Source: Elusimicrobiota bacterium | GTDB lineage: Bacteria > Elusimicrobiota > Elusimicrobia > F11 | Reading direction: 5' to 3' | NCBI GenBank assembly: GCA_044221725.1 | Contig: JBGAON010000001.1 | Span: 768,001 to 832,000 of the forward strand | DNA: 64,000 bases | Part shown: piece by piece, positions 1 to 64,000 of the stretch | How positions within the stretch are numbered: the stretch's first letter is position 1 | Layout of the letters: each line of letters opens with the position of its first letter | The notes under the pieces: generated by a model | What the model was told of the DNA's origin: nothing | Seen by the model: the letters and a program-made list of their open reading frames with translations, nothing else | Database searches by the model: none | Translations under genes and position numbers: made by a program

Positions 1-525
1 AAAGTAAACGCGGTCCGTTACGCGCGCACGCACAAAATTCCATTCTTCGGAATCTGTTTGGGCATGCAAGTCGCGGTGATCGAATTCGCGCGAAACGTTG
101 CAAACTTGAAGCGCGCGAATTCGACCGAGTTCGATCCGAAAACGCCACACCCGGTGATCAGCATGCTCGAGGAGCAAAAGAAAATTAAAAATCTTGGCGG
201 CACCATGCGCTTGGGCGTTTATCCCTGTCATCTGCGTCGCGGTTCCATCGCCTATTCGCTTTACAAGAAACCCCTCATTCAAGAACGGCACCGTCACCGT
301 TACGAATTCAATAATCATTACCGCCAGTCGTTTGCAAAGAAAGGATTGAACGTGGTTGGCGAATTCCGTGCAAAAAAATTGCCCGAGATCGTCGAGCTAA
401 AAGGGCATCCGTTTTTTGTTGGCGTACAATTCCATCCGGAATTTCAGTCGCGTCCGTTGCGCGCACACCCGATGTTTGACGGGTTTGTCGCGGCGGCCCT
501 GAAAAAGGCGATGGGGGGCCTTTGA
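1..525 (+). CDS. pyrG: CTP synthase, C-terminal glutaminase part (5' truncated by window)
   Basis: Frame is open from base 1; motifs [24 protein letters not shown] and QFHPEF. Confidence 0.97.
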
Positions 526-1349
526 ACAAAACGGTCAGCGTCGGATCCATTCGTTTCAACAACGACGAGCGCATCGTGCTCATCGGTGGGCCGTGCGTGA
601 TCGAATCGGAATCGCATGCGTTTCAAATGGGTCGCAAGCTCAAGCAGATCGCGGCGTCGCTAAAGGTCCCGTATATTTTTAAAAGTTCGTACGACAAAGC
701 GAACCGTTCTTCGCTGAATTCGTTTCGCGGGCCGGGTTTGCGCGAAGGGCTGCGAATTCTTGCGCGCATCCGTTACGAACTTGAATTGCCCGTGCTCACC
801 GACGTGCACACAGCGGAGGAAGCAACCGAAGCGGCGGGTGTCGTCGACGTGATTCAAATTCCAGCGTTTCTCTGTCGGCAGACCGATTTGTTGATTGCGG
901 CGGGAAAAACAGGCGCCGTTGTGAATATCAAGAAAGGCCAATTCATGTCGCCCTGGGAAATGAAAAACGCGATTTCTAAAATTGAATCGACCGGAAACAA
1001 AAAGATTCTTCTGACCGAGCGCGGCAGCTCGTTTGGCTACAACAATCTCGTGGTGGACATGCGCGGGCTCGCGATTATGAAATCGTTCGGGTATCCGGTG
1101 ATTTATGATGCCACTCATTCGGTTCAGTTGCCCGGTGGTCAGGGGCACGCCAGCGGAGGGCAACGCGAATTCGTTTTGCCGCTCGCTCGCGCGGCAACCG
1201 GCCTCGGGGTTGCGGGTCTTTTCATGGAGATTCATACCAATCCCAACCAGGCGCTGTCGGACGGTCCGAACTCCGTCAAACTTTCCGATATCAAAAGATA
1301 CATGACGTCGCTAAAAAAATTGGATGCCGTTTCGAAAGAGGTGAATTGA
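522..1349 (+). CDS. kdsA: 3-deoxy-8-phosphooctulonate (KDO8P) synthase
   Basis: [41 protein letters not shown]; follows pyrG. Confidence 0.97.
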
Positions 1350-1350
1350 A

Positions 1351-1581
1351 ATGAAACCGAACAAGGAAAATCCAAAAGACAAAAACAAGCCAGTCGCACC
1401 GACCGCGCCCGTGGAGCCGATGTGGCAGCCCACATGGAAATGGCATTTGAAAGTTTTGGGCGGCGTGTATGTGGTGCTGGCGATAGCGTATTTTGCGGTG
1501 TCGACTTTTTTAAGCCGTGTGCCGCCACCGTACAAACTTCGCGACATTCCAAAAGAAATCACGCCCTGGATGAAAAAATAA
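1351..1581 (+). CDS. Small hypothetical membrane protein (one TM helix)
   Basis: 76 aa filling the kdsA-kdsC gap exactly, TAATG overlap with kdsC; hydrophobic VLGGVYVVLAIAYFAVSTFL. Confidence 0.7.
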   Translation: MKPNKENPKDKNKPVAPTAPVEPMWQPTWKWHLKVLGGVYVVLAIAYFAVSTFLSRVPPPYKLRDIPKEITPWMKK

Positions 1582-2123
1582 TGCCGTTGCCGAAGTCCGT
1601 GCTCGTGTCGCGGGCGAAGAAAATCAGGCTTGTTGCGATGGATATCGACGGAGTTCTAACGAATGGCGATGTGCTCGTGCTCGAATCCGGAGAAGAAGTG
1701 AAAGCATGGAACGCGAAGGACCGGTTGGTGTTGGCTTTGCTTCGTGATTCCGGAAATCCGCTGACGATTGCCTGGATCACGGGTCGCTCCTCAAACTCCG
1801 TTGTGCGCTCCGCCCTCGACCTTGGTATTCCCCACGTGATTCAGAAATGCTCGGCCAAAAAAGCAGCGCTCGAAAAAATTCTTTTGAAAACCGGCATTTC
1901 TATTTCGGAGGCGGCGTACATTGGTGACGATATTATTGATTTGCCTGTCATGAACGCGGTCGGTTTCGCTGCGTGTCCGGCCGATGCCGTGACGGACGTG
2001 AAGAGAATTTCGCATTACGTTTCTCCACTGGAGGGCGGTCGTGGCGTGGTGCGTGATGTTTTGGAATTTGTGCTACGGGCCCAGAAAAAATGGGACGACT
2101 TGCTCTCGCCTTTCTTGCGATAG
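1581..2123 (+). CDS. kdsC: KDO 8-phosphate phosphatase (HAD)
   Basis: DIDGVLT, ITGR, IGDDIID, GGRGVVR; start moved to ATG 1581. Confidence 0.92.
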   Translation: MPLPKSVLVSRAKKIRLVAMDIDGVLTNGDVLVLESGEEVKAWNAKDRLVLALLRDSGNPLTIAWITGRSSNSVVRSALDLGIPHVIQKCSAKKAALEKILLKTGISISEAAYIGDDIIDLPVMNAVGFAACPADAVTDVKRISHYVSPLEGGRGVVRDVLEFVLRAQKKWDDLLSPFLR

Positions 2124-2704
2124 CGACGGTGTTCGGAGGGAGCGCGTGTCGCCGCTCCGCTTCTTCGTCGTCCACGACGGCTCCCGCTGCCAACGGTCGC
2201 GAGGTGTCCGAGTTGAAAATGACCGCCATGCACGTGCAATCCTACAGCGAAAGTGGGCTTGAGTGGGAAATGAACGCGCCGTTCGGCGAAGTGTTCACAC
2301 ACAAAAACATCATGCGCGTGAAGGACATGAGTGTGCAACTCTACGAGAACGGCACCAAGTCGAGCGATGTATCGGCGATGCGTGGAATTATGTCGACGGG
2401 TCCCAAGGTGGAATCCAAAACGCCGGTGGGCGGACCGACGGCCGCCGATGTGAGCTTGGACCAAGGCGATATGTATTTGGATGGTAATGTGGTCATGATA
2501 TCCACGGACGGCAGCAAACTCCTCACCGATTGGGCGCACTATCACAAGAAAACAAATTTGATCACGTCGAAGGCCCCCGTGCGCGTTGAAAGAAAAGATT
2601 CGATCACAACCGGCATCGGCATGGAAGCTTCCGCCGACATGTCCCACGTGCACATCTTCAACGAAACGCTAACAATTCCCGAACAACCGGGAGAAAAACT
2701 TTGA
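2090..2704 (+). CDS. lptC: LPS export protein LptC-like
   Basis: N-terminal hydrophobic/lipobox-like segment, beta-jellyroll-like sequence, position between kdsC and lptA. Confidence 0.75.
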   Translation: MGRLALAFLAIATVFGGSACRRSASSSSTTAPAANGREVSELKMTAMHVQSYSESGLEWEMNAPFGEVFTHKNIMRVKDMSVQLYENGTKSSDVSAMRGIMSTGPKVESKTPVGGPTAADVSLDQGDMYLDGNVVMISTDGSKLLTDWAHYHKKTNLITSKAPVRVERKDSITTGIGMEASADMSHVHIFNETLTIPEQPGEKL

Positions 2705-3564
2705 GTAAGGACGGTGGATTAATTCCCCACCCGAACCCTCCCCATTGGCAAGGCATGGGGAGGGGCCGCCACTTTTTGGTCTCGCAAATTTCGGGAGGGA
2801 ATTTTTTTCTCTCCTCCCCACGTCTCATCAGTGGGGAGGGTAGGGTGGGGCATAAATTCATTTTCATTTCCTTTTTCCTGTTGTTTGCCGCGCGAGCCTT
2901 TGCCGTTGAAACCACGATAAAAGGTGGTCGTATGGAACTGGTGAACAAAGGCGAGTCAGTGGTGTTTTCGGAAGGTGTTCAGTTGGATCGCGGTGGAGAT
3001 CAGCTGAAGGCAAAAAAGATGAAGACGAACCGCGACCGTAGTCAGATATACGCCGAAGGGAACGTGCAGCTGTTCCGGCAAGTGAGCGCCACCGAAACCT
3101 GGCACGCGTACGGCGAAAGCGGCTATTACGACACGAAAGCCGGCGGCGGCTATTTGACGGGGCCCGAGAAAAACAAGGCGCATGTGATTCATACGGAAAT
3201 TATTACCTCGACTTCCTCCCGCGTGGTGCATTTGTACGCGTACCGAATTGATTTTTTCCGCGAGGTGAAGAACGCGTTTGCGAAAGGCGCCGTGCACGGT
3301 TCAACCGTTGACCCGAGTACCGGCGAGCAATACGAGTTCTGGTCCGACGAGGCAAATTTTGAAGGAGCAAAGAACACGCTAACGCTCACAGGTTCGCCGC
3401 AGCCGGTTGTGATTCAGACCCTTGCAACCGGAAAGCGCACCGTCAAAGGCGACAAAATTGTTTATAACACGGAACTGAAAACAATGGCGAGCGAAGGGAA
3501 CGCCGAAGCGATTTTTGAAGACGAGAAGACAGAGAAAGCGAAGGAGACGCCAAAAACGAAATGA
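2701..3564 (+). CDS. lptA: LptA/OstA-family LPS transport protein; N-terminus interrupted by a palindromic element (alternative start GTG 2845)
   Basis: Signal peptide FIFISFFLLFAARAFA, OstA-like repeats (AEGNV, GDKIVYN); lies between lptC and lptB. Confidence 0.75.
   Translation: MSKDGGLIPHPNPPHWQGMGRGRHFLVSQISGGNFFLSSPRLISGEGRVGHKFIFISFFLLFAARAFAVETTIKGGRMELVNKGESVVFSEGVQLDRGGDQLKAKKMKTNRDRSQIYAEGNVQLFRQVSATETWHAYGESGYYDTKAGGGYLTGPEKNKAHVIHTEIITSTSSRVVHLYAYRIDFFREVKNAFAKGAVHGSTVDPSTGEQYEFWSDEANFEGAKNTLTLTGSPQPVVIQTLATGKRTVKGDKIVYNTELKTMASEGNAEAIFEDEKTEKAKETPKTK
2725..2850. repeat. 126-bp REP/MITE-like palindromic element, family A copy 1
   Basis: Terminal inverted repeats CCCCACCCGAACCCTCCCCAT...GTGGGGAGGGTAGGGTGGGG with two internal hairpins; similar to 31116-31232. 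Confidence 0.85.
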
Positions 3565-4280
3565 GCTTGATCGCCGAAAAGCTGGAAAAAACATACGGCA
3601 AACGAAAAGTCGTCAAAGGAATTTCTCTGCAGGTTTCGCCCGGAGAGATCGTTGGCTTGTTGGGGCCCAACGGCGCTGGTAAGACCACGACGTTTTACAT
3701 GATTGTTGGGCTCGTTCAGTCGGATAAAGGCACCGTCACCATGAACGGCAACAATCTCACGGGGCTTGCGATGTACAAGCGCGCCCGTTCGGGTCTCGGC
3801 TATTTGTCGCAAGAACCGTCCATTTTTCGGCAGCTCTCGGTGGAAGACAATTTGCGCGCCATTCTTGAGCATCAGCCAGGAACAAAAGGCGAGAAGGAGG
3901 AGCGCGTGAACACGCTCCTCGAGGAGTTTGGTCTTACGCGTCTGCGGTCGCAAATGGCTTCCACATTGTCCGGCGGAGAAAAACGGCGTTGCGAAATTGC
4001 GCGGGCGCTCACGACCAACCCGCAAATCCTGTTGCTCGATGAACCGTTCGTCGGAATTGATCCGATCACCGTAGCGGACATTCAAGGCATGTTGCAGTCA
4101 CTGAAAAAACGCGGACTCGGTATTTTGATTTCGGATCACAACGTTCAGGCCACGCTCGAAATTGTGGACCGCGCGAGCATTGTGTTCGAGGGTCGAATAT
4201 TGACGGAAGGGTCGTCTCAAAAATTGTTGACCGATCCGGAAGCCAGGCGTGTTTACCTTGGCGAAAAATTTAAAATTTAA
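3561..4280 (+). CDS. lptB: LPS export ABC ATPase
   Basis: GPNGAGKTT, LSGGEKRR, LLDEPF, SDHNV, VYLGE. Confidence 0.97.
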   Translation: MSLIAEKLEKTYGKRKVVKGISLQVSPGEIVGLLGPNGAGKTTTFYMIVGLVQSDKGTVTMNGNNLTGLAMYKRARSGLGYLSQEPSIFRQLSVEDNLRAILEHQPGTKGEKEERVNTLLEEFGLTRLRSQMASTLSGGEKRRCEIARALTTNPQILLLDEPFVGIDPITVADIQGMLQSLKKRGLGILISDHNVQATLEIVDRASIVFEGRILTEGSSQKLLTDPEARRVYLGEKFKI

Positions 4281-4326
4281 TACGATTCTTGGACCACCGA
4301 CGGAAATCCAAATAACATCGGAAACT

Positions 4327-4785
4327 ATGAAAGTACTTGAATTTCTTGATCCTTCGTGTATCACGTTGGAAGTTAAAAGTTCGACCAAAAAAGAAGCGAT
4401 AGCGGAATTGTGTCAGGTGTTGTACGCCAATTCCAAAATCAAGGACGCCGAAACGGTTTTGGGCGCGCTGATGGAGCGAGAGAAGTTGGGCTCGACTGGC
4501 ATCGGCCAAGGAGTCGCGATTCCCCATGGAAAATCCGAATCCACAGCAAATCTTGTTGGCGCGCTCGGAATCTCGAAGAAAGGCGTTCAGTTTGAATCGC
4601 TCGATGGTGAACCTGTCCATGTCATCTTCATGTTGGTTGCACCGAACGATTCAACGGGGCAACATTTAAAAGCCCTTGCCCGTGTGTCCCGCCTGCTGAA
4701 AGACAAATTTTTCCGCCAAGCCATCAAAGAAGCCAAAGTGCCCGCCGACATCGAAAAAATCATCCGAGAAGAGGACGAGTACTAA
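4327..4785 (+). CDS. ptsN: PTS EIIA (Ntr/Fru type)
   Basis: REKLGSTGIGQGVAIPHG; start ATG 4327. Confidence 0.9.
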   Translation: MKVLEFLDPSCITLEVKSSTKKEAIAELCQVLYANSKIKDAETVLGALMEREKLGSTGIGQGVAIPHGKSESTANLVGALGISKKGVQFESLDGEPVHVIFMLVAPNDSTGQHLKALARVSRLLKDKFFRQAIKEAKVPADIEKIIREEDEY

Positions 4786-4788
4786 CCG

Positions 4789-5745
4789 TTGAGCGAACTC
4801 ACAATAAAAGAGTTTTTTGACTCCTGCGCCAACGAGCTAAAGCTCGAGTGGGTGTCGGGACGAGCGGGGGAAACCCGCGTTGTTAATGTGAGTGAAGTAA
4901 ATCGACCGGGTCTTTCGTTTGCAGGATATTTCGAATTCTTTCGCCCGGAACGCATCCAAATATTGGGGCAAGGCGAATACGCTTATTTGCAAACGTTGGA
5001 TAACGCGCGGCGTTTGGCGATGCTCGGAAAGGTTTTCTCGTTTAAAGATCTTCCGTGTGTCATCCTCACGCATGGGCACGAACCGACCGCCGAAATCGTT
5101 GAACAATCCAATCGCAACAACATCCCTGTTTTTACCACGTCATTAACAACCGCGCATCTCGTTCGGGAGCTGTCTGTTTATTTGGAACGGCGCCTCGCTC
5201 CCATGGTCATGATGCACGGCGTGCTCACGGTCGTGTACAGCTTGGGTGTGCTGATCATGGGCGAGTCCGGTAGCGGCAAATCGGAGTGCGGTTTGGAATT
5301 GGTGAAGCGCGGGCATATTTTGGTTTCCGATGATGTTGTCGAAGTTCGTCATCACCCGGGCGACGTGTTGATCGGTTCGGCCGGCCCGCTGCTTAAGCAC
5401 TATATGGAAGTGCGCGGATTGGGCATTATCGATGTGAAACAGGTTTTTGGAGTAAGTTCGGTGAAAGACACCGCGCGCATTGAACTCATCGTGAAGCTTG
5501 AGATGCAGAAAGGCGACGGCGATTATGAGCGCATTGGACTCGAAGACCGAACCACGAATATTCTTGGTGTCCAAGTGCCCGAGGTGATTTTGCCGCTGCG
5601 TCCGGGGCGCAACGTCGCGGTATTATTGGAAGTGGCCGCGCTCAATCAGCGTCTTAAACAAGAAGGCGTGTTCGCTGCACGGGATCTGAACCAAAAACTT
5701 TTGAGCAAGATGGCCGCCTCAAAAACAAAAGGGGCAAAAGGCTGA
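4789..5745 (+). CDS. hprK: HPr kinase/phosphorylase
   Basis: NRPGL, HGVL, GESGSGKSE, MEVRGLGII, PGRN. Confidence 0.96.
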   Translation: MSELTIKEFFDSCANELKLEWVSGRAGETRVVNVSEVNRPGLSFAGYFEFFRPERIQILGQGEYAYLQTLDNARRLAMLGKVFSFKDLPCVILTHGHEPTAEIVEQSNRNNIPVFTTSLTTAHLVRELSVYLERRLAPMVMMHGVLTVVYSLGVLIMGESGSGKSECGLELVKRGHILVSDDVVEVRHHPGDVLIGSAGPLLKHYMEVRGLGIIDVKQVFGVSSVKDTARIELIVKLEMQKGDGDYERIGLEDRTTNILGVQVPEVILPLRPGRNVAVLLEVAALNQRLKQEGVFAARDLNQKLLSKMAASKTKGAKG

Positions 5746-6599
5746 GAGAGGCGTTTCATTGCATCATCGTTACCGGTCTCTCTGGCGCAGGCCGATCGGT
5801 GGCGCTCAACGCCCTGGAAGATTTGGGCATTCTCTGCGTCGATAATCTCCCGCTGCAACTGCTGCCAAAATTGGCGGACCTGTACCACGAAAGTGGAGTT
5901 TCACTCAAACAAATCGCCGTGGGCATCGACGTTCGCATTGGTGTGTTGCTCGACGAAGTCACAAAGTCGCTGCAGGATTTGTCGCGGCGCGGCATCACGT
6001 ACCAGATTTTGTTTCTCGAAGCGAAAGACGACGTGCTCATGCGTCGGTTTTCGGAAACGCGCCGTCGTCATCCCCTCGGTCTTTCGCTTGCGGGCGGAAT
6101 CCGCGAAGAGCGTCGTCGCACGCGGGCGCTGCGCGTGATTGCGGACCGGGTGATTGATACAACAAACACAAACCCGAACGAGCTGAAAGGCATCCTCGCG
6201 CGCGCTATCCGGCTGCAAAAGACGAGAAAAATGACCATTACGGTCACGTCGTTTGGTTACAAATACGGAATTCCAATCGATGCCGATATTGTGCTCGATG
6301 TTCGCTTCTTGCCCAACCCGAACTACGTTCCGAGTCTTAAGAAGCTCACGGGACTCCATCACCGGGTGTCCAAGTTTGTATTATCGCAGCGCCTTACGAG
6401 ACGTTTCCTTGAGACGGTAAAAAACATGCTGGATATGACCGTTCCGCAGTATTCGAACGAGGGGAAAAGCTATCTCACGTTAGCGATTGGATGCACCGGT
6501 GGACGACACCGCAGCGTGGCATTGGCCGAGGTGCTCAAGAATTACCTCGCGATGAAGAAATTCCCAACACGGGTTGTGCATCGCGACATTGGAGTCTAA
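5742..6599 (+). CDS. rapZ: RNase adapter RapZ/YvcJ P-loop protein (probable CTG start)
   Basis: In-frame upstream extension gives IIVTGLSGAGRS; also CVDNLP, RRHPL, SFGYKYG, DVRFLPNP, GCTGGRHRSV. Confidence 0.92.
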   Translation: MREAFHCIIVTGLSGAGRSVALNALEDLGILCVDNLPLQLLPKLADLYHESGVSLKQIAVGIDVRIGVLLDEVTKSLQDLSRRGITYQILFLEAKDDVLMRRFSETRRRHPLGLSLAGGIREERRRTRALRVIADRVIDTTNTNPNELKGILARAIRLQKTRKMTITVTSFGYKYGIPIDADIVLDVRFLPNPNYVPSLKKLTGLHHRVSKFVLSQRLTRRFLETVKNMLDMTVPQYSNEGKSYLTLAIGCTGGRHRSVALAEVLKNYLAMKKFPTRVVHRDIGV

Positions 6600-6608
6600 A
6601 ACACAGCT

Positions 6609-7013
6609 ATGATCGGTATTTTGATTTTGACGCACGGCGCGTTTGGTGAGGATATGCTCAAAACCGCGTGCGGCATTATGCACGAGTCGGAAAAAATTGC
6701 GGCGCTGAACTTGTCGCGACGACTGGATTTTCCGACGCTGCGCAAGCGTGTTTCCGAGACGATTGAGCAGCTGAAAGCCGAAGGCGGCGTGCTCGTGCTG
6801 ATCGATGCGTACGGTGGCACGTCGTACAACACAACGTTGCCGCTTATGAACGTGCACACAATTTCGCTTGTGACCGGCGTGAACCTGCCCATGGTGTTGT
6901 CGGCGCTCACAAATCGCCACCGAATGACGCTTGATGCGCTGGCACGAAAAGTCTCGGAAGATGCGAAGAAAACAATTTCTGTTTTATCGAACACAAACGT
7001 ACCAACGAACTAA
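6609..7013 (+). CDS. PTS EIIA mannose/fructose family
   Basis: ILTHG, DAYGGT, GVNLPM. Confidence 0.88.
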   Translation: MIGILILTHGAFGEDMLKTACGIMHESEKIAALNLSRRLDFPTLRKRVSETIEQLKAEGGVLVLIDAYGGTSYNTTLPLMNVHTISLVTGVNLPMVLSALTNRHRMTLDALARKVSEDAKKTISVLSNTNVPTN

Positions 7014-7021
7014 CCGAACCC

Positions 7022-7300
7022 ATGATTGAGAAAAATTACACCATCAGTAACCGTCTCGGCCTGCACGCGCGGCCAGCGTCCCTTTTTGTGAAAACGACCT
7101 GCCGGTTTACGAGCTCGGTAAAAATTGTGAAAGACGAACGTGAGATCGACGGCAAAAGTATCATGGGACTCTTGATGTTGGCCGCGGGCCCCGGAACAAC
7201 GCTCACGATCAAGGCCGACGGACCGGACGAAAACGACGTTTTGACCGCCCTCGATGACTTGTTCGCGCGTCGTTTCGATGACGATGCCGAAGCGGAGTAA
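7022..7300 (+). CDS. ptsH: Phosphocarrier HPr
   Basis: GLHARPA (His15), DGKSIMG (Ser46). Confidence 0.96.
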   Translation: MIEKNYTISNRLGLHARPASLFVKTTCRFTSSVKIVKDEREIDGKSIMGLLMLAAGPGTTLTIKADGPDENDVLTALDDLFARRFDDDAEAE

Positions 7301-7303
7301 GTT

Positions 7304-9088
7304 TTGAGCGAACAGAAAGACACCGCGCTTTATCTTCGTGGCGTCGCCGCTTCCGATGGAATCGCGATCGGGCCGGCGTTCGTCATGGAAGACGAAGACG
7401 TCGCGGTTCCACGTTGGGAAATTCCGAAAGAACGCATTAAAAGCGAAGTCGCACGCTTCCGTTACGCGCTGGGTCGTACGAAAGACGAAATGAACACGAT
7501 CCACAACAAAGCGCTCAAGGTTTTCGGTAAGTCGCACGCGAAGCTCATGGATGCGTATTTGTTGATTCTGAACGATCCGTTCCTCAACAAAGACGTGATC
7601 AAGCTCATCGAAACGCAGCATGTGAACGCTGAATATGCGCTCACGCAAATCATCGATCGCACCATCAAAGTCATGGAAAATTTCGAAGACGAATATTTCC
7701 GTGACCGCAAATACGACATTTTGGACGTCGGCCATAAGGTGCTGCGGCACTTAATGGGGCATGAGAAGAAGACGTTGCAATCCATTTCCGAGCCCTCGAT
7801 TGTGATCGCACACAATCTCACTCCAACCGATACAATGAATTTGAAAGAGCACGCAGCGATCGGTTTTGCCACGAACATCGGCGGAAAAACATCGCACGCG
7901 GCGTTGCTTGCGCAGTCGATGACAATACCTGCCGTCGTCGGTATGCGCGATGTCACCAGCCGCATTCGCACGGGCGATCTTATTATTGTTGACGGTCATG
8001 AAGGCCTCGTGATTGTGAAGCCCGATCAGGCGACACTGACGCGTTACAAGGTGGAGCAGAGCCGCCGCTTCGACGAAGAACGCCGCTTGGAAAAATTGCG
8101 CGATTTGCCCGCGCAGACAACCGACGGTCACCGTGTCACGCTGGCCGCGAACATCGAAACCTCCGAAGATGTGAAAGTGGCGTTGTCGCACGGCGCGGAG
8201 GGCATTGGTCTGTTTCGAACCGAATTTTTGTTCCTGAATCGACGTCATGCGCCCACCGAAGAAGAACAGTATCAGAGTTACCGCCAAGCGGTGCGGGCCT
8301 CGATTCCGTATCCGGTCATTGTGCGTACGCTCGACCTGGGAGGCGACAAAATGTCATCTCTTGGGATGGGCGGCGTTTCGCCCGAGGACAATCCGTTTTT
8401 GGGTTTGCGCGGAATTCGATTGTGTTTGAAATTTCCCGAGGTGTTCAAGACGCAGTTGCGCGCGATCTTGCGCGCGTCCGTTGATGGAAAAATAAAAATC
8501 ATGTACCCCATGGTGTCGGGGCTCGATGAGCTTCGTGCCGCCAACGCAATTCTTCAGGAAGTCAAAAGCGAACTCCGCCAAGCACAGATTCCGTTTGATG
8601 AAGCGCTCGAAGTCGGCATGATGGTGGAAGTGCCGTCGGCGGCGCTCGTCGTTGATATTCTCGCTCGCGAGGTCGATTTCTTTTCTATCGGAACAAACGA
8701 TTTGATTCAGTACTCGTTGGCGGTGGACCGTGTGAACGAAAATGTAGCGAACTTGTATCAGCCGCTGCATTTGGCGGTTTTGCGGCTTATCGATCAGACC
8801 GTGAAAGCGGGGCACAATATTGGAAACAAATGGGTGGGCGTGTGCGGCGAAATGGCATCGGAGCCGGAACTTGTGCCCATTCTGATTGGATTGGATATTG
8901 ACGAGCTTTCGGTTTCACCAAGCGCGGTTCCAAAAGTGAAAGAAGTGATTCGTTCCACAAGCTACGCCGATTGTGTTCAATTGACGAAAGATGTGATGAA
9001 CGCGTCGAGCGTGGAATCATCGCAGCGCATTTTGCGTCTGTTCGCGATGCAGCAGCGGCAGCAGTCGGCCCTACCCTCCGCTCTCTAA
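7304..9088 (+). CDS. ptsI: PEP-protein phosphotransferase (Enzyme I)
   Basis: [53 protein letters not shown]. Confidence 0.97.
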
Positions 9089-9102
9089 ACGGAAACAGTT
9101 TC

Positions 9103-10887
9103 ATGCCAGACAATATTCGAAATTTCTGCATCATTGCTCACATCGACCATGGAAAGTCCACCTTGGCGGACCGCTTGCTGGAGCTCACTGGCACGGTCGC
9201 CGTGCGCGATATGCGCGGTCAAATTTTAGACGGGATGGAACTCGAGCGCGAACGCGGCATCACGATCAAAGCGAAGTCCGTGCGGATGGAATACCAGGGA
9301 AAGATTTTAAACCTCATTGATACGCCCGGACACGTGGATTTTACCTACGAAGTTTCGCGCGCCCTAAACGCATGCGAAGGCGCGCTGTTGGTCGTGGATG
9401 CCAGCCAAGGTGTTGAAGCTCAAACGATGGCAAACGCAGGCCTTGCTGCGGATGCTGGCCTAAAAATCATTACGATTATCAATAAGATCGATTTGCCGGC
9501 CGCCGATCCGGACCGCGTGCACGAAGAAGTTTTCGAGATTCTTGGTCTGGAAGACGATCCGATCTTAATCAGCGCCAAAACCGGCAACGGTGTCCCGGCC
9601 GTGCTTGACGCCATCATTAATCGCGTGCCAGCGCCCGGTGGAAACGCGGATGCGCCGGTCGCCGCTCTCTTGTTCGATTCGGTGTTCGATGTGTTCCGCG
9701 GTGTTATCGTGCACGTGCGTATGATGGAAGGCGAAGTGAAAGTCGGTGACCGTGTTCGGTTCATGGCCTCCGGCGAAGAATTTACCGTGGAAGAACTCGG
9801 TTATCTGGTAATGAAACTTCAGCCCGCGCAAAAGCTTTCGGTGGGCGAAGTCGGCTACATGATTCTCGGCATTCGCGACGCGGCGCAGGTGCACATTGGT
9901 GACACGATCACCTCGGTCGAACGCCCGACCGAAAAGGCGCTCCCGGGTTATCACGAAGTGAAACCGTTTGTTTTTTGCGGAATGTTTCCGATCAATTCGA
10001 GCGATTATCCGGTACTGAAAACGGCGCTCGAGAAACTTCATTTAACGGATTCGTCGTTTCAATACGAACCGGAAACATCGACGGCGCTGGGGTTCGGATA
10101 CCGCTGCGGGTTTCTTGGTCTTTTGCATATGGACATCATTCGCCAGCGTCTCGAACGCGAATTCGATTTAAGCTTGATCATCACGGCGCCCAACGTCATT
10201 TATCGCGTCGTTGATCAACATGGAACGACGTCCGAGGTGCACAACCCGGCGGATTTTCCGGACAGCGGCCACGAAACCGAAATCCAGGAACCGTATGTTC
10301 GCGCCACAATTCTCACACCAAGCGATTACACGGGCTCCATCATGCAATTGTGCCAAGATCGCCGCGGCATCATGATCGATATGAAATACGTGACCACCAC
10401 GCGCGTGCGGTTGCAGTACGAGTTGCCGCTCGCTGAGATTGTGGTTAACTTCTATGATCAATTGAAGTCGTTGTCGCGCGGTTACGCGTCTTTTGACTAT
10501 GAACCCGTCGGTTACCGTGCGGGTGATCTCGTGAAACTCGAGATTCTCGTTTCAGGCGAACCGTTGGACGCTTTGTCGTACGTCGTGCACAAAACGGGCG
10601 CGTACGCGTGGGGCCGGCGCATCACCGAGAAAATGAAAGAACTGATTCCACGCCAAATGTACGAAGTGCCGCTGCAGGCCCGCATCGAAGGCCGGATGAT
10701 CGCGCGCGAGACGGTGCCGGCGCTGCGCAAAGACGTGTTGGCCAAGTGCTACGGCGGCGATATCTCGCGCAAACGCAAACTTTTGGAAAAACAAAAAGAA
10801 GGCAAGAAACGTATGAAGCAATTCGGGACCGTCGAGATTCCTCAGGAAGCGTTTCTTGCGGTTCTGAAGCTGTCGGAAGATCAGTGA
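9103..10887 (+). CDS. lepA: Elongation factor 4
   Basis: [42 protein letters not shown]; start ATG 9103. Confidence 0.98.
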
Positions 10888-10928
10888 GTTCATCGGGCGA
10901 CGATTCAAAATATAAACGGGAGAAATAA

Positions 10929-11867
10929 ATGGAAGCGCGACTTTTTTTCTTATCAATTTGGTGTGGAGTGTACGGCTATCTCGTGCGTCTCGCTGCGAAA
11001 AAAGACGAATTGCTGGATAAGCCCGCGGTCGTCATGATCATGAACAGTCTTTTTTGGATGACCGGTGCCGCGATGCTCGGAATGCTGATCGCAAGTTATT
11101 CGGAAAAACTCGAGCAAACCACATCGTATTCGCTTGTTTTTGGTGGTATCGGACTTATTACCGGCGCAATTATGGGCTTCTACCGTTCTCAGAATGCGCA
11201 AAAGCGGGAAGCGTTAATCAAAGACAATCTTGAGTGGGCCGATACCGGATTTTCGGCCATTTTGTTGGCGTCGGTGGTGATGTTCTTCATTGTTCAGGCG
11301 TTCAAAATTCCGTCCGGATCGATGCGCATGACGTTTGTCGAAGGCGATCACCTTTTTGTGAACAAATTTATTTATGGGCTTCCAATTCCTCTCACGGAAA
11401 AAAAGATTCTTCCGATTAAAAAAGTTACGCCGGGGGACATCGTGATCTTCCGTTTTCCAGCGAAAAACGAAGACAATCCCCATTACGGCAAAGATTTCAT
11501 TAAACGTTGCATCGCGCTGGAAGGACAGAAGGTTGAAATCATCAACAAGCGCGTGTTTGTGGATGGCGTTGAGCGCGTGGAGCCGTACAAGCAACACGTC
11601 GAAGACGCCATTTATCCGAAGTCGACGTATTCAAACGAAGAGTTTCAAGAACGTTGGCAGACCGGACTTTTCGAAGGGATCGGTGGAAACGAGATTCGTG
11701 ACAACTTCGGTCCGGTGATTGTTCCTCCCGGTTGCATTTTTGTGATGGGGGACAATCGCGATCGGTCGTTTGATTCCCGTTTTTGGGGTCCGCTCAAGGT
11801 ATCGGCGGTCAAAGGGAAGGCATGGTTGTTGTACTGGCCGCTTTCGAGATTTCGACTCGCCAAATAA
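10929..11867 (+). CDS. lepB: Signal peptidase I with multi-TM N-terminus
   Basis: IPSGSM, DFIKRC, GDNRDRSFDSRFWG. Confidence 0.95.
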   Translation: MEARLFFLSIWCGVYGYLVRLAAKKDELLDKPAVVMIMNSLFWMTGAAMLGMLIASYSEKLEQTTSYSLVFGGIGLITGAIMGFYRSQNAQKREALIKDNLEWADTGFSAILLASVVMFFIVQAFKIPSGSMRMTFVEGDHLFVNKFIYGLPIPLTEKKILPIKKVTPGDIVIFRFPAKNEDNPHYGKDFIKRCIALEGQKVEIINKRVFVDGVERVEPYKQHVEDAIYPKSTYSNEEFQERWQTGLFEGIGGNEIRDNFGPVIVPPGCIFVMGDNRDRSFDSRFWGPLKVSAVKGKAWLLYWPLSRFRLAK

Positions 11868-11880
11868 ATTCGCCGGCACC

Positions 11881-12966
11881 ATGACCTCTCCGGTTGGTCT
11901 GTACGTTCATCTTCCTTTCTGTGACGCGAAGTGTTCGTATTGCGACTTCGTCACTTTTACGGATCGGCACGCTCAGATCGATTCTTATCTCGCCGCGTTG
12001 GCCGCGGAGATGGCACGTTATCGCGGGTGGCCGCTCCAAACGCTTTTCGTTGGAGGTGGCACACCAACGGTTCTTTCCCCAAATCAAATAGAAAAATTAA
12101 TGCGCAGCATTCACCAGACGTTTGGAATGGCCGGAATGACCGAAGCAACCGTCGAAGCAAATCCCGAGAGCGCCACGCGAGACCGGCTGAAAGCTTATCA
12201 GCACGCCGGCATCAATCGTCTGAGTTTCGGCGTCCAGACCACGAACAATCTATTGCTCGAAAAGCTCGGTCGACTGCACAATCGCGAAACATTTTTGGAT
12301 CGGTTTGAAAGCGCTCGCTCATTGGGATTTCAGAACATCAATATTGATTTGATGTTTGGTTTGCCGGGGCAAACATTGAAGGACTGGCACGAAACGTTGG
12401 AATCGGTCGTAAAGCTCCATCCGGAACATATTTCAACGTATGCTCTTAAAGTCGAACCCAGCACGAAGCTTGGTCGCGATGGGTTTGTGGTAAACGGCGA
12501 TCTTGAAGCCGATATGTATTTGTTTGCCGCGGACTTTCTCGTGGCGCACGGGTACGGTCATTACGAAATTTCCAACTTCGCAAAACCCGGTCGCGAATCG
12601 CAGCACAATCTGCTTTATTGGCAAAACAAAAATACCGTCGGCATCGGTATCTCGAGCACCAGCTACGTCGACGGGCGCCGGTTTAAAAACACGCCGCACT
12701 TGAAGACGTATCTCGACAAAGCGCGCGTGTCGGAACAAAGTTTGGTTGAAGACGTGGTGCTTGAAGCAAACGAGCGGCAAAAGGAATCGGCGATGTTGGC
12801 GCTGCGACTGAAGCGCGGCATCGCGCACGAGACATTAAATGGACTCGATGTGCCGATGACGCAGACGTTCCTTGAACGAGGTCTGGCCGTGCTCGAAAAA
12901 GGAATGTATAGTCTCACGCCGAAAGGTTGGTTGTTGTCGAATCTGTTGTTTGAACAATTCGTGTGA
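11881..12966 (+). CDS. hemW: Radical SAM heme chaperone HemW
   Basis: LYVHLPFCDAKCSYCDF, GGGTPT, YEISNF; start ATG 11881. Confidence 0.92.
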   Translation: MTSPVGLYVHLPFCDAKCSYCDFVTFTDRHAQIDSYLAALAAEMARYRGWPLQTLFVGGGTPTVLSPNQIEKLMRSIHQTFGMAGMTEATVEANPESATRDRLKAYQHAGINRLSFGVQTTNNLLLEKLGRLHNRETFLDRFESARSLGFQNINIDLMFGLPGQTLKDWHETLESVVKLHPEHISTYALKVEPSTKLGRDGFVVNGDLEADMYLFAADFLVAHGYGHYEISNFAKPGRESQHNLLYWQNKNTVGIGISSTSYVDGRRFKNTPHLKTYLDKARVSEQSLVEDVVLEANERQKESAMLALRLKRGIAHETLNGLDVPMTQTFLERGLAVLEKGMYSLTPKGWLLSNLLFEQFV

Positions 12967-13892
12967 GGGAGCTGAACGAGTTAATGGCACTCATCCCAAA
13001 TTGTCTTCCGCCGCTCAAGAAAAACGTTTCTATTCTCATCCCAGCGTACAACGAAGAAAAGGCGATAACGAACGTTGTCGCTGATCTCAACGACGCATTA
13101 AAAAATTCCGACTGGAAATACGAAATCATCGTTGTTGATGATTGTTCGAAAGACAACACCGTGTCGGCCGCCGAGAAAACCGGAGCCAAAGTTATTTCCC
13201 ATCCGAAAAACATGGGGTACGGCGGCGCCCTGCGCACGGGCATTGAGCACGCCGCCTACGATTGGGTTGCCACGATCGATGCCGATTGCTCGTACCCGGC
13301 GAAAGAACTTTTGAAACTTCTGCCATACGCCGATCATCACGACATGGTGATCGGCGCTCGCCAAGGGAAAAATTATTGGGGAACCGTTTTTAAGCACCCG
13401 GCGCGGCTCGTGTTTTTGGCGCTCGCACAGTTTGTGGTTGGCTACCGGATTCCCGACGTGAATTCGGGGCTTCGGTTGATGCGGAAATCCGTCGTTAAGG
13501 AAATGTTGCCGCGGTTGTGTCGCGGTTTTTCGTTTTCGACAACGATCACGTTGTCGTTCCTCAGCAGTTACCGTTTCGTCCATTTTGAACCGATTGAATA
13601 TTTGTCGCGCGTTGGTTCCAGCAAGGTTCGTTACGTGCGGGATACGCTGCGCACGTTGCAGCTGATGCTAGAGACCATTGTCTATTACAACCCGCTTAAA
13701 GCCGGCGTGCTGCTCATGTTGTTGCCGTTTTCTGTTGGATCCGCGGCTTTTCTCATATCGATCTTCGGTGAAGACGCGAACTGGTTTTTCTTTTCGATGG
13801 TGATGTATTGCTTCGCGTTGGTGTTTCTGGGTTTTGGGTTTGTCATGTTACTTCTGCTGCGCGCGCCCAAAAGGGCCACCGACCCGAGTTGA
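12963..13892 (+). CDS. GT2 glycosyltransferase (DPM/GtrB-like, C-terminal TMs)
   Basis: IPAYNEE, VVDDCSKD, NMGYGGA, DAD motif, DVNSG; two C-terminal TM helices. Confidence 0.9.
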   Translation: MRELNELMALIPNCLPPLKKNVSILIPAYNEEKAITNVVADLNDALKNSDWKYEIIVVDDCSKDNTVSAAEKTGAKVISHPKNMGYGGALRTGIEHAAYDWVATIDADCSYPAKELLKLLPYADHHDMVIGARQGKNYWGTVFKHPARLVFLALAQFVVGYRIPDVNSGLRLMRKSVVKEMLPRLCRGFSFSTTITLSFLSSYRFVHFEPIEYLSRVGSSKVRYVRDTLRTLQLMLETIVYYNPLKAGVLLMLLPFSVGSAAFLISIFGEDANWFFFSMVMYCFALVFLGFGFVMLLLLRAPKRATDPS

Positions 13893-16069
13893 AGAAAAAA
13901 GACCGCCGCCCTGTCACCGTCTCACCGGTTCCTTCGGAGCCCGCGCCGCCTGTTTGGAAATCCGTTCTCGGTTGGTCCATTTGTGTGTGGCTTGTTTTTG
14001 TTGTGCTCCGGTTCGAAAACAAGTTTCCGGTCTCGTTTGATGCGATGTTTTCGTACCTCGGCCAGTTCGCTGATTTTTCTTTTGTTCCTTTCCTAAAAGC
14101 GCTGTCCGGTTATTTTAAGTCGCTTATGCTCGGCGCGTTATTTGTCGTGGGCTCCGTTGGATGTGGCCACGTGTCGTTGCCCACTACGCTCAAGCAAAAC
14201 ATGTCGTTGTTGGGTTTGACGGTGGTGTCTTTCCTGGTGGGCGCAATGGAGTTCTCGTTCGCGCTGACGGGTCTTGGCTTTTTAAAACTTTACCATCCAC
14301 CGGTTTTGCTCGGACTCCTTATCGGTGCTGCGGCGGTTTCGTTTTTTCTCTCCCGTGAATTTCTGGCCGCAATTTACCGGGCGGTCTTTCCCATTCGGTT
14401 TTCTAAAATTTTCGCATCGCCGGCGTCGGTGCTGGTGGTGCTGTTGTATGCGATTGCGTTTTCGATGGCCTTCGTGCCCGAGCTTTTTTACGACGCGCTC
14501 GTTTACCATTTGGGTCTTCCACAGATGTTCGTGAACGAAGGGCGCATCGTGAATCTCACGAACATGTATCCGTCGCGCGCTCCGATGCTTGTGCACATGC
14601 TTTATGTAATGGGCGTGGGATTGGACGGCAGCACGTTCGCGAAGCTCATCAATCAGTCGTTCTTTATCGCTGGACTTGCTGGTATCACGGAATTGTGCAG
14701 AGTTTTTGGTTGGCGCCGCTTCGCGCCGTGGGCGTGTTTGTTTGTCGCTTCGATTCCTGTTGTGCAACTCAATATTTGGTCGACGGCGATCGACGCCTCG
14801 ATCGGCAGTTTTCTTGTAATGACCGTTTATTGTTTATGGAAATGGAGCGAAAGCGAATCGGATAAGGTCGCGTGGGCCTGTCTCGTGGGACTTTTTGCTG
14901 GCGCATGTTTTGCGATCAAGTATCCCGGCGTGGTCGTGCTGATGTTGACCGGTGTACTAATGCTTTTTCTTTCCTATCGACGAGTGAAGGTGTCCACTCT
15001 ATTTCTTTCCGGCTTTGTGTTATCGGTGGTGGCCGCCGGCGTTGTTTCGCCGTGGCTTGTCCGAAATTATGTTTGGACCGGAAACCCGGTTTATCCCATT
15101 GGCGCAAAATTTTTTGAGAGCCGCGGCTTGAACGAAGTGAGAATGATGGCCGAAAAGGATGTGACGAAGACGAACAAACCGAAGACAGCGGTTGAATTTG
15201 TCACGTACCCGTGGCGGCTCACATTCCTCGAAATTTCGAATTTCAACTTTGTTGGCCCGCTCACCCTCGGGCTTCTGCCGCTCGTGCTGTTGCTAAACGT
15301 AAAGGAGCGTTCGATTCGGTTTTTGGCATTGGCGAGCTTCGGTTATTTTGCGTTGCAGCTGCAGTTTCTCGGACAGATTCGCTACCTGATGGCCGGATTC
15401 TTTTTGCTCAGCGTGTTGTTGGCGGGTGGCCTGTCTGTGGTCGTCGAGAAATTGAAAGTGAGCGGTTGGTTTGTGCGTTCGGTCATCGTCGGAATCGTTG
15501 TTTACCAGATGGGTTGGATTTTCATGATGATGGAAGGGCAATATCATCCGTTGCCACTGTTGTTTGGAAAAATATCACGCAACGAATATTCGGCCACGAT
15601 GCACAACGGTCTCAATTTGTGGCCCTGGAACGTCATGAAAGAGGATCTGGAAAAGCTTCCAGAGCCGTGTCGAATCTACATTCTTGGAAACGAACAGGTT
15701 TTCGGTTTTCCCAAGCGATTCTGGTATTCGAGCGTGCACGATTGGGTGCCGCTTGTGTTGTGGGCGAACGCGAGCACCGACGGAAACACGCTCTACGAAA
15801 AAATGAAAAGCCAAGGTTTTACGCATCTGCTTGTGAACGTTCCGGAAACCATGCGGTTGGAGGGTTACAATCTTTTCCCGTGGAATGACACCGGTAGAAA
15901 GGCGTTCACGGAATTTGCGGATCAGCATTTGAATCTTGTGAACGTGAAGGGGATCGCCGGCTACGAGCATTCGGTTTTCTTGTTTGAATTGAAAGAGCAA
16001 ATTCCGCCGCAGCCGTTTGGCCAATTTGGTGTTTTCTTTCGCGACGTTTTTAAATTGGGAGCCAAATGA
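13889..16069 (+). CDS. Polytopic membrane protein, probable GT-C glycosyltransferase
   Basis: More than 12 hydrophobic segments; YDALVYHL, IKY, PWLVRNYVWTGNPVYP; TTG start overlaps GT2 stop. Confidence 0.7.
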   Translation: MKKKDRRPVTVSPVPSEPAPPVWKSVLGWSICVWLVFVVLRFENKFPVSFDAMFSYLGQFADFSFVPFLKALSGYFKSLMLGALFVVGSVGCGHVSLPTTLKQNMSLLGLTVVSFLVGAMEFSFALTGLGFLKLYHPPVLLGLLIGAAAVSFFLSREFLAAIYRAVFPIRFSKIFASPASVLVVLLYAIAFSMAFVPELFYDALVYHLGLPQMFVNEGRIVNLTNMYPSRAPMLVHMLYVMGVGLDGSTFAKLINQSFFIAGLAGITELCRVFGWRRFAPWACLFVASIPVVQLNIWSTAIDASIGSFLVMTVYCLWKWSESESDKVAWACLVGLFAGACFAIKYPGVVVLMLTGVLMLFLSYRRVKVSTLFLSGFVLSVVAAGVVSPWLVRNYVWTGNPVYPIGAKFFESRGLNEVRMMAEKDVTKTNKPKTAVEFVTYPWRLTFLEISNFNFVGPLTLGLLPLVLLLNVKERSIRFLALASFGYFALQLQFLGQIRYLMAGFFLLSVLLAGGLSVVVEKLKVSGWFVRSVIVGIVVYQMGWIFMMMEGQYHPLPLLFGKISRNEYSATMHNGLNLWPWNVMKEDLEKLPEPCRIYILGNEQVFGFPKRFWYSSVHDWVPLVLWANASTDGNTLYEKMKSQGFTHLLVNVPETMRLEGYNLFPWNDTGRKAFTEFADQHLNLVNVKGIAGYEHSVFLFELKEQIPPQPFGQFGVFFRDVFKLGAK

Positions 16070-17493
16070 GCGAAAAGATTTTGATTCTCGGCGCGGGTCC
16101 CACGGGGCTCGCCTCCGCCGTGAAACTCGCACAGGCCGGACGTTCGGTGAAGTTGATTGAACGGCTGCCGTGGACCGGCGGCCTCTGCAAATCCTATCAG
16201 CATGGACCCTTCACGTTGGATTTGGGTCCGCACCGGTTTACTCCGCACAACAAAGAAGTGAACGATTTTGTTTCCGATCTTTTGAACGGCGAATTGATTG
16301 TGGTGAAATACCAAGGCGAAATTTGGCTCGGCGATCGGTTCATCAGTTACCCGTTCAGTCTTAAAAACTTGCTCACGCAAATTCCACCGTCCTTGTCGCT
16401 CAAACTAATTTCGACATACCTTGCGGCGATATTGAGTCCGAAGAAATCGGGGGAGGTGACCTACGAAGAGTGGGTGATGAATCATTTTGGCAGCGAAGTG
16501 ACCCGTCTAATTTTTCGACCGCTCATCGAGAAGGTGTGGGGGACCCCGCTTCCCAAGTTGGCCGCACGCTTCGCGCGTCAGCGCATCGCGATTGCGAGTC
16601 TTTTCGAGATCGCATGGGAAGTTTTGACCGGCCGTCGGCCCGCAAAATTCCGGTCCGAGTTTTTTCCGGACAATTGTTTTCTTTATCCACCAAAAGGGTT
16701 CGGTCACATCATGGAGCGTATGACCGAGGAATTCGAAAAGGCCGGCGGCGAAGTGAGTGTGGATTCCACGGTCAAAGAAATCGTCGTTAATGGGAACAAG
16801 GTGACACGGGTTGTCTACGAAAAGAACGGCCAGTCTGTCACCGAAGAGAACCCGGCCATCGTGATGACGACAATTCCAATCCAATACTTCTTTGAAATCG
16901 TTAAACCCGTGCCGCCGACGCCTGTGCTCGAGGCTGCGAAACGTTTGAAGACGCGGCGCTTGATTCTTCTTTATTTGGTCTTAAACAAAGATCGTTATTC
17001 GAAAAACACGTCGCTTTACTTTCCGCCGGCCGAATTTCCGTACGGTCGCGTGTGGGAACAAAAAAATCACAGCTCAAAAACGGTCGACGTCCCGGGAAAA
17101 ACGGTGCTCGGTCTTGAGATCCCGTGCTGGGAAAGCGACGATCTTTGGAAGATGGACGACAACGGAATTTTCGAACGCGCGGTCGCTCCGCTCGAAAAAC
17201 ATGGATTACTGAATCGCGCCGATGTCACCGAATATTTCACGGTTAAACTGGGGTCGGTTTATCCGGTGTGGGATGTCGACTTCGAAAAAAACCTCAACGT
17301 GCTGTTGGAATACGAACGCGGAATTGAGAACTTGATTTTTAACGGCCGACCTGGATTGTTTTTTTATAACAATCTGCATCACTCGCTCGATATGGGATTC
17401 GTCGCGGCGAACCATGTCCTTTCGGGGCGCTCGAAAGCCGAAAAATGGATTCCCGATTCCAAGGCTTTTGAAGCGTTTCAGCTCGTCGAATAA
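16066..17493 (+). CDS. FAD-dependent oxidoreductase (amine oxidase/UDP-galactopyranose mutase-like)
   Basis: ILGAGPTGL, GGLC, DLGPHRF, YPPKGFG, GRPGLFFYNN. Confidence 0.8.
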   Translation: MSEKILILGAGPTGLASAVKLAQAGRSVKLIERLPWTGGLCKSYQHGPFTLDLGPHRFTPHNKEVNDFVSDLLNGELIVVKYQGEIWLGDRFISYPFSLKNLLTQIPPSLSLKLISTYLAAILSPKKSGEVTYEEWVMNHFGSEVTRLIFRPLIEKVWGTPLPKLAARFARQRIAIASLFEIAWEVLTGRRPAKFRSEFFPDNCFLYPPKGFGHIMERMTEEFEKAGGEVSVDSTVKEIVVNGNKVTRVVYEKNGQSVTEENPAIVMTTIPIQYFFEIVKPVPPTPVLEAAKRLKTRRLILLYLVLNKDRYSKNTSLYFPPAEFPYGRVWEQKNHSSKTVDVPGKTVLGLEIPCWESDDLWKMDDNGIFERAVAPLEKHGLLNRADVTEYFTVKLGSVYPVWDVDFEKNLNVLLEYERGIENLIFNGRPGLFFYNNLHHSLDMGFVAANHVLSGRSKAEKWIPDSKAFEAFQLVE

Positions 17494-17520
17494 AACAAAG
17501 TTAGCAGTCCCTACGGCTGC

Positions 17521-17549
17521 TTGACAAAAATAATCATCCCTGCTAGGCT
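17521..17549 (+). promoter_or_regulatory. Sigma70-type promoter of the hrcA-dnaK operon
   Basis: TTGACA (17521), 17-nt spacer, TAGGCT (17544). Confidence 0.8.
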
Positions 17550-17575
17550 TAGCACTCAGAAAGGATGAGTGCTAT
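17549..17575. promoter_or_regulatory. CIRCE element (HrcA operator)
   Basis: TTAGCACTC-N9-GAGTGCTAT directly upstream of hrcA; additional half-site TTAGCAGTC at 17501. Confidence 0.95.
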
Positions 17576-17582
17576 TTAAGTC

Positions 17583-18662
17583 ATGCGAATATTACCCACA
17601 GACGAACATTTGGCGCGCAAGCAGAAGATGCTCCAGGCGGTCGTCCATATATATATAAGGACGGGCAAACCGGTCGGGTCGTCCACCATTCTTGAGAACT
17701 ACCGTTTGAACCTTTCGCCGGCCACAATTCGCAATGTTCTAGCGGATCTCGAGAAAGAGGGGTATCTCACTCATCCGCACACGTCCGCGGGCCGAATTCC
17801 AACGGACCGTGGTTATCGGTTCTATGTGGACTCCATTGCGCAAGTTCAGAAACTCGCGCACGAGGAAGAGCAGAGAATTAAAGAAGAATACACTCGGCGC
17901 CGCCGCGAGATCGATGAATTGATGCTTTCCACCACGCGACTTTTATCCGCGCTGTCGAACTGCACCGGATTTGTGCTGCCGGGAAAAGTGGAGACCGAAC
18001 ATTTGCGCCGCGTGGAACTGATTCCGGTAAGCCACACGCAAATTTTGGGCGTCCTGGTATCGGACACCGGTTTCGTTCGTAATCAAATGATCGAAGTTGA
18101 ACGCGTGCCGGATGATGACACGCTTCGCAACGCCTCCCGTTTCTTGAACGAACGGTTGGCCGGGCTTTCGTTCAGCGATGCGCAGCTCCGGTTCTTGGAA
18201 GTGCTCGATCAATTTCATCGTCAGCGCAATGAGCAACTCGATTTGTTGCAAACGTTATCGAAGTATTTGTTTGGTGCCGAAGTTCGAAAGGACATTTATC
18301 TGGAAGGCAGCAGCAATGTTTGGAAATTCCCGGAACTGCACGATGTCGAAACAATGCGCAACTTTTCTCAGTTTATTGACGAGAAGCAAGCCTTGAGCGA
18401 GGTGCTGACGCGCGGCTTGACAAAAGACGGTTTGCAGGTGCGCATCGGCTCCGAATATTTTCCGGAGCTGAAAGATTTTAGTGTTGTGTCGTCGGGTTTT
18501 CACATGCACGGCCGGCCGATGGGTGTTCTCGGCATTTTGGGGCCGAAGCGAATGGAATACGAACGCATGATGGCGATTGTGAACACGGTGGCGCAATTGA
18601 TGGAGAAATTTTTGCAGGGCGAAGAATCGAAACAGCTAAAGGGGAAGAAGAGCAATGACTGA
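17583..18662 (+). CDS. hrcA: Heat-inducible transcription repressor
   Basis: PVGS, SPATIRN, HTSAGRIPT, GILGPKRMEY. Confidence 0.97.
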   Translation: MRILPTDEHLARKQKMLQAVVHIYIRTGKPVGSSTILENYRLNLSPATIRNVLADLEKEGYLTHPHTSAGRIPTDRGYRFYVDSIAQVQKLAHEEEQRIKEEYTRRRREIDELMLSTTRLLSALSNCTGFVLPGKVETEHLRRVELIPVSHTQILGVLVSDTGFVRNQMIEVERVPDDDTLRNASRFLNERLAGLSFSDAQLRFLEVLDQFHRQRNEQLDLLQTLSKYLFGAEVRKDIYLEGSSNVWKFPELHDVETMRNFSQFIDEKQALSEVLTRGLTKDGLQVRIGSEYFPELKDFSVVSSGFHMHGRPMGVLGILGPKRMEYERMMAIVNTVAQLMEKFLQGEESKQLKGKKSND

Positions 18663-19203
18663 CGTGCCGAAAAATTCGGAACCGGAGATTCGGCCGGAAC
18701 TCGAACAGAAACTTTCGGAACTGGAGATTCTCCGGCAGTCGCTCGAAGAGGCGAAGGCGAAAGAGAAGGACGTTTTCGATCAGTTGCTGCGTTTAACGGC
18801 GGAGTTTCAAAATTACCGCAAACGCAGCGAAACGCGCGTGGTTGAATCGCGTAAGGCCGGGAAAGAAGATGTGTTGTTGCAAATTATTTCGCTCACGGAT
18901 TCATTGATTCATGCGGAGGCGTCGACGAAAAACGCGACCGACATCGAAGCCATGAAGAAAGGTCTCTCGATGGTCCTTATGCAGTTTGAAAAATTTTTGG
19001 CGGATCAAGGCTTGAAGCCGATCAAAGCAAAAGGCGAAAAGCTGGATCCGTCGAAACACGAAGCGATAGCGCGTGTGCCTTCAACGGAACTCGAAGAGGG
19101 AACTATTGTTGATGAGATCCAACGTGGATACACACTGAACGATCAAATTGTGCGACCGTCGCGCGTCAGCGTCGCGGCCGCGCCAGCAGAAAAGAAAGAT
19201 TAA
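18655..19203 (+). CDS. grpE: Nucleotide exchange factor
   Basis: AEFQNYRKR, DPSKHEA, QRGY, RPSRV. Confidence 0.95.
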   Translation: MTDVPKNSEPEIRPELEQKLSELEILRQSLEEAKAKEKDVFDQLLRLTAEFQNYRKRSETRVVESRKAGKEDVLLQIISLTDSLIHAEASTKNATDIEAMKKGLSMVLMQFEKFLADQGLKPIKAKGEKLDPSKHEAIARVPSTELEEGTIVDEIQRGYTLNDQIVRPSRVSVAAAPAEKKD

Positions 19204-19205
19204 GC

Positions 19206-19276
19206 CGTCGCCCTGGAATGTCTCTATCCAGGGCCCATTTTAAGTGGATCCTGGCTTGAGACATGCCAGGGGGACG
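19206..19276. repeat. Intergenic REP-like inverted repeat
   Basis: Arms CGTCGCCCTGGAATGTCTC and GAGACATGCCAGGGGGACG, 17/19 complementary. Confidence 0.75.
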
Positions 19277-19310
19277 AATTAAAGAGACGAAAATTTAAGG
19301 AGGAAGTGTT

Positions 19311-21191
19311 ATGGCAAAAATAATTGGAATTGACTTAGGAACATCGAACTCGGCCGCGGCCGTGATGGAAGGCGGAAAGCCGACCATTATTCCGTCGGCA
19401 GAAGGAACAACGCTCGGCGGAAAAGCTTTCCCATCGTATGTGGCGTTTACGAAAGGAGGCGACTCTCAGCTTTTGATTGGAGAACCGGCGCGTCGTCAGG
19501 CCGTGTCGAACCCCGAAGGAACGCTGACCACGTTCAAGCGCAAGATGGGCACCGACTTTAAATACAAGGTGAATGGCAAAGAATACACGCCGCAACAGTT
19601 GTCGGCGTTCATTCTGCAGAAAGTTCGCCGCGACGCTGAAGCCTATCTTGGCGACAAGGTAGAAAAAGCGGTTGTGACCGTGCCCGCGTACTTCAACGAC
19701 AATCAGCGCCAAGCGACGAAAGACGCCGGCACGATTGCGGGCTTGGACATTGTGCGCATCATTAACGAACCCACCGCCGCCTGTTTGGCCTACGGTATCG
19801 ATAAAAAAGGCGCCGATGAAAAAATCATGGTGTTTGACTTGGGTGGTGGAACGCTTGACGTCACGATCATGGACTTTGGCGGCGGCGTGTTCCAAGTCGT
19901 GTCGACGAGCGGTGACACCCAGCTCGGCGGAACCGACATGGATAAGATCTTGATCGACCACATCGCCGAAGAATTCAAGAAAGAATCCGGCGTCGATGTT
20001 CGCAACGACGCGATGGCCACGCAGCGACTCAAAGAAGCGGCTGAGAAGGCGAAGATTGAACTTTCGACGACGCTTGAGACCGATATCAACCTGCCGTTCA
20101 TTACGGCCGATGCGTCGGGACCGAAACACTTAACGCAAAAACTATCGCGGGCGAAACTTGAACAATTGATTCGTCCGATCGTGGACCGTTGCAAAGCTCC
20201 AATTCACCAAGCATTGTCCGATGCGAAGCTTGAACCGAACCAGATCACGAAGATCATCTTGGTCGGTGGTCCGACACGCATGCCGGTCATCCAAAAATTC
20301 GTGGAAGATACGGTGGGGCGCAAAGTGGAACGTGGTATTGATCCGATGGAATGCGTCGCTATGGGCGCGGCCGTGCAAGCGGCGGTGCTGACCGGCGAGG
20401 TGAAAGACGTGCTGCTCTTGGACGTCACGCCGCTCACGCTCGGGATCGAAACGCTGGGAGGCGTCGCCACGCCGCTCATCGATCGGAATACCACGATTCC
20501 CGTGCGCAAGTCGCAAAAGTTCTCGACGGCAGCCGACAATCAGCCGGCCGTGACGGTGCACGTCATTCAAGGTGAACGTCCGCTCGCCAAAGACAATCTG
20601 TCGCTCGGAAATTTCGACTTGACCGGTATACCCCCAGCACCGCGAGGCGTGCCTCAGATTGAAGTGAGCTTCGACATTGATGCGAACGGAATCTTGAACG
20701 TGACAGCCAAAGACTTGGCGTCGGGCAAGAGCCAGAACATTACGGTTACCGCTTCGACAAAGATGAAGAAGGACGACGTGGAGAAAGCGGTCAAAGAAGC
20801 GGAGAGATTCGCTGAAGAGGACAAAAAGACCAAAGAGAAAATTGAAACGCGAAACGAAGCCGACAGTGTCGTCTACAACGTGGAAAACATGCTGAAAGAA
20901 CAGGGCGACAAAATCGCGAAAGAGGAAAAAGAGAGCATCGAGAAGGCGGCGGCGGCCGTCAAAGAAGCGTTGAAGGGCGAGGATCTCGAGAAGATTAAAT
21001 CGACCAAAGACGAACTTCTCAAGGCGTCGCACAAGCTGGCCGAGCAAATGTACAAAGCGGCCGCGGAAAAACAGGCACCGGGCGCGGCAGCCGGCACGGC
21101 CGGCGCGGGTGCCACGTCCGACGTAAACGGCCACGGGAAAAAGCCCGATGATGTTGTGGACGCCGAGATTGTCGACGAAGGCAAGAAATAA
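19311..21191 (+). CDS. dnaK: Chaperone DnaK
   Basis: [45 protein letters not shown]; strong SD AGGAGG. Confidence 0.99.
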
Positions 21192-21243
21192 AAATGCGCT
21201 GTTTCCCCAAACGCAAATATTGTTTCGGTAAAGCGCCCTCCTG

Positions 21244-22377
21244 ATGGCCAAGCGAGATTATTACGAAGTCCTCGGGGTATCGAAGGGCGCCACGCCGGAA
21301 CAGATAAAGGCCGCGTACCGTCAGCAGGCGATCAAGTACCATCCCGATAAAAATCAGGGCGACAAACAAGCCGAAGAAAAGTTCAAGGAATTGAACGAGG
21401 CTTATAGCGTGCTTTCGGATCCCGAAAAGAAAGGCGTCTATGATCAGTTCGGCCACGCGGGCGTCGAAGGCGCGACCGGTGCGGGCGGATTCCGCGGTGG
21501 CGCCGGAGGTCAAGGTTTCGGCGGATTCGGGGATCTCGGCGATATTTTTGGCGAGATGTTCGAGCAGGCGTTCAGCGGTCAGGGTCAGCGCGCTCAGCGT
21601 GGCGGTGGCCAGCCCGGACGTGACCTGCGCGTCGATCAGGAAGTGACGCTGCAGCAAGTTCTGACGGGAACCGACGTTACGCTCGACGTACCGAACTACG
21701 AAGCTTGCAGCAACTGCGCGGGCAGCGGAGCGAAACCTGGTACCGGGAAAAAACAGTGTCCCGATTGTCGCGGGCGCGGACAAGTTCGCGTGTCGCACGG
21801 ATTTTTCACGATGGCGCAAACGTGTCCGCGATGTCGCGGGTATGGGGAGATTATTGAAAATCCCTGTCCGCAGTGTTCGGGAGCCGGCCGGGTTCGCAAA
21901 AACAAAAAGGTAAAGGTTCGCATTCCGCCGGGAGTTGAGAACGGCACGACGCTGCGTATTGCGGGTTCCGGTGAGGCGGGCGAACGTGGGGCGCAAGCGG
22001 GAGATCTTTACGTGGTTGTGCACGTTGCAGAAGACAAACGCTTCGAGCGCGATGGTGCGAACCTCATCACGGACGTCACGATTTCGTTCCCGTTGGCCGC
22101 TCTCGGCGGCGAGATATCGGTCCCCTCGCTGGACGGGACGGTACGCTTAAAGATTCCGGCCGGAACTCAGCCCGGTGTTCATTTCCGCGTGGCTGGTCAC
22201 GGGCTCCCGCAGCTTAAGTCCCGTTCCAAGGGCGATTTGTATGTGCGCGTGCAAGTGAACGTGCCCAAGAAGCTATCGAAAGAGGAACGGAAAATGATTC
22301 ACGACTTAGCGATCAAGTTTGGAGAAACAAACATCTCGAACGACGAAGGAATGTTTAAGCGCGTCTTCGGCAGCTAA
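21244..22377 (+). CDS. dnaJ: Chaperone DnaJ
   Basis: J-domain HPD, G/F-rich region, four CxxCxGxG repeats. Confidence 0.98.
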
Positions 22378-22385
22378 CGTCTTTC

Positions 22386-23120
22386 ATGTCTCACATCTTT
22401 GTTCGTCCCGAAAATGTTGTCGGAAATACGTTCGTCCTCGATGAAAAAGAGTCGCATCACGTTTCAAAAGTTCTCCGAATAAAATCCGGCGAGACCGTCT
22501 CTCTATTTGATGGGGAAGGCGGACAATTCGAAGGTCAGCTCACCACCGTTACGCCAACCAAAGTAAAAGGGACGATCCTTCAAAAACTGGCAACAAAATC
22601 GAAGGCCACGTTTGTGACGTTGTTTCAAGGTTTGCCAAAAGGATCAAAACTCGATTACGTAATCGAAAAAGCAGTTGAGCTCGGGGTTGACCGCGTTGTT
22701 CCGTTCACGAGCAAGAAGAACCCTGTGCACGTCGACGACTTGAGCGAGGCAAAGAAAAGCCGCTACGAACGGGTTGCCGAAGCGGCCGCCAAGCAATGCG
22801 ATCGCCCATCCATTCCCAAAATCGGCGAACTCCGTAAGCTCGACGGGTTGGCCAGCGACGTACAGGAAGGCATGTCCTTGGTGTTTGTTCTCGACAAAAG
22901 CGCCGCGAGATTGCGGGATGTTCTGGCTCCCATCGCAGGCATTCCGCCCCAGAAAATTAACCTGTTTATTGGTCCCGAAAGCGGTTTTTCCGAGGACGAA
23001 ACCGCCTGGCTCACGGCCCACGGCGCAAAGCTGGTTTCCCTGGGCAATTTCACATTCCGCACCGAGACGGCCGGTCTTGTCGCTCTGGCGCTTGTGAATT
23101 ACGAACTCGGAAATCTTTAA
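22386..23120 (+). CDS. rsmE: 16S rRNA m3U1498 methyltransferase
   Basis: HVSKVLR, KAVELGV, AAKQC, IGPESGF, RTETA. Confidence 0.93.
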   Translation: MSHIFVRPENVVGNTFVLDEKESHHVSKVLRIKSGETVSLFDGEGGQFEGQLTTVTPTKVKGTILQKLATKSKATFVTLFQGLPKGSKLDYVIEKAVELGVDRVVPFTSKKNPVHVDDLSEAKKSRYERVAEAAAKQCDRPSIPKIGELRKLDGLASDVQEGMSLVFVLDKSAARLRDVLAPIAGIPPQKINLFIGPESGFSEDETAWLTAHGAKLVSLGNFTFRTETAGLVALALVNYELGNL

Positions 23121-23121
23121 T

Positions 23122-23174
23122 TTACAGATCGGTTACCTGTTCTTAAGAGATTCTTCCGTCCTCTTCGTTAAAAT
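23122..23174 (+). promoter_or_regulatory. Putative promoter with TTAC/CTTAA direct repeats
   Basis: TTACAGA-N4-TTACC-N3-TCTTAAG followed by TAAAAT at 23169; motif recurs at 25567. Confidence 0.5.
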
Positions 23175-23180
23175 CCCTGA

Positions 23181-25508
23181 ATGCGTTTTCCTTTTTTGAG
23201 GACCATTTGCTTTCTGATCACACCCGCCTATTTTTTTTCGAATGTTGCGTTTGGAGCCCTTACTGATTTTGACTCGTTGCAGCACTTAGGAAAACGAAAA
23301 GTCCTTTCTCCGTCTCGGCAAACGGGGCCAACGGTTTTCCATATTCAAGATGTTCACCACAATCCGGACGTGCAGCGAAATATTGCACGCACAATTGAAG
23401 AATTGAGACGCATTCGGAGCATTGATGCGGTCGCGCTCGAAGGCGCGTTTGAACCGGTTAACCTGTCCCATTTTCAAAAATTCACGGGTCGCGAAATCGT
23501 AGCGGCGGTCGCCGATCAAATGATGATGCAGAACGAAATTCCGGGGCCAATCTACGCGGCGTTGCGCGAGAAACATTTTCCACGGATCGTCGGGATCGAT
23601 GATCGCGAACATTACCGTTTGAACGTTGATGCGTATCGTGCTTCGCAGCACGGCGTACCATTTGCATTCCGAGAATTGGAAGCGGCGGAAAGCTGGCTTC
23701 AACAGAGAAAATCGAGCTTTTTCAATTCGAAACTTTCTTTGTTCGATTGCCACGTGCAAGCCTGTCGACGCCGAGGCCAACAATTCGATGACGTCAATTT
23801 GTTGTCCGCCTATTTTTCGCTTTGCAAAACCGAAGAAGAAAGGTGGCTGGTCCGAGCGTCCCGTAGAATGGAATTGGCGCGGAAGCTTGTGAGATTTTCG
23901 TTGCGAAGCGCCGAATGGCAGGAATACAAACGACTGTCTCGCGAATCCTTTCCGGCGCTCCGACCGCGGACTCTCGTACCGTTTGAAAAGTTTTACGAGC
24001 AAGCGGAACTTCGCGATGAACGCATGGCGCAAAATGTTTTAAAGGAAATTGCGCGTTCGAAGTTCACGACGAATAGCACGATAGCGTTGGTGGCGGGCGG
24101 TTTTCACACGTCGGGGATCGATCAGCGTTTGGTTGAGGCCGGTTGCCGCGTGGTCACTTTTGTTCCCAATATGCCAAAAGGCGGCACGAATGCCGGCAGT
24201 TCGTATTTGAACTTTCTTTTTCAGGACGACAAATCATTTTTGGCCGCGGAGCCACTGGCCCGTGAAACCGAACAGCTGATTTCAGAGCGTATTCTCGCAC
24301 GCGCTCTCCGTACGCGGTATCGATCGGAGGCGGTCCAACTGTTTCGAACGGTTCTCGGTCTCGGGACACGGTGCTGTATCGGAACGCTGCGAATCGCACG
24401 GCACTCGTTTGTGTTTGTCGGCCAACTTTCGAAAGCGTTTGTAATTTGGACCACATTTCGAGATAAGGCATTGCCGGACGAGCGAGTGTTCTCGGTTGAA
24501 ATTCCAAACGATCAATCGATTGATGCGGTTCAAAAATTGGCCACTACAACTGGAGACCAACTGGTCGATTGGTATGTGCGTACAATGAAACTATTTAATC
24601 CGAAAAACGATGAAGACCGTAAGCGGGTGCTCGAATGGATTTCGGCCCAACTTCGAAAGGCGGCGCAGTCAAAAATTATCTCTCCGTACGCGGTTATTGA
24701 TCATTTTTTTCATCCGATTGGCATTGCGGATCTCGATATTCTGTTGCCAAAGTATCCGTCGGCGCTGCGCGTTTTTTCTAAAGGATTCAAGAACATTCCT
24801 CTTTCCGGGAAGTTGTCCGACGAGGAATTTGTGCGGGAAGTTCTTGAGCATTTGATGAAGTTTCGAGTTCCGGGTAAACCGTTGAAGATTCTCGTCGCAG
24901 GAGGTGCCGGCGGAGGGAAAAGTACATTTGCAACGAATCTCGCCCGGGTGGCTGCATCGATCAATTTGAGGTCCAAATCAGAAAGCATGGATGCGTACCT
25001 TCTGTCGCGTCAGCAAAGACATGATAAAGGATTGGAAGGCTTGGCCATGTACGAACGCGACAAGGTCGGCGCCATGGTTGAGTCGCTTGCGAGCGAACGA
25101 CCGTTTTTCGGACGGACGGCCGACCGCAGGAAAGACATCAGGCGATACGAGGAAGTTGAAACCGACCCCAAGAATCTAGATCTCTATATTTTTGAAGGCG
25201 TTCTTTCGTTGGCCGACCAAGACTTACGAGAGGCATTCGACGTTGGAGTGTATGTCAACGAAAGCGACCAATATCGATTCCAAAATCGGCTCGACCGTGA
25301 TCCCGGTCTTAAAGGATACAGCGCGCTGATGATCGCGTGGACATTTGCTCAGACGCAACTCGACGAATTTCGTATGGCCCGTGACTCTATTCGGTACGCC
25401 TCATTGGTCGTCAAACCAATAAACCACGCCATCTACATTTCCAATCATCACTTGCATGATCTGAGAAAGGGGCCCGCGGAAATTCGCGGGGTACGGGTTG
25501 CCGCGTGA
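23181..25508 (+). CDS. Uncharacterised signal-peptide protein: N-domain shared with the giant protein plus C-terminal uridine kinase/PRK-like P-loop domain
   Basis: N-terminal motifs QDVH, ALEGA, GIDD, GGFHT; C-terminal motifs VAGGAGGGKST, MDAY, IFEGV, RFQNRLDRD. Confidence 0.75.
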   Translation: MRFPFLRTICFLITPAYFFSNVAFGALTDFDSLQHLGKRKVLSPSRQTGPTVFHIQDVHHNPDVQRNIARTIEELRRIRSIDAVALEGAFEPVNLSHFQKFTGREIVAAVADQMMMQNEIPGPIYAALREKHFPRIVGIDDREHYRLNVDAYRASQHGVPFAFRELEAAESWLQQRKSSFFNSKLSLFDCHVQACRRRGQQFDDVNLLSAYFSLCKTEEERWLVRASRRMELARKLVRFSLRSAEWQEYKRLSRESFPALRPRTLVPFEKFYEQAELRDERMAQNVLKEIARSKFTTNSTIALVAGGFHTSGIDQRLVEAGCRVVTFVPNMPKGGTNAGSSYLNFLFQDDKSFLAAEPLARETEQLISERILARALRTRYRSEAVQLFRTVLGLGTRCCIGTLRIARHSFVFVGQLSKAFVIWTTFRDKALPDERVFSVEIPNDQSIDAVQKLATTTGDQLVDWYVRTMKLFNPKNDEDRKRVLEWISAQLRKAAQSKIISPYAVIDHFFHPIGIADLDILLPKYPSALRVFSKGFKNIPLSGKLSDEEFVREVLEHLMKFRVPGKPLKILVAGGAGGGKSTFATNLARVAASINLRSKSESMDAYLLSRQQRHDKGLEGLAMYERDKVGAMVESLASERPFFGRTADRRKDIRRYEEVETDPKNLDLYIFEGVLSLADQDLREAFDVGVYVNESDQYRFQNRLDRDPGLKGYSALMIAWTFAQTQLDEFRMARDSIRYASLVVKPINHAIYISNHHLHDLRKGPAEIRGVRVAA

Positions 25509-25566
25509 TAAAAAAGGTATTTTGGGGCTGCCTTTATCAAAAATACAGGCCTGAACGCTAAAAACG

Positions 25567-25602
25567 TTACAGAAATTTTACCGAATCTTAAGGCGAGCTT
25601 AA
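25567..25602 (+). promoter_or_regulatory. Second copy of the TTAC/CTTAA repeat motif, upstream of mtaB
   Basis: TTACAGA-N4-TTACC-N3-TCTTAAG-N5-CTTAA, same spacing as at 23122. Confidence 0.5.
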
Positions 25603-25633
25603 TCCGATGACGACAACACTAAATCCAGTTAAG

Positions 25634-25660
25634 CCCTGCTTCGCCGATGGCTACGCAGGG
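25634..25660. repeat. Short palindromic hairpin element
   Basis: CCCTGCTTCGCCGATGGCTACGCAGGG. Confidence 0.5.
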
Positions 25661-25680
25661 TTCGTTCGCAAGGAAAGCGA

Positions 25681-26916
25681 ATGAAAATTTGGTCTTTCAC
25701 ATTTGGTTGCAAAGTCAACCAATACGAAACAGAGTTGCTGCGGCACCGTCTAACGGGGCCGGGCGATATTCATGTGCAGAAACCCGAAGATGCGGATCTG
25801 TGTTTGATTAATTCGTGCAGCGTAACAGCCTTCGCGGACAAGGAATGCCGGCAGTTGGTTCGGAAAGTTTTGCGGTCAAACCCGACGGCGCGAACGATTG
25901 TGACCGGTTGTTACGCGACCCGCGCGCCGGAGGAGATTCAGAAGATTTCGGATCGCATCGAGATCTATACGAATCAGGAAAAGGACGAATTGCCGTCGTG
26001 TGTCGGGTTCGAAGTGAGCCAGCAGCCGCTCGGTATTCATCAGTTTGCGGGTCGGACGCGGGCGTTCTTAAAGGTTCAAGACGGCTGCCAGGCGCCGTGC
26101 AATTACTGCATTATTCCGACGGTGCGGCCGGACATGTGGAGCAAACCTGTGGACCAAGTTTTAACGGAAGCAAAAGCGCTCTTGGCGAACGGGTATCAGG
26201 AAATCGTTTTAACGGGGATCCGACTCGGGTTGTACCGGAGCAAAACGGAAGGGGGCAGCAAGCATGACTTGCTCGAACTCCTAAAAGCGCTGGTCGCGAT
26301 CCCCGGAAAATTTCGCATTCGGTTGTCGTCGTTGGAAGTGACCGAGGTGACGGACAAACTGATCGATTACGTCGCCCAAGAACCAAAGATTTGTCGGCAC
26401 TTCCACATCCCGATGCAATCGGGATCCACGCCGGTGTTGAAAGCGATGCAGCGCTGGTACAACGTGGATTTTTACAAAGAGCGCGTGCGCGCGGTGCGAC
26501 GGAAATTGCCGGACTGCGGTTTAACAGCGGACGTTATGGTCGGTTACCCGACGGAGACGCCTGAACAATTTGAAGAAACGGTCCGTAACATAGAGGAAAT
26601 GGAATTGTCGGGGCTGCATGTGTTTCGGTTCTCGGCCCGCGAGACAACAAAGGCCGCGCAGCTAAAACCGCTGGATCCGCGGATTGTGACCGAACGAGCG
26701 AAGCGACTCGGTGAGGTCGACAAAGTTTTAAGAGAGAATTTTTACCGCCGGTTTGAAGGGACGCAACGCGAAGTGTTGCCGGAACCGACGGGCGAGGCGT
26801 GGACGGACAACTACATTCGCGTGGACGTTCCGTTAAGCGAAGTCAAATTTGGTCTTTCACATAGACGGGTGGAATCGTCACAGTTCGTCGAAAAAATTGC
26901 ATTGGGGGCCGTGTGA
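25681..26916 (+). CDS. mtaB: tRNA t6A methylthiotransferase
   Basis: FGCKVNQYE, NSCSVT, TGCYA, CQAPCNYC; usual neighbour of rsmE. Confidence 0.9.
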   Translation: MKIWSFTFGCKVNQYETELLRHRLTGPGDIHVQKPEDADLCLINSCSVTAFADKECRQLVRKVLRSNPTARTIVTGCYATRAPEEIQKISDRIEIYTNQEKDELPSCVGFEVSQQPLGIHQFAGRTRAFLKVQDGCQAPCNYCIIPTVRPDMWSKPVDQVLTEAKALLANGYQEIVLTGIRLGLYRSKTEGGSKHDLLELLKALVAIPGKFRIRLSSLEVTEVTDKLIDYVAQEPKICRHFHIPMQSGSTPVLKAMQRWYNVDFYKERVRAVRRKLPDCGLTADVMVGYPTETPEQFEETVRNIEEMELSGLHVFRFSARETTKAAQLKPLDPRIVTERAKRLGEVDKVLRENFYRRFEGTQREVLPEPTGEAWTDNYIRVDVPLSEVKFGLSHRRVESSQFVEKIALGAV

Positions 26917-27257
26917 CCGAGTGTATTTTTTGTAAAATCGTCGCCGGCCAAATCAAGGCCAATGTGGTGTTAGACGACCAACGCGTGATGGCTTTCCGGG
27001 ATGTAAACCCCAAAGCTCCCGTCCACATACTCATCATTCCCAAGAAACATATAGAGCGGTTTTCAGTAATGCCCGAGAGCGATCTCGATTTGCTCGCGGA
27101 CATTCAACGCGCCGTTAAGAAAATTGCGGCTCAAGAGAAGATTTCAGAAAAAGGTTTTCGCTTGATCACAAACAACGGGAAGGATGCGGGTCAGACGGTT
27201 GATCACATGCATTTTCACATGTTGGGCGGCAAGGCAATGTCCTGGCAGCCCGTATAA
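26913..27257 (+). CDS. HIT family nucleotide-binding protein
   Basis: CIFCKI, HMHFHMLGG. Confidence 0.93.
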   Translation: MTECIFCKIVAGQIKANVVLDDQRVMAFRDVNPKAPVHILIIPKKHIERFSVMPESDLDLLADIQRAVKKIAAQEKISEKGFRLITNNGKDAGQTVDHMHFHMLGGKAMSWQPV

Positions 27258-27278
27258 AAAGGATGGTGATGTTTCACT

Positions 27279-27479
27279 GTGGTTTTAGTTAAGTTACGAG
27301 ATAACGAAACAATCGAAGATGCTCTCCGCCGCTTCAAACGCGAATGCGAACGAAACGGAATTATGCAAGAGATCAAACGTCGAGAGTATTTCGAATCGCC
27401 CGCTGTTCGGAAAAAACGAAAAGCGGCCGAAGCGCGACGCAAATTAAAGCGTCGAATGATGCGGCAGAAACGGCGATAA
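27279..27479 (+). CDS. rpsU: 30S ribosomal protein S21
   Basis: ALRRFKR, REYFESP; basic 66-aa protein. Confidence 0.95.
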   Translation: MVLVKLRDNETIEDALRRFKRECERNGIMQEIKRREYFESPAVRKKRKAAEARRKLKRRMMRQKRR

Positions 27480-27509
27480 ATACCTCACAATAAATCTAGA
27501 AAAGCAGCA

Positions 27510-27554
27510 CGAAACCCGCGTTCCAGAGGTGAAGCCAACGGAATGCGGGTTTCG
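27510..27554 (+). terminator. Stem-loop between rpsU and dnaG (terminator/attenuator)
   Basis: CGAAACCCGCGTTCC...GGAATGCGGGTTTCG; weak U-tract. Confidence 0.6.
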
Positions 27555-27570
27555 CGTTCTAAGAGAGAAT

Positions 27571-29379
27571 ATGTTCAACCGAGAGCAAATTGATCAGGTG
27601 CGGTCGCGTGCCGACATCGTCGAAGTGATTCGCGAATATGTTCCGTCGCTGAAAGCGTCGGGCCGGTCGGTAAAAGGGTTGTGTCCGTTTCATAGCGAGC
27701 GAACGCCGTCATTTTATGTGCATCCGGAAAAGGGCTTGTTCAAATGTTTCGGGTGCGGCGAGTCGGGCGATGTGATCGCGTTTATCTCGAAGATGGAGCA
27801 GTTGACGTTTTCGGAAGCGTTGCGGCTGCTGGCGGAACGCACCGGCGTGCGATTGGAAGAAGACAAATTTCAGCAGAAAAGGGAACCCGAAGGAATTCGC
27901 GAAAAGGTTTACCGGGTTCTTGAAGCCGCATCAAAGATTTACGAAGACCAGTTGTGGGACGACCGATTGGGGCAGCCGGCGCGGTCGTATTTGGATGAAC
28001 GATTTATTTCGGACGATACGCGGCAAGCGTTTCACCTGGGATTCGCGGCGCACACCGGTGGCGGGGTTTTTGAAACGCTGGTCAAGAAAGGTTTTGCAAT
28101 AGAGTTGTGCCAACAAGCGGGGCTTGTGGCGCGGTCGAACAGCGGTCGGTTTTACGATCCCATGTTCGGTCGACTGATCTTTCCCATATTTGATTCGTTC
28201 GGGCATGTGATTGGATTCGGCGGTCGCGTGCTGCCACAAACCAAGAAACATTTCCTGGGCGGCGACGTTGAAGAAGACAAAGGTCCAAAATATTTGAACT
28301 CTCCGGAAACACCGGTGTTTTCTAAGGGGAAGTCGCTGTACGGACTTTTGCAGGCGAAACAAAGTATTTTGGCCTCTCGTCGCGCGGTGATTCTCGAAGG
28401 ATACATGGACGTGATTGGCGTGCATCAAGGCGGCGTGACAAACGCCGTGGCAACACTCGGAACCGCGTTTACCCGTGATCATGCGAAAGTACTGAAGCGT
28501 TACGCGAGCGACGTTACGGCGTTCTTCGACCCGGACGCGGCCGGCGAACAAGCCGCGATGCGTAGCTTGGAGCCGATGATTCAAGAAGATTTTTATCCGC
28601 GCGTTGTCATGACAGACGAAACCGGCGACCCCGACGAGATCATTCACGAGAAAGGCAAAGAGTTTTTTGAACAGCTGATTGAAAAGGCACCGGACTTCTT
28701 GGGGTTTGTGGAGCGCGTAACGGGCGCAGGAAAAGACGCTCCGTTAGATAAGAAGTCGGAGGCGGCGATGAAAGTGTTGGCGCTGATCGCGCAAACACCA
28801 AATGAAATTTTGAAGTCGGAATGGACGGCGCGGTTAGCAGCGGATCTGGGGCTGCGTGTGGAATCGCTCCAGGAACAATTAAAAAAGAAAGCGGTGGCCC
28901 GGTCGGTGTTGAGCAGCACGCCGGCGCCGAAGCCGATAAAAAAGGAACGAACGTTCCCGTCGGCCGAAGAAGAGATTTTGGTTTTGCTGATGAGCGAGCC
29001 GCGGTTTTTAAAAGAAACAGAGTTGCGAGCAGAAGATTTCACAACGGAACGCGAGCGGCGGCTTTTCGCAAAGATGTCGGAACAATTTTTGAATACCGGG
29101 GCACTGTCAATCCCAAAATTGGTGGACGACGTGACCGAAGCAGAAAAGGACTGGGTGGTTCGAATGTCGCTCGATGAGCACGAGTTTGAAGACCCGGCCG
29201 ATCGTTACAATCAGTTGGTCCGCAGCGTACGCTTAAAAAAAGAAAAGCAACGCCTGCAGGAGCTAAGTCGCAGCATTGCCGCGGGAACCGCGGCGATGGA
29301 TGTACAAATGGAATACAAGGATTTATTGCGCCGCATCAAAGGCACAGCGAGCGACGCGAAGGGAATGGTGACGAAATGA
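27571..29379 (+). CDS. dnaG: DNA primase
   Basis: CPFH...CFGC zinc finger, [21 protein letters not shown]; start ATG 27571. Confidence 0.97.
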
Positions 29380-31109
29380 TCCAACAACATAACAAGTCCA
29401 TCATCGACAACGACGTGTTGATGAAAGGGCTTATTACGCAGGGCAAAGAAGCCGGGTATATCACGTATGAGGAAATCATGCGCCGGCTGCCGGAAAACAC
29501 AACTCCGGAAGACTTGGACAATTTCTTCGGGCAGCTCGAAGAAATGGGCATCCAAGTGTTGGAAGCCGAAGATTCGGGCCGCAAGCCGGCCGCCTCGGAA
29601 GGCGCGCCGCAGCCAGAAGTCGAACTCGATACGCAAAATTCCATCCGCATGTACCTGTCGGAAATGGGGCGGGTGCCGCTGTTAACGCGCGAACAAGAAG
29701 TGACGCTGTCGCGAAATATTAAGGAACACGAAAAAGATCTGCGCCTGCTGGTGCTTCAGTCGCCGATCACGCTCCGTGAAATCAGCAACTGGCAGACGCT
29801 GCTTGAGCAAGACGAAATGACGCCAAAAGAACTCATGCCGCGCGGTCGCAAAACGTCCGCTGAGCTCAATCGCATGAAGCTCAAAGTGAAGCAGGTCGCC
29901 GGGTCCATTCAGAAGAGCGAGAAAGTCATTAACAACTTGGACGAGAAACTCCAAGCGCCGAACTTGTCGATCAAAGCGAAGATGAAGTTGCAGTTGTTGG
30001 CCGATCAAGAGCGCAAGCACATCGTTAACGAAATTATCAGCTTGAACTTAAACCAAGACAAAATCAAACGTCTGACGAACAAGATCAAAACGATTGCTTT
30101 GAAAATCCGTGAGTGTGAAGACGAGCTCGAACGCTACGAAAAGCGGCTTAATATGCCGCACGCGGAACTCCAGGCGATCTACAACAAAGTGCTCGCGAAG
30201 AAAGTAACGCCGTCCGCCTTCAAGAAACTCACCGGTTACACGCTGACCGGTATCGAGTCGACGATGGAGAACATCAAAAACGTGGAAAACCGTCGCACGC
30301 GCATTTTGCAGGTGCTGCCGGTCACGCGCGACAACATCATTGACTTGGATGTGAAGATTCGCGACTTGGAAGAAGCAATTCTCAAAGACAAATTGAAACT
30401 CATTCGCGCGAACCTGCGCCTTGTGGTTTCGATTGCGAAAAAGCACGTCGGTGCATCGAACTTGGAATTACCGGACTTAATTCAAGAAGGGGGGCTGGGA
30501 CTCATCAAAGCCGTTGAGAAGTTCGAATGGCGTCGCGGTTTCAAATTCTCGACCTACGCAACCTGGTGGATTCGCCAATCCATCAATCGCGCGATCGCGG
30601 ACCAGGCTCGCACCATCCGCATTCCGGTGCACATGAAGGAAATTATTTCGAAACTCACGAAGGTAGCCCGCAAATCGCGTCAGGAATTGGGTCGCGATCC
30701 AACGCTCGAAGAATATTCGAAGGCGCTGCGTCTATCGATGGACAAAGTGCGCGGCATTCTGCGAATTATGCAGGACCCGGTTTCGCTTGCGACACCCGTC
30801 GGTGAAGAGGAAGATTCGTCTCTCGAAGAATTCATTGAGGACGAGGCCAGTTCGGAACCGTCCGAAGGTGCACAGGATTTCCTGCGGCACCGCGAAGTGG
30901 AACGCGCGCTTTCGACGCTCAGCGAACGCGAAGCTCAGATCATCCGCTTGCGGTTTGGTATCGGCACGGGTTATCCGCGCACGCTCGAAGAATTGGGCCG
31001 CATCTTCAACGTGACCCGCGAACGCGTTCGTCAAATCGAAGCGAAAGCAATCCGCAAACTGCGCCACCCATCGCGCAGCCGGGTGCTGAAAGAATACTTG
31101 GACAATTAA
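29376..31109 (+). CDS. rpoD: RNA polymerase primary sigma factor
   Basis: Regions 1.1/1.2 (IRMYLSEMG), [29 protein letters not shown]. Confidence 0.97.
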
Positions 31110-31115
31110 GGAAGA

Positions 31116-31232
31116 CCCCACCCAACCCTCCCCATTGACGAAGAATGGGGAGGGCCCACTTTCCTACGCACTCTGCACAGCAACGCAGTTTTTTCCTCCC
31201 CATGTCTCCTCAATGGGGAGGGTAGGGTGGGG
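31116..31232. repeat. REP/MITE-like palindromic element, family A copy 2
   Basis: CCCCACCCAACCCTCCCCATT...AATGGGGAGGGTAGGGTGGGG. Confidence 0.85.
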
Positions 31233-31244
31233 AAAAAGTTATCC

Positions 31245-31288
31245 AACCCCTCGTGAAATCACCTGATTTTACGAGGGGTTTTGTTTTT
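31245..31288 (+). terminator. Rho-independent terminator after rpoD
   Basis: AACCCCTCGTGAAATC-acct-GATTTTACGAGGGGTT followed by TTGTTTTT. Confidence 0.8.
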
Positions 31289-31295
31289 CAGGGCT

Positions 31296-31323
31296 TCTTA
31301 ACGTGATCTTAATGCGCCCTTAA
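31296..31323 (+). promoter_or_regulatory. Three CTTAA direct repeats at 11-bp period upstream of the giant gene
   Basis: TCTTAAcgtgatCTTAAtgcgccCTTAA. Confidence 0.55.
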
Positions 31324-31349
31324 TAAAAGTACAGTTATATACGTTGGAT

Positions 31350-34300
31350 ATGCGCAATACCCTCGGTGTTTTCATCGCGTTCGTGTACTTTTTCGGCAAC
31401 GTGGTTCTGGCGCATTCGGCAGAAGTAAATTTTTGGCGCGAACGTCAAAAAAAGCAAACTCCACCCGAAAAAAACGAGGTTCAACTTGCGGCGTTGCCGG
31501 CCTCCCTGCCGGTGGGCCGGGACAACCCCGCCGACCTTCTCCGCCAAATACCCACGCTCAGCAAAACGTTCAACGCCATTTCAGAAAACGCGCTTCCTGA
31601 AAAATTTAAGCCGTCCCACGTTCCGGCCGACCTTCGCCCAGTTCTTGAACGCATTCCGACAAACGCCGGCACCATCAAGCAAGTAAGCATCGCGCCCACC
31701 GACAAATCGATGGTCGTGTTGCTGCAGGACGTGCACATGAACACCGAAGCGCAGGGAAATATTGCCGAGATCGTAAAAGCGATGCGCGTGCCGGTCGTTG
31801 CCGTCGAAGGGGCGGAGGGACCCTTCAATTTTTCGGATTTCGAAAATTTTAAAGACGGAAAAATAAAAAAGGCGGTTGCCGATTCTTTTCTGCACCAGAA
31901 CCTGATATCAGCGCCAAGCTATGCTGGTGTGTTGAGCGAGAAAGGAAAGCTTCAGCTTGTTGGCGTGGATGACGCCGACCGCTATCAGGCAAACGTAAAC
32001 GCCTACAAAGAAGCGACACGCGAGAAAAATGCGGTTGAAAAGCGATTGAAAAACAAGCGCCGCAGGTTGGCCGAACAAAAAGGGAAAGAACTAAACGAGG
32101 CTCTCAAGAAGTTCGACGCGCACCGTGCCGCTTACGAAGATGGCACGCTCGCGTTCGGCGACTACATCAAATGGTTGGCGAGCGACGACGCGAGCAACGA
32201 GCTTGTGATTAATCAGTTCTTGGCGGCGTACCAGATTGAAAAGCGATTGGATTTTGAGCGCGTCGAGCGGGAACGCGCCCGCGTTGTCGAGCAGCTCGCG
32301 CAAAAGCTCGATACGAGCGATTTGAATTCCCTTCTCGCTCAAAGTGTGGCTTATCGGCTGGGAAAAATTAGCTACGCCGGCTATTACGGATGGATCAAAA
32401 CTTTCATGACGCGCGCGCATCTATCGCTTTCGGACACGCCGGCCTTCGACGAATATATTCAATACGTGTTGTTGACCGAAGGAATAAACGCAGAGAAGCT
32501 GTTTGCAGCCATGAAAAATCTCGAAGCGCGGACGGTCGCTTCGCTCTGCCGCACGCCGCGAGAAAAAGAGCTGATGCAAGCGTCGCGGTTGTTGTTTCTT
32601 GAGCAGAAACTCGTCGACTTCGCACTAACGCCGGAGGAATGGGCGGAGTATCAGCGGATGCAAGGAAGTGAATTTACAATGGGGAGGGTAGGGTGGGGCA
32701 TAGATACCGTCGACCTTAACTCCTTCGAGAATTTTTATCGCGAAGCCGACGTTCGTAGTCACGCGATGGTAAGAAACTTAAACCGTTTGTCTCGAAGCCC
32801 GTCCGTTCTCATTGTTGGTGGCTTTCACACGCCTCTCGTTACGAAACTGCTGAGAGTCAGCGGACGGTCCTTCGTGGTGGTCCAACCGAAAATCACGAAG
32901 ATCGAGGGCTTATGCGGTTCTGAATATCTGTCGGTGTTTACTCAAGAAAGAACCACGCTCGATCAAATTTTTGAAGGGCAAAAACTTTTCTTGGCGCCGC
33001 TCGACCGGCACGCTGGCAAAGACCGAGCGGTCACCGGGAAAATGTACGGCGCAATGTTGGCGATCGCAGCAGGGCCCGGCGAATACATAAAGACCCCATC
33101 CGACGGAATTTTTGCCACGACGGGGGACGTTCCGTTTTGGGGCCACCTGTTGGGTCAGGTCGACATCGAAAATCTCGATCCAAACGTGAAGTATTTTGCG
33201 GTGGTAGGTGCGGCGACACTCTTCGCGATACTCTCTTTCCGTCACCTTCGAAAGTACTTCCGGTTTCGCCTGTTGCGAGATTTTCGGGGCAATCCCCCAA
33301 TTTTCCAAGAACGGAACAATCCCGAAGAAGAATCCGCGTATAAGGGAATTGCATTCCGTTCGACGCGGCGTCATCCGAATCGTCATTTCAATGGAGACAG
33401 TTCTTCGGTGGATGTGTTGTTCAATGGAATTTCCATGGCCGGCGTGTACGACGGCGTGAGCGGTGCGAAAAACGCCGACATAGCGAGTCGCGAATCAAAC
33501 AACTACGTTCGGGCGCGTCTTGGTTTGTTCCTGCAGCGTTGGTCGCTCGATGCATTGCGAGCTGGTTTTACGATGGAGATGGAAAGAGAATTGGAAACAG
33601 AAATCGGTACCATCTTTCGGGACGTCGAGCGATATCTCGCCGGACAAATTAACGAGGGCGGAACAACCGTATCGTTGGCCATTTCAATCCCGCTTACCTC
33701 CGGCGATCAACGTGTGCTTGTTGTTAACGGCGGAGATTCCCGTGTGTACGCGGAACAAGCCGGCGCTCTTCAGCAACTCACCATCGACAACCGGTATGCG
33801 AAGGGATCCTATGATTTGGGCGGAGTCAGCGATTTGAAGAAAGACATTTTTAAAATAGCGATGAGTGAATTCGGAAAAGACCCGATTCGAGGTTTCAATT
33901 TCAAAGGACAAGTGGCCAATGATCTGACGCCGCACGGTCGCTACGTTCCGCAATTCACCAAGATAACAACGGCCGCCAACATGCGTTTGATTCTCGCCAG
34001 CGATGGATTGTGGAAGAACGTGACCGAATTCCGGCAAAGCTTATTGGCGGTGAAGTTTTTGACGGCGGAAGATTTGGCCCAGGAACTTATCGACGAAGCG
34101 ATACGAAGATGTGATTCCGGTTACGGTCGCAGGGATGACATTACCGTCGCGGTTATCGCGCCCCGACCTTTGCCTCCCGAGCAATTGCCGGTGCGCGTGT
34201 GGAGACAAGAAGATGTTCCCAAAATCAAGAACCGCAAGGCACCGCCGCTCACGGTGCTCGGAACGACCGGAGCGTGGCGCCTAGTTGAGTTGGGAGTTAA

Positions 34301-37300
34301 TCGGGTTCTCGGAACGAAGATTCACCTTTCCGATAACAATGTGAAGCGGTTCGTGGCACCGGTGTTGGAGCTCACTTGGTTTGCGGGAATGTTGCACTTC
34401 CCAATTGTCGTCGGAACAATCTTCTTTCTTTTGCACCTTCCGCGCAGCGATGTTTCGCCGAGCAAAGATTGGGCCCGCTCCACACTCCGGCTCGCGGTTC
34501 TTTCTCTTGCGTTCTCCGTCGTTTTTGTTCTTCCCGCTTACTTCTATCTGACTGCCGGCTCATTGCCCATGACTCAAGACGGTTCGCTCTCTTTCCAATG
34601 GGCGCTTATTTTAAATGGTTCTCTCCACGTAATCTACAACGTGATCGCCGTGAAATTAAAACTGCCGGTACTTACAGCCGGTGATGCGATTTTAAAATCG
34701 TTGACGCGAAACGAAATGCAGTTGATTCAAGCGATGGTGCTAATGTTGGAGGGTGACAAAAAAGAAGGAGCGAATATTTATTTAAACGATATTGATCCAG
34801 ATATCGCGAATATGCGCGACTACTTAATCCGCTACGTTAGGTACCGCAAGAATGCCCCGTCGGCTTTCGAAGAATCGATGAGAGATTTCATTGCTAATCG
34901 ATTAGCAGGGGGCCCGAATGACGCGCGTGTGACCGCGTTCGTGCGATCCTTTGGCCGCTTGGAAGGTGACATTGGAAAAGATTGGCTCTTTGACGCGCCG
35001 GACTCTGCACGGAACGAACCGCAAAGGAAAGGATCCCGCATTGAACGTCCAACCTTGGCGGCCTTTACCAATTGGATTGAAAGCCTCCCCTCAAGAGACG
35101 AATTGAATTCGGATAGCGTGGATGTCGTGCGATTAATTTGTGCTGTGATAACGAATTCCTCCGACGCATTTTATGTGAACGCCGATCTACGCAAAATAAA
35201 TGCAGTGGTGTGGAGGCGGGTTGTCGCGTCTTATTTCAATCTCGTGGAGGATGATCGCTTGGCATCGAAAAAGCTTTCGGACTTTCTCGCGAAACATGAA
35301 AAGATGCCCGGTTATTTGCCCGAAAATATGCGCGAGGCGCTGAATGACAATTTTCCGAACGGCGCCGGAAGAACTCCGTTGGCGGTTCTAAATTTCTTAA
35401 TGGCACGAATTGCTTTTGACAAGCTCGCGCTCTTCGAAAAAGAAAAGGATCGCTACCGGCGAGCCTTGAAGGAATTGAACGGATTTTTAAGTCGGATCGC
35501 GGAGTTTCATCAGGAAAAAAGCACCGATGACTCGGTTGAGCTTGTCGTTTCCCAGTGGGACACGCCTCCCGATGATTCAACCGTCGATGCCAACAAGACA
35601 ATCGGCGTTAGTTTGGAAGATGTCAATGGAACGCCTGCCTATATTCGCAAAAAGATTAAGGCGACAATTGCTAATCGCAGCAGTCGACCCAATGTGCGGT
35701 TTGCTTTGGATCGTGACGGCTCGGTCCGAGTGGAAAATCAAATCGTTCCTGTATCGGTTAATGGAATTGATTCAAGCCGCTTTCCAAATGTGGTCGAGGC
35801 TCTTCGAATAAGTATCGGATTGTTGTTAACCGATGATCCCGCGGCAAAGGCACGGTTGATGACTCAAGCAGAGGCTGTAACGGTACGCACCGCTGGTGGT
35901 TACCATTCGTTCCGTGATGCAAAATTAAGCACGCTGGTTGCCCGCAGCACATTATCGGCTGGCGCGCGGCATTTCTTTCTAGAAAACCATGACGTGTTTC
36001 AATGGTACGTGGATGAAGATTTGTTGGGCGATTTCATCAATGTTCTCGGCGGAAAAGGCGGCACGCCTGTTGTGACGCTTGTGGTAAAGGAATACCTGGA
36101 GAACGTTTATGAGTTTGAAACCGCGCGCAGCAAACCACAACTGAAAGCGGCTTTGGCATCGCTTATTCACTCGTACAAATTCTCGCGCGCCGTTGAATTG
36201 GGTCGGGTGTGGATTCAACTTGAAAACGATGATGATAAAAAGATGCTCGATGAAAACGAACCTATTTCGAAACTGAGTCCAGAGAACCACGCATTTGTCG
36301 TCGTGAGTGCGGCGCAGGCCGCGACCGTATCTGATTTTCAGGCGTTTGTTACGGAGCAACGGCGGAATCCTGCGAACGAAAACAAGTTTTATGTCTTTCA
36401 TAAACTTTATCGGTCGCAAGAAAGGCTGTGGCTCGTCACCGCGCGCGATGGTCGCATCGAATTGAATTACGCGAGCACGACGTATTCTGAGATTGCGGGA
36501 CAATTGCGGTTTCAGCGTCAGGAAGCCGCTCTCGGCTACATTGATGAGGCGGGTATTTTCCGCATGATTTGGTACATGAAGCCGTCGCCCGAACACGCTC
36601 ACGAATGGACATCCGCTGCTTCCTCGAAAGTTACGGAAATGTTTGCGGAGAACAAGCTGCAAATTGAAGATAACGGTGCGGGGACGGATCTTCTTATTTC
36701 CGAACTTCACGTCCAACTAGGAATTGCGTACGGGCCCAATGCCTATCAGATCTCACGCGAAAAGAATCGTCTGGTGTATCGTAATCCGTTGGGGCTGCAC
36801 TTTGATTTTGCGAGATACCCAAAATGGGTTATGCCGGCCCTACAAATTGCGAGAGAGCACGGGATTAAAATCGGCGACCGTTTGAAATCCCTAATGGAAA
36901 AAAACACGCTCACCCCAAAAAGAGGACCCGTTATCTTGCAATCGGTTCGGATTGCGAATGCGAAAGGCGATCCAAAAGGAGACGGGCGGTTAACAATGAC
37001 AACCATTGGTACCCACACCGCCGGCCGCTGGTTCTGGAAAAAAATCCTCCGCACTGACGCAACGGAAGTTGAGGATGGCGTTTACGACAACGCGATCAAA
37101 AAACGTTTCGCTCCGGTGTTTGAAATTATGTGGTTCATCGCGATGCTCGCGTTTCCACCGTTGATTGTTGTTTTCTACCGCGCGCATCTGCCGCGCGGCG
37201 ACGAACCCGCTCTCAGCAAATCCGACCGCCGCTGGCTGAAAGCGGCGACGGTTGTAGTTTTTGGTGTGCCTTTGGCCGGTGCGTATTTCACCGTGGTGCT

Positions 37301-40300
37301 TCTTCTCGATTTCAATTCCTTTGATTTGTTTCTAAGTTCGTTCTCCAAGTTTTCGCCGGTGCTGCTGAAAATTTCGGCGTTCGCCACCGGTATCAATTAC
37401 GTTCTGCACCAGATTTACAACCCGATCGCCGTGAATCTGAAACTGCCGGCGCTCGCTGTTTTTGACGAGGACGCGTTGCCACCTGTTGTTGCGGGTTTGA
37501 AGTACACGCTGAAGGCCGGGGCGCTGGCTCGCGGAATTGCGCTTGAGGAAGATGGGGAAATCAGAATAGAAGTGTATGACAGGATCATGGTGACCTTGCA
37601 TAAGAAAAATGGCGCCGTGAGAGTAATTCCCAGTGACAATGTAAAAGTGAAAGACCGCGCTAAAACGCTCGAGCCCGGAAAGGTTATTGTTTTCGGACGC
37701 TTGAGCAACGATCAGCTCGGCGCGCTCGATGCCGGGTTCCCCAATACCAGGATTTCGGGTAGCCACTTCTCCGTGGAAATGGATGACGCCGGCCGAATTA
37801 CGATTCGTGATCTGTTTTCGACGAACGACACCTATTTTACGGCGACCAAAATAACTCCGAATTCCGGCCGCCTGGTGACGAAATATTCGTGGGATCACTT
37901 CCTTCGCGCGTTTGTCGCTGACGAGACCATTGGAAAGGTGCAAAATTTGAAGCCAGAACCGGCGAATCCACTGTCGGCACTTCCGGTTAATCTCAACCGT
38001 GAAATTGCGACAGCACTGACCGAAATCAGCTCGCTTCCGGTGCCCGCCGCGGTCGCCGACCAGATTCGTCTTTTGAAAGTTCTCGAAAGCACGCTGGCAT
38101 CAAGAATCGGAAAACCGGAATATACGGAGGCGGAATATCTTCCGCTTCGCGCTTGTATGGTTTTTGAAATCTTGCGGTTGTTGAAATCGGAGGGATTTAA
38201 GTCGAATCAACCGATGCCAGTGTTTGTGAGAAAAAAGACGGGCGTGTTGCCCACGGTCGATGTTGAGATCTCGGATAACGAACAAAAATTCTGGTTCCGT
38301 ACCGATCAGCCTGTGAATCCCACCTTCGCGTTGGTGCGCGATGGCGAAAGGAAGTTGCAGATGTTGACGATGGAGAGGCCGGGGGCTTCTGGAAGATACG
38401 ACGCCATCGCGGGCCGTCCGCCGGTAACGTTGAACAACGCGTTCAGCGTTGAAATTCATTACTCGAAAGATATCGGGTCTGCGTATTTTTTCTTCTACGA
38501 TTTTCCTGGGAGGCTTGTGCAAGGGTTCGTGTCGCATCTTGATTTTGATGGAACACCATCACCTTTTTTCCCGCTTGCCGGCGAGGACCTCATAAAATCC
38601 GAAGCGGCGTTTCATCGTCCCGACGCGGCCGAAAAAACAGTCTCCCCGAAACCCGAAATAAACACAACGCCCGTGAACGTCACGGAGATTTCTAAGAACA
38701 ACGTTGCGAAAGATGCACCGAGCGCCGCACTTTTCGGTGCGCGTTTATTCCCTGGCGCCCCTGAGAATTTCTCGCTGGAAATGCGTCCGAACGATGAAAA
38801 GAGCGCAGCGCTGCAAGGAAGCACATCTCACGATGGGCAGGGCTCGGACGAAGACAAAAACCAAGATCGCGTCTTTGTGGACAACGATCGAAAAGTCGCG
38901 CTCGTGGCGGACGGTATTTCAATTCCGGTGGGTGGTGCCGCCGCAGCCGCCGTCACGGCTTATTCGGCAAGCGCCCGGCTTTTGGCTGGAATGGAAATAC
39001 TTCAAAAACAGACGGATGCAAGATTGGGAGATGTAATTTCACTCGCGAAGAACAGCGCCGAGTTCGCGCAGGCGGCCGTCATGCGCGAAGATTTTCGTCG
39101 GAGTGCGTGGACCGGGTTAAGCGTCAGCGCCGAGAACGCTCATCCTATCGGCTCCACGCTTCTCATGGTTATCCCGATTCAGGTCCGTCTGCCCAACGGA
39201 GCGGTGGTGAAGAAGGCCGTGATCGTCAGTCACGGGGACTCTGCCATTATCGTCGTGAAGAAGGATGGTCGGTATGCCCGGGTCACGGACGTTGACAACG
39301 TTGCCGGAACCGTGACGCGAGAAAACGCGACGTTGCCGAAAGCGAAAAAGATAGAAGTGCCCGAAAATCCACACGGGATTTGGGCCGAAATTACGTCGCA
39401 TATCGGTATGAACAAATTTAAGTGGAATCCGCACAATGTTCGGATTGTCGATCTTGACATCGGCGACCGCATTCTTGCGATGACGGACGGCGTTTCTGGG
39501 AATCTCTCCGATAAAGAGATCGCCGAGCACGTGCTAAAAGAGCCAAATCCATTCGACCATGTCGCGACGATCCATCGGGAATCAATGGAACGCGGGGCGG
39601 CGCACCGAGCCAATCACGATTTGCCGGGGCACAGCGACGACGTGTCGATGGTGTCGCTCGCCGTCGACGAAACGTTTGGACAACATTTAATCGTGGATGA
39701 GAACACCGCGTTGTCGGTGGAATGGACTCGGCCGTTGCTTTATAAGCGTAAGCAGATGGCAGAAGTGTACACGACGCCGGCGAATATCAACATTGGGGGT
39801 ATTGGATTAACGCTGAATGCCAACGCCCACCATTTTCACGTCGACAGCGAAACGGTCGGGCACGATCCCGTCGTGGATCCGGCGCAGATGATCGTTACTC
39901 ATCCGATAAAGATCGGTCGAGAAAAAGCAAGCGTGGATATGGCTGTGCGGTCCGATAAGGTTTCAAAAAAACATCTGGAGCTTACGCCGGGAGTGGTGTT
40001 GCAAGTTGCAGATCCGTCAACAAATGGTACGTACTTCTTTGACGCGCCCTGGCCCAATCGACGATTGGGGCTTTTGGCAGAACCATCTTTAACCACTTTG
40101 CGCACGCTTCGTTTGGTTCAACGATTCGCGCGCTTCGTTCCGCGGGCGTTCGGTTTGCGTGTGGCTGTGCGAACGCTCCTTATTCTCGCCGTGGAATTCC
40201 CGAGGTTCTTTGTTCCGACCGTGACGTTTCGCGATCAGCACTTTGAGTCGACCACGCTCGCGAACACGGCCGAAAATCGAGTTAAAGTTCGTAATCGGAT

Positions 40301-41192
40301 TTTGTTGATCACCGTCTTGTCGGTGGCGATTTCGATGCTTGGCGTCGTTCCGGCGTTTGCATCGGAGATGTCGACGGCGAACCGGTTGTTGATTTCCGGC
40401 GCATCGCTTTTGGCGGGCAATTTCGTCGCGCACGCGCCATTTGTTGAGCAACAGACCGGGCGGATTGCGGATGTGCTCGGAGAGTTCGAACACGATCAAG
40501 TGCTCTCCAAGACAGCGGTGGCGGACCTGGTTAAAATTTTGAGCCCGACAGCCGACCGCTCGTTGGGTCTTAAAGACGCGTTGACCGCTCGCGCGATCGA
40601 CGGATTGGCTCGAAATCTCACGCGCGGAAATGTGGTGGACGTTTTCCCAGCGCTTAATTTGCTGCAAACCAAGCAGCGGCAGGCCGTTCGCATTGATTCT
40701 CTATCAAGGCTTGCCGCTGTTGAGAGTGGTCGTGTTGTCCCGCGACTCGAAATCTCCGGCGCAAAAACGGTTGATGAGTTGTGGAGAGAAATCAACTCGA
40801 TAAACACCTGGTCGAACACGAACAAGAAAAAAGTGACGCTGGCCTTTGATGATCGTCTGCTGGCGCAAGCGCGCGCGCAAGGTCCGATGCGTACGAATAG
40901 GAATTTAACCATCATCGCACACTCCGCAGTCCCGCAGTCAAAGATCGATCTTGCTCGGATGTTTGGAATGCGGGAATTGGACATGCGCCGTTTGGAGTTG
41001 GTGGTGTCGCGCCGCGTGCGCATGACGCACGAAATGGAAGCGCGCATTCAGACCGTGCGCACGCTGGCGCATCTCGAAGTGAATTTGTACCTGCTTGTTG
41101 ACGAGGCGCTGCGCATCGCAATTCCAATCGAACCGAAAGACTTGTCCGAATTCTCTGAGTTGCAACGCCGGCTTATTGATTCTCAGGCGTAA
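31350..41192 (+). CDS. Giant (~3280 aa) multidomain membrane protein: signal peptide, conserved N-domain, 2 PP2C-type phosphatase domains, 2 FHA domains, repeated TM modules
   Basis: Single uninterrupted ORF; PP2C motifs (VYDG/GDSR/SDGLW/DDITV and NQD/VADG/GDS/TDGV/DDVS); FHA motifs (GR...SxxH...STNxTY) twice. Confidence 0.85.
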   Translation: MRNTLGVFIAFVYFFGNVVLAHSAEVNFWRERQKKQTPPEKNEVQLAALPASLPVGRDNPADLLRQIPTLSKTFNAISENALPEKFKPSHVPADLRPVLERIPTNAGTIKQVSIAPTDKSMVVLLQDVHMNTEAQGNIAEIVKAMRVPVVAVEGAEGPFNFSDFENFKDGKIKKAVADSFLHQNLISAPSYAGVLSEKGKLQLVGVDDADRYQANVNAYKEATREKNAVEKRLKNKRRRLAEQKGKELNEALKKFDAHRAAYEDGTLAFGDYIKWLASDDASNELVINQFLAAYQIEKRLDFERVERERARVVEQLAQKLDTSDLNSLLAQSVAYRLGKISYAGYYGWIKTFMTRAHLSLSDTPAFDEYIQYVLLTEGINAEKLFAAMKNLEARTVASLCRTPREKELMQASRLLFLEQKLVDFALTPEEWAEYQRMQGSEFTMGRVGWGIDTVDLNSFENFYREADVRSHAMVRNLNRLSRSPSVLIVGGFHTPLVTKLLRVSGRSFVVVQPKITKIEGLCGSEYLSVFTQERTTLDQIFEGQKLFLAPLDRHAGKDRAVTGKMYGAMLAIAAGPGEYIKTPSDGIFATTGDVPFWGHLLGQVDIENLDPNVKYFAVVGAATLFAILSFRHLRKYFRFRLLRDFRGNPPIFQERNNPEEESAYKGIAFRSTRRHPNRHFNGDSSSVDVLFNGISMAGVYDGVSGAKNADIASRESNNYVRARLGLFLQRWSLDALRAGFTMEMERELETEIGTIFRDVERYLAGQINEGGTTVSLAISIPLTSGDQRVLVVNGGDSRVYAEQAGALQQLTIDNRYAKGSYDLGGVSDLKKDIFKIAMSEFGKDPIRGFNFKGQVANDLTPHGRYVPQFTKITTAANMRLILASDGLWKNVTEFRQSLLAVKFLTAEDLAQELIDEAIRRCDSGYGRRDDITVAVIAPRPLPPEQLPVRVWRQEDVPKIKNRKAPPLTVLGTTGAWRLVELGVNRVLGTKIHLSDNNVKRFVAPVLELTWFAGMLHFPIVVGTIFFLLHLPRSDVSPSKDWARSTLRLAVLSLAFSVVFVLPAYFYLTAGSLPMTQDGSLSFQWALILNGSLHVIYNVIAVKLKLPVLTAGDAILKSLTRNEMQLIQAMVLMLEGDKKEGANIYLNDIDPDIANMRDYLIRYVRYRKNAPSAFEESMRDFIANRLAGGPNDARVTAFVRSFGRLEGDIGKDWLFDAPDSARNEPQRKGSRIERPTLAAFTNWIESLPSRDELNSDSVDVVRLICAVITNSSDAFYVNADLRKINAVVWRRVVASYFNLVEDDRLASKKLSDFLAKHEKMPGYLPENMREALNDNFPNGAGRTPLAVLNFLMARIAFDKLALFEKEKDRYRRALKELNGFLSRIAEFHQEKSTDDSVELVVSQWDTPPDDSTVDANKTIGVSLEDVNGTPAYIRKKIKATIANRSSRPNVRFALDRDGSVRVENQIVPVSVNGIDSSRFPNVVEALRISIGLLLTDDPAAKARLMTQAEAVTVRTAGGYHSFRDAKLSTLVARSTLSAGARHFFLENHDVFQWYVDEDLLGDFINVLGGKGGTPVVTLVVKEYLENVYEFETARSKPQLKAALASLIHSYKFSRAVELGRVWIQLENDDDKKMLDENEPISKLSPENHAFVVVSAAQAATVSDFQAFVTEQRRNPANENKFYVFHKLYRSQERLWLVTARDGRIELNYASTTYSEIAGQLRFQRQEAALGYIDEAGIFRMIWYMKPSPEHAHEWTSAASSKVTEMFAENKLQIEDNGAGTDLLISELHVQLGIAYGPNAYQISREKNRLVYRNPLGLHFDFARYPKWVMPALQIAREHGIKIGDRLKSLMEKNTLTPKRGPVILQSVRIANAKGDPKGDGRLTMTTIGTHTAGRWFWKKILRTDATEVEDGVYDNAIKKRFAPVFEIMWFIAMLAFPPLIVVFYRAHLPRGDEPALSKSDRRWLKAATVVVFGVPLAGAYFTVVLLLDFNSFDLFLSSFSKFSPVLLKISAFATGINYVLHQIYNPIAVNLKLPALAVFDEDALPPVVAGLKYTLKAGALARGIALEEDGEIRIEVYDRIMVTLHKKNGAVRVIPSDNVKVKDRAKTLEPGKVIVFGRLSNDQLGALDAGFPNTRISGSHFSVEMDDAGRITIRDLFSTNDTYFTATKITPNSGRLVTKYSWDHFLRAFVADETIGKVQNLKPEPANPLSALPVNLNREIATALTEISSLPVPAAVADQIRLLKVLESTLASRIGKPEYTEAEYLPLRACMVFEILRLLKSEGFKSNQPMPVFVRKKTGVLPTVDVEISDNEQKFWFRTDQPVNPTFALVRDGERKLQMLTMERPGASGRYDAIAGRPPVTLNNAFSVEIHYSKDIGSAYFFFYDFPGRLVQGFVSHLDFDGTPSPFFPLAGEDLIKSEAAFHRPDAAEKTVSPKPEINTTPVNVTEISKNNVAKDAPSAALFGARLFPGAPENFSLEMRPNDEKSAALQGSTSHDGQGSDEDKNQDRVFVDNDRKVALVADGISIPVGGAAAAAVTAYSASARLLAGMEILQKQTDARLGDVISLAKNSAEFAQAAVMREDFRRSAWTGLSVSAENAHPIGSTLLMVIPIQVRLPNGAVVKKAVIVSHGDSAIIVVKKDGRYARVTDVDNVAGTVTRENATLPKAKKIEVPENPHGIWAEITSHIGMNKFKWNPHNVRIVDLDIGDRILAMTDGVSGNLSDKEIAEHVLKEPNPFDHVATIHRESMERGAAHRANHDLPGHSDDVSMVSLAVDETFGQHLIVDENTALSVEWTRPLLYKRKQMAEVYTTPANINIGGIGLTLNANAHHFHVDSETVGHDPVVDPAQMIVTHPIKIGREKASVDMAVRSDKVSKKHLELTPGVVLQVADPSTNGTYFFDAPWPNRRLGLLAEPSLTTLRTLRLVQRFARFVPRAFGLRVAVRTLLILAVEFPRFFVPTVTFRDQHFESTTLANTAENRVKVRNRILLITVLSVAISMLGVVPAFASEMSTANRLLISGASLLAGNFVAHAPFVEQQTGRIADVLGEFEHDQVLSKTAVADLVKILSPTADRSLGLKDALTARAIDGLARNLTRGNVVDVFPALNLLQTKQRQAVRIDSLSRLAAVESGRVVPRLEISGAKTVDELWREINSINTWSNTNKKKVTLAFDDRLLAQARAQGPMRTNRNLTIIAHSAVPQSKIDLARMFGMRELDMRRLELVVSRRVRMTHEMEARIQTVRTLAHLEVNLYLLVDEALRIAIPIEPKDLSEFSELQRRLIDSQA
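32677..32702. repeat. Family A element right-end remnant inside the giant ORF
   Basis: CAATGGGGAGGGTAGGGTGGGGCATA matches the ends of the copies at 2725 and 31116. Confidence 0.75.
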
Positions 41193-41218
41193 ATGTTATG
41201 ATCCGACCTCTTTCATCT

Positions 41219-41292
41219 GGGCCCATAGCTCAGTTGGTTAGAGCACTCCGCTCATAACGGATTGGTCGGTGGTTCAAGTCCACCTGGGCCCA
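41219..41292 (+). tRNA. tRNA with CAT anticodon, probably tRNA-Ile2 (lysidine); CCA not encoded
   Basis: GGGCCCA/TGGGCCC acceptor stem, CTCATAA loop, GGTTCAAGTCC T-arm; resembles ileX, which typically follows rpoD. Confidence 0.9.
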
Positions 41293-41295
41293 TAC

Positions 41296-41367
41296 GGGCA
41301 GTTAGCTCAGCGGGAGAGCGCTCGCCTCACACGCGAGAGGTCATAGGTTCAATCCCTATACTGCCCA
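41296..41367 (+). tRNA. tRNA-Val(CAC); CCA not encoded
   Basis: GGGCAGT/ACTGCCC acceptor stem, CTCGC-CTCACAC-GCGAG anticodon arm, GGTTCAATCCC T-arm. Confidence 0.93.
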
Positions 41368-41387
41368 AATTTTTATACCATCGTTTT

Positions 41388-42137
41388 ATGACCACCGACC
41401 TTTCTTTTCTCATCGAGTTGCAAAAACACGATGCTGCCGTCGATGAAGCCCGCGCGAAAGCCGAAACTCTCACACCGCTGATACAGAAGAAAAACCACCA
41501 AATTGAAACGTTAAAAGCCGACCTCAAAGGCGCGAAAGATGCGCTGTCGAAACACCAAGTTAAAAAAAAGCAACTCGAACTCGACGCCGAAGCGCAAGAG
41601 AAGCTTGTTCAGAAACACCAATCCGAATTGAATTCGCTGAAAAGCAACGACGCGTACAAAGCAATGCTCGGCGAAATTCAAGCAGCGAAAGACGCCGTGG
41701 TGAAAATTGAAGACCAAATCCTCGATCTGATGGCCGAAGTGGACGCCGATGACAAAAAATACAAAGAGCTCGAGAAGAAATTTAAAACCGATGAAGCGGC
41801 CGTAAAGTCCGAAATTCAAAATCTTGAATCGGAGAAGTCGGCGCTGTTGGCCGATGCAAAGAAGAGAGAAGAAGACCGCAACGCCTTCGCCGCCTCGGTA
41901 CCGCCCGCGCTGTTATCGCAATACGAACTCATCCGCGAAAAAGGCGGCGGGCTCGCCATTGTTCCAATGATTAATAGTACCTGTGGCGGTTGCCACATGT
42001 CGCTCACGCAGGCGAAAGCGAACGATGTCCGCAAAGCGAAATCCATGGTGCTTTGCGATTCGTGCAGCCGCATCCTTTATTTGCCCGCCGAACAAGTCGC
42101 TCCCGCAGCACCCGCAGAAGCCGCACCCGCCAACTAA
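41388..42137 (+). CDS. Coiled-coil C4 zinc-ribbon protein (CT398/DUF164-like)
   Basis: LIELQ start, long coiled coil, CGGC...CDSCSRILY; start ATG 41388. Confidence 0.88.
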   Translation: MTTDLSFLIELQKHDAAVDEARAKAETLTPLIQKKNHQIETLKADLKGAKDALSKHQVKKKQLELDAEAQEKLVQKHQSELNSLKSNDAYKAMLGEIQAAKDAVVKIEDQILDLMAEVDADDKKYKELEKKFKTDEAAVKSEIQNLESEKSALLADAKKREEDRNAFAASVPPALLSQYELIREKGGGLAIVPMINSTCGGCHMSLTQAKANDVRKAKSMVLCDSCSRILYLPAEQVAPAAPAEAAPAN

Positions 42138-42231
42138 ATAACCGCAAAACATCATACGCCGTCATCCCGGCCCGACCGTCGCTGTGATTGTTGGGTACTT
42201 TCCTGTCGCATCCCTTCCTATTTCTTTTTCA

Positions 42232-42315
42232 TTGACACCCGTATTTTCACCTATTAAACTGCGTGGACAATTGTGGCTAAAAGTGGCGAATTGTGGATAA
42301 CTCTGTGGACGGTGG
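42232..42315 (+). promoter_or_regulatory. dcw promoter with MraZ-type GTGG repeats
   Basis: TTGACA-17-TAAACT; GTGG at 42263, 42273, 42283, 42293 (10-bp period) and at 42305, 42312. Confidence 0.8.
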
Positions 42316-42330
42316 GGATAACTCAAAGGA

Positions 42331-42777
42331 GTGGTGGCTTTGTTTCTAGGGACGTACGAATACACGATCGATGCGAAGGGACGGCTGTTTCTCCCAGCGA
42401 AATTGCGCGAAGGCGAACTCACAAAAGGTGGAAACTTTGTGGTGACGCGTGGGCTCGAGAACTGTTTGTACATCTACGACACCGAAACGTTTCATGGCCC
42501 CGTCTTAAAACGCCTCGAAAATTTGCAAGTGAAGAACCAGCAGGATGGCCGTGCGTTCAAGCGGCTTTTGCTGGCCGGCGCGCAGGAAGTTTCGCTTGAT
42601 GAAATGGGCCGCGTGATCGTCCCGAAGACGCTCATTGATTACGCGGATTTGAAAAAAGATGTGGTTTTGCTTGGCGTAGGGGAACGCATCGAACTTTGGT
42701 CCGCCGCGCGTTGGACCGCGTACAGCAAGAAAGCGGCCAGCACGTTCCAGAAAATGGGCAAGCATTTGGAAATATGA
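42331..42777 (+). CDS. mraZ: Division/cell wall cluster repressor
   Basis: IDAKGRL, TRGLENCL, LDEMGRV, GERIELW. Confidence 0.95.
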   Translation: MVALFLGTYEYTIDAKGRLFLPAKLREGELTKGGNFVVTRGLENCLYIYDTETFHGPVLKRLENLQVKNQQDGRAFKRLLLAGAQEVSLDEMGRVIVPKTLIDYADLKKDVVLLGVGERIELWSAARWTAYSKKAASTFQKMGKHLEI

Positions 42778-42781
42778 CGAC

Positions 42782-42898
42782 GTCATTGCGAGGTCCCATC
42801 CTTAATGAACATTAATAAGAAGGGGCCGAAGCAATCTTCCGTAGGGATTGGTTCTCCAGCACCAATTTATGAATTCAATGATGCTGGCTCGCAATGAC
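42782..42898. repeat. GTCATTGCGAG-type palindromic element
   Basis: Perfect terminal inverted repeats GTCATTGCGAG...CTCGCAATGAC, internal GAAGCAATC/GATTG. Confidence 0.8.
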
Positions 42899-42904
42899 AC
42901 ACGC

Positions 42905-43792
42905 ATGCACAAAAGCGTCTTGCTCAATGAAACAATCGATTTTCTCAACATTCAGCCGAACGGTTTTTATGTCGATGGCACATTGGGGCTTGGCGGTCAC
43001 GCCGAAGCCATCCTTGCGAGGTTAAACAATGACGGTCGATTACTTGGGCTTGATGTGGATTCTCAGAATCTGGAAAAGGCACGCGAACGGCTCAAGCCGT
43101 TTGGACAGCGAGTTCATTTAAAGCAAAAGAATTTTCGCGACGTCGGGTTCGCGCTCGATGAGTTGGCGTGGCCGGAAGTCGATGGCATGTTGTTCGACTT
43201 GGGTGTCGCCAGCCCACAGATCGATGTCGCCGAGCGGGGGCTTAGTTTTCAGTCCGAAGGTCCGCTCGATATGCGGTTGGACCAGAGTGGGAAAGAGACG
43301 GCGCTGACGCTGCTCCACAAGATGGACGAGCGCGCATTGGAATCGGTGCTGCACGAATTTGGGGAAGAGCGGTTCGCTCGGAAACTCAGTCGAAGTATTT
43401 TGGCAGCGGTGGCAGCGGGCGCTGTTAAGACAACGAAGGATTTGGCCGCGGTTTGCGAGCGAGCGATCGGCCGGCACGGAAAAACGCATCCGGCAACGCG
43501 TGTTTTTCTGGCGCTGCGCGCCACCGTGAACGATGAACTTGGCGCGTTGCGATCGATGTTGGCGGTGGCACCCGCGCGACTTAAAAAGGGAGGACGATTG
43601 GCCATCATTTCGTTTCACTCGTTGGAAGATCGAATGGTGAAAGAAACGTTCCGGTCGCTCACGAACGAGAATTCATCCCCAAAACAATTTTCCCTTCTCA
43701 CGAAAAAACCCGTTGTTCCGTCCGACGCCGAACAATCCGAAAATCCACGCTCCCGCAGCGCGAAATTGCGCGTGATCGAAAGGACGGCCTGA
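42905..43792 (+). CDS. rsmH: 16S rRNA m4C1402 methyltransferase
   Basis: HKSVLL, DGTLGLGGH, DLGV, PLDMR, SFHSLEDR, NPRSRSAKLR; start ATG 42905. Confidence 0.96.
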   Translation: MHKSVLLNETIDFLNIQPNGFYVDGTLGLGGHAEAILARLNNDGRLLGLDVDSQNLEKARERLKPFGQRVHLKQKNFRDVGFALDELAWPEVDGMLFDLGVASPQIDVAERGLSFQSEGPLDMRLDQSGKETALTLLHKMDERALESVLHEFGEERFARKLSRSILAAVAAGAVKTTKDLAAVCERAIGRHGKTHPATRVFLALRATVNDELGALRSMLAVAPARLKKGGRLAIISFHSLEDRMVKETFRSLTNENSSPKQFSLLTKKPVVPSDAEQSENPRSRSAKLRVIERTA

Positions 43793-43793
43793 T

Positions 43794-44084
43794 ATGCGCG
43801 AAAGAAACTCGGCGGCCACATACGAGCCGTTGCGTCGTGTGGGCACTGTGTTTGGGATCGCCGGTGCGTTGCTTTTCATGCGCGTGTGGTGGCCCATTCA
43901 AGCGGAACGCAATTTGCAGAAGCTGCGCAAAGTAGAAACCCAAATCTTTCAGAAAAAATCAGAGCTCAATATATTGAACGAGCGTTACTCTGCGATGACG
44001 TCTCTCACCGTGCTCGATCAATGGGCCAAAAAACATGGGACCTGGGTGCCCGCTGGTGCGAACAATGTCATTCCGATCGAATAA
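43794..44084 (+). CDS. ftsL: Cell division protein FtsL-like
   Basis: One TM plus coiled coil, between rsmH and ftsI. Confidence 0.65.
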   Translation: MRERNSAATYEPLRRVGTVFGIAGALLFMRVWWPIQAERNLQKLRKVETQIFQKKSELNILNERYSAMTSLTVLDQWAKKHGTWVPAGANNVIPIE

Positions 44085-45771
44085 GAAAGCATCGTTCGTT
44101 GCGCCGATTCACGGTCGCTTCTTCGCTGTGCGGGCCGGCGTATTTTTTATTTTTGCGATGCTGGCCGCGCGCCTTGTTTATGTGCAAGGCGTTCTGCGCA
44201 GCGATCTGCAATTGCGGGCGGACCGTCAGTGCCCCGTGAACGTGACCCAAAATTCCGTTCGTTATCGCATCGCGGACCGCAACGGGTCAACGCTCGCTGA
44301 AACCGTTGAGGTTGCGTCGTGTTTTGTTGATCCCTCGCTTGTGCCGAACAAGCCAGCGCTCGCCAAGAAATTGGCGCCGATGCTCGGTTTGTCGGAATCC
44401 GCGCTCGAAACAAAATTGCGCAAAGCAAAAGGTTCGTTTGTTTGGATCAAACGTGATGTTCCGGCCACTGTTGTGCCGGTCATTAAGGAAAAGAAATTTC
44501 CGGGCGTCGCGTTTATGCAAGAGAAACGCCGGCACTACCCGATGGGCGTAATGGCCGCGCATCTCCTTGGATTTGTGGGACACGAGGGAGTGGGGCTTTC
44601 CGGAATTGAGAGCAATTTGAATCAGGTGCTCACACCAGCCGTCGACGACGAGAATGTTCCGGCTAAGAAAGACGCACGACCCGTCGGCAATGTTCAATTA
44701 ACAATTGATAGTTCGATTCAGCAGATTTGCGAGCGCGAGCTCGAATGGGGAGCAAAAAAAACGGGCGCCAAGAAAGCGATGGTCGTCGTACAAAATCCGT
44801 GGAGTGGAGAAATACTCGCGATGGCGTCGTGGCCGCCGGTGTCGTTGGATCCGGATCAGCCGTCGCCGCCCGGCGAATTGCGCGTGCCAACCATCGTCGA
44901 TGTGTTTGAGCCCGGTTCCACTTTTAAAGTCGTGACCGCCGCGGCGGCAATTGAGGAAAAGTTGGTTTCCGATCGTGATGTGTTCGATGGCGAAAACGGC
45001 GCTTGGAAAGTGGCCGACATTACCATTCACGATCACGAGCCGCTCCGTCGCATGACGTTCGATGACATTATTGTTCACTCCTCGAACATCGGCACGGCAA
45101 AAATCGCCGAACGCATCGGCTCGGCGCGGTTGTATCAATACGCTCGACTTTTTGGTTTTGGCGTGCAACCGGGCACCGGTTTGATTGGTGAGGCGAAAGG
45201 AATTTTGCGGCCGCCGAACAAATGGAGTGGCGTTTCGAAATACGTGGTGTCGTTCGGCCAAGAAATTAGCGTGACCGCGATCCAACTGGTGGGCGCCTAT
45301 TCGGCGATTGCGAACGGTGGAGTCTTGATGGAGCCGCGAATAATCAAGGACATTGTGTCGGAGAATGGCGACGTTCTCTGGAACCAACCCGCCGCTGAAG
45401 TGCGCCGCGTGGTTGCACCGGAGACCGCAAAAAAGCTCACGTCGATGCTGACCAAAGTCGTCGAGAAAGGAACCGGTGTGAACGCGCAAATTCAGTGGGA
45501 CCCTTCAACGAAGGTCGCTGGAAAAACCGGAACCGCTCAGAAATGGGACAGCGTGCGCCACCGTTATCACGATTTGTTGGCGTTGGTTTCGTTCTGTGGA
45601 TTTTTTCCCGTGGATCATCCGAAACTAACCATGCTCGTTATTTTGGATGAGCCCGAAGGGCGCCGCTTTGGCGGTTTGGACGCCGCGCCAATTTTCCGGC
45701 GCATTGCCGAACAATTGAGCCCGCGGCTTTTAGCGCTCGAAAACGAAACCGGGGTTTCGAAACCTTCATGA
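44065..45771 (+). CDS. ftsI: Class B penicillin-binding protein
   Basis: EPGSTFK, SSN, KTGTAQK; N-terminal TM. Confidence 0.92.
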   Translation: MSFRSNKKASFVAPIHGRFFAVRAGVFFIFAMLAARLVYVQGVLRSDLQLRADRQCPVNVTQNSVRYRIADRNGSTLAETVEVASCFVDPSLVPNKPALAKKLAPMLGLSESALETKLRKAKGSFVWIKRDVPATVVPVIKEKKFPGVAFMQEKRRHYPMGVMAAHLLGFVGHEGVGLSGIESNLNQVLTPAVDDENVPAKKDARPVGNVQLTIDSSIQQICERELEWGAKKTGAKKAMVVVQNPWSGEILAMASWPPVSLDPDQPSPPGELRVPTIVDVFEPGSTFKVVTAAAAIEEKLVSDRDVFDGENGAWKVADITIHDHEPLRRMTFDDIIVHSSNIGTAKIAERIGSARLYQYARLFGFGVQPGTGLIGEAKGILRPPNKWSGVSKYVVSFGQEISVTAIQLVGAYSAIANGGVLMEPRIIKDIVSENGDVLWNQPAAEVRRVVAPETAKKLTSMLTKVVEKGTGVNAQIQWDPSTKVAGKTGTAQKWDSVRHRYHDLLALVSFCGFFPVDHPKLTMLVILDEPEGRRFGGLDAAPIFRRIAEQLSPRLLALENETGVSKPS

Positions 45772-47210
45772 AGCTGCGCGATCTTTTGGCCGCCGCGAAA
45801 GCGGATTCCCGCAGCGATGCCGATAGAGAGGTGACCGGACTCGCTTACGATTCGCGTCTCGTCAAAAAAGGCGATCTTTTCTTTGCCATAAAAGGTGTGC
45901 ACAGCGACGGTCATGATTTCGTAAATGATGTGGCCGCCAGAGGCGCTGTCGCGGCGATCGTTGAGAAACCAGTTTCCGCCAAAATACCGACACTTCAAGA
46001 GCGATCGGTGTTGCGCGCGATGTCAAAAATTTCGGCTGTTTTCTTTGATCGGCCCTCCGAAAAAATTCCGGTGATTGGTATCACGGGGACGAACGGAAAA
46101 ACCACCACAACGTACATCATTGAGGAAATTCTTGCGTCGGCGGGGAAAACCTGCGGCGTGCTTGGAACCGTGAATTACCGCATCGGAAGCGATATTCGCC
46201 CGGCCCCGAACACAACTCCGATGTCACTCGACGTGCAGCAATTTCTCGCCGACACCGTGCAACGGAAATGCGCGGCGGTTGCCATGGAAGTATCGTCGCA
46301 TGCGCTCGAGCTTAACCGCGTTGATGACGTTACGTTCGCGGTCGGTGTTTTCACGAACCTCACACAGGATCATTTGGATTTTCATGGAACGATGGATCGT
46401 TATTTTGAGGCGAAACGAAAACTGTTTAAACGGCCCGAACCGGTCACGCCGGTCATCAACGTGGACGATGAGTACGGCGTGCGCTTGGCGAAAGAATTTC
46501 CGAGCGCGATCACGTTCGGCCAAAGCGAAGCGGCGCGGCTGCGCGCGAGCGCGATTTCTTCCAATCTTAAAGGGATTCGTTTCCAACTCACATTTCCGTC
46601 AAAGATTTCGTATGAGATAGCGAACAATTTGTTGGGCCATCACAATATTTCAAATTGTTTGGCGGCCGCCGGTGCGCTGTTCGCGTTTGGACTGAAAGAA
46701 AGCGACATCGTGAAAGGTTTAAATCAGACACTGGCCGTGCCCGGTCGGCTCGAGCGCGTGGAGGCCGGACAAAAATTTGTGGTGGCCGTTGATTACGCGC
46801 ACACGCACGATGCGCTTGCTCAGGTTTTGACCACACTGCGCAACACGAACCCAAAAAATCTCATCTGTGTCTTCGGTGCCGGCGGCGACCGCGACAAAAC
46901 AAAGCGACCGAAGATGGGCGAGGTGTCGGTTCGGTTGGCGGACAAAGTTTTCGTGACGTCGGACAATCCGCGCTCCGAAGATCCGAAAATGATCATGAAA
47001 GATATTGAGGCCGGAATTAAGAAGACCGGCAAAAAAAATTACACGCTGATTGAAGACCGCGAAGAAGCGATTCGGCAGGCCGTGAAAGCCGCGGGTCCCG
47101 AAGACATCGTGCTCATCGCTGGTAAAGGACACGAGACCTATCAGATTTACGGAACAAAGAAGATTCATTTCTCAGATTTGGAAGTCGCCAGCAAGGTTCT
47201 CCGTCAATGA
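45768..47210 (+). CDS. murE: UDP-MurNAc-tripeptide synthetase (mDAP type)
   Basis: TGTNGKTT, MEVSSH, DHLDFH, DYAHT, DNPR. Confidence 0.96.
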   Translation: MKLRDLLAAAKADSRSDADREVTGLAYDSRLVKKGDLFFAIKGVHSDGHDFVNDVAARGAVAAIVEKPVSAKIPTLQERSVLRAMSKISAVFFDRPSEKIPVIGITGTNGKTTTTYIIEEILASAGKTCGVLGTVNYRIGSDIRPAPNTTPMSLDVQQFLADTVQRKCAAVAMEVSSHALELNRVDDVTFAVGVFTNLTQDHLDFHGTMDRYFEAKRKLFKRPEPVTPVINVDDEYGVRLAKEFPSAITFGQSEAARLRASAISSNLKGIRFQLTFPSKISYEIANNLLGHHNISNCLAAAGALFAFGLKESDIVKGLNQTLAVPGRLERVEAGQKFVVAVDYAHTHDALAQVLTTLRNTNPKNLICVFGAGGDRDKTKRPKMGEVSVRLADKVFVTSDNPRSEDPKMIMKDIEAGIKKTGKKNYTLIEDREEAIRQAVKAAGPEDIVLIAGKGHETYQIYGTKKIHFSDLEVASKVLRQ

Positions 47211-48580
47211 ACGCCACCATTAAAGATATCACGAATGTTTTGCACGGTCAGTTGATTCTTGGGGATCCCAAGGCGGTTGTGTCGGGCGCGGCCGTCGATT
47301 CACGGCAAGTGGAACCCGGTATTTTGTTTTTTGCGTTTAAAGGAGAGAAACAGGACGGTCACGATTTCGCGTTGAACGCGAGCCGCCAAGGCGCGTCCGG
47401 TGTTGTTGTCACCCATTTGGATTGGATGAAACACGATCCGAATCTCACGACCGCCGTCATCCGTGTTCAAGAGCCAATCGAGGCATTGCGATTTCTTGGT
47501 CAACATCTGCGCAATTCGTTTAAGGGGCCGGTCGTTGGCATCACCGGTTCAAACGGTAAAACGACCACGAAGCAGATGGTCACGCGAATTTTGCAGACGC
47601 TGGGACCCGGTTTGTCGACGCCCGGTAACTACAACAGTCAAATCGGTTTGCCGCTCGCGTTGTCCAAATTGCGACCGGAATACAAATGGATGGTTTTGGA
47701 AATGGGAGCGTCCGCGCCTGGAAATATTGCGGCGCTTGCCGAAATTGCACGGCCGACGGTGGGCGTGATCACCAGCATTGGCCCCGCGCATCTTGAAACG
47801 TTCGGATCCATCGAGCGCGTGGCCGATACGAAATGGGAACTCATGGATTCTCTTCCGACCGATGGGACAGCGATCGTGCCTTGGGCCGAACCGCATCTGG
47901 AGCGGCTGGTGCGAAGCTTTAAGAAAAAGATTGTCTATTTCGGAGATTCGTCGTCGTGTCCCGTTCGCGCAACGGCTGTTGAAGTTGGCGAGAGCACAAA
48001 GTTTATGCTTCATATCGCATCTCAGAACGCGCCGGTGACGCTGAAGTTGCCCGGGCGTCACAACGTGACGAACGCACTGGCCGCGGCGGCCGCCGGTTGG
48101 GTGCTTGGTTGCACCTTCACACAGATTGTCGATGGTCTCGAAAATTTCGAGCCTCCCAAAATGCGCATGCAGATCGTTCCTCATGCATCGGGGGCCGTGC
48201 TCGTGAACGATGCGTACAACGCAAACCCCGCGTCGATGTTGGTCGCGGTGCGTTCGCTTGTTGAAACATACCCAACCAAAAAGCGCGTGCTTGTGATCGG
48301 ATCAATGAAGGAATTGGGTTCCGAGTCCGAGAAATACCACTTTCATATTGGCGTCGAGCTCGCACACTTCCCATTGGAGAAAGTCTTTCTCGTGGGCCCC
48401 GAAACAAAACAGATCCTTGAGGGGGCCATCTCGGCCGGCGCGCCGAAAGAAAAGTTTTCGCTGTTCGAAACAGCCGCGGACGCGGCCGGTGCCGTGAAAC
48501 CGTATGTTCAACCGAACACCGTAGTTTTCTTTAAGGGCTCGCGCAGCGTCCAGCTGGAGAAAGTGGTGGAGCTGCTGTAA
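47207..48580 (+). CDS. murF: UDP-MurNAc-pentapeptide ligase
   Basis: TGSNGKTTTK, NDAYNANP, KGSR. Confidence 0.95.
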   Translation: MNATIKDITNVLHGQLILGDPKAVVSGAAVDSRQVEPGILFFAFKGEKQDGHDFALNASRQGASGVVVTHLDWMKHDPNLTTAVIRVQEPIEALRFLGQHLRNSFKGPVVGITGSNGKTTTKQMVTRILQTLGPGLSTPGNYNSQIGLPLALSKLRPEYKWMVLEMGASAPGNIAALAEIARPTVGVITSIGPAHLETFGSIERVADTKWELMDSLPTDGTAIVPWAEPHLERLVRSFKKKIVYFGDSSSCPVRATAVEVGESTKFMLHIASQNAPVTLKLPGRHNVTNALAAAAAGWVLGCTFTQIVDGLENFEPPKMRMQIVPHASGAVLVNDAYNANPASMLVAVRSLVETYPTKKRVLVIGSMKELGSESEKYHFHIGVELAHFPLEKVFLVGPETKQILEGAISAGAPKEKFSLFETAADAAGAVKPYVQPNTVVFFKGSRSVQLEKVVELL

Positions 48581-49665
48581 TGTTTTACGCGTTGGCGCAG
48601 TTCCGCTCATTTTGGTTTCCCGTCAATGTGTTCCAGTACATCACGTTCCGAACGGGCGGCGCGTTCCTTACGGCGTTGTTGATCATGTTAATTTTTGGTC
48701 AAAGATTTATTGACCTCGTGAAACGCTGGGAGGTCACTCAGAGCATTCGTGAGTACGGTCCGCAAACCCATTTAAAGAAAGCCGGAACACCGACGATGGG
48801 CGGCCTTCTTATGTTGGCGGCGCTGGTCGTGGCCACACTTCTATGGGCTCGGCTCAACAATCGGTTCATTCTGTTAACACTGATCTCGGCGGTTTATCTG
48901 GGTACGCTCGGTTTTTGGGACGACTACAAAAAGCTTATTCTTAAACACCCGTCGAAAGGTTTGTCGCAGGGTGGAAAGATTCTTTTTCAACTGATTTGGG
49001 CCGTGGGCGTAACCGCGTACTTGTATTTGTATCCACCGAACGATTCGTTTGGCACGCATGTGCAAGTGCCGTATTTGAAAAATGTCTTTCTTAATTTGAA
49101 CTCGTTCATCATTTTGTTCGGCATGGTGGCGGTCATTGGCGCTTCGAATGCGGTGAATCTCACCGACGGCCTGGATGGGCTTGCGTGTGGCACGCTGCTG
49201 ATCAGCGCGCTCGCGTACGGCGTTTTTGCGTATCTGGCGGGAAACGCGAAGCTGTCGTCGTACTTGCGGCTTATTCCGGTGACGGGTGCGGGAGAACTAA
49301 CCGTTTATCTGGGCGCCATGGCCGGTGCGTGTCTTGGATTTTTGTGGTTCAATGGGTATCCAGCGGCGATTTTTATGGGTGACACCGGGTCACTTTTTCT
49401 TGGCGGCACCATTGGGCTCGTCGCTATCTCGATTAAGCAAGAAATTATGCTCATCATTGTCGGGGGAATTTTTGTGGCCGAAGCCGGGTCGGTGCTGTTG
49501 CAAATCGGATCGCTAAAACTTTTTAAGCGGCGCGTTTTCAAAATGTCGCCGCTTCATCATCACTTTGAAATGCTGGGATGGCCAGAAACCAAAGTTACGC
49601 TTCGGTTCTGGATTATCGCGGTGGTTCTCGCGCTCCTGGCCATGACTTCGCTCAAGCTGCGATGA
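48580..49665 (+). CDS. mraY: Phospho-MurNAc-pentapeptide transferase
   Basis: GTPTMGG, NAVNLTDGLDG, FMGDTGS, PLHHHFE. Confidence 0.97.
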   Translation: MFYALAQFRSFWFPVNVFQYITFRTGGAFLTALLIMLIFGQRFIDLVKRWEVTQSIREYGPQTHLKKAGTPTMGGLLMLAALVVATLLWARLNNRFILLTLISAVYLGTLGFWDDYKKLILKHPSKGLSQGGKILFQLIWAVGVTAYLYLYPPNDSFGTHVQVPYLKNVFLNLNSFIILFGMVAVIGASNAVNLTDGLDGLACGTLLISALAYGVFAYLAGNAKLSSYLRLIPVTGAGELTVYLGAMAGACLGFLWFNGYPAAIFMGDTGSLFLGGTIGLVAISIKQEIMLIIVGGIFVAEAGSVLLQIGSLKLFKRRVFKMSPLHHHFEMLGWPETKVTLRFWIIAVVLALLAMTSLKLR

Positions 49666-50936
49666 AAAACAAGAACGTGGTCGTGGTCGGTGCGGCCAAA
49701 TCGGGCCTCGCCGCGGCCCGTTTGCTGCTCAAGAAAGGCGCTCGCGTCACGCTCGTCGACGAGCAACCGCGCGCGAAACTCACGAAAGTGCTTGTTGGTC
49801 TTCCGAAACGGATCGCGGTAAAAGCCGGCTCCAAGAAATTCTTCTCTCCAAATTGGGACCTCGTCGTGGTCAGCCCTGGTGTACCTTGGGATCATCCGGA
49901 GCTCGTGAAAGCGCGTCGAGCTGGAATTCCGGTGTGGCCGGAGCTCGAACTTGCGTGGCGGTTCGTGAATCCAAAGAAAACCATCGCGATCACGGGAACC
50001 AACGGAAAAACAACGACAACCGCTCTGATTGGTCACATTTTAAAACGCGCCGGGCGTCCAACGATGGTGGCTGGAAATATTGGAACGCCGCTCAGCGCTC
50101 TGACCGAAAAAATTTCGAATTCCACGTATCTTGTGCTCGAGGCGTCGAGCTATCAGCTTGAAGCGCATCAAACATTTCATCCGAACGTCGGAGTTTTTCT
50201 GAATCTCACACCGGACCATTTGAAACGTCACGGAACAATGGCCGGATACGCGGCCGCGAAAGCGCGGCTGTTTGAGCAAATGTCCGGTCTCGATACGGCA
50301 GTGTTGAACGGCCGCGATCCGTGGGTGCGCAAGGTCGCGAAAAACATTCTCGCGAAGAAAGTGTTTTTTCCGAATCCGGTCGATAAAAAAATCGCGGCGT
50401 CCATTGCGCTTCCGGGCCAACACAATTTTGAAAACGCGATGGCCGCGTCCGTTGCCTGCCGCGCCGTGGGGCTCAGCGATCGTGAAATTCGGGACGGTCT
50501 GCGGACATTTAAAGGAGTGCCGCATCGCATCGAATTCATACGTGAGTTGTCGGGGGTTCGTTACTTTAATGACTCGAAGGCGACGAACGTGGATTCCACG
50601 ATAGTGGCGCTCAAATCTTTCGGAGATCCCGTTCATTTGATTTTGGGTGGCGAGCACAAAGGCTCGCCGTACACGCCGCTGATTCCGCTCATTAAGAAAA
50701 CCGTTAAGAAAATTTATTCGATCGGGGACGCCGCACCCGTTATCGCGCACGACTTGAAAAATGTCGCGCCCATCGATGCGGCTCGCACGTTGGCGAACGC
50801 CGTGAGCGACGCGCGAAAAAACGCTGCAAAGGGCGACGTGGTTTTGTTGTCGCCCGCGTGCGCGTCGTTCGACCAATTCAAAAACTTCGAGCACCGCGGC
50901 GAAGAGTTCGCCAGACTCGTGTGGGGCCTCAAGTGA
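49662..50936 (+). CDS. murD: UDP-MurNAc-L-Ala:D-Glu ligase
   Basis: SPG, TGTNGKTT, SSYQL, NDSKATN, SPACASFDQF; start ATG 49662. Confidence 0.95.
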   Translation: MKNKNVVVVGAAKSGLAAARLLLKKGARVTLVDEQPRAKLTKVLVGLPKRIAVKAGSKKFFSPNWDLVVVSPGVPWDHPELVKARRAGIPVWPELELAWRFVNPKKTIAITGTNGKTTTTALIGHILKRAGRPTMVAGNIGTPLSALTEKISNSTYLVLEASSYQLEAHQTFHPNVGVFLNLTPDHLKRHGTMAGYAAAKARLFEQMSGLDTAVLNGRDPWVRKVAKNILAKKVFFPNPVDKKIAASIALPGQHNFENAMAASVACRAVGLSDREIRDGLRTFKGVPHRIEFIRELSGVRYFNDSKATNVDSTIVALKSFGDPVHLILGGEHKGSPYTPLIPLIKKTVKKIYSIGDAAPVIAHDLKNVAPIDAARTLANAVSDARKNAAKGDVVLLSPACASFDQFKNFEHRGEEFARLVWGLK

Positions 50937-52129
50937 AACGAGTGATGTCGCGTTATCAATTCGTCTCGAAAAAAGCGACCGAAGAGAAAAAGATAACGAA
51001 GTTTTTTTCGATTCAGTCGCTTATGCGCGCGCCCTACCCCGACACCGGGCTGCTGTTGTCGGTGTTCGGTCTGCTCGTGTTCGGCTGGGTGATGATCTAC
51101 TCATCGAGCGCGCTCTTCGCTGAAACGCGTTACCACGACCAATTTTATTTCGTCAAGCGGCAGATGATGTGGTCGGTGATCGGAATGGGCGGGTTCCTGA
51201 TGGCCGCGAACATTCCATTCCCATTTTGGCAGACGCACGTAAAAAAACTTTATGTTTGTGTTCTTGTGGCTCTCATTCTCGTGCTGGTGATCGGCCCCAA
51301 AATTTCGGGGGCGCGCCGTTGGATTCATTTTCCGGGTGGAAGTTTTCAGCCATCCGAAGCCGCAAAAGTAGTAATGGTGCTCATTGTGGCGGATTATTTG
51401 GATCGACGTCAGAGTCGCATCAAAGATTTTAAAAAGGGCCTGTTGCCGCTGCTTTTGATGGTGGGTTTCATGTTGGGCTTGATCCTCATTGAGCCCGACC
51501 TCGGCACGCCGATGCTCATGACGGGCGTGCTTTTCACGCTGCTAATGCTCGGTGGAGCGCGCTGGACGCATTTTTTTGCAATGGGAATCGCGATGTTGCC
51601 GGTGTTGGTCGTCGCCGTTTTCAAGGTTCGTTACCGATTGGAACGTCTGTTCGCTTACATGAATCCGTGGGGCGACGCAAAAGGAAAAGGCTACCAGTTG
51701 ATCCAATCATTGATCGCTATGGGGTCCGGCGGGTTTTTTGGGCGCGGGCTTGGCAATTCTCGGCTTAAGATTGCGAATTTGCCCGAATGTCACACCGATT
51801 TCATTTTTTCGATCCTCGGCGAGGAGCTTGGCCTTATTGGAACCCTCTTTTGCGCGGCGCTCTTTTTGTTTTTGTGCGTTCGCAGTTTAAAAATTGCCAA
51901 GCGCGCGCCCGATACGTTTTCGCGCCTTGTTGCGGCCGGTATTGGACTCACGATTGGTTACCAGGCGCTCATCAACATGGGCGTTGCTTGCGGTCTTTTT
52001 CCGACGAAAGGAATGCCGCTTCCGTTTTTATCGTTCGGCGGTTCGTCGCTAGTGATCACGCTTTTTTCGGTGGGTCTCCTCGCAAACGTTTCGCGGCGGG
52101 CGCAGATCCCGTTCGAAAAGGGACGTTGA
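50933..52129 (+). CDS. ftsW: SEDS peptidoglycan polymerase
   Basis: GARRWI, FQPSE, EPDLG, HTDFIF, LPFLSFGGSS; start uncertain (50933 or 50946). Confidence 0.94.
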   Translation: MKRVMSRYQFVSKKATEEKKITKFFSIQSLMRAPYPDTGLLLSVFGLLVFGWVMIYSSSALFAETRYHDQFYFVKRQMMWSVIGMGGFLMAANIPFPFWQTHVKKLYVCVLVALILVLVIGPKISGARRWIHFPGGSFQPSEAAKVVMVLIVADYLDRRQSRIKDFKKGLLPLLLMVGFMLGLILIEPDLGTPMLMTGVLFTLLMLGGARWTHFFAMGIAMLPVLVVAVFKVRYRLERLFAYMNPWGDAKGKGYQLIQSLIAMGSGGFFGRGLGNSRLKIANLPECHTDFIFSILGEELGLIGTLFCAALFLFLCVRSLKIAKRAPDTFSRLVAAGIGLTIGYQALINMGVACGLFPTKGMPLPFLSFGGSSLVITLFSVGLLANVSRRAQIPFEKGR

Positions 52130-53205
52130 TGCGCATTGCGATTGCCGCGGGCGGCACCGGCGGACATTTTTACCCAGGATTGGCGGTTGCCAAAGAATTG
52201 CAACGTTCGGGAGAGTCCTTCTTTTTCATCATCAAAAAAGGGGATTACGTGCGGCCACTTTTGGATCGCGAAAAAATTCCCTACCACCTGATTTCTGCGG
52301 CCGGCTTTCAGCGAAAGTTCAGTCCCAAAATCTTTGTTGGTGTCTTCAATCTTGTTGCCGGTTTTTTCCAATCAATAAAGATATTGCGTTCGGAAAAACC
52401 GGCGGCCTTGCTCGTCATGGGCGGTTATCTCTCGGCGCCACCGGCACTTGCGGCGCATCTATTGGGGATTCCGGTGGTTCTGCACGAACAGAATGTGATT
52501 CCCGGTTTGGCGAACCGCTTCATTCGGCATTTCGTTCGGAAGGTGGCCATTAGTTTTCCTGGCAGCGCGAAGTTTGACACGAAGGCGGTGTTGACCGGAA
52601 ATCCGATTCGGGCCGAATTTTCCAATCTCCCGACCAAGGCAGAGGCGCGAAAGAAGTGGGGACTCGAATTCGATAAATTTACTTTGCTCGTGTTTGGCGG
52701 CAGTCTCGGCGCACAAAAATTAAACAATCTCGTTTTGTCGGCGTTCGAACAGATGGATCCCGTAAATTTGCAGGTGATCCATATCGCGGGTCCACTCGAT
52801 GTTATTTCCGTGCGCGATAGGTACGAAAGACTGCCGTTCAAATCGTACGTGGATTCGTATTGTCACGATATGCCGGCCGCGTACGCCGCGTGCGACTGGG
52901 TTGTTTGCCGGGCTGGCGCTTCCACAATCTCGGAGCTTATGGTCGTCAAGAAACCGTCAATTTTGGTGCCGTACCCGCTCGCCACCGATGATCATCAGAC
53001 CGCGAACGCGCGAGTGTTAGCGGATGTTGGGGCGGCGCTCTTGCATCAACAGAAAGAACTTACCGTGGAAAATCTCAGAGATATTTTTGAAAAGTTGATT
53101 GCGGGAACGATGCGGATTGGTTCAGAAGGCTTTCAGCGATTGCCGATTGATCCGGCGCTCGCTTCGCAAAAGATTGCGGCGTTAATTCGAGAAGTAGCTG
53201 CTTAA
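52129..53205 (+). CDS. murG: Lipid II GlcNAc transferase
   Basis: GGTGGH, HEQN, GNP, GGSLGA, RAGASTISE, HQTAN. Confidence 0.96.
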   Translation: MRIAIAAGGTGGHFYPGLAVAKELQRSGESFFFIIKKGDYVRPLLDREKIPYHLISAAGFQRKFSPKIFVGVFNLVAGFFQSIKILRSEKPAALLVMGGYLSAPPALAAHLLGIPVVLHEQNVIPGLANRFIRHFVRKVAISFPGSAKFDTKAVLTGNPIRAEFSNLPTKAEARKKWGLEFDKFTLLVFGGSLGAQKLNNLVLSAFEQMDPVNLQVIHIAGPLDVISVRDRYERLPFKSYVDSYCHDMPAAYAACDWVVCRAGASTISELMVVKKPSILVPYPLATDDHQTANARVLADVGAALLHQQKELTVENLRDIFEKLIAGTMRIGSEGFQRLPIDPALASQKIAALIREVAA

Positions 53206-53838
53206 CCCCGCCGTGATCGCCTGCGCGATCTTTGTCTGATATTCATCGGTTGACAGTTTTTTCCCTTCGTTACGGTTGCTTAAAAAGCCGGTTTCCACAA
53301 GAATGCTCGGCATGGTCGTTTGATCCAGCACCGTGTAGCTGTCGCGCGTCAATTTTCTGTCCTGCGCTTTCAAATCTTTAATGAGCCGCCGGTGCACCGA
53401 TTCACCGAGCCGTTGAGAGGCCGGTGACTTATAAAAGGTTGTTATGCCGTGAATTTTCGTGCGCGGATCCCAATCGCAATGAATCGCGATAAATGCTTCG
53501 GCTTTGAGCTCGTTTGCGAGGATCGCGCGCGCGCGGTTGTCTTCGGTGACGCTCGACGCCTGGCGCCAATAGTCCGTTGGTGTTCGCGTGTAGATCACGC
53601 GGCCGCCCGCTTCCTCAATCCTCTTGCCGATCTTCTGGACGATATCGAACGTGAGTCTGTTCTCAACAAGTTTTCCGTTGCGGCTGATTTTCCCGGAATT
53701 GATGACGTGACCTCGATAATCGATCGTACCGTGGCCCGCATCGAGCACGATCAGATGACCTGCGAGTGGCGAATCCGAAAACGCGGACGGTGCGGCGACG
53801 CCCAGAACCAGGAGACTTAAGAGAAGTCGGCGCATCAA
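53182..53838 (-). CDS. Secreted N-acetylmuramoyl-L-alanine amidase (Amidase_3)
   Basis: Signal peptide; LDAGHG, E, IHCD, LVETGFLSN zinc motifs. Confidence 0.9.
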   Translation of the reverse strand: MMRRLLLSLLVLGVAAPSAFSDSPLAGHLIVLDAGHGTIDYRGHVINSGKISRNGKLVENRLTFDIVQKIGKRIEEAGGRVIYTRTPTDYWRQASSVTEDNRARAILANELKAEAFIAIHCDWDPRTKIHGITTFYKSPASQRLGESVHRRLIKDLKAQDRKLTRDSYTVLDQTTMPSILVETGFLSNRNEGKKLSTDEYQTKIAQAITAGLSSYFSN

Positions 53839-54899
53839 CTCTTGTTGAGGTGATCGATCAGTTGGCGCAGCCGCCCGTTGTTGGTGCGGTTGAACGGAAA
53901 CACAAGCCGCGGAAGGTGTTTCAATTCCGGCTGGTTCGCTTCTTCGTCGAGAGGACCGCTGGTGATGAATTCACCCTTGTTAACGATGTCTTTGAACTTC
54001 GCGTTGATCACTTTCAGCTGACCTTTGTCGATGGGCCGTTTCGTGCGCATCACGAGGTTATCACCGACGTAACGCATGGAGTGGTAATTCGAATAGAACC
54101 GGAAGATTTCGGTGGCCGCTTCTTCTACAGAGTCGGTGATCTTGAAGAGGCTCAAATCTTCCTTCGAAATCTTTCCTTTCTTAAGCATGCTAGTGAGGAT
54201 GAACTTGTTCAAATCCTTCCAATAGGTCTGTTTCGGCGCATCGACAAATACAACCGGAATCGGGTCGCACTTGCCGGTTTGAACCAACGTGAGAATTTCA
54301 AATGCCTCGTCCAATGTCCCAAAACCGCCCGGGAAAAACGCGGCGCCCGCCGCTTCTTTGACGAACACAAGTTTCCGTGTGAAGAAGTACCGGCAGTCGA
54401 TGTAGGTGGGTTGGTCTGCAATAAATGGATTCGCGTGTTGCTCGTATGGCAGCCGAATATTCACGCCAAAGCTTCCGCTGGGGCCGGCGCCGGCGTTTCC
54501 GGCTTCCATTATGCCAGGCCCCGCGCCCGTGATGATCATGTAACCGTTATCGATGAGTTTTTTCGCGAATATTTTGGTCATCTGGTACGATGCGTCCGAC
54601 GACGGCGTGCGCGCCGATCCGAAAATACTGACCTTTCGAACGTTGCGGTATTGCTGGAAAATTTTAAACGCGTAGCGGAGTTCGCGTATCGCGCGACTGA
54701 GAAGTTTGAGATCGCCGCGGCCAATGCGCGCTTCGACGCCTTTGAGCGCCGTCACAATCATCTCGCTAACAACATCAGCATTTTGGAACGGTTGTCCGAC
54801 GGGTTCGATCTTTTTGATGATTTCTTGGATTGATTTTTGGACGTGAGGACTCCACGGCCCGGTGGAATTCTGATGATTCGTTTTTGTTGAGGATTTCAT
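53835..54899 (-). CDS. LOG family nucleotide phosphoribohydrolase
   Basis: FGSART, TGAGPGIM, FFTRK, PGGFGTLDE; start ATG at 54899. Confidence 0.9.
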   Translation of the reverse strand: MKSSTKTNHQNSTGPWSPHVQKSIQEIIKKIEPVGQPFQNADVVSEMIVTALKGVEARIGRGDLKLLSRAIRELRYAFKIFQQYRNVRKVSIFGSARTPSSDASYQMTKIFAKKLIDNGYMIITGAGPGIMEAGNAGAGPSGSFGVNIRLPYEQHANPFIADQPTYIDCRYFFTRKLVFVKEAAGAAFFPGGFGTLDEAFEILTLVQTGKCDPIPVVFVDAPKQTYWKDLNKFILTSMLKKGKISKEDLSLFKITDSVEEAATEIFRFYSNYHSMRYVGDNLVMRTKRPIDKGQLKVINAKFKDIVNKGEFITSGPLDEEANQPELKHLPRLVFPFNRTNNGRLRQLIDHLNKS

Positions 54900-55007
54900 G
54901 TCGATGGTTCCTTTATTTTGCTTCCTTATTCTTACTTGGAGTTTAGTCCCATCCCGCGGACGAATCAATGCCAATTTTCGTGCCGATTCGGTTAATATTC
55001 AATTCCC

Positions 55008-57005
55008 ATGAGCAGATTTGAAGTTGTTTCTGATTTTAAACCGGCCGGCGATCAAATCCAAGCGATCAAAGATCTGACGGCGGCGCTCTCCGCCGGGAAA
55101 CCACACAATGTTTTGCTTGGCGTCACCGGATCCGGCAAAACGTTTACGATGGCGAACGTGATTGCGAACCTCGGAAAACCAACGCTCGTGATGTCACCGA
55201 ACAAAATCCTTGCGGCGCAGTTGTACGCAGAGTTTAAGTCGTTCTTTCCGAAGAACGCGGTCGAATATTTCATCTCCTATTATGATTATTACCAGCCCGA
55301 AGCCTATGTCCCGCAGTCGGACACGTTTATCGAAAAAGACGCGAGCATCAACGAACACATCGACCGGTTGCGGCTGAAAGCGACATCGAGTCTTATGGAA
55401 CGCGAAGACGTCATTATCGTCGCGAGCGTGTCATGCATCTACGGTTTGGGGTCGCCTTCCGAATACAAACGGCTCGGCGTTTTCCTGGAAGCGGGGAAAC
55501 CCAAGTCCAACCGCCAACTGCTCGATGATTTGATCGCGATCAACTACGAGCGCAACGAAATGGAATTTCGGCCCGGCAAGTTCCGTGTGCGCGGCGATAC
55601 GGTGGAGATTTTCCCGGCGTATCTCGACACGGCGCTTCGCGTCGAATTTTTCGGCGACGAAGTGGAGAAAATTCGGGAAATCCACCCGGTCACCGGCAAA
55701 GTGCTCGTTGATAAAGACAAGGCTTATATTTATCCGGCCAAACACTTTGTGACCACGCGGCCGACGATTGACCGTGCCCTGAAGGAAATCGAGAGAGAAC
55801 TCGCCGAACAGCTAGCGTTCTTTAAATCCAAGGGAAAATTGTTGGAGGCCCAGCGGCTTGAGCAGCGCACGCGTTACGATATGGAAATGTTGCGCGAACT
55901 TGGTTTCTGCCATGGGATTGAAAACTATTCGCGTCCGCTGTCGGGACGAAAACCGGGAGAACGCCCGGACTGTTTGCTCGATTACTTTCCGGAAGATTTT
56001 CTCACGGTGATCGATGAGTCCCACGTGACGCTGCCGCAAATTCGCGGCATGTACGAAGGCGACCGTTCGCGCAAGCAAACGTTGGTGGATTTCGGGTTCC
56101 GGCTTCCGTGCGCGCTCGACAATCGACCGCTCAAGTTCAACGAGTTCGATGCCATGGTTCGGCAGGCCGTGTATGTGTCGGCGACACCCGGCCCGATCGA
56201 ATTGGAAAAGGCAAAGGGGGAGATTGTCGAGCAGGTGATTCGGCCAACGGGGCTTGTGGATCCTGGTATCACCATTCGTCCAACGATCGGCCAAATTCCG
56301 GATCTCATGGAACGCATCAAGCAACACACGGCGAAAGGCGGCCGCGTGTTAATCACGACGCTCACAAAAAAAATGGCCGAGGATTTGACCGATTATCTCA
56401 CCGAACAGGATTTCAAAGTCCGTTACATGCATTCCGACATCGACGCGCTTGAACGCATCGAGATCATTCAATCGTTGCGCAAAGGGACGTTCGACGTTCT
56501 GGTCGGAATCAATCTGTTGCGAGAAGGATTGGATTTGCCCGAGGTCTCGTTGGTCGCTGTCCTCGATGCCGATAAAGAAGGTTTTCTGCGCTCGGAAACA
56601 ACGCTGATCCAAGTGTGCGGGCGCGCCGCGCGAAACGTAAACGGGGAAGTTATTCTCTACGCGGACGTGATGACGGGTTCCATGAAACGAGCGCTCGATG
56701 AAATGTCGCGTCGCCGCGAGAAGCAGTTGGCGTACAATGCCGAACACAAAATATTGCCCAAGTCCGTTGTAAAGGCGGTGCAAGATCTCGAGGAGTTTCA
56801 GGTAAAAGCGCGAGAGGATGGAATTCGAGAGGCGTATTCGCGCGAAGCGCTGAACATTACCGATAAGAAAAGTTTGAACGGGGCCCTGAAAGAATTGGAA
56901 GCGCAAATGCGGTCCGCAGCGGACGTGCTCGACTTTGAACTGGCCGCGATTCTCCGGGACCGGATTCGCGATTTGAAGCAGATGGAAGTAAAAGGAAAGG
57001 CCTAA
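55008..57005 (+). CDS. uvrB: Excinuclease ABC subunit B
   Basis: [29 protein letters not shown]-terminal UVR domain. Confidence 0.98.
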
Positions 57006-58198
57006 AGTTTTTTCGCGCGCGGATTTTCGCGCGGAAGATCAATCACCATTGGCGTTCCGTCGACTGGAACGGAGTCTGGTGACGGCGTTGGTGGCGCACC
57101 ACCGGCAGCGCCTTCTCTGCCATTCCACACACCACGATCAACGCCGCGAAGTTTGAGTGCCAAATCTTCGAGGTTTGTTGCGTGATTGAGCGCTTCTTGC
57201 GTGCTGATCAAATTCTGCGCGTGCAAATGTTCGAGATCTTGATCGAATGTGTGCATGCCGTAGTAGGTGTCTTGGGACAACAGCCGCAGCACTTCTTCGG
57301 TGCGCCCTTCTGCCAGCAATCTTTTCATGAACGTCGTTCCGATCAGAATTTCGGTCGCCGGATATCGGTGGCTGCCATCGGTTGAACGAACCAGTCGCTG
57401 TGCCACCACTCCGGACACGACACCCGCGACTTGCTGGCGAACGCTGTTTTGTTCGTGCGGCGGAAACGCATCGACGATACGGTTTACTGCGTGCACCGCA
57501 TCAATTGTGTGAATCGTCGACAATACCAGATGGCCGGATTCCGCAGCCGAAATCGCGGCCGACATTGTTTCCAAATCCCGCATTTCGCCGATAGCGATGA
57601 CGTCCGGGCTCTGGCGCAACACATTTTTCAGCGCCGCTTTAAAAGACGCGGTGTCGTGGCCGACCTCGCGTTGCGAAACCGAGGACTTAATGTCCGTGTG
57701 GATGTACTCAATCGGATCCTCGATCGTGATAATGTTGTAGGTGTAGTTGGCATTGAGAAAATTGATGATCGCGTTCATGGTGGTCGTTTTGCCAGCGCCG
57801 GTGACGCCCGCGAACAAGATCAAGCCGCGGCCCTGCGCGACCAGCTTTTTGAGGGTCTGAGTGGGAAGGTGCAAATCTTCGAAGGTTTTTAGCGTCAACG
57901 GAATTGTGCGTAGGGCGACAGCCACCGTTCCTTTTTGACGGTAAAGATTAACGCGGAAACGGCTAACTCCGTCGACGGTGCAAGCAACGTCCAATTCGTG
58001 GCGTTCGGCAAAATCTTTTTGTTGCTGGGGGGTTAGCAAGCTTTTCGAAATTTCTTCGGTTTGTGCGGCGGTGAGGGGTTCGAGGTTTGTTTGTACCAAT
58101 TGTCCATTTACGCGAATGAGGGGACACGACCCAGGCTTGAAAAGGATGTCTGAAATTCCATCTCTCAGCATCAACTCTATGAGGCGCTTGTATTCCAT
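57002..58198 (-). CDS. PilT/PilU-family type IV pilus retraction ATPase
   Basis: [42 protein letters not shown]. Confidence 0.9.
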
Positions 58199-58319
58199 AA
58201 AACCCCTCTTAAAACGACGTGAAAATCACCCTTAAAACGTAACGAAATGGCCGGGCTTTGCAAGGCTTTTTTGCTTCTTTTCGATGGAGTAAAGGAACGC
58301 CGCTAGAACGCGGGTGGGA

Positions 58320-59537
58320 TTACCAGGAGGGCAGCAGAATCGGCTCTGTCTGGTTTTCGCGGGGAGCGTACTTCGTCATGATTGGCACGATTTTGTCCAG
58401 ACTGCGGTGCAGCGCTTCAACGACCTTTGGATCGAAATGTTTCCCCGATCCATCGTCGATAATCTTCAGCGTATCCTCGAGAGAAAAAGACGGTTTGTAG
58501 ACCCGTTTGCTGGTGAGCGCATCGAATACGTCGGCTATTGTCGCGATCCGAGCCTCGATCGGAATTTCCTCGCCGCGGAGCGCGCGAGGGTAGCCGGTGC
58601 CATCCCATTTTTCATGATGGCAAAGCGCAACCGTGGCCGACATTTGCATCAGTTCATTTTCGGCGTCTTTCAAAATTTCGAATCCGTGTTGCGGGTGCTT
58701 CTTCATTTCCACCCATTCTTCGTCGTTCAGTTTGCCGGGTTTGTTCAAGATTGCGTCGGGCACGCCGATTTTTCCGATATCGTGCATTGGTGCCGCCAGG
58801 CGGAGATTTTCGGCCCAATCGGTGTCGAACCCCATCTCGCGCGCGATAATGCCGGAGTACTGGCTCATTCTCCACAAATGCGCGCGCGTGTCGTGATCCT
58901 TGAACTCGACGGCGGCCGCGAGACGAATAATGGTTTCCTGCGTGGCCTTTCGAATTTCTTGGTAAAGCTGCGCGTTTTCAATGTGACCGGCCGCTTGGTC
59001 GGACAAAAGGGTAAGGATTTCTTCGTCTTGCTTGTCGAAGAAGTTTCGCTCCTTATTATTAAGGACCTGGAACACGCCGATCACCATGTTCTTTGCGTTG
59101 AGCATCGGTGCCGTTAACATGGAGCGGGTTCGGTAACCGGTTTTTTTGTCGACGTCGGGATTGAATCGCTGGTCTTTGTAGACGTCTTTGATGTTCAGCA
59201 TTTGCCCCGTGATGGCGACGGCACCGGCGATACCTTTGCCGAGAGGAATTCGAATCGTTTCGGTGCCCGAGGCGACCTTCGACCACAATTCATTTTTCTT
59301 TCGGTCGACGACGAACACCGTTGCGCGCTCGGCGTTCAAAACGACTTTGGATTCGTCAACGAGAAGTTGTAACAGGTCGTCAAAATTTGTGGTGGTGGAA
59401 GCTTTTTTTGCGAACTTCAGCAGTGCATTGAGGCGGCGGCGCCATTTCGATAAGCGTTCGAGCTGAGCCTTGTAGTTTTCGGTGGAACGAGATGAATTCC
59501 CGCGTCGAACGGGTTTCTTCTTCTTGTTCGTGGTCAT
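58320..59537 (-). CDS. GAF plus HD-GYP cyclic dinucleotide phosphodiesterase
   Basis: GAF (DQRFNPDVDKKTGY), HDIGK, HHEKWDGTGYP, ADVFDAL, RVYK; start probably ATG 59537. Confidence 0.92.
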   Translation of the reverse strand: MTTNKKKKPVRRGNSSRSTENYKAQLERLSKWRRRLNALLKFAKKASTTTNFDDLLQLLVDESKVVLNAERATVFVVDRKKNELWSKVASGTETIRIPLGKGIAGAVAITGQMLNIKDVYKDQRFNPDVDKKTGYRTRSMLTAPMLNAKNMVIGVFQVLNNKERNFFDKQDEEILTLLSDQAAGHIENAQLYQEIRKATQETIIRLAAAVEFKDHDTRAHLWRMSQYSGIIAREMGFDTDWAENLRLAAPMHDIGKIGVPDAILNKPGKLNDEEWVEMKKHPQHGFEILKDAENELMQMSATVALCHHEKWDGTGYPRALRGEEIPIEARIATIADVFDALTSKRVYKPSFSLEDTLKIIDDGSGKHFDPKVVEALHRSLDKIVPIMTKYAPRENQTEPILLPSW

Positions 59538-59667
59538 TGGTGCGGAAGTGTAACTAATTTTCGCGATGTTTTCATAAGCGCTAAGTCCAAATGTAGACGG
59601 TGACGCCATCGTGTGCCAGCGGTTTCCGAAAAAAACGCTTCGTGTTTGCTACTCTTAACGACAATCC

Positions 59668-60546
59668 ATGGAATTTCTCAATCTCAAGCGCCGCCTCGAT
59701 CAGGCACTTAAAGAAGACGCAGCTTCCACCGATGTCACCACGCTCGCCATTCCCGGGATTAAATCGATTCGTCGAAAGGCCATTCTTTTGGCAAAAGAGT
59801 CCGGCGTTTTTTGTGGTGGATTTCTCGTGCCCCATATTTTCCAATCGCGAGACAAAAAGGCGCGTGCTCGCTTCCTGAAAAAAGATGGAGCGTCGGTAAG
59901 GAAAGGCGAGAAAGTTCTTGCGATTGAATGCGGTGCCGCGACCCTTCTCAGCGGTGAGCGCTTATTTCTAAATCTCGTTTGTCACCTGAGTGGCATCGCG
60001 TCCCAAACGTATCGCTATGTGCAAGCCGTGCGCGGAACGTCGGCGAAAATTTTGGAGACCCGAAAAACAACGCCGCTGTGGCGGGATCTCGAAAAATACG
60101 CGGTGCGCTGCGGTGGCGGCGAGAATCATCGGTTCTCGTTGGGCGATGCGATTCTTGTGAAAGATAACCACTTGCAGCTTTTGCGCGAACGCGGACTCTC
60201 TGTTAAAGATGTTTATTCTCGACGAAAAGAACAGTTCTTAAAACGCAAGAACTTGAAATTCCTTGAGGTTGAAGCAACGACGATCCCCGAGGTTTGGGAT
60301 GCCATTAAGGCTCGGCCCGACATCATTTTGTTGGACAACATGCCGTTAAATCGTTTAAAAGCAGCTATTGTCCTCATCAAGGCGGCCCGCGAGGCGCTCA
60401 ATTCACCAAAGCCCGCTATTGAAGTTTCTGGCGGTATCACGCTCGCGACCGCACGCACATACGCCACATTGGGTGTGGACCGAATTTCGGTTGGCGCCCT
60501 TACGCACTCAGCAAAAGCATTGGATTTTTCATTGGAGGTCATTTAA
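59668..60546 (+). CDS. nadC: Quinolinate phosphoribosyltransferase
   Basis: TRKTTP, HRFSL, KDNH, LLDNM, SGGI, SVGALTHS. Confidence 0.95.
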   Translation: MEFLNLKRRLDQALKEDAASTDVTTLAIPGIKSIRRKAILLAKESGVFCGGFLVPHIFQSRDKKARARFLKKDGASVRKGEKVLAIECGAATLLSGERLFLNLVCHLSGIASQTYRYVQAVRGTSAKILETRKTTPLWRDLEKYAVRCGGGENHRFSLGDAILVKDNHLQLLRERGLSVKDVYSRRKEQFLKRKNLKFLEVEATTIPEVWDAIKARPDIILLDNMPLNRLKAAIVLIKAAREALNSPKPAIEVSGGITLATARTYATLGVDRISVGALTHSAKALDFSLEVI

Positions 60547-61328
60547 TGGGAGTTTCCGAGCTTTACCAAGTTATCGGCCGGTTGCAGGCGGATTTGCCGT
60601 GGCTCACCGTCGCCAAATTTTTCGACAAAGTTGACTCCACGCAAAACCGTGTTCTGCAGTTTCTTCCAAAAGAGGGTGAAGGGACCGTTCTTATTCTTGC
60701 GGAAACGCAGAGCAAAGGCGTCGGCCGTCAGGGGCGCACGTGGCATTCCCCGACGGGTGGTCTGTGGTTCTCATTGGCGTTACCGCTCAAATCCATGCCT
60801 CTCAACCAGGTGGCTCCTTTTTCGATGGTAGCCGCGCTGCAAATTGCGACCGCCCTCAAAGAGGTCAACGCGCTCGAATGCAACATCAAATGGCCGAACG
60901 ATATTCTCTATCAAGGGAAAAAAGTGGCCGGACTTTTGCTGAATACGACCACCAAGTTTCGCAAACCATGGCTCGTCATCGGTGTCGGAATTAACGTGAA
61001 CAACGAAATTCCTTCTGAAATTTCGAAAATTGCGACATCTATCGCCGCGATCCGGAAGCAATCGCAGGGTCGCTCCCGACTGTTGGAATCTGTTTTGTCC
61101 GCCATTCACACAGCCTGGGCAGAATTCGATCGCACGGGGTTTGGTCCGTACCAAAAAGCCGTCGAAGCCCGGCTTGTCGGCGTCGGAAAACCGGTGCAAA
61201 TCAAAGTGGGCTCGAAGACCGTTCAGGGAACGATGAAGGCCGTTGACCCTCAAGGAAACCTTCTGTTAGACTCCGCAGGCGGTCCCAAAACCGTGCAGGC
61301 TGGCGAAATCGTCGGACAACCCGCCTAA
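60546..61328 (+). CDS. birA: Biotin-protein ligase (no HTH domain)
   Basis: DSTQ, GVGRQGRTW, KWPNDI, KVAG, GVGINV. Confidence 0.92.
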   Translation: MGVSELYQVIGRLQADLPWLTVAKFFDKVDSTQNRVLQFLPKEGEGTVLILAETQSKGVGRQGRTWHSPTGGLWFSLALPLKSMPLNQVAPFSMVAALQIATALKEVNALECNIKWPNDILYQGKKVAGLLLNTTTKFRKPWLVIGVGINVNNEIPSEISKIATSIAAIRKQSQGRSRLLESVLSAIHTAWAEFDRTGFGPYQKAVEARLVGVGKPVQIKVGSKTVQGTMKAVDPQGNLLLDSAGGPKTVQAGEIVGQPA

Positions 61329-61357
61329 CCTCGCCAATCACACAAGAGAGAGTTTAA

Positions 61358-62350
61358 TTGGCGCAAGTGACGTCGTCCCACAACATTGGACTTGGATTAT
61401 TGGACCGTATCGGCAACACGCCGTTGTTGCGGCTCGAGAGGTTTAATCACTGGCTCGGCGATCACGGTTCGCAGATTCTCGGAAAAGCGGAGTTTTGCAA
61501 CCCGGGGGGATCCGTCAAAGATCGAGCGGCACGCCACATGATTTTGGGCGCCATCCGATCGGGCGAGCTGACCAAAGACAAAATAATTTTGGATTCGAGC
61601 AGTGGAAACACCGGCATCGCTTACGCGATGATCGGTACGGCGCTCGGCTATCACGTTGAACTCTGCATTCCTGAAAATGCCGAAACCAAAGCGCGCATCA
61701 GCGAAGCGTTTGGCGCGAAGGTGATTTACACGGATCCGCTGGAGGGCTCCGACGGTGCGATCGTGAAAGCTCAAGAACTTTTCCACAAAAACCCGGGTCG
61801 TTATTACATGCCCGACCAGTACAACAACCCGAACAATTGGAAAGCGCATTACGACACAACCGCCGAAGAAATTTGGAAGCAAACCGAAGGCCGCATCACG
61901 CACTTTGTGGCCGGTATCGGAACCTCCGGAACATTGATGGGCACCGGCCGCCGGTTGAAGGAACTGAACCCGAAAATTGAAATTGTGGCCGTGGAACCCT
62001 CGAACCCGCTTCATGGTTTAGAAGGATTGAAACACATGGCGTCGTCGATCGTGCCGGGAATTTACGACCCGAAGGTGCACGACAAAAAAGTCAGCGTTCA
62101 TACCGAAGATGCGTACGAAATGTGCTGCCGTTTGGCGCGCGAAGAAGGGGTTCTTGTTGGTTTTTCGTCGGGTGCGGCGCTTCAAGGCGCATTTGAAACA
62201 GCCCTTGGGAAAAAAGATGCGGTGGTTGTCACTGTGTTTTGCGATGCGGGTGAGCGCTACATGAACTCGCGGTTCTGGGAAGAGATGGTCAACTATTTTG
62301 AGAAATATTGGAAAACGCACGATCAGCTGAAGCCCGCGCGCGCTCACTAG
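61358..62350 (+). CDS. cysM: PLP-dependent cysteine synthase (CysM-like)
   Basis: IGNTPL, NPGGSVKDR, SSGNTG, GTSGT. Confidence 0.85.
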   Translation: MAQVTSSHNIGLGLLDRIGNTPLLRLERFNHWLGDHGSQILGKAEFCNPGGSVKDRAARHMILGAIRSGELTKDKIILDSSSGNTGIAYAMIGTALGYHVELCIPENAETKARISEAFGAKVIYTDPLEGSDGAIVKAQELFHKNPGRYYMPDQYNNPNNWKAHYDTTAEEIWKQTEGRITHFVAGIGTSGTLMGTGRRLKELNPKIEIVAVEPSNPLHGLEGLKHMASSIVPGIYDPKVHDKKVSVHTEDAYEMCCRLAREEGVLVGFSSGAALQGAFETALGKKDAVVVTVFCDAGERYMNSRFWEEMVNYFEKYWKTHDQLKPARAH

Positions 62351-62353
62351 ACG

Positions 62354-62845
62354 ATGTCGGCCTCGAGCGTGGTCATTCCAAAAGACGTGTACGACGGTAT
62401 TGCCCGGTGGGCCGAAAAGGCCTATCCGAACGAGGGGTGCGGACTTCTTATTGGAAATTTTCAGAACGGTGGTGTGAAAGAAGTTGTGCGGTTAGCGCCC
62501 CTTTCCAACGAATTATTAGTAAAACAGGTAACCGGAGCCCCCACGTTACCAACCGAACGCCAAGGCGCTGGCGCTGGAAAACGCGAATTTCTCATGAGTC
62601 CGTCGGAATTTAACGCCGAAACACTGCGCGCCGAAAAAGAAGGACTCGATGTTGTTGGTGTGATTCACACGCATCCGAATCATCCGCCGCGTCCGAGCCA
62701 AGTGGATGCCTCGCAACCGTTTCTTGCGCAGTGGTCAAACATTATTGTCGCCGTGCACGACGGAAAAACGGTGGATATGAAATCGTGGTTCCGTGAATTG
62801 GACAGTGACCCATTTGTTGAAGAAGAAATACGCATCAAATCCTAA
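62354..62845 (+). CDS. JAB/Mov34 metallopeptidase (Mec-like)
   Basis: YPNEGCG and HTHP...PSQVD JAMM motif. Confidence 0.88.
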   Translation: MSASSVVIPKDVYDGIARWAEKAYPNEGCGLLIGNFQNGGVKEVVRLAPLSNELLVKQVTGAPTLPTERQGAGAGKREFLMSPSEFNAETLRAEKEGLDVVGVIHTHPNHPPRPSQVDASQPFLAQWSNIIVAVHDGKTVDMKSWFRELDSDPFVEEEIRIKS

Positions 62846-62857
62846 AAGGAGTCTTGC

Positions 62858-64000
62858 ATGTCTGCGGTATCGGAAGTGAAAGAAAAGAACGTGACGTTGG
62901 CACCGGAAGTTGAAGAAGAAATTGTTCGCTTTGAAGAAAACATTAAAGCGATGCGATCCGGTGAAATGGACCCGAACGAGTTCAAAAAATTTCGCTTAAA
63001 CAACGGCGTTTATGGAATCCGCCACGAAACCGACCGGCACATGATCCGCATCAAATGCCCGCACGGTGAAATTACCGCGGACCAACTCGATGTGGTGGCA
63101 AACGTTACCGAAGAATACACGCGCACAAAAATTGCGCACGTGACCACGCGCCAAGCGATCCAAATCCACCATGTTTTGTTGGACAACGTTCCCACCTTGC
63201 TGCGCCGTCTTGCCAATTGCGGTCTCACGTCGCGTGAAGCGTGCGGCAATACCGTTAGAAACGTCACAAAAACCCCGTTCGCCGGACTTCTTGCCGACGA
63301 AGTGTTTGATGTGACCCCGTGGGCCGAAGCTATTTTTCGTCATTTCTTGAGAAACCCCGCGGTCCAAAACTTCCCCCGCAAATTCAAAATCGCTTTCTAC
63401 GGCGGCGGCGCCGAAGACATTGCTTACACAGCGATTCACGATCTTGGCTATGTGGCCGCGAAGCGTGTCGTGAACGGGAAAGAAGAGAAAGGTTTCCGTG
63501 TGTATGTCGGTGGCGGTTTGGGCGCATCGCCCCAAGCGTCCATTCTCCTCGAAGAATTCACGCCGCTCACCGAGTTTTTCTCGACCGCTGACGCGATCAC
63601 GCACATTTTCGATCGTCATGGTGACCGCAAAGACAAATTTCACGCACGTCTTAAGTTTGTCGTGAAGAAGTTCGGTGAAGACGCGTTCCGAAAAATGGTG
63701 ATCGAGGAGCGCTCTCAGGTTCGCGCCACGCGCGCCGGCGGTTTCAAATGGAATTTTCCACAAGAGACGCCTCTGGTAGCGCCCGTTCTTACGCAGAACA
63801 TCGATACGAACGTGAAGCCCGATGCCGACTTCGAGCTTTGGCGGAAGACAAACGCGCTCGCTCAGAAGCAGAATGGATACTCAATGGCGATCGTTGTGAC
63901 GCCGCTCGGAGATATTTCGGTTCCGCAGATGAGAACTCTGGCCACTATTGCCCGTAAGTTTAACGGTGGGCGTTTGCGTACGATGGTTCAGCAAAATATG
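62858..64000 (+). CDS. Siroheme sulfite/nitrite reductase (3' truncated; absent from ORF track)
   Basis: SD AAGGAG then ATG 62858; translation FRLNNGVYG, MIRIK, TTRQAIQ, EACGNTVRN, PRKFKI. Confidence 0.88.
   Translation, partial: MSAVSEVKEKNVTLAPEVEEEIVRFEENIKAMRSGEMDPNEFKKFRLNNGVYGIRHETDRHMIRIKCPHGEITADQLDVVANVTEEYTRTKIAHVTTRQAIQIHHVLLDNVPTLLRRLANCGLTSREACGNTVRNVTKTPFAGLLADEVFDVTPWAEAIFRHFLRNPAVQNFPRKFKIAFYGGGAEDIAYTAIHDLGYVAAKRVVNGKEEKGFRVYVGGGLGASPQASILLEEFTPLTEFFSTADAITHIFDRHGDRKDKFHARLKFVVKKFGEDAFRKMVIEERSQVRATRAGGFKWNFPQETPLVAPVLTQNIDTNVKPDADFELWRKTNALAQKQNGYSMAIVVTPLGDISVPQMRTLATIARKFNGGRLRTMVQQNM

Follow-up and report, generated by a model that had tools for sequence, protein, structure and literature searches.

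The giant gene and its locus

The window analysed here, a stretch of 64,000 nucleotides from the genome of an uncultured Elusimicrobiota bacterium, contains on its forward strand an open reading frame (ORF) that starts at TTG 31344 or ATG 31350 and continues to 41192 without an internal stop, giving a protein of 3282 or 3280 amino acids (Table 1; residues are numbered from the TTG start throughout). Upstream it is bordered by a gene which, from its sigma-70 motifs, we take to be rpoD, and downstream by two tRNA genes. No other ORF was found between rpoD and tRNA-Met, so that the locus has no adjacent immunity gene. The same gap was empty in six of nine relatives, and the idea of a conserved rpoD-linked orthologue of the giant gene was rejected. 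The interval upstream of the giant gene carries a REP-like repeat, which gave 41 blastn pieces across the genome (self-hits counted in), followed by three TTAA boxes. The motif CTTAA-N6-CTTAA was present in 10 of the 26 upstream regions of the protein family described below, with 29 occurrences genome-wide, and its sharing suggests co-regulation of the family.

The preliminary description of this DNA had proposed a protein of about 3280 residues and had raised the possibility of a chimeric assembly. A unitig of 10,053 bp (31203-41255), which breaks at the REP-like repeat, spans the whole gene with 0 differences; in what is probably the source run, its depth is close to flat at about 29. Two DNA runs from other studies contain pieces identical to the gene, and the one RNA run compared, out of four with matching sequence that all come from one study, gave contigs along it; the RNA contigs give neither level nor strand and may include DNA. 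Sequencing runs with small word shares (X14-X22) were left out of the read evidence. At 90% identity the protein clusters with no other, and a full-length protein search returned only itself, as would be expected of a chimera or spurious ORF, but the continuous unitig, the pieces from other studies, the RNA contigs, motifs that are intact throughout and 25 paralogues of the same plan have already largely refuted this reading. We consider it exceedingly improbable and treat the ORF as real.

Table 1 Features of the giant gene and its surroundings (positions in the window; functional names are predictions).
Feature	Position	Strand	Basis
Second family member: signal peptide, head, P-loop kinase (PRK/uridine kinase family), no transmembrane segment (TM) after the signal	23181..25508	+	
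rpoD, upstream border of insertion site	29376..31109	+	name from sigma-70 motifs
Palindromic REP-like repeat, rpoD/giant-gene interval	31116..31232	.	sequence; blastn
Three TTAA boxes, 11-bp period, family upstream motif	31298..31323	+	sequence
Giant ORF	31344..41192	+	ORF scan; spanned by one unitig
Sec-type signal peptide, probable VLA|HS cleavage site (predicted)	31350..31412	+	hydropathy, family N-termini
Family head domain, TIKI/ChaN/EreA-like fold, large helical insert	31650..32999	+	26 paralogues, model
Segment of marginal hydrophobicity with a basic tail, uncertain as TM	33183..33248	+	KD19 1.56
PP2C phosphatase 1, all metal-binding Asp and motif-1 Arg	33336..34190	+	profile, alignment
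CPBP/Rce1-like membrane module 1 (E1009, H1031, H1095, N1099), L-P-x-L motif after it	34317..34745	+	
Unannotated cargo domain, ~480 aa	35439..36893	+	common to 5 other family proteins
CPBP/Rce1-like membrane module 2 (E1927, H1948, H2022, N2026)	37077..37499	+	
FHA domain 1 (GR, SxxH, N-D not N-G)	37692..37874	+	profile, motifs
PP2C phosphatase 2, all metal-binding Asp, motif-1 Arg absent	38802..39698	+	profile, alignment
FHA domain 2 (GR, SxxH, NG), weak score	39906..40037	+	profile, motifs
Degenerate third membrane module (E2951, H2966, H3030; Val for Asn)	40131..40448	+	motif alignment with L033, L034, P0115 only
Subfamily C-terminal domain ending in Ala	40485..41189	+	
tRNA-Met(CAT) and tRNA-Val(CAC), downstream border of insertion site	41218..41367	+	

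Phosphatase and FHA domains

Two stretches of the protein matched Pfam PP2C_2 at 26.1 and 42.5 bits (curated cut-off 24). The first retains D685, D703, D798, D887, D931/D932 and the motif-1 arginine R680, and the second D2508, D2523, D2632, D2715 and D2765/D2766 without an arginine at the motif-1 place; in PP2C enzymes, these aspartates bind metal and the arginine phosphate. The aspartates of motifs 1, 2, 5, 8 and 11 are invariant in an alignment of seven PP2Cs carried as cargo by family proteins, and the profile from these seven matched solved PP2C phosphatases with an E-value of 1e-20. The alignment and the Pfam scores confirm the earlier claim of two PP2C domains that both keep their Asp motifs. 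Two FHA domains, likewise claimed, also exceeded the Pfam cut-off of 20.7, with 27.7 and 23.1 bits (20.8 for the second in another scan). The GR, SxxH and NG motifs ascribed to both are complete in FHA 2; FHA 1 has GR (2118-9) and SxxH (2138-41), and the place of NG is taken by N-D (2161-2). In a comparison of FHA 2 with solved structures (PDB), no FHA match was obtained.

Membrane modules

Modules 1 and 2 each contain, within four helices, a candidate catalytic Glu, the His of an FxxxH motif and the His and Asn of an HxxxN motif. What had been described as C-terminal TMs is actually a third internal module, behind which lies a soluble tail of 235 aa; in this module Val replaces the Asn, and its profile probability of 4% is not significant. 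The module profile was built from 33 regex seeds from the genome and its relatives, one set (A2) was hand-picked, and a set of 75 modules (A3) comprised 78 modules minus three truncated ones. An iterative HMM seeded by the two modules of the giant protein alone drifted to unrelated membrane proteins, and a model of 10 seeds, for which one of 11 regex seeds had been dropped as non-hydrophobic, did not extend. Since the model was regex-seeded, conservation is quoted from held-out modules (n=267), which were themselves retrieved by a profile favouring E, H, H and N: the four residues are found in 252, 267, 264 and 261 of these modules, respectively, and all four together in 247. Mean column identity of the family is about 11%.

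The Rce1-like family of Pfam was matched by 15 of the 75 modules (best E 1.4e-6), and the next family by two. In HHalign, the module profile aligned to 19 standalone CPBPs with a probability of 95.9 and an E-value of 5e-9, compared to probabilities of 0.5 or less for the reversed and 10 shuffled controls. Modules 1 and 2 matched the family profile at 96.8% and the standalone-CPBP profile at 2.7%, so that their own link to the CPBPs is transitive. Module 1 had no hit in Pfam, a standalone-CPBP HMM found only one family module significant and none of those in the giant protein, and a search of the module profile against the PDB retrieved no Rce1 sequence. The structure model of module 1 (pLDDT 78, pTM 0.59) gave no clear match, and Rce1 was returned by neither Foldseek nor VIA-align, a result that does not amount to exclusion. 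Profile comparison places the modules in a family of four-helix domains with homology to the CPBP/Rce1 proteases.

The E, H, H and N of the modules correspond to E140, H173, H227 and N231 of MmRce1, the catalytic residues of that enzyme, in which, according to PMC5874806, the second Glu faces away from the cavity. This second Glu of the EExxxR motif is present in 90 of the 267 held-out modules, and no Arg is conserved; the full motif is absent from the modules of the giant protein. Spacing from E to H is 21-22 residues in the modules versus 33 in MmRce1. The modules look like stripped intramembrane proteases, and we consider it probable that modules 1 and 2 are active glutamic proteases of this type. 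A minority of the tails that follow the modules, 35 of 246, carries the motif [LW]-P-x-[AL]-[ST], compared to a mean of 3.9 and a maximum of 12 after shuffling.

Signal peptide and head domain

Of 114 family N-termini, 104 are hydrophobic, with a mean charge of +2.7 in the n-region and +0.3 in the mature part; the family signal peptides thus appear ordinary. In the head domain, D129, H131, E155, R471 and H495 are invariant, with D129, H131, E155 and H495 found in 26/26 paralogues. The structure model of the head (pLDDT 82) was matched by VIA-align to ChaN (Z 8.6), HopBA1 (7.7) and EreC (7.4); five of the top 10 entries belong to the TIKI/ChaN/EreA superfamily (Z 7.2-8.6), and rank 1 was an unrelated methyltransferase (Z 9.2, 96 aligned). 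Foldseek found no match at E 0.001, a search of the head profile against solved structures by sequence found no relative, and Pfam PF04187 exceeded its cut-off in one paralogue. The head contains a candidate catalytic set of two His and two acidic residues, matching RRSP by motif order only, and might act as a second peptidase, in processing or in entry. The segment behind it had been described as a TM with a positive-inside tail. The basic tail is present, but the TM is only marginal, with a Kyte-Doolittle 19-mer value (KD19) of 1.56 versus a family module median of 2.13.

A family of mosaic proteins

Altogether, 26 paralogues in this genome share the signal peptide and the TIKI/ChaN-fold head, and 21 of them end in Ala compared to 83 of 726 background ORFs. 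One of them is the 775-aa neighbour at 23181..25508, whose kinase has an intact Walker A motif. The cargo of the family is of a cytoplasmic type and includes hexokinase, adenylate kinase, DHQ synthase, protein kinase plus sigma-70, GGDEF and beta-CASP domains as well as glycogen and sugar enzymes. A single chain can hold as many as 5-6 modules, placed between blocks of cargo, an arrangement that looks like punctuation. Heads were found in 50 of 151 genomes of the phylum and modules in 34, of which 33 also have the head; in the single genome with a module match and no head, this match is a standalone CPBP gene (at the position of L151).

Each segment of the giant protein has a different best relative. 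PP2C recurs in other family members, one of which has two copies, and in the closest relatives the place of PP2C and FHA is taken by cNMP-binding, kinase or metallophosphoesterase domains. Cargo is not kept even within the genus, and the PP2C-FHA pairing is absent in relatives. Judged by these comparisons, PP2C and FHA are interchangeable cargo of the family and their pairing is ordinary within it. The proposal of a reader and eraser of Ser/Thr phosphorylation accordingly stands in its domain calls and falls as a purpose-built single chain. Its companion claim of no kinase nearby holds for the scanned flanking genes; elsewhere, C5 carries a cluster of kinase, PP2C and FHA genes, one family paralogue has a kinase domain, and the genome encodes two Hanks-type kinase domains. 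Separate, better-scoring housekeeping genes for PP2C, FHA, kinase and adenylate kinase are present, and there are 3 secretin matches. The orphan region 1130-1880 had no match in Pfam, NCBIfam, PDB or Atlas and retrieved only itself in a protein search, and for residues 1116-1365 and 2186-2480 no relative was found among the proteins compared.

Topology

The density of K+R over flank, loop 1, loop 2, loop 3 and flank of the modules is 0.144, 0.018, 0.181, 0.011 and 0.137. Read from these values, the modules follow the positive-inside rule with the cargo predicted to face a cytoplasm. Among short-linker relatives, 40 of 42 have no segment of KD19 >= 1.6 between head and first module, and 98 of 99 modules have one; this topology argument rests on hydropathy. 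The cargo would thus face a cytoplasm and yet lie on the same side as the signal-bearing head, which leads to the suggestion that the precursor is exported into the membrane of another cell. In the giant protein, the marginal TM might leave the head outside and the whole of the cargo inside. At a KD of about 2.1, helices would be expected to stall at SecYEG in the producer's own inner membrane, and no route is known by which polytopic polyproteins are delivered to another cell.

Proposed mechanism and alternatives

Our best reading, to which we assign a probability of roughly 0.35, is that of a self-cutting polyprotein delivered into another cell. As the modules resemble stripped intramembrane proteases, the chain may not stay single: the modules would sever their own polyprotein, likeliest in the vicinity of the short [LW]-P-x-[AL]-[ST] strand often found behind the last helix, and leave cargo pieces anchored by a module, for which we see about an even chance. 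The precursor would be exported and end in the membrane of another cell, prey or host, where PP2C would strip Ser/Thr phosphates and FHA would bind pThr substrates, damping the phospho-signalling of the target. The topology evidence is compatible with the earlier suggestion that phosphoproteins of another cell may be the target. The family combines a constant N-terminal part with variable cargo, a trait of polymorphic toxins; against delivery, much of this cargo looks metabolic rather than toxic. Tentatively, the family may constitute an undescribed polymorphic effector platform of Elusimicrobiota, in which Sec-exported TIKI-head polyproteins are delivered, inserted from the target's cytoplasmic side and cut by minimal CPBPs into membrane-anchored enzymes, this member silencing Ser/Thr phospho-signalling.

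The same self-cutting chain might insert in the producer's inner membrane and release or anchor its PP2C and FHA pieces in the own cytoplasm to counter the own Hanks kinases, including the one on a paralogue. Ordinary inner-membrane insertion fits the positive-inside bias and the possible TM after the head, and the two Hanks-type kinase domains, the glycogen and sugar enzymes and the upstream motif of the family agree with a role at home. However, the 40 of 42 short-linker relatives and the signal-bearing ATP kinase paralogue have no TM to return the chain after the signal peptide, housekeeping copies exist already and cargo varies even inside the genus, so that we regard this alternative as rather unlikely. 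An uncut scaffold, as the preliminary description had envisaged, in which FHA recruits substrates to PP2C and the modules serve as mere anchors or are pseudo-proteases that bind metal, is suggested by FHA 2 directly adjoining PP2C 2, by the incomplete EExxxR motif, the degenerate module 3 and the fold search without Rce1, and by the capacity of a Glu-His-His site to bind Zn (PMC13734883). Near-invariance of exactly E, H, H and N at such low column identity is hard to square with an anchor, and the PP2C-FHA pairing is lost in relatives, which makes the scaffold unlikely.

Modules and head might also be active proteases that are simply further cargo and work in trans, with other membrane proteins of producer or target, or the Ala-ended tails of the family, as substrates. 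The excess of terminal Ala over background speaks for this, as do the characterised CPBPs Rce1 and myxosortase, which cleave other proteins near their C-termini according to PMC5874806 and PMC11980579. The position of the modules between cargo blocks, their near confinement to head-bearing genomes and their frequent placement before one short motif argue against it, and we consider it quite unlikely. Returning to the delivered, self-cutting polyprotein, cis cleavage by the 140-residue module would, if true, represent a minimal intramembrane protease punctuating polyproteins, and a real topology conflict would point to a new route for placing polytopic proteins in another cell. Testable units are the module with its four predicted catalytic residues and candidate cut region, the head with its candidate active site, and the two phosphatases.

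Comparison with known systems

The metal-binding Asp set of the PP2Cs and the GR/SxxH/N motifs of the FHA domains are shared with bacterial Hanks-kinase signalling proteins (PP2Cs Stp1, PstP and tPphA). In contrast to these, the two PP2Cs score far below the cut-off of the Stp1 equivalog model (52 and 36 bits, cut-off 230), and their closest relatives are cargo in other giants; the housekeeping cluster lies elsewhere. The alpha/beta core of the head resembles that of the TIKI/ChaN/EreA superfamily (ChaN 2G5G, HopBA1 5T09, EreC 6XCQ, BcR135) by structure search with Z of only 7-9; the head differs in a helical insert of about 260 residues and in its fixed N-terminal place after the signal peptide. 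Its D-x-H, E, R and H follow the order of the 2His/2Glu set in RRSP of MARTX toxins (PMC6254334), with Asp replacing the first Glu; RRSP was not among the matches listed. With CPBP/Rce1 proteases (PF02517; MmRce1, PDB 4CAD; myxosortase MrtX), the modules share the order Glu, FxxxH, HxxxN in a four-helix core, a positive-inside active-site side and profile-profile homology at the family level. Unlike them, they consist of this core only and are repeated in a polyprotein, the second Glu and the Arg of EExxxR are lost, and the first hairpin is shortened in the giant protein.

The topology, processing and targets of the giant multi-enzyme proteins found in Elusimicrobiota and Omnitrophota are an acknowledged puzzle. 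The Omnitrophota giants (Archaeovorins, bioRxiv 10.1101/2023.11.21.568195; 'multi-enzyme metabolic clusters', bioRxiv 10.64898/2026.06.07.730766) are likewise long proteins with signal peptide and TMs, tiled with divergent cytoplasm-type enzymes, of uncertain topology and with cleavage into pieces proposed. Their length is 10,000-147,000 aa, and C39/S8 peptidases with SecA-like domains have been proposed to cut them, whereas the protein described here has 3,280 aa and belongs to a 26-member Elusimicrobiota family. Archaeovorins are defined by 30,000 aa or more, SecA-like domains and C39/S8 peptidases; for our protein (3,282 aa) no such Pfam hits were obtained. In the main texts of these preprints there is no mention of CPBP, CAAX or Tiki. 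Our search of the openly accessible literature found, for these giants, no description of a TIKI head or of modules resembling CPBPs, and the supplementary domain catalogues of the preprints may list PF02517 or PF04187.

Compared to polymorphic toxins and MARTX (PMC3482391), the cargo is internal, multiple and, across the family, mostly metabolic or signalling, there are several protease-like modules per chain, and the locus has neither an immunity gene beside it nor a known delivery system. In common with those toxins, the protein has a conserved N-terminal trafficking part, swappable cargo and a candidate built-in peptidase, and PrsW, a membrane-embedded distant relative of the CPBPs, has been proposed to release toxin domains in fused toxins (PMC3482391).

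The giant ORF and its domains

The giant ORF of about 3280 aa announced in the preliminary description is real (Table), and both PP2C and both FHA stretches claimed in its product, hereafter the query, scored above the Pfam curated cut-offs. The metal-binding Asp residues are present in both phosphatase copies as claimed; of the FHA motifs (GR, SxxH and NG), only NG in FHA#1 failed, where N-D is found. Motif inspection also revealed that PP2C#2 lacks the motif-1 Arg. Read coverage speaks against chimerism, as in the probable source run the gene lies inside a single 10,053-bp unitig with 0 differences and near-flat depth. Identical gene pieces occur in two DNA runs of other studies, RNA contigs from one wastewater run map along the gene, and an assembly chimera is very unlikely.

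Coordinates of the features discussed in the text (G000, source genome; C, contig; L, locus; P, protein)
Location	Strand	Feature	Remarks
Window 23181-25508	+	775-aa head family paralogue, 6 kb upstream of the query	Signal peptide, TIKI-like head, P-loop kinase (Walker A intact); TM absent past the signal
Window 31116-31232		REP-like palindromic repeat	Many genomic copies, some clustered (C2:137-138 kb, C4:568 kb)
Window 31344/31350-41192	+	Query	3282/3280 aa
Window 32880-32999		Head C-terminus	Highly conserved, consensus EKTPLEKLFxGEKLFL; low confidence in the model
Window 35439-36893		Orphan domain, ~480 aa	T-Y-S-x-x-A-G, W-x-x-K, V-x-x-G-x-A; common to L128, L034, L064, P0056, P0003
G000:C2:153757-204047		Four consecutive family members	2529, 8862, 1975, 2936 aa
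G000:C2:219210-273230		18,006-aa ORF following the four-member array	No head match
G000:C5:197522-203413		L016	Signal peptide, sigma-70 regions 2 and 4, CPBP-like module, Hanks kinase domain
G000:C5:325389-327762	-	Adjoining Ser/Thr kinase, PP2C and FHA genes	Housekeeping type
L027:9713-17621		Close relative	Divided between ORFs of 1294 and 1363 aa that overlap
L033:11660-12110		Module variant	Glu-to-His hairpin short and polar
L034:9630-10050		Module variant	Glu-to-His hairpin short and polar
L123:6942-9026		Unrelated 2-kb insert, rpoD-tRNA-Met gap of G004

A paralogue family with a common head

A common N-terminal domain, the head, unites 26 proteins of the source genome (2.82 Mb on 5 contigs), which range from 775 to 8862 aa; D129, H131, E155, R471 and H495 of this domain are invariant (26/26). 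The head model (pLDDT 82) aligned with ChaN (Z 8.6, rmsd 5.9, 182 residues), HopBA1 (Z 7.7), EreC (Z 7.4) and two EreA-like proteins; the top-ranked structural match was an unrelated methyltransferase over 96 residues, and Foldseek returned nothing significant with this model. The residue order agrees with the 2His/2Glu set of RRSP (PMC6254334), and the head is probably a TIKI-superfamily hydrolase. The conserved motif closing the head is possibly a self-cleavage or docking site.

Behind the head, the paralogues carry hexokinase, GH18, DHQ synthase, adenylate kinase, HD, 2-hydroxyacid dehydrogenase, phosphorylase, starch synthase, beta-CASP, WD40, protein kinase with sigma-70, GGDEF or P-loop kinase domains; for several, no domain match was found in this cargo. 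A C-terminal Ala ends 21/26 paralogues compared to 83/726 background ORFs, and TTAA boxes with an 11-bp period precede the query and many paralogues. The best 80 of 282 confirmed head loci belong to Elusimicrobia/Elusimicrobiota or Ca. Obscuribacterium magneticum records, the latter presumably also of this phylum. Among 151 phylum genomes sampled, 50 contain the head, with none found in one taxonomic family (0/45). Genus g57 (1.1-1.3 Mb genomes) has the head in 8/19 genomes and a module match in none; families f18, f19 and f22 have short head proteins of about 570-710 aa without modules, possibly ancestral forms.

CPBP-like membrane modules

The TM blocks, or modules, bear P-x-x-E, F-x-x-x-H and H-x-x-x-N motifs, from which 33 regex-matched seeds yielded a profile extended to 78 modules; at E 0.02 it matched none of the genome's remaining ORFs. 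Searched against 1.84 billion representatives, modules of this kind turned up in 496 proteins; among the best 150, 129 have at least 1000 aa, and 101 of these carry the head. Modules occur in 34/151 phylum genomes, 33 with the head; in the remaining one, the match is a standalone CPBP. In held-out modules (n=267), E, H, H and N were conserved in 252, 267, 264 and 261 cases and all four in 247, although profile retrieval itself favours these columns. They correspond to E140, H173, H227 and N231 of MmRce1; unlike MmRce1, the modules have mostly lost the counterpart of E141, which faces away from the cavity (PMC5874806). HHalign of the profile with 19 standalone CPBPs gave 95.9% (controls at most 0.5%), and Pfam Rce1-like matched 15/75 module family members.

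Some findings speak against this relationship: query modules 1 and 2 matched the family profile (96.8%) and not the standalone CPBPs (2.7%); module 3 lacks the Asn, and its profile match was not significant. A structure search with the module 1 model (pTM 0.59, first hairpin short) also did not retrieve Rce1. Past the last helix, [LWMIFV]-[PA]-x-[ALM]-[STA]-[VILAM] occurs in 35/246 module tails (shuffle mean 3.9) and, as L-P-x-L, after both intact query modules; it is a candidate cut site. The short polar hairpin of the L033 and L034 variants suggests that the smallest form of the unit comprises two TM helices and interfacial catalytic residues.

Mosaic structure and insertion locus

The best relative differs segment by segment along the query: it lies in related genomes G003, G007 and G008 for the head, in giants of other families for PP2C#1, in G001 for module 1, in G010 for the orphan domain, which had no match in domain libraries, and in G007 and G001 for module 2 and the tail. 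In relatives with query-like head, modules or tail, the cargo consists instead of cNMP-binding, FHA, kinase or metallophosphoesterase domains. PP2C is found again in further members, and protein P0143 has two copies. The interpretation proposed earlier, a single-chain reader and eraser of phosphorylation, is partly supported; the PP2C/FHA pairing is ordinary cargo of a shared frame. The L027 split may be a frameshift, an assembly error or natural.

The query gene is a lineage-specific insertion. In 6/9 related genomes rpoD is followed by tRNA-Met within 100 bp, and in G010 the contig stops at this locus. Since G004 has an unrelated insert there and G009 a more distant family member (L125) directly after rpoD, this gap receives insertions repeatedly.

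Topology and interpretation

Both flanks and loop 2 of the modules are rich in Lys+Arg, whose density falls almost to zero in loops 1 and 3; by the positive-inside rule, the cargo therefore faces a cytoplasm. The family N-termini resemble ordinary Sec signals (putative; a few entries are truncated proteins). Among 99 distinct head-plus-module proteins, the linker from head to first module lacks a hydrophobic segment in 62, and in 40 of the 42 with linkers of at most 250 aa; the query's own TM after the head is marginal. Either the signal leaves the head unexported, or the chain exits the producer and inserts elsewhere. The 775-aa paralogue is the smallest test case for this conflict.

Our leading reading, at a probability of about 0.35, is an exported, self-cutting polyprotein: it would leave the producer and cut itself, and its phosphatase and FHA pieces may work inside another cell. 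The genome also has housekeeping genes for kinase, PP2C, FHA and adenylate kinase proteins that score higher than the cargo copies, which favours an additional role for the cargo; its three secretin matches showed no connection to the head/module family. Self-cutting in the producer's inner membrane, which the charge bias would also fit, is a somewhat less likely alternative. An uncut scaffold, along the lines of the signalling scaffold envisaged in the preliminary description, is slightly less likely again. Proteases working in trans are a still weaker prospect. An artefact, given the read data, is hardly credible. The analysis establishes the family, its mosaic make-up, the motifs and the charge bias; activity, cleavage and delivery are inferences.

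Frame, protease-like punctuation and topology conflict together make an open question directly testable. Our literature search found no description of TIKI heads or CPBP-like modules in giant proteins in the article passages and abstracts covered, which included PMC11573180, PMC11980579, PMC13734883 and bioRxiv 10.1101/765248. Huge Elusimicrobiota proteins are mentioned in the giant-protein literature and giant multi-enzyme membrane proteins are described from Omnitrophota (bioRxiv 10.1101/2023.11.21.568195; bioRxiv 10.64898/2026.06.07.730766); C39/S8 peptidases have been proposed as cutters of giant proteins and PrsW as the cutter in polymorphic toxins (PMC3482391).
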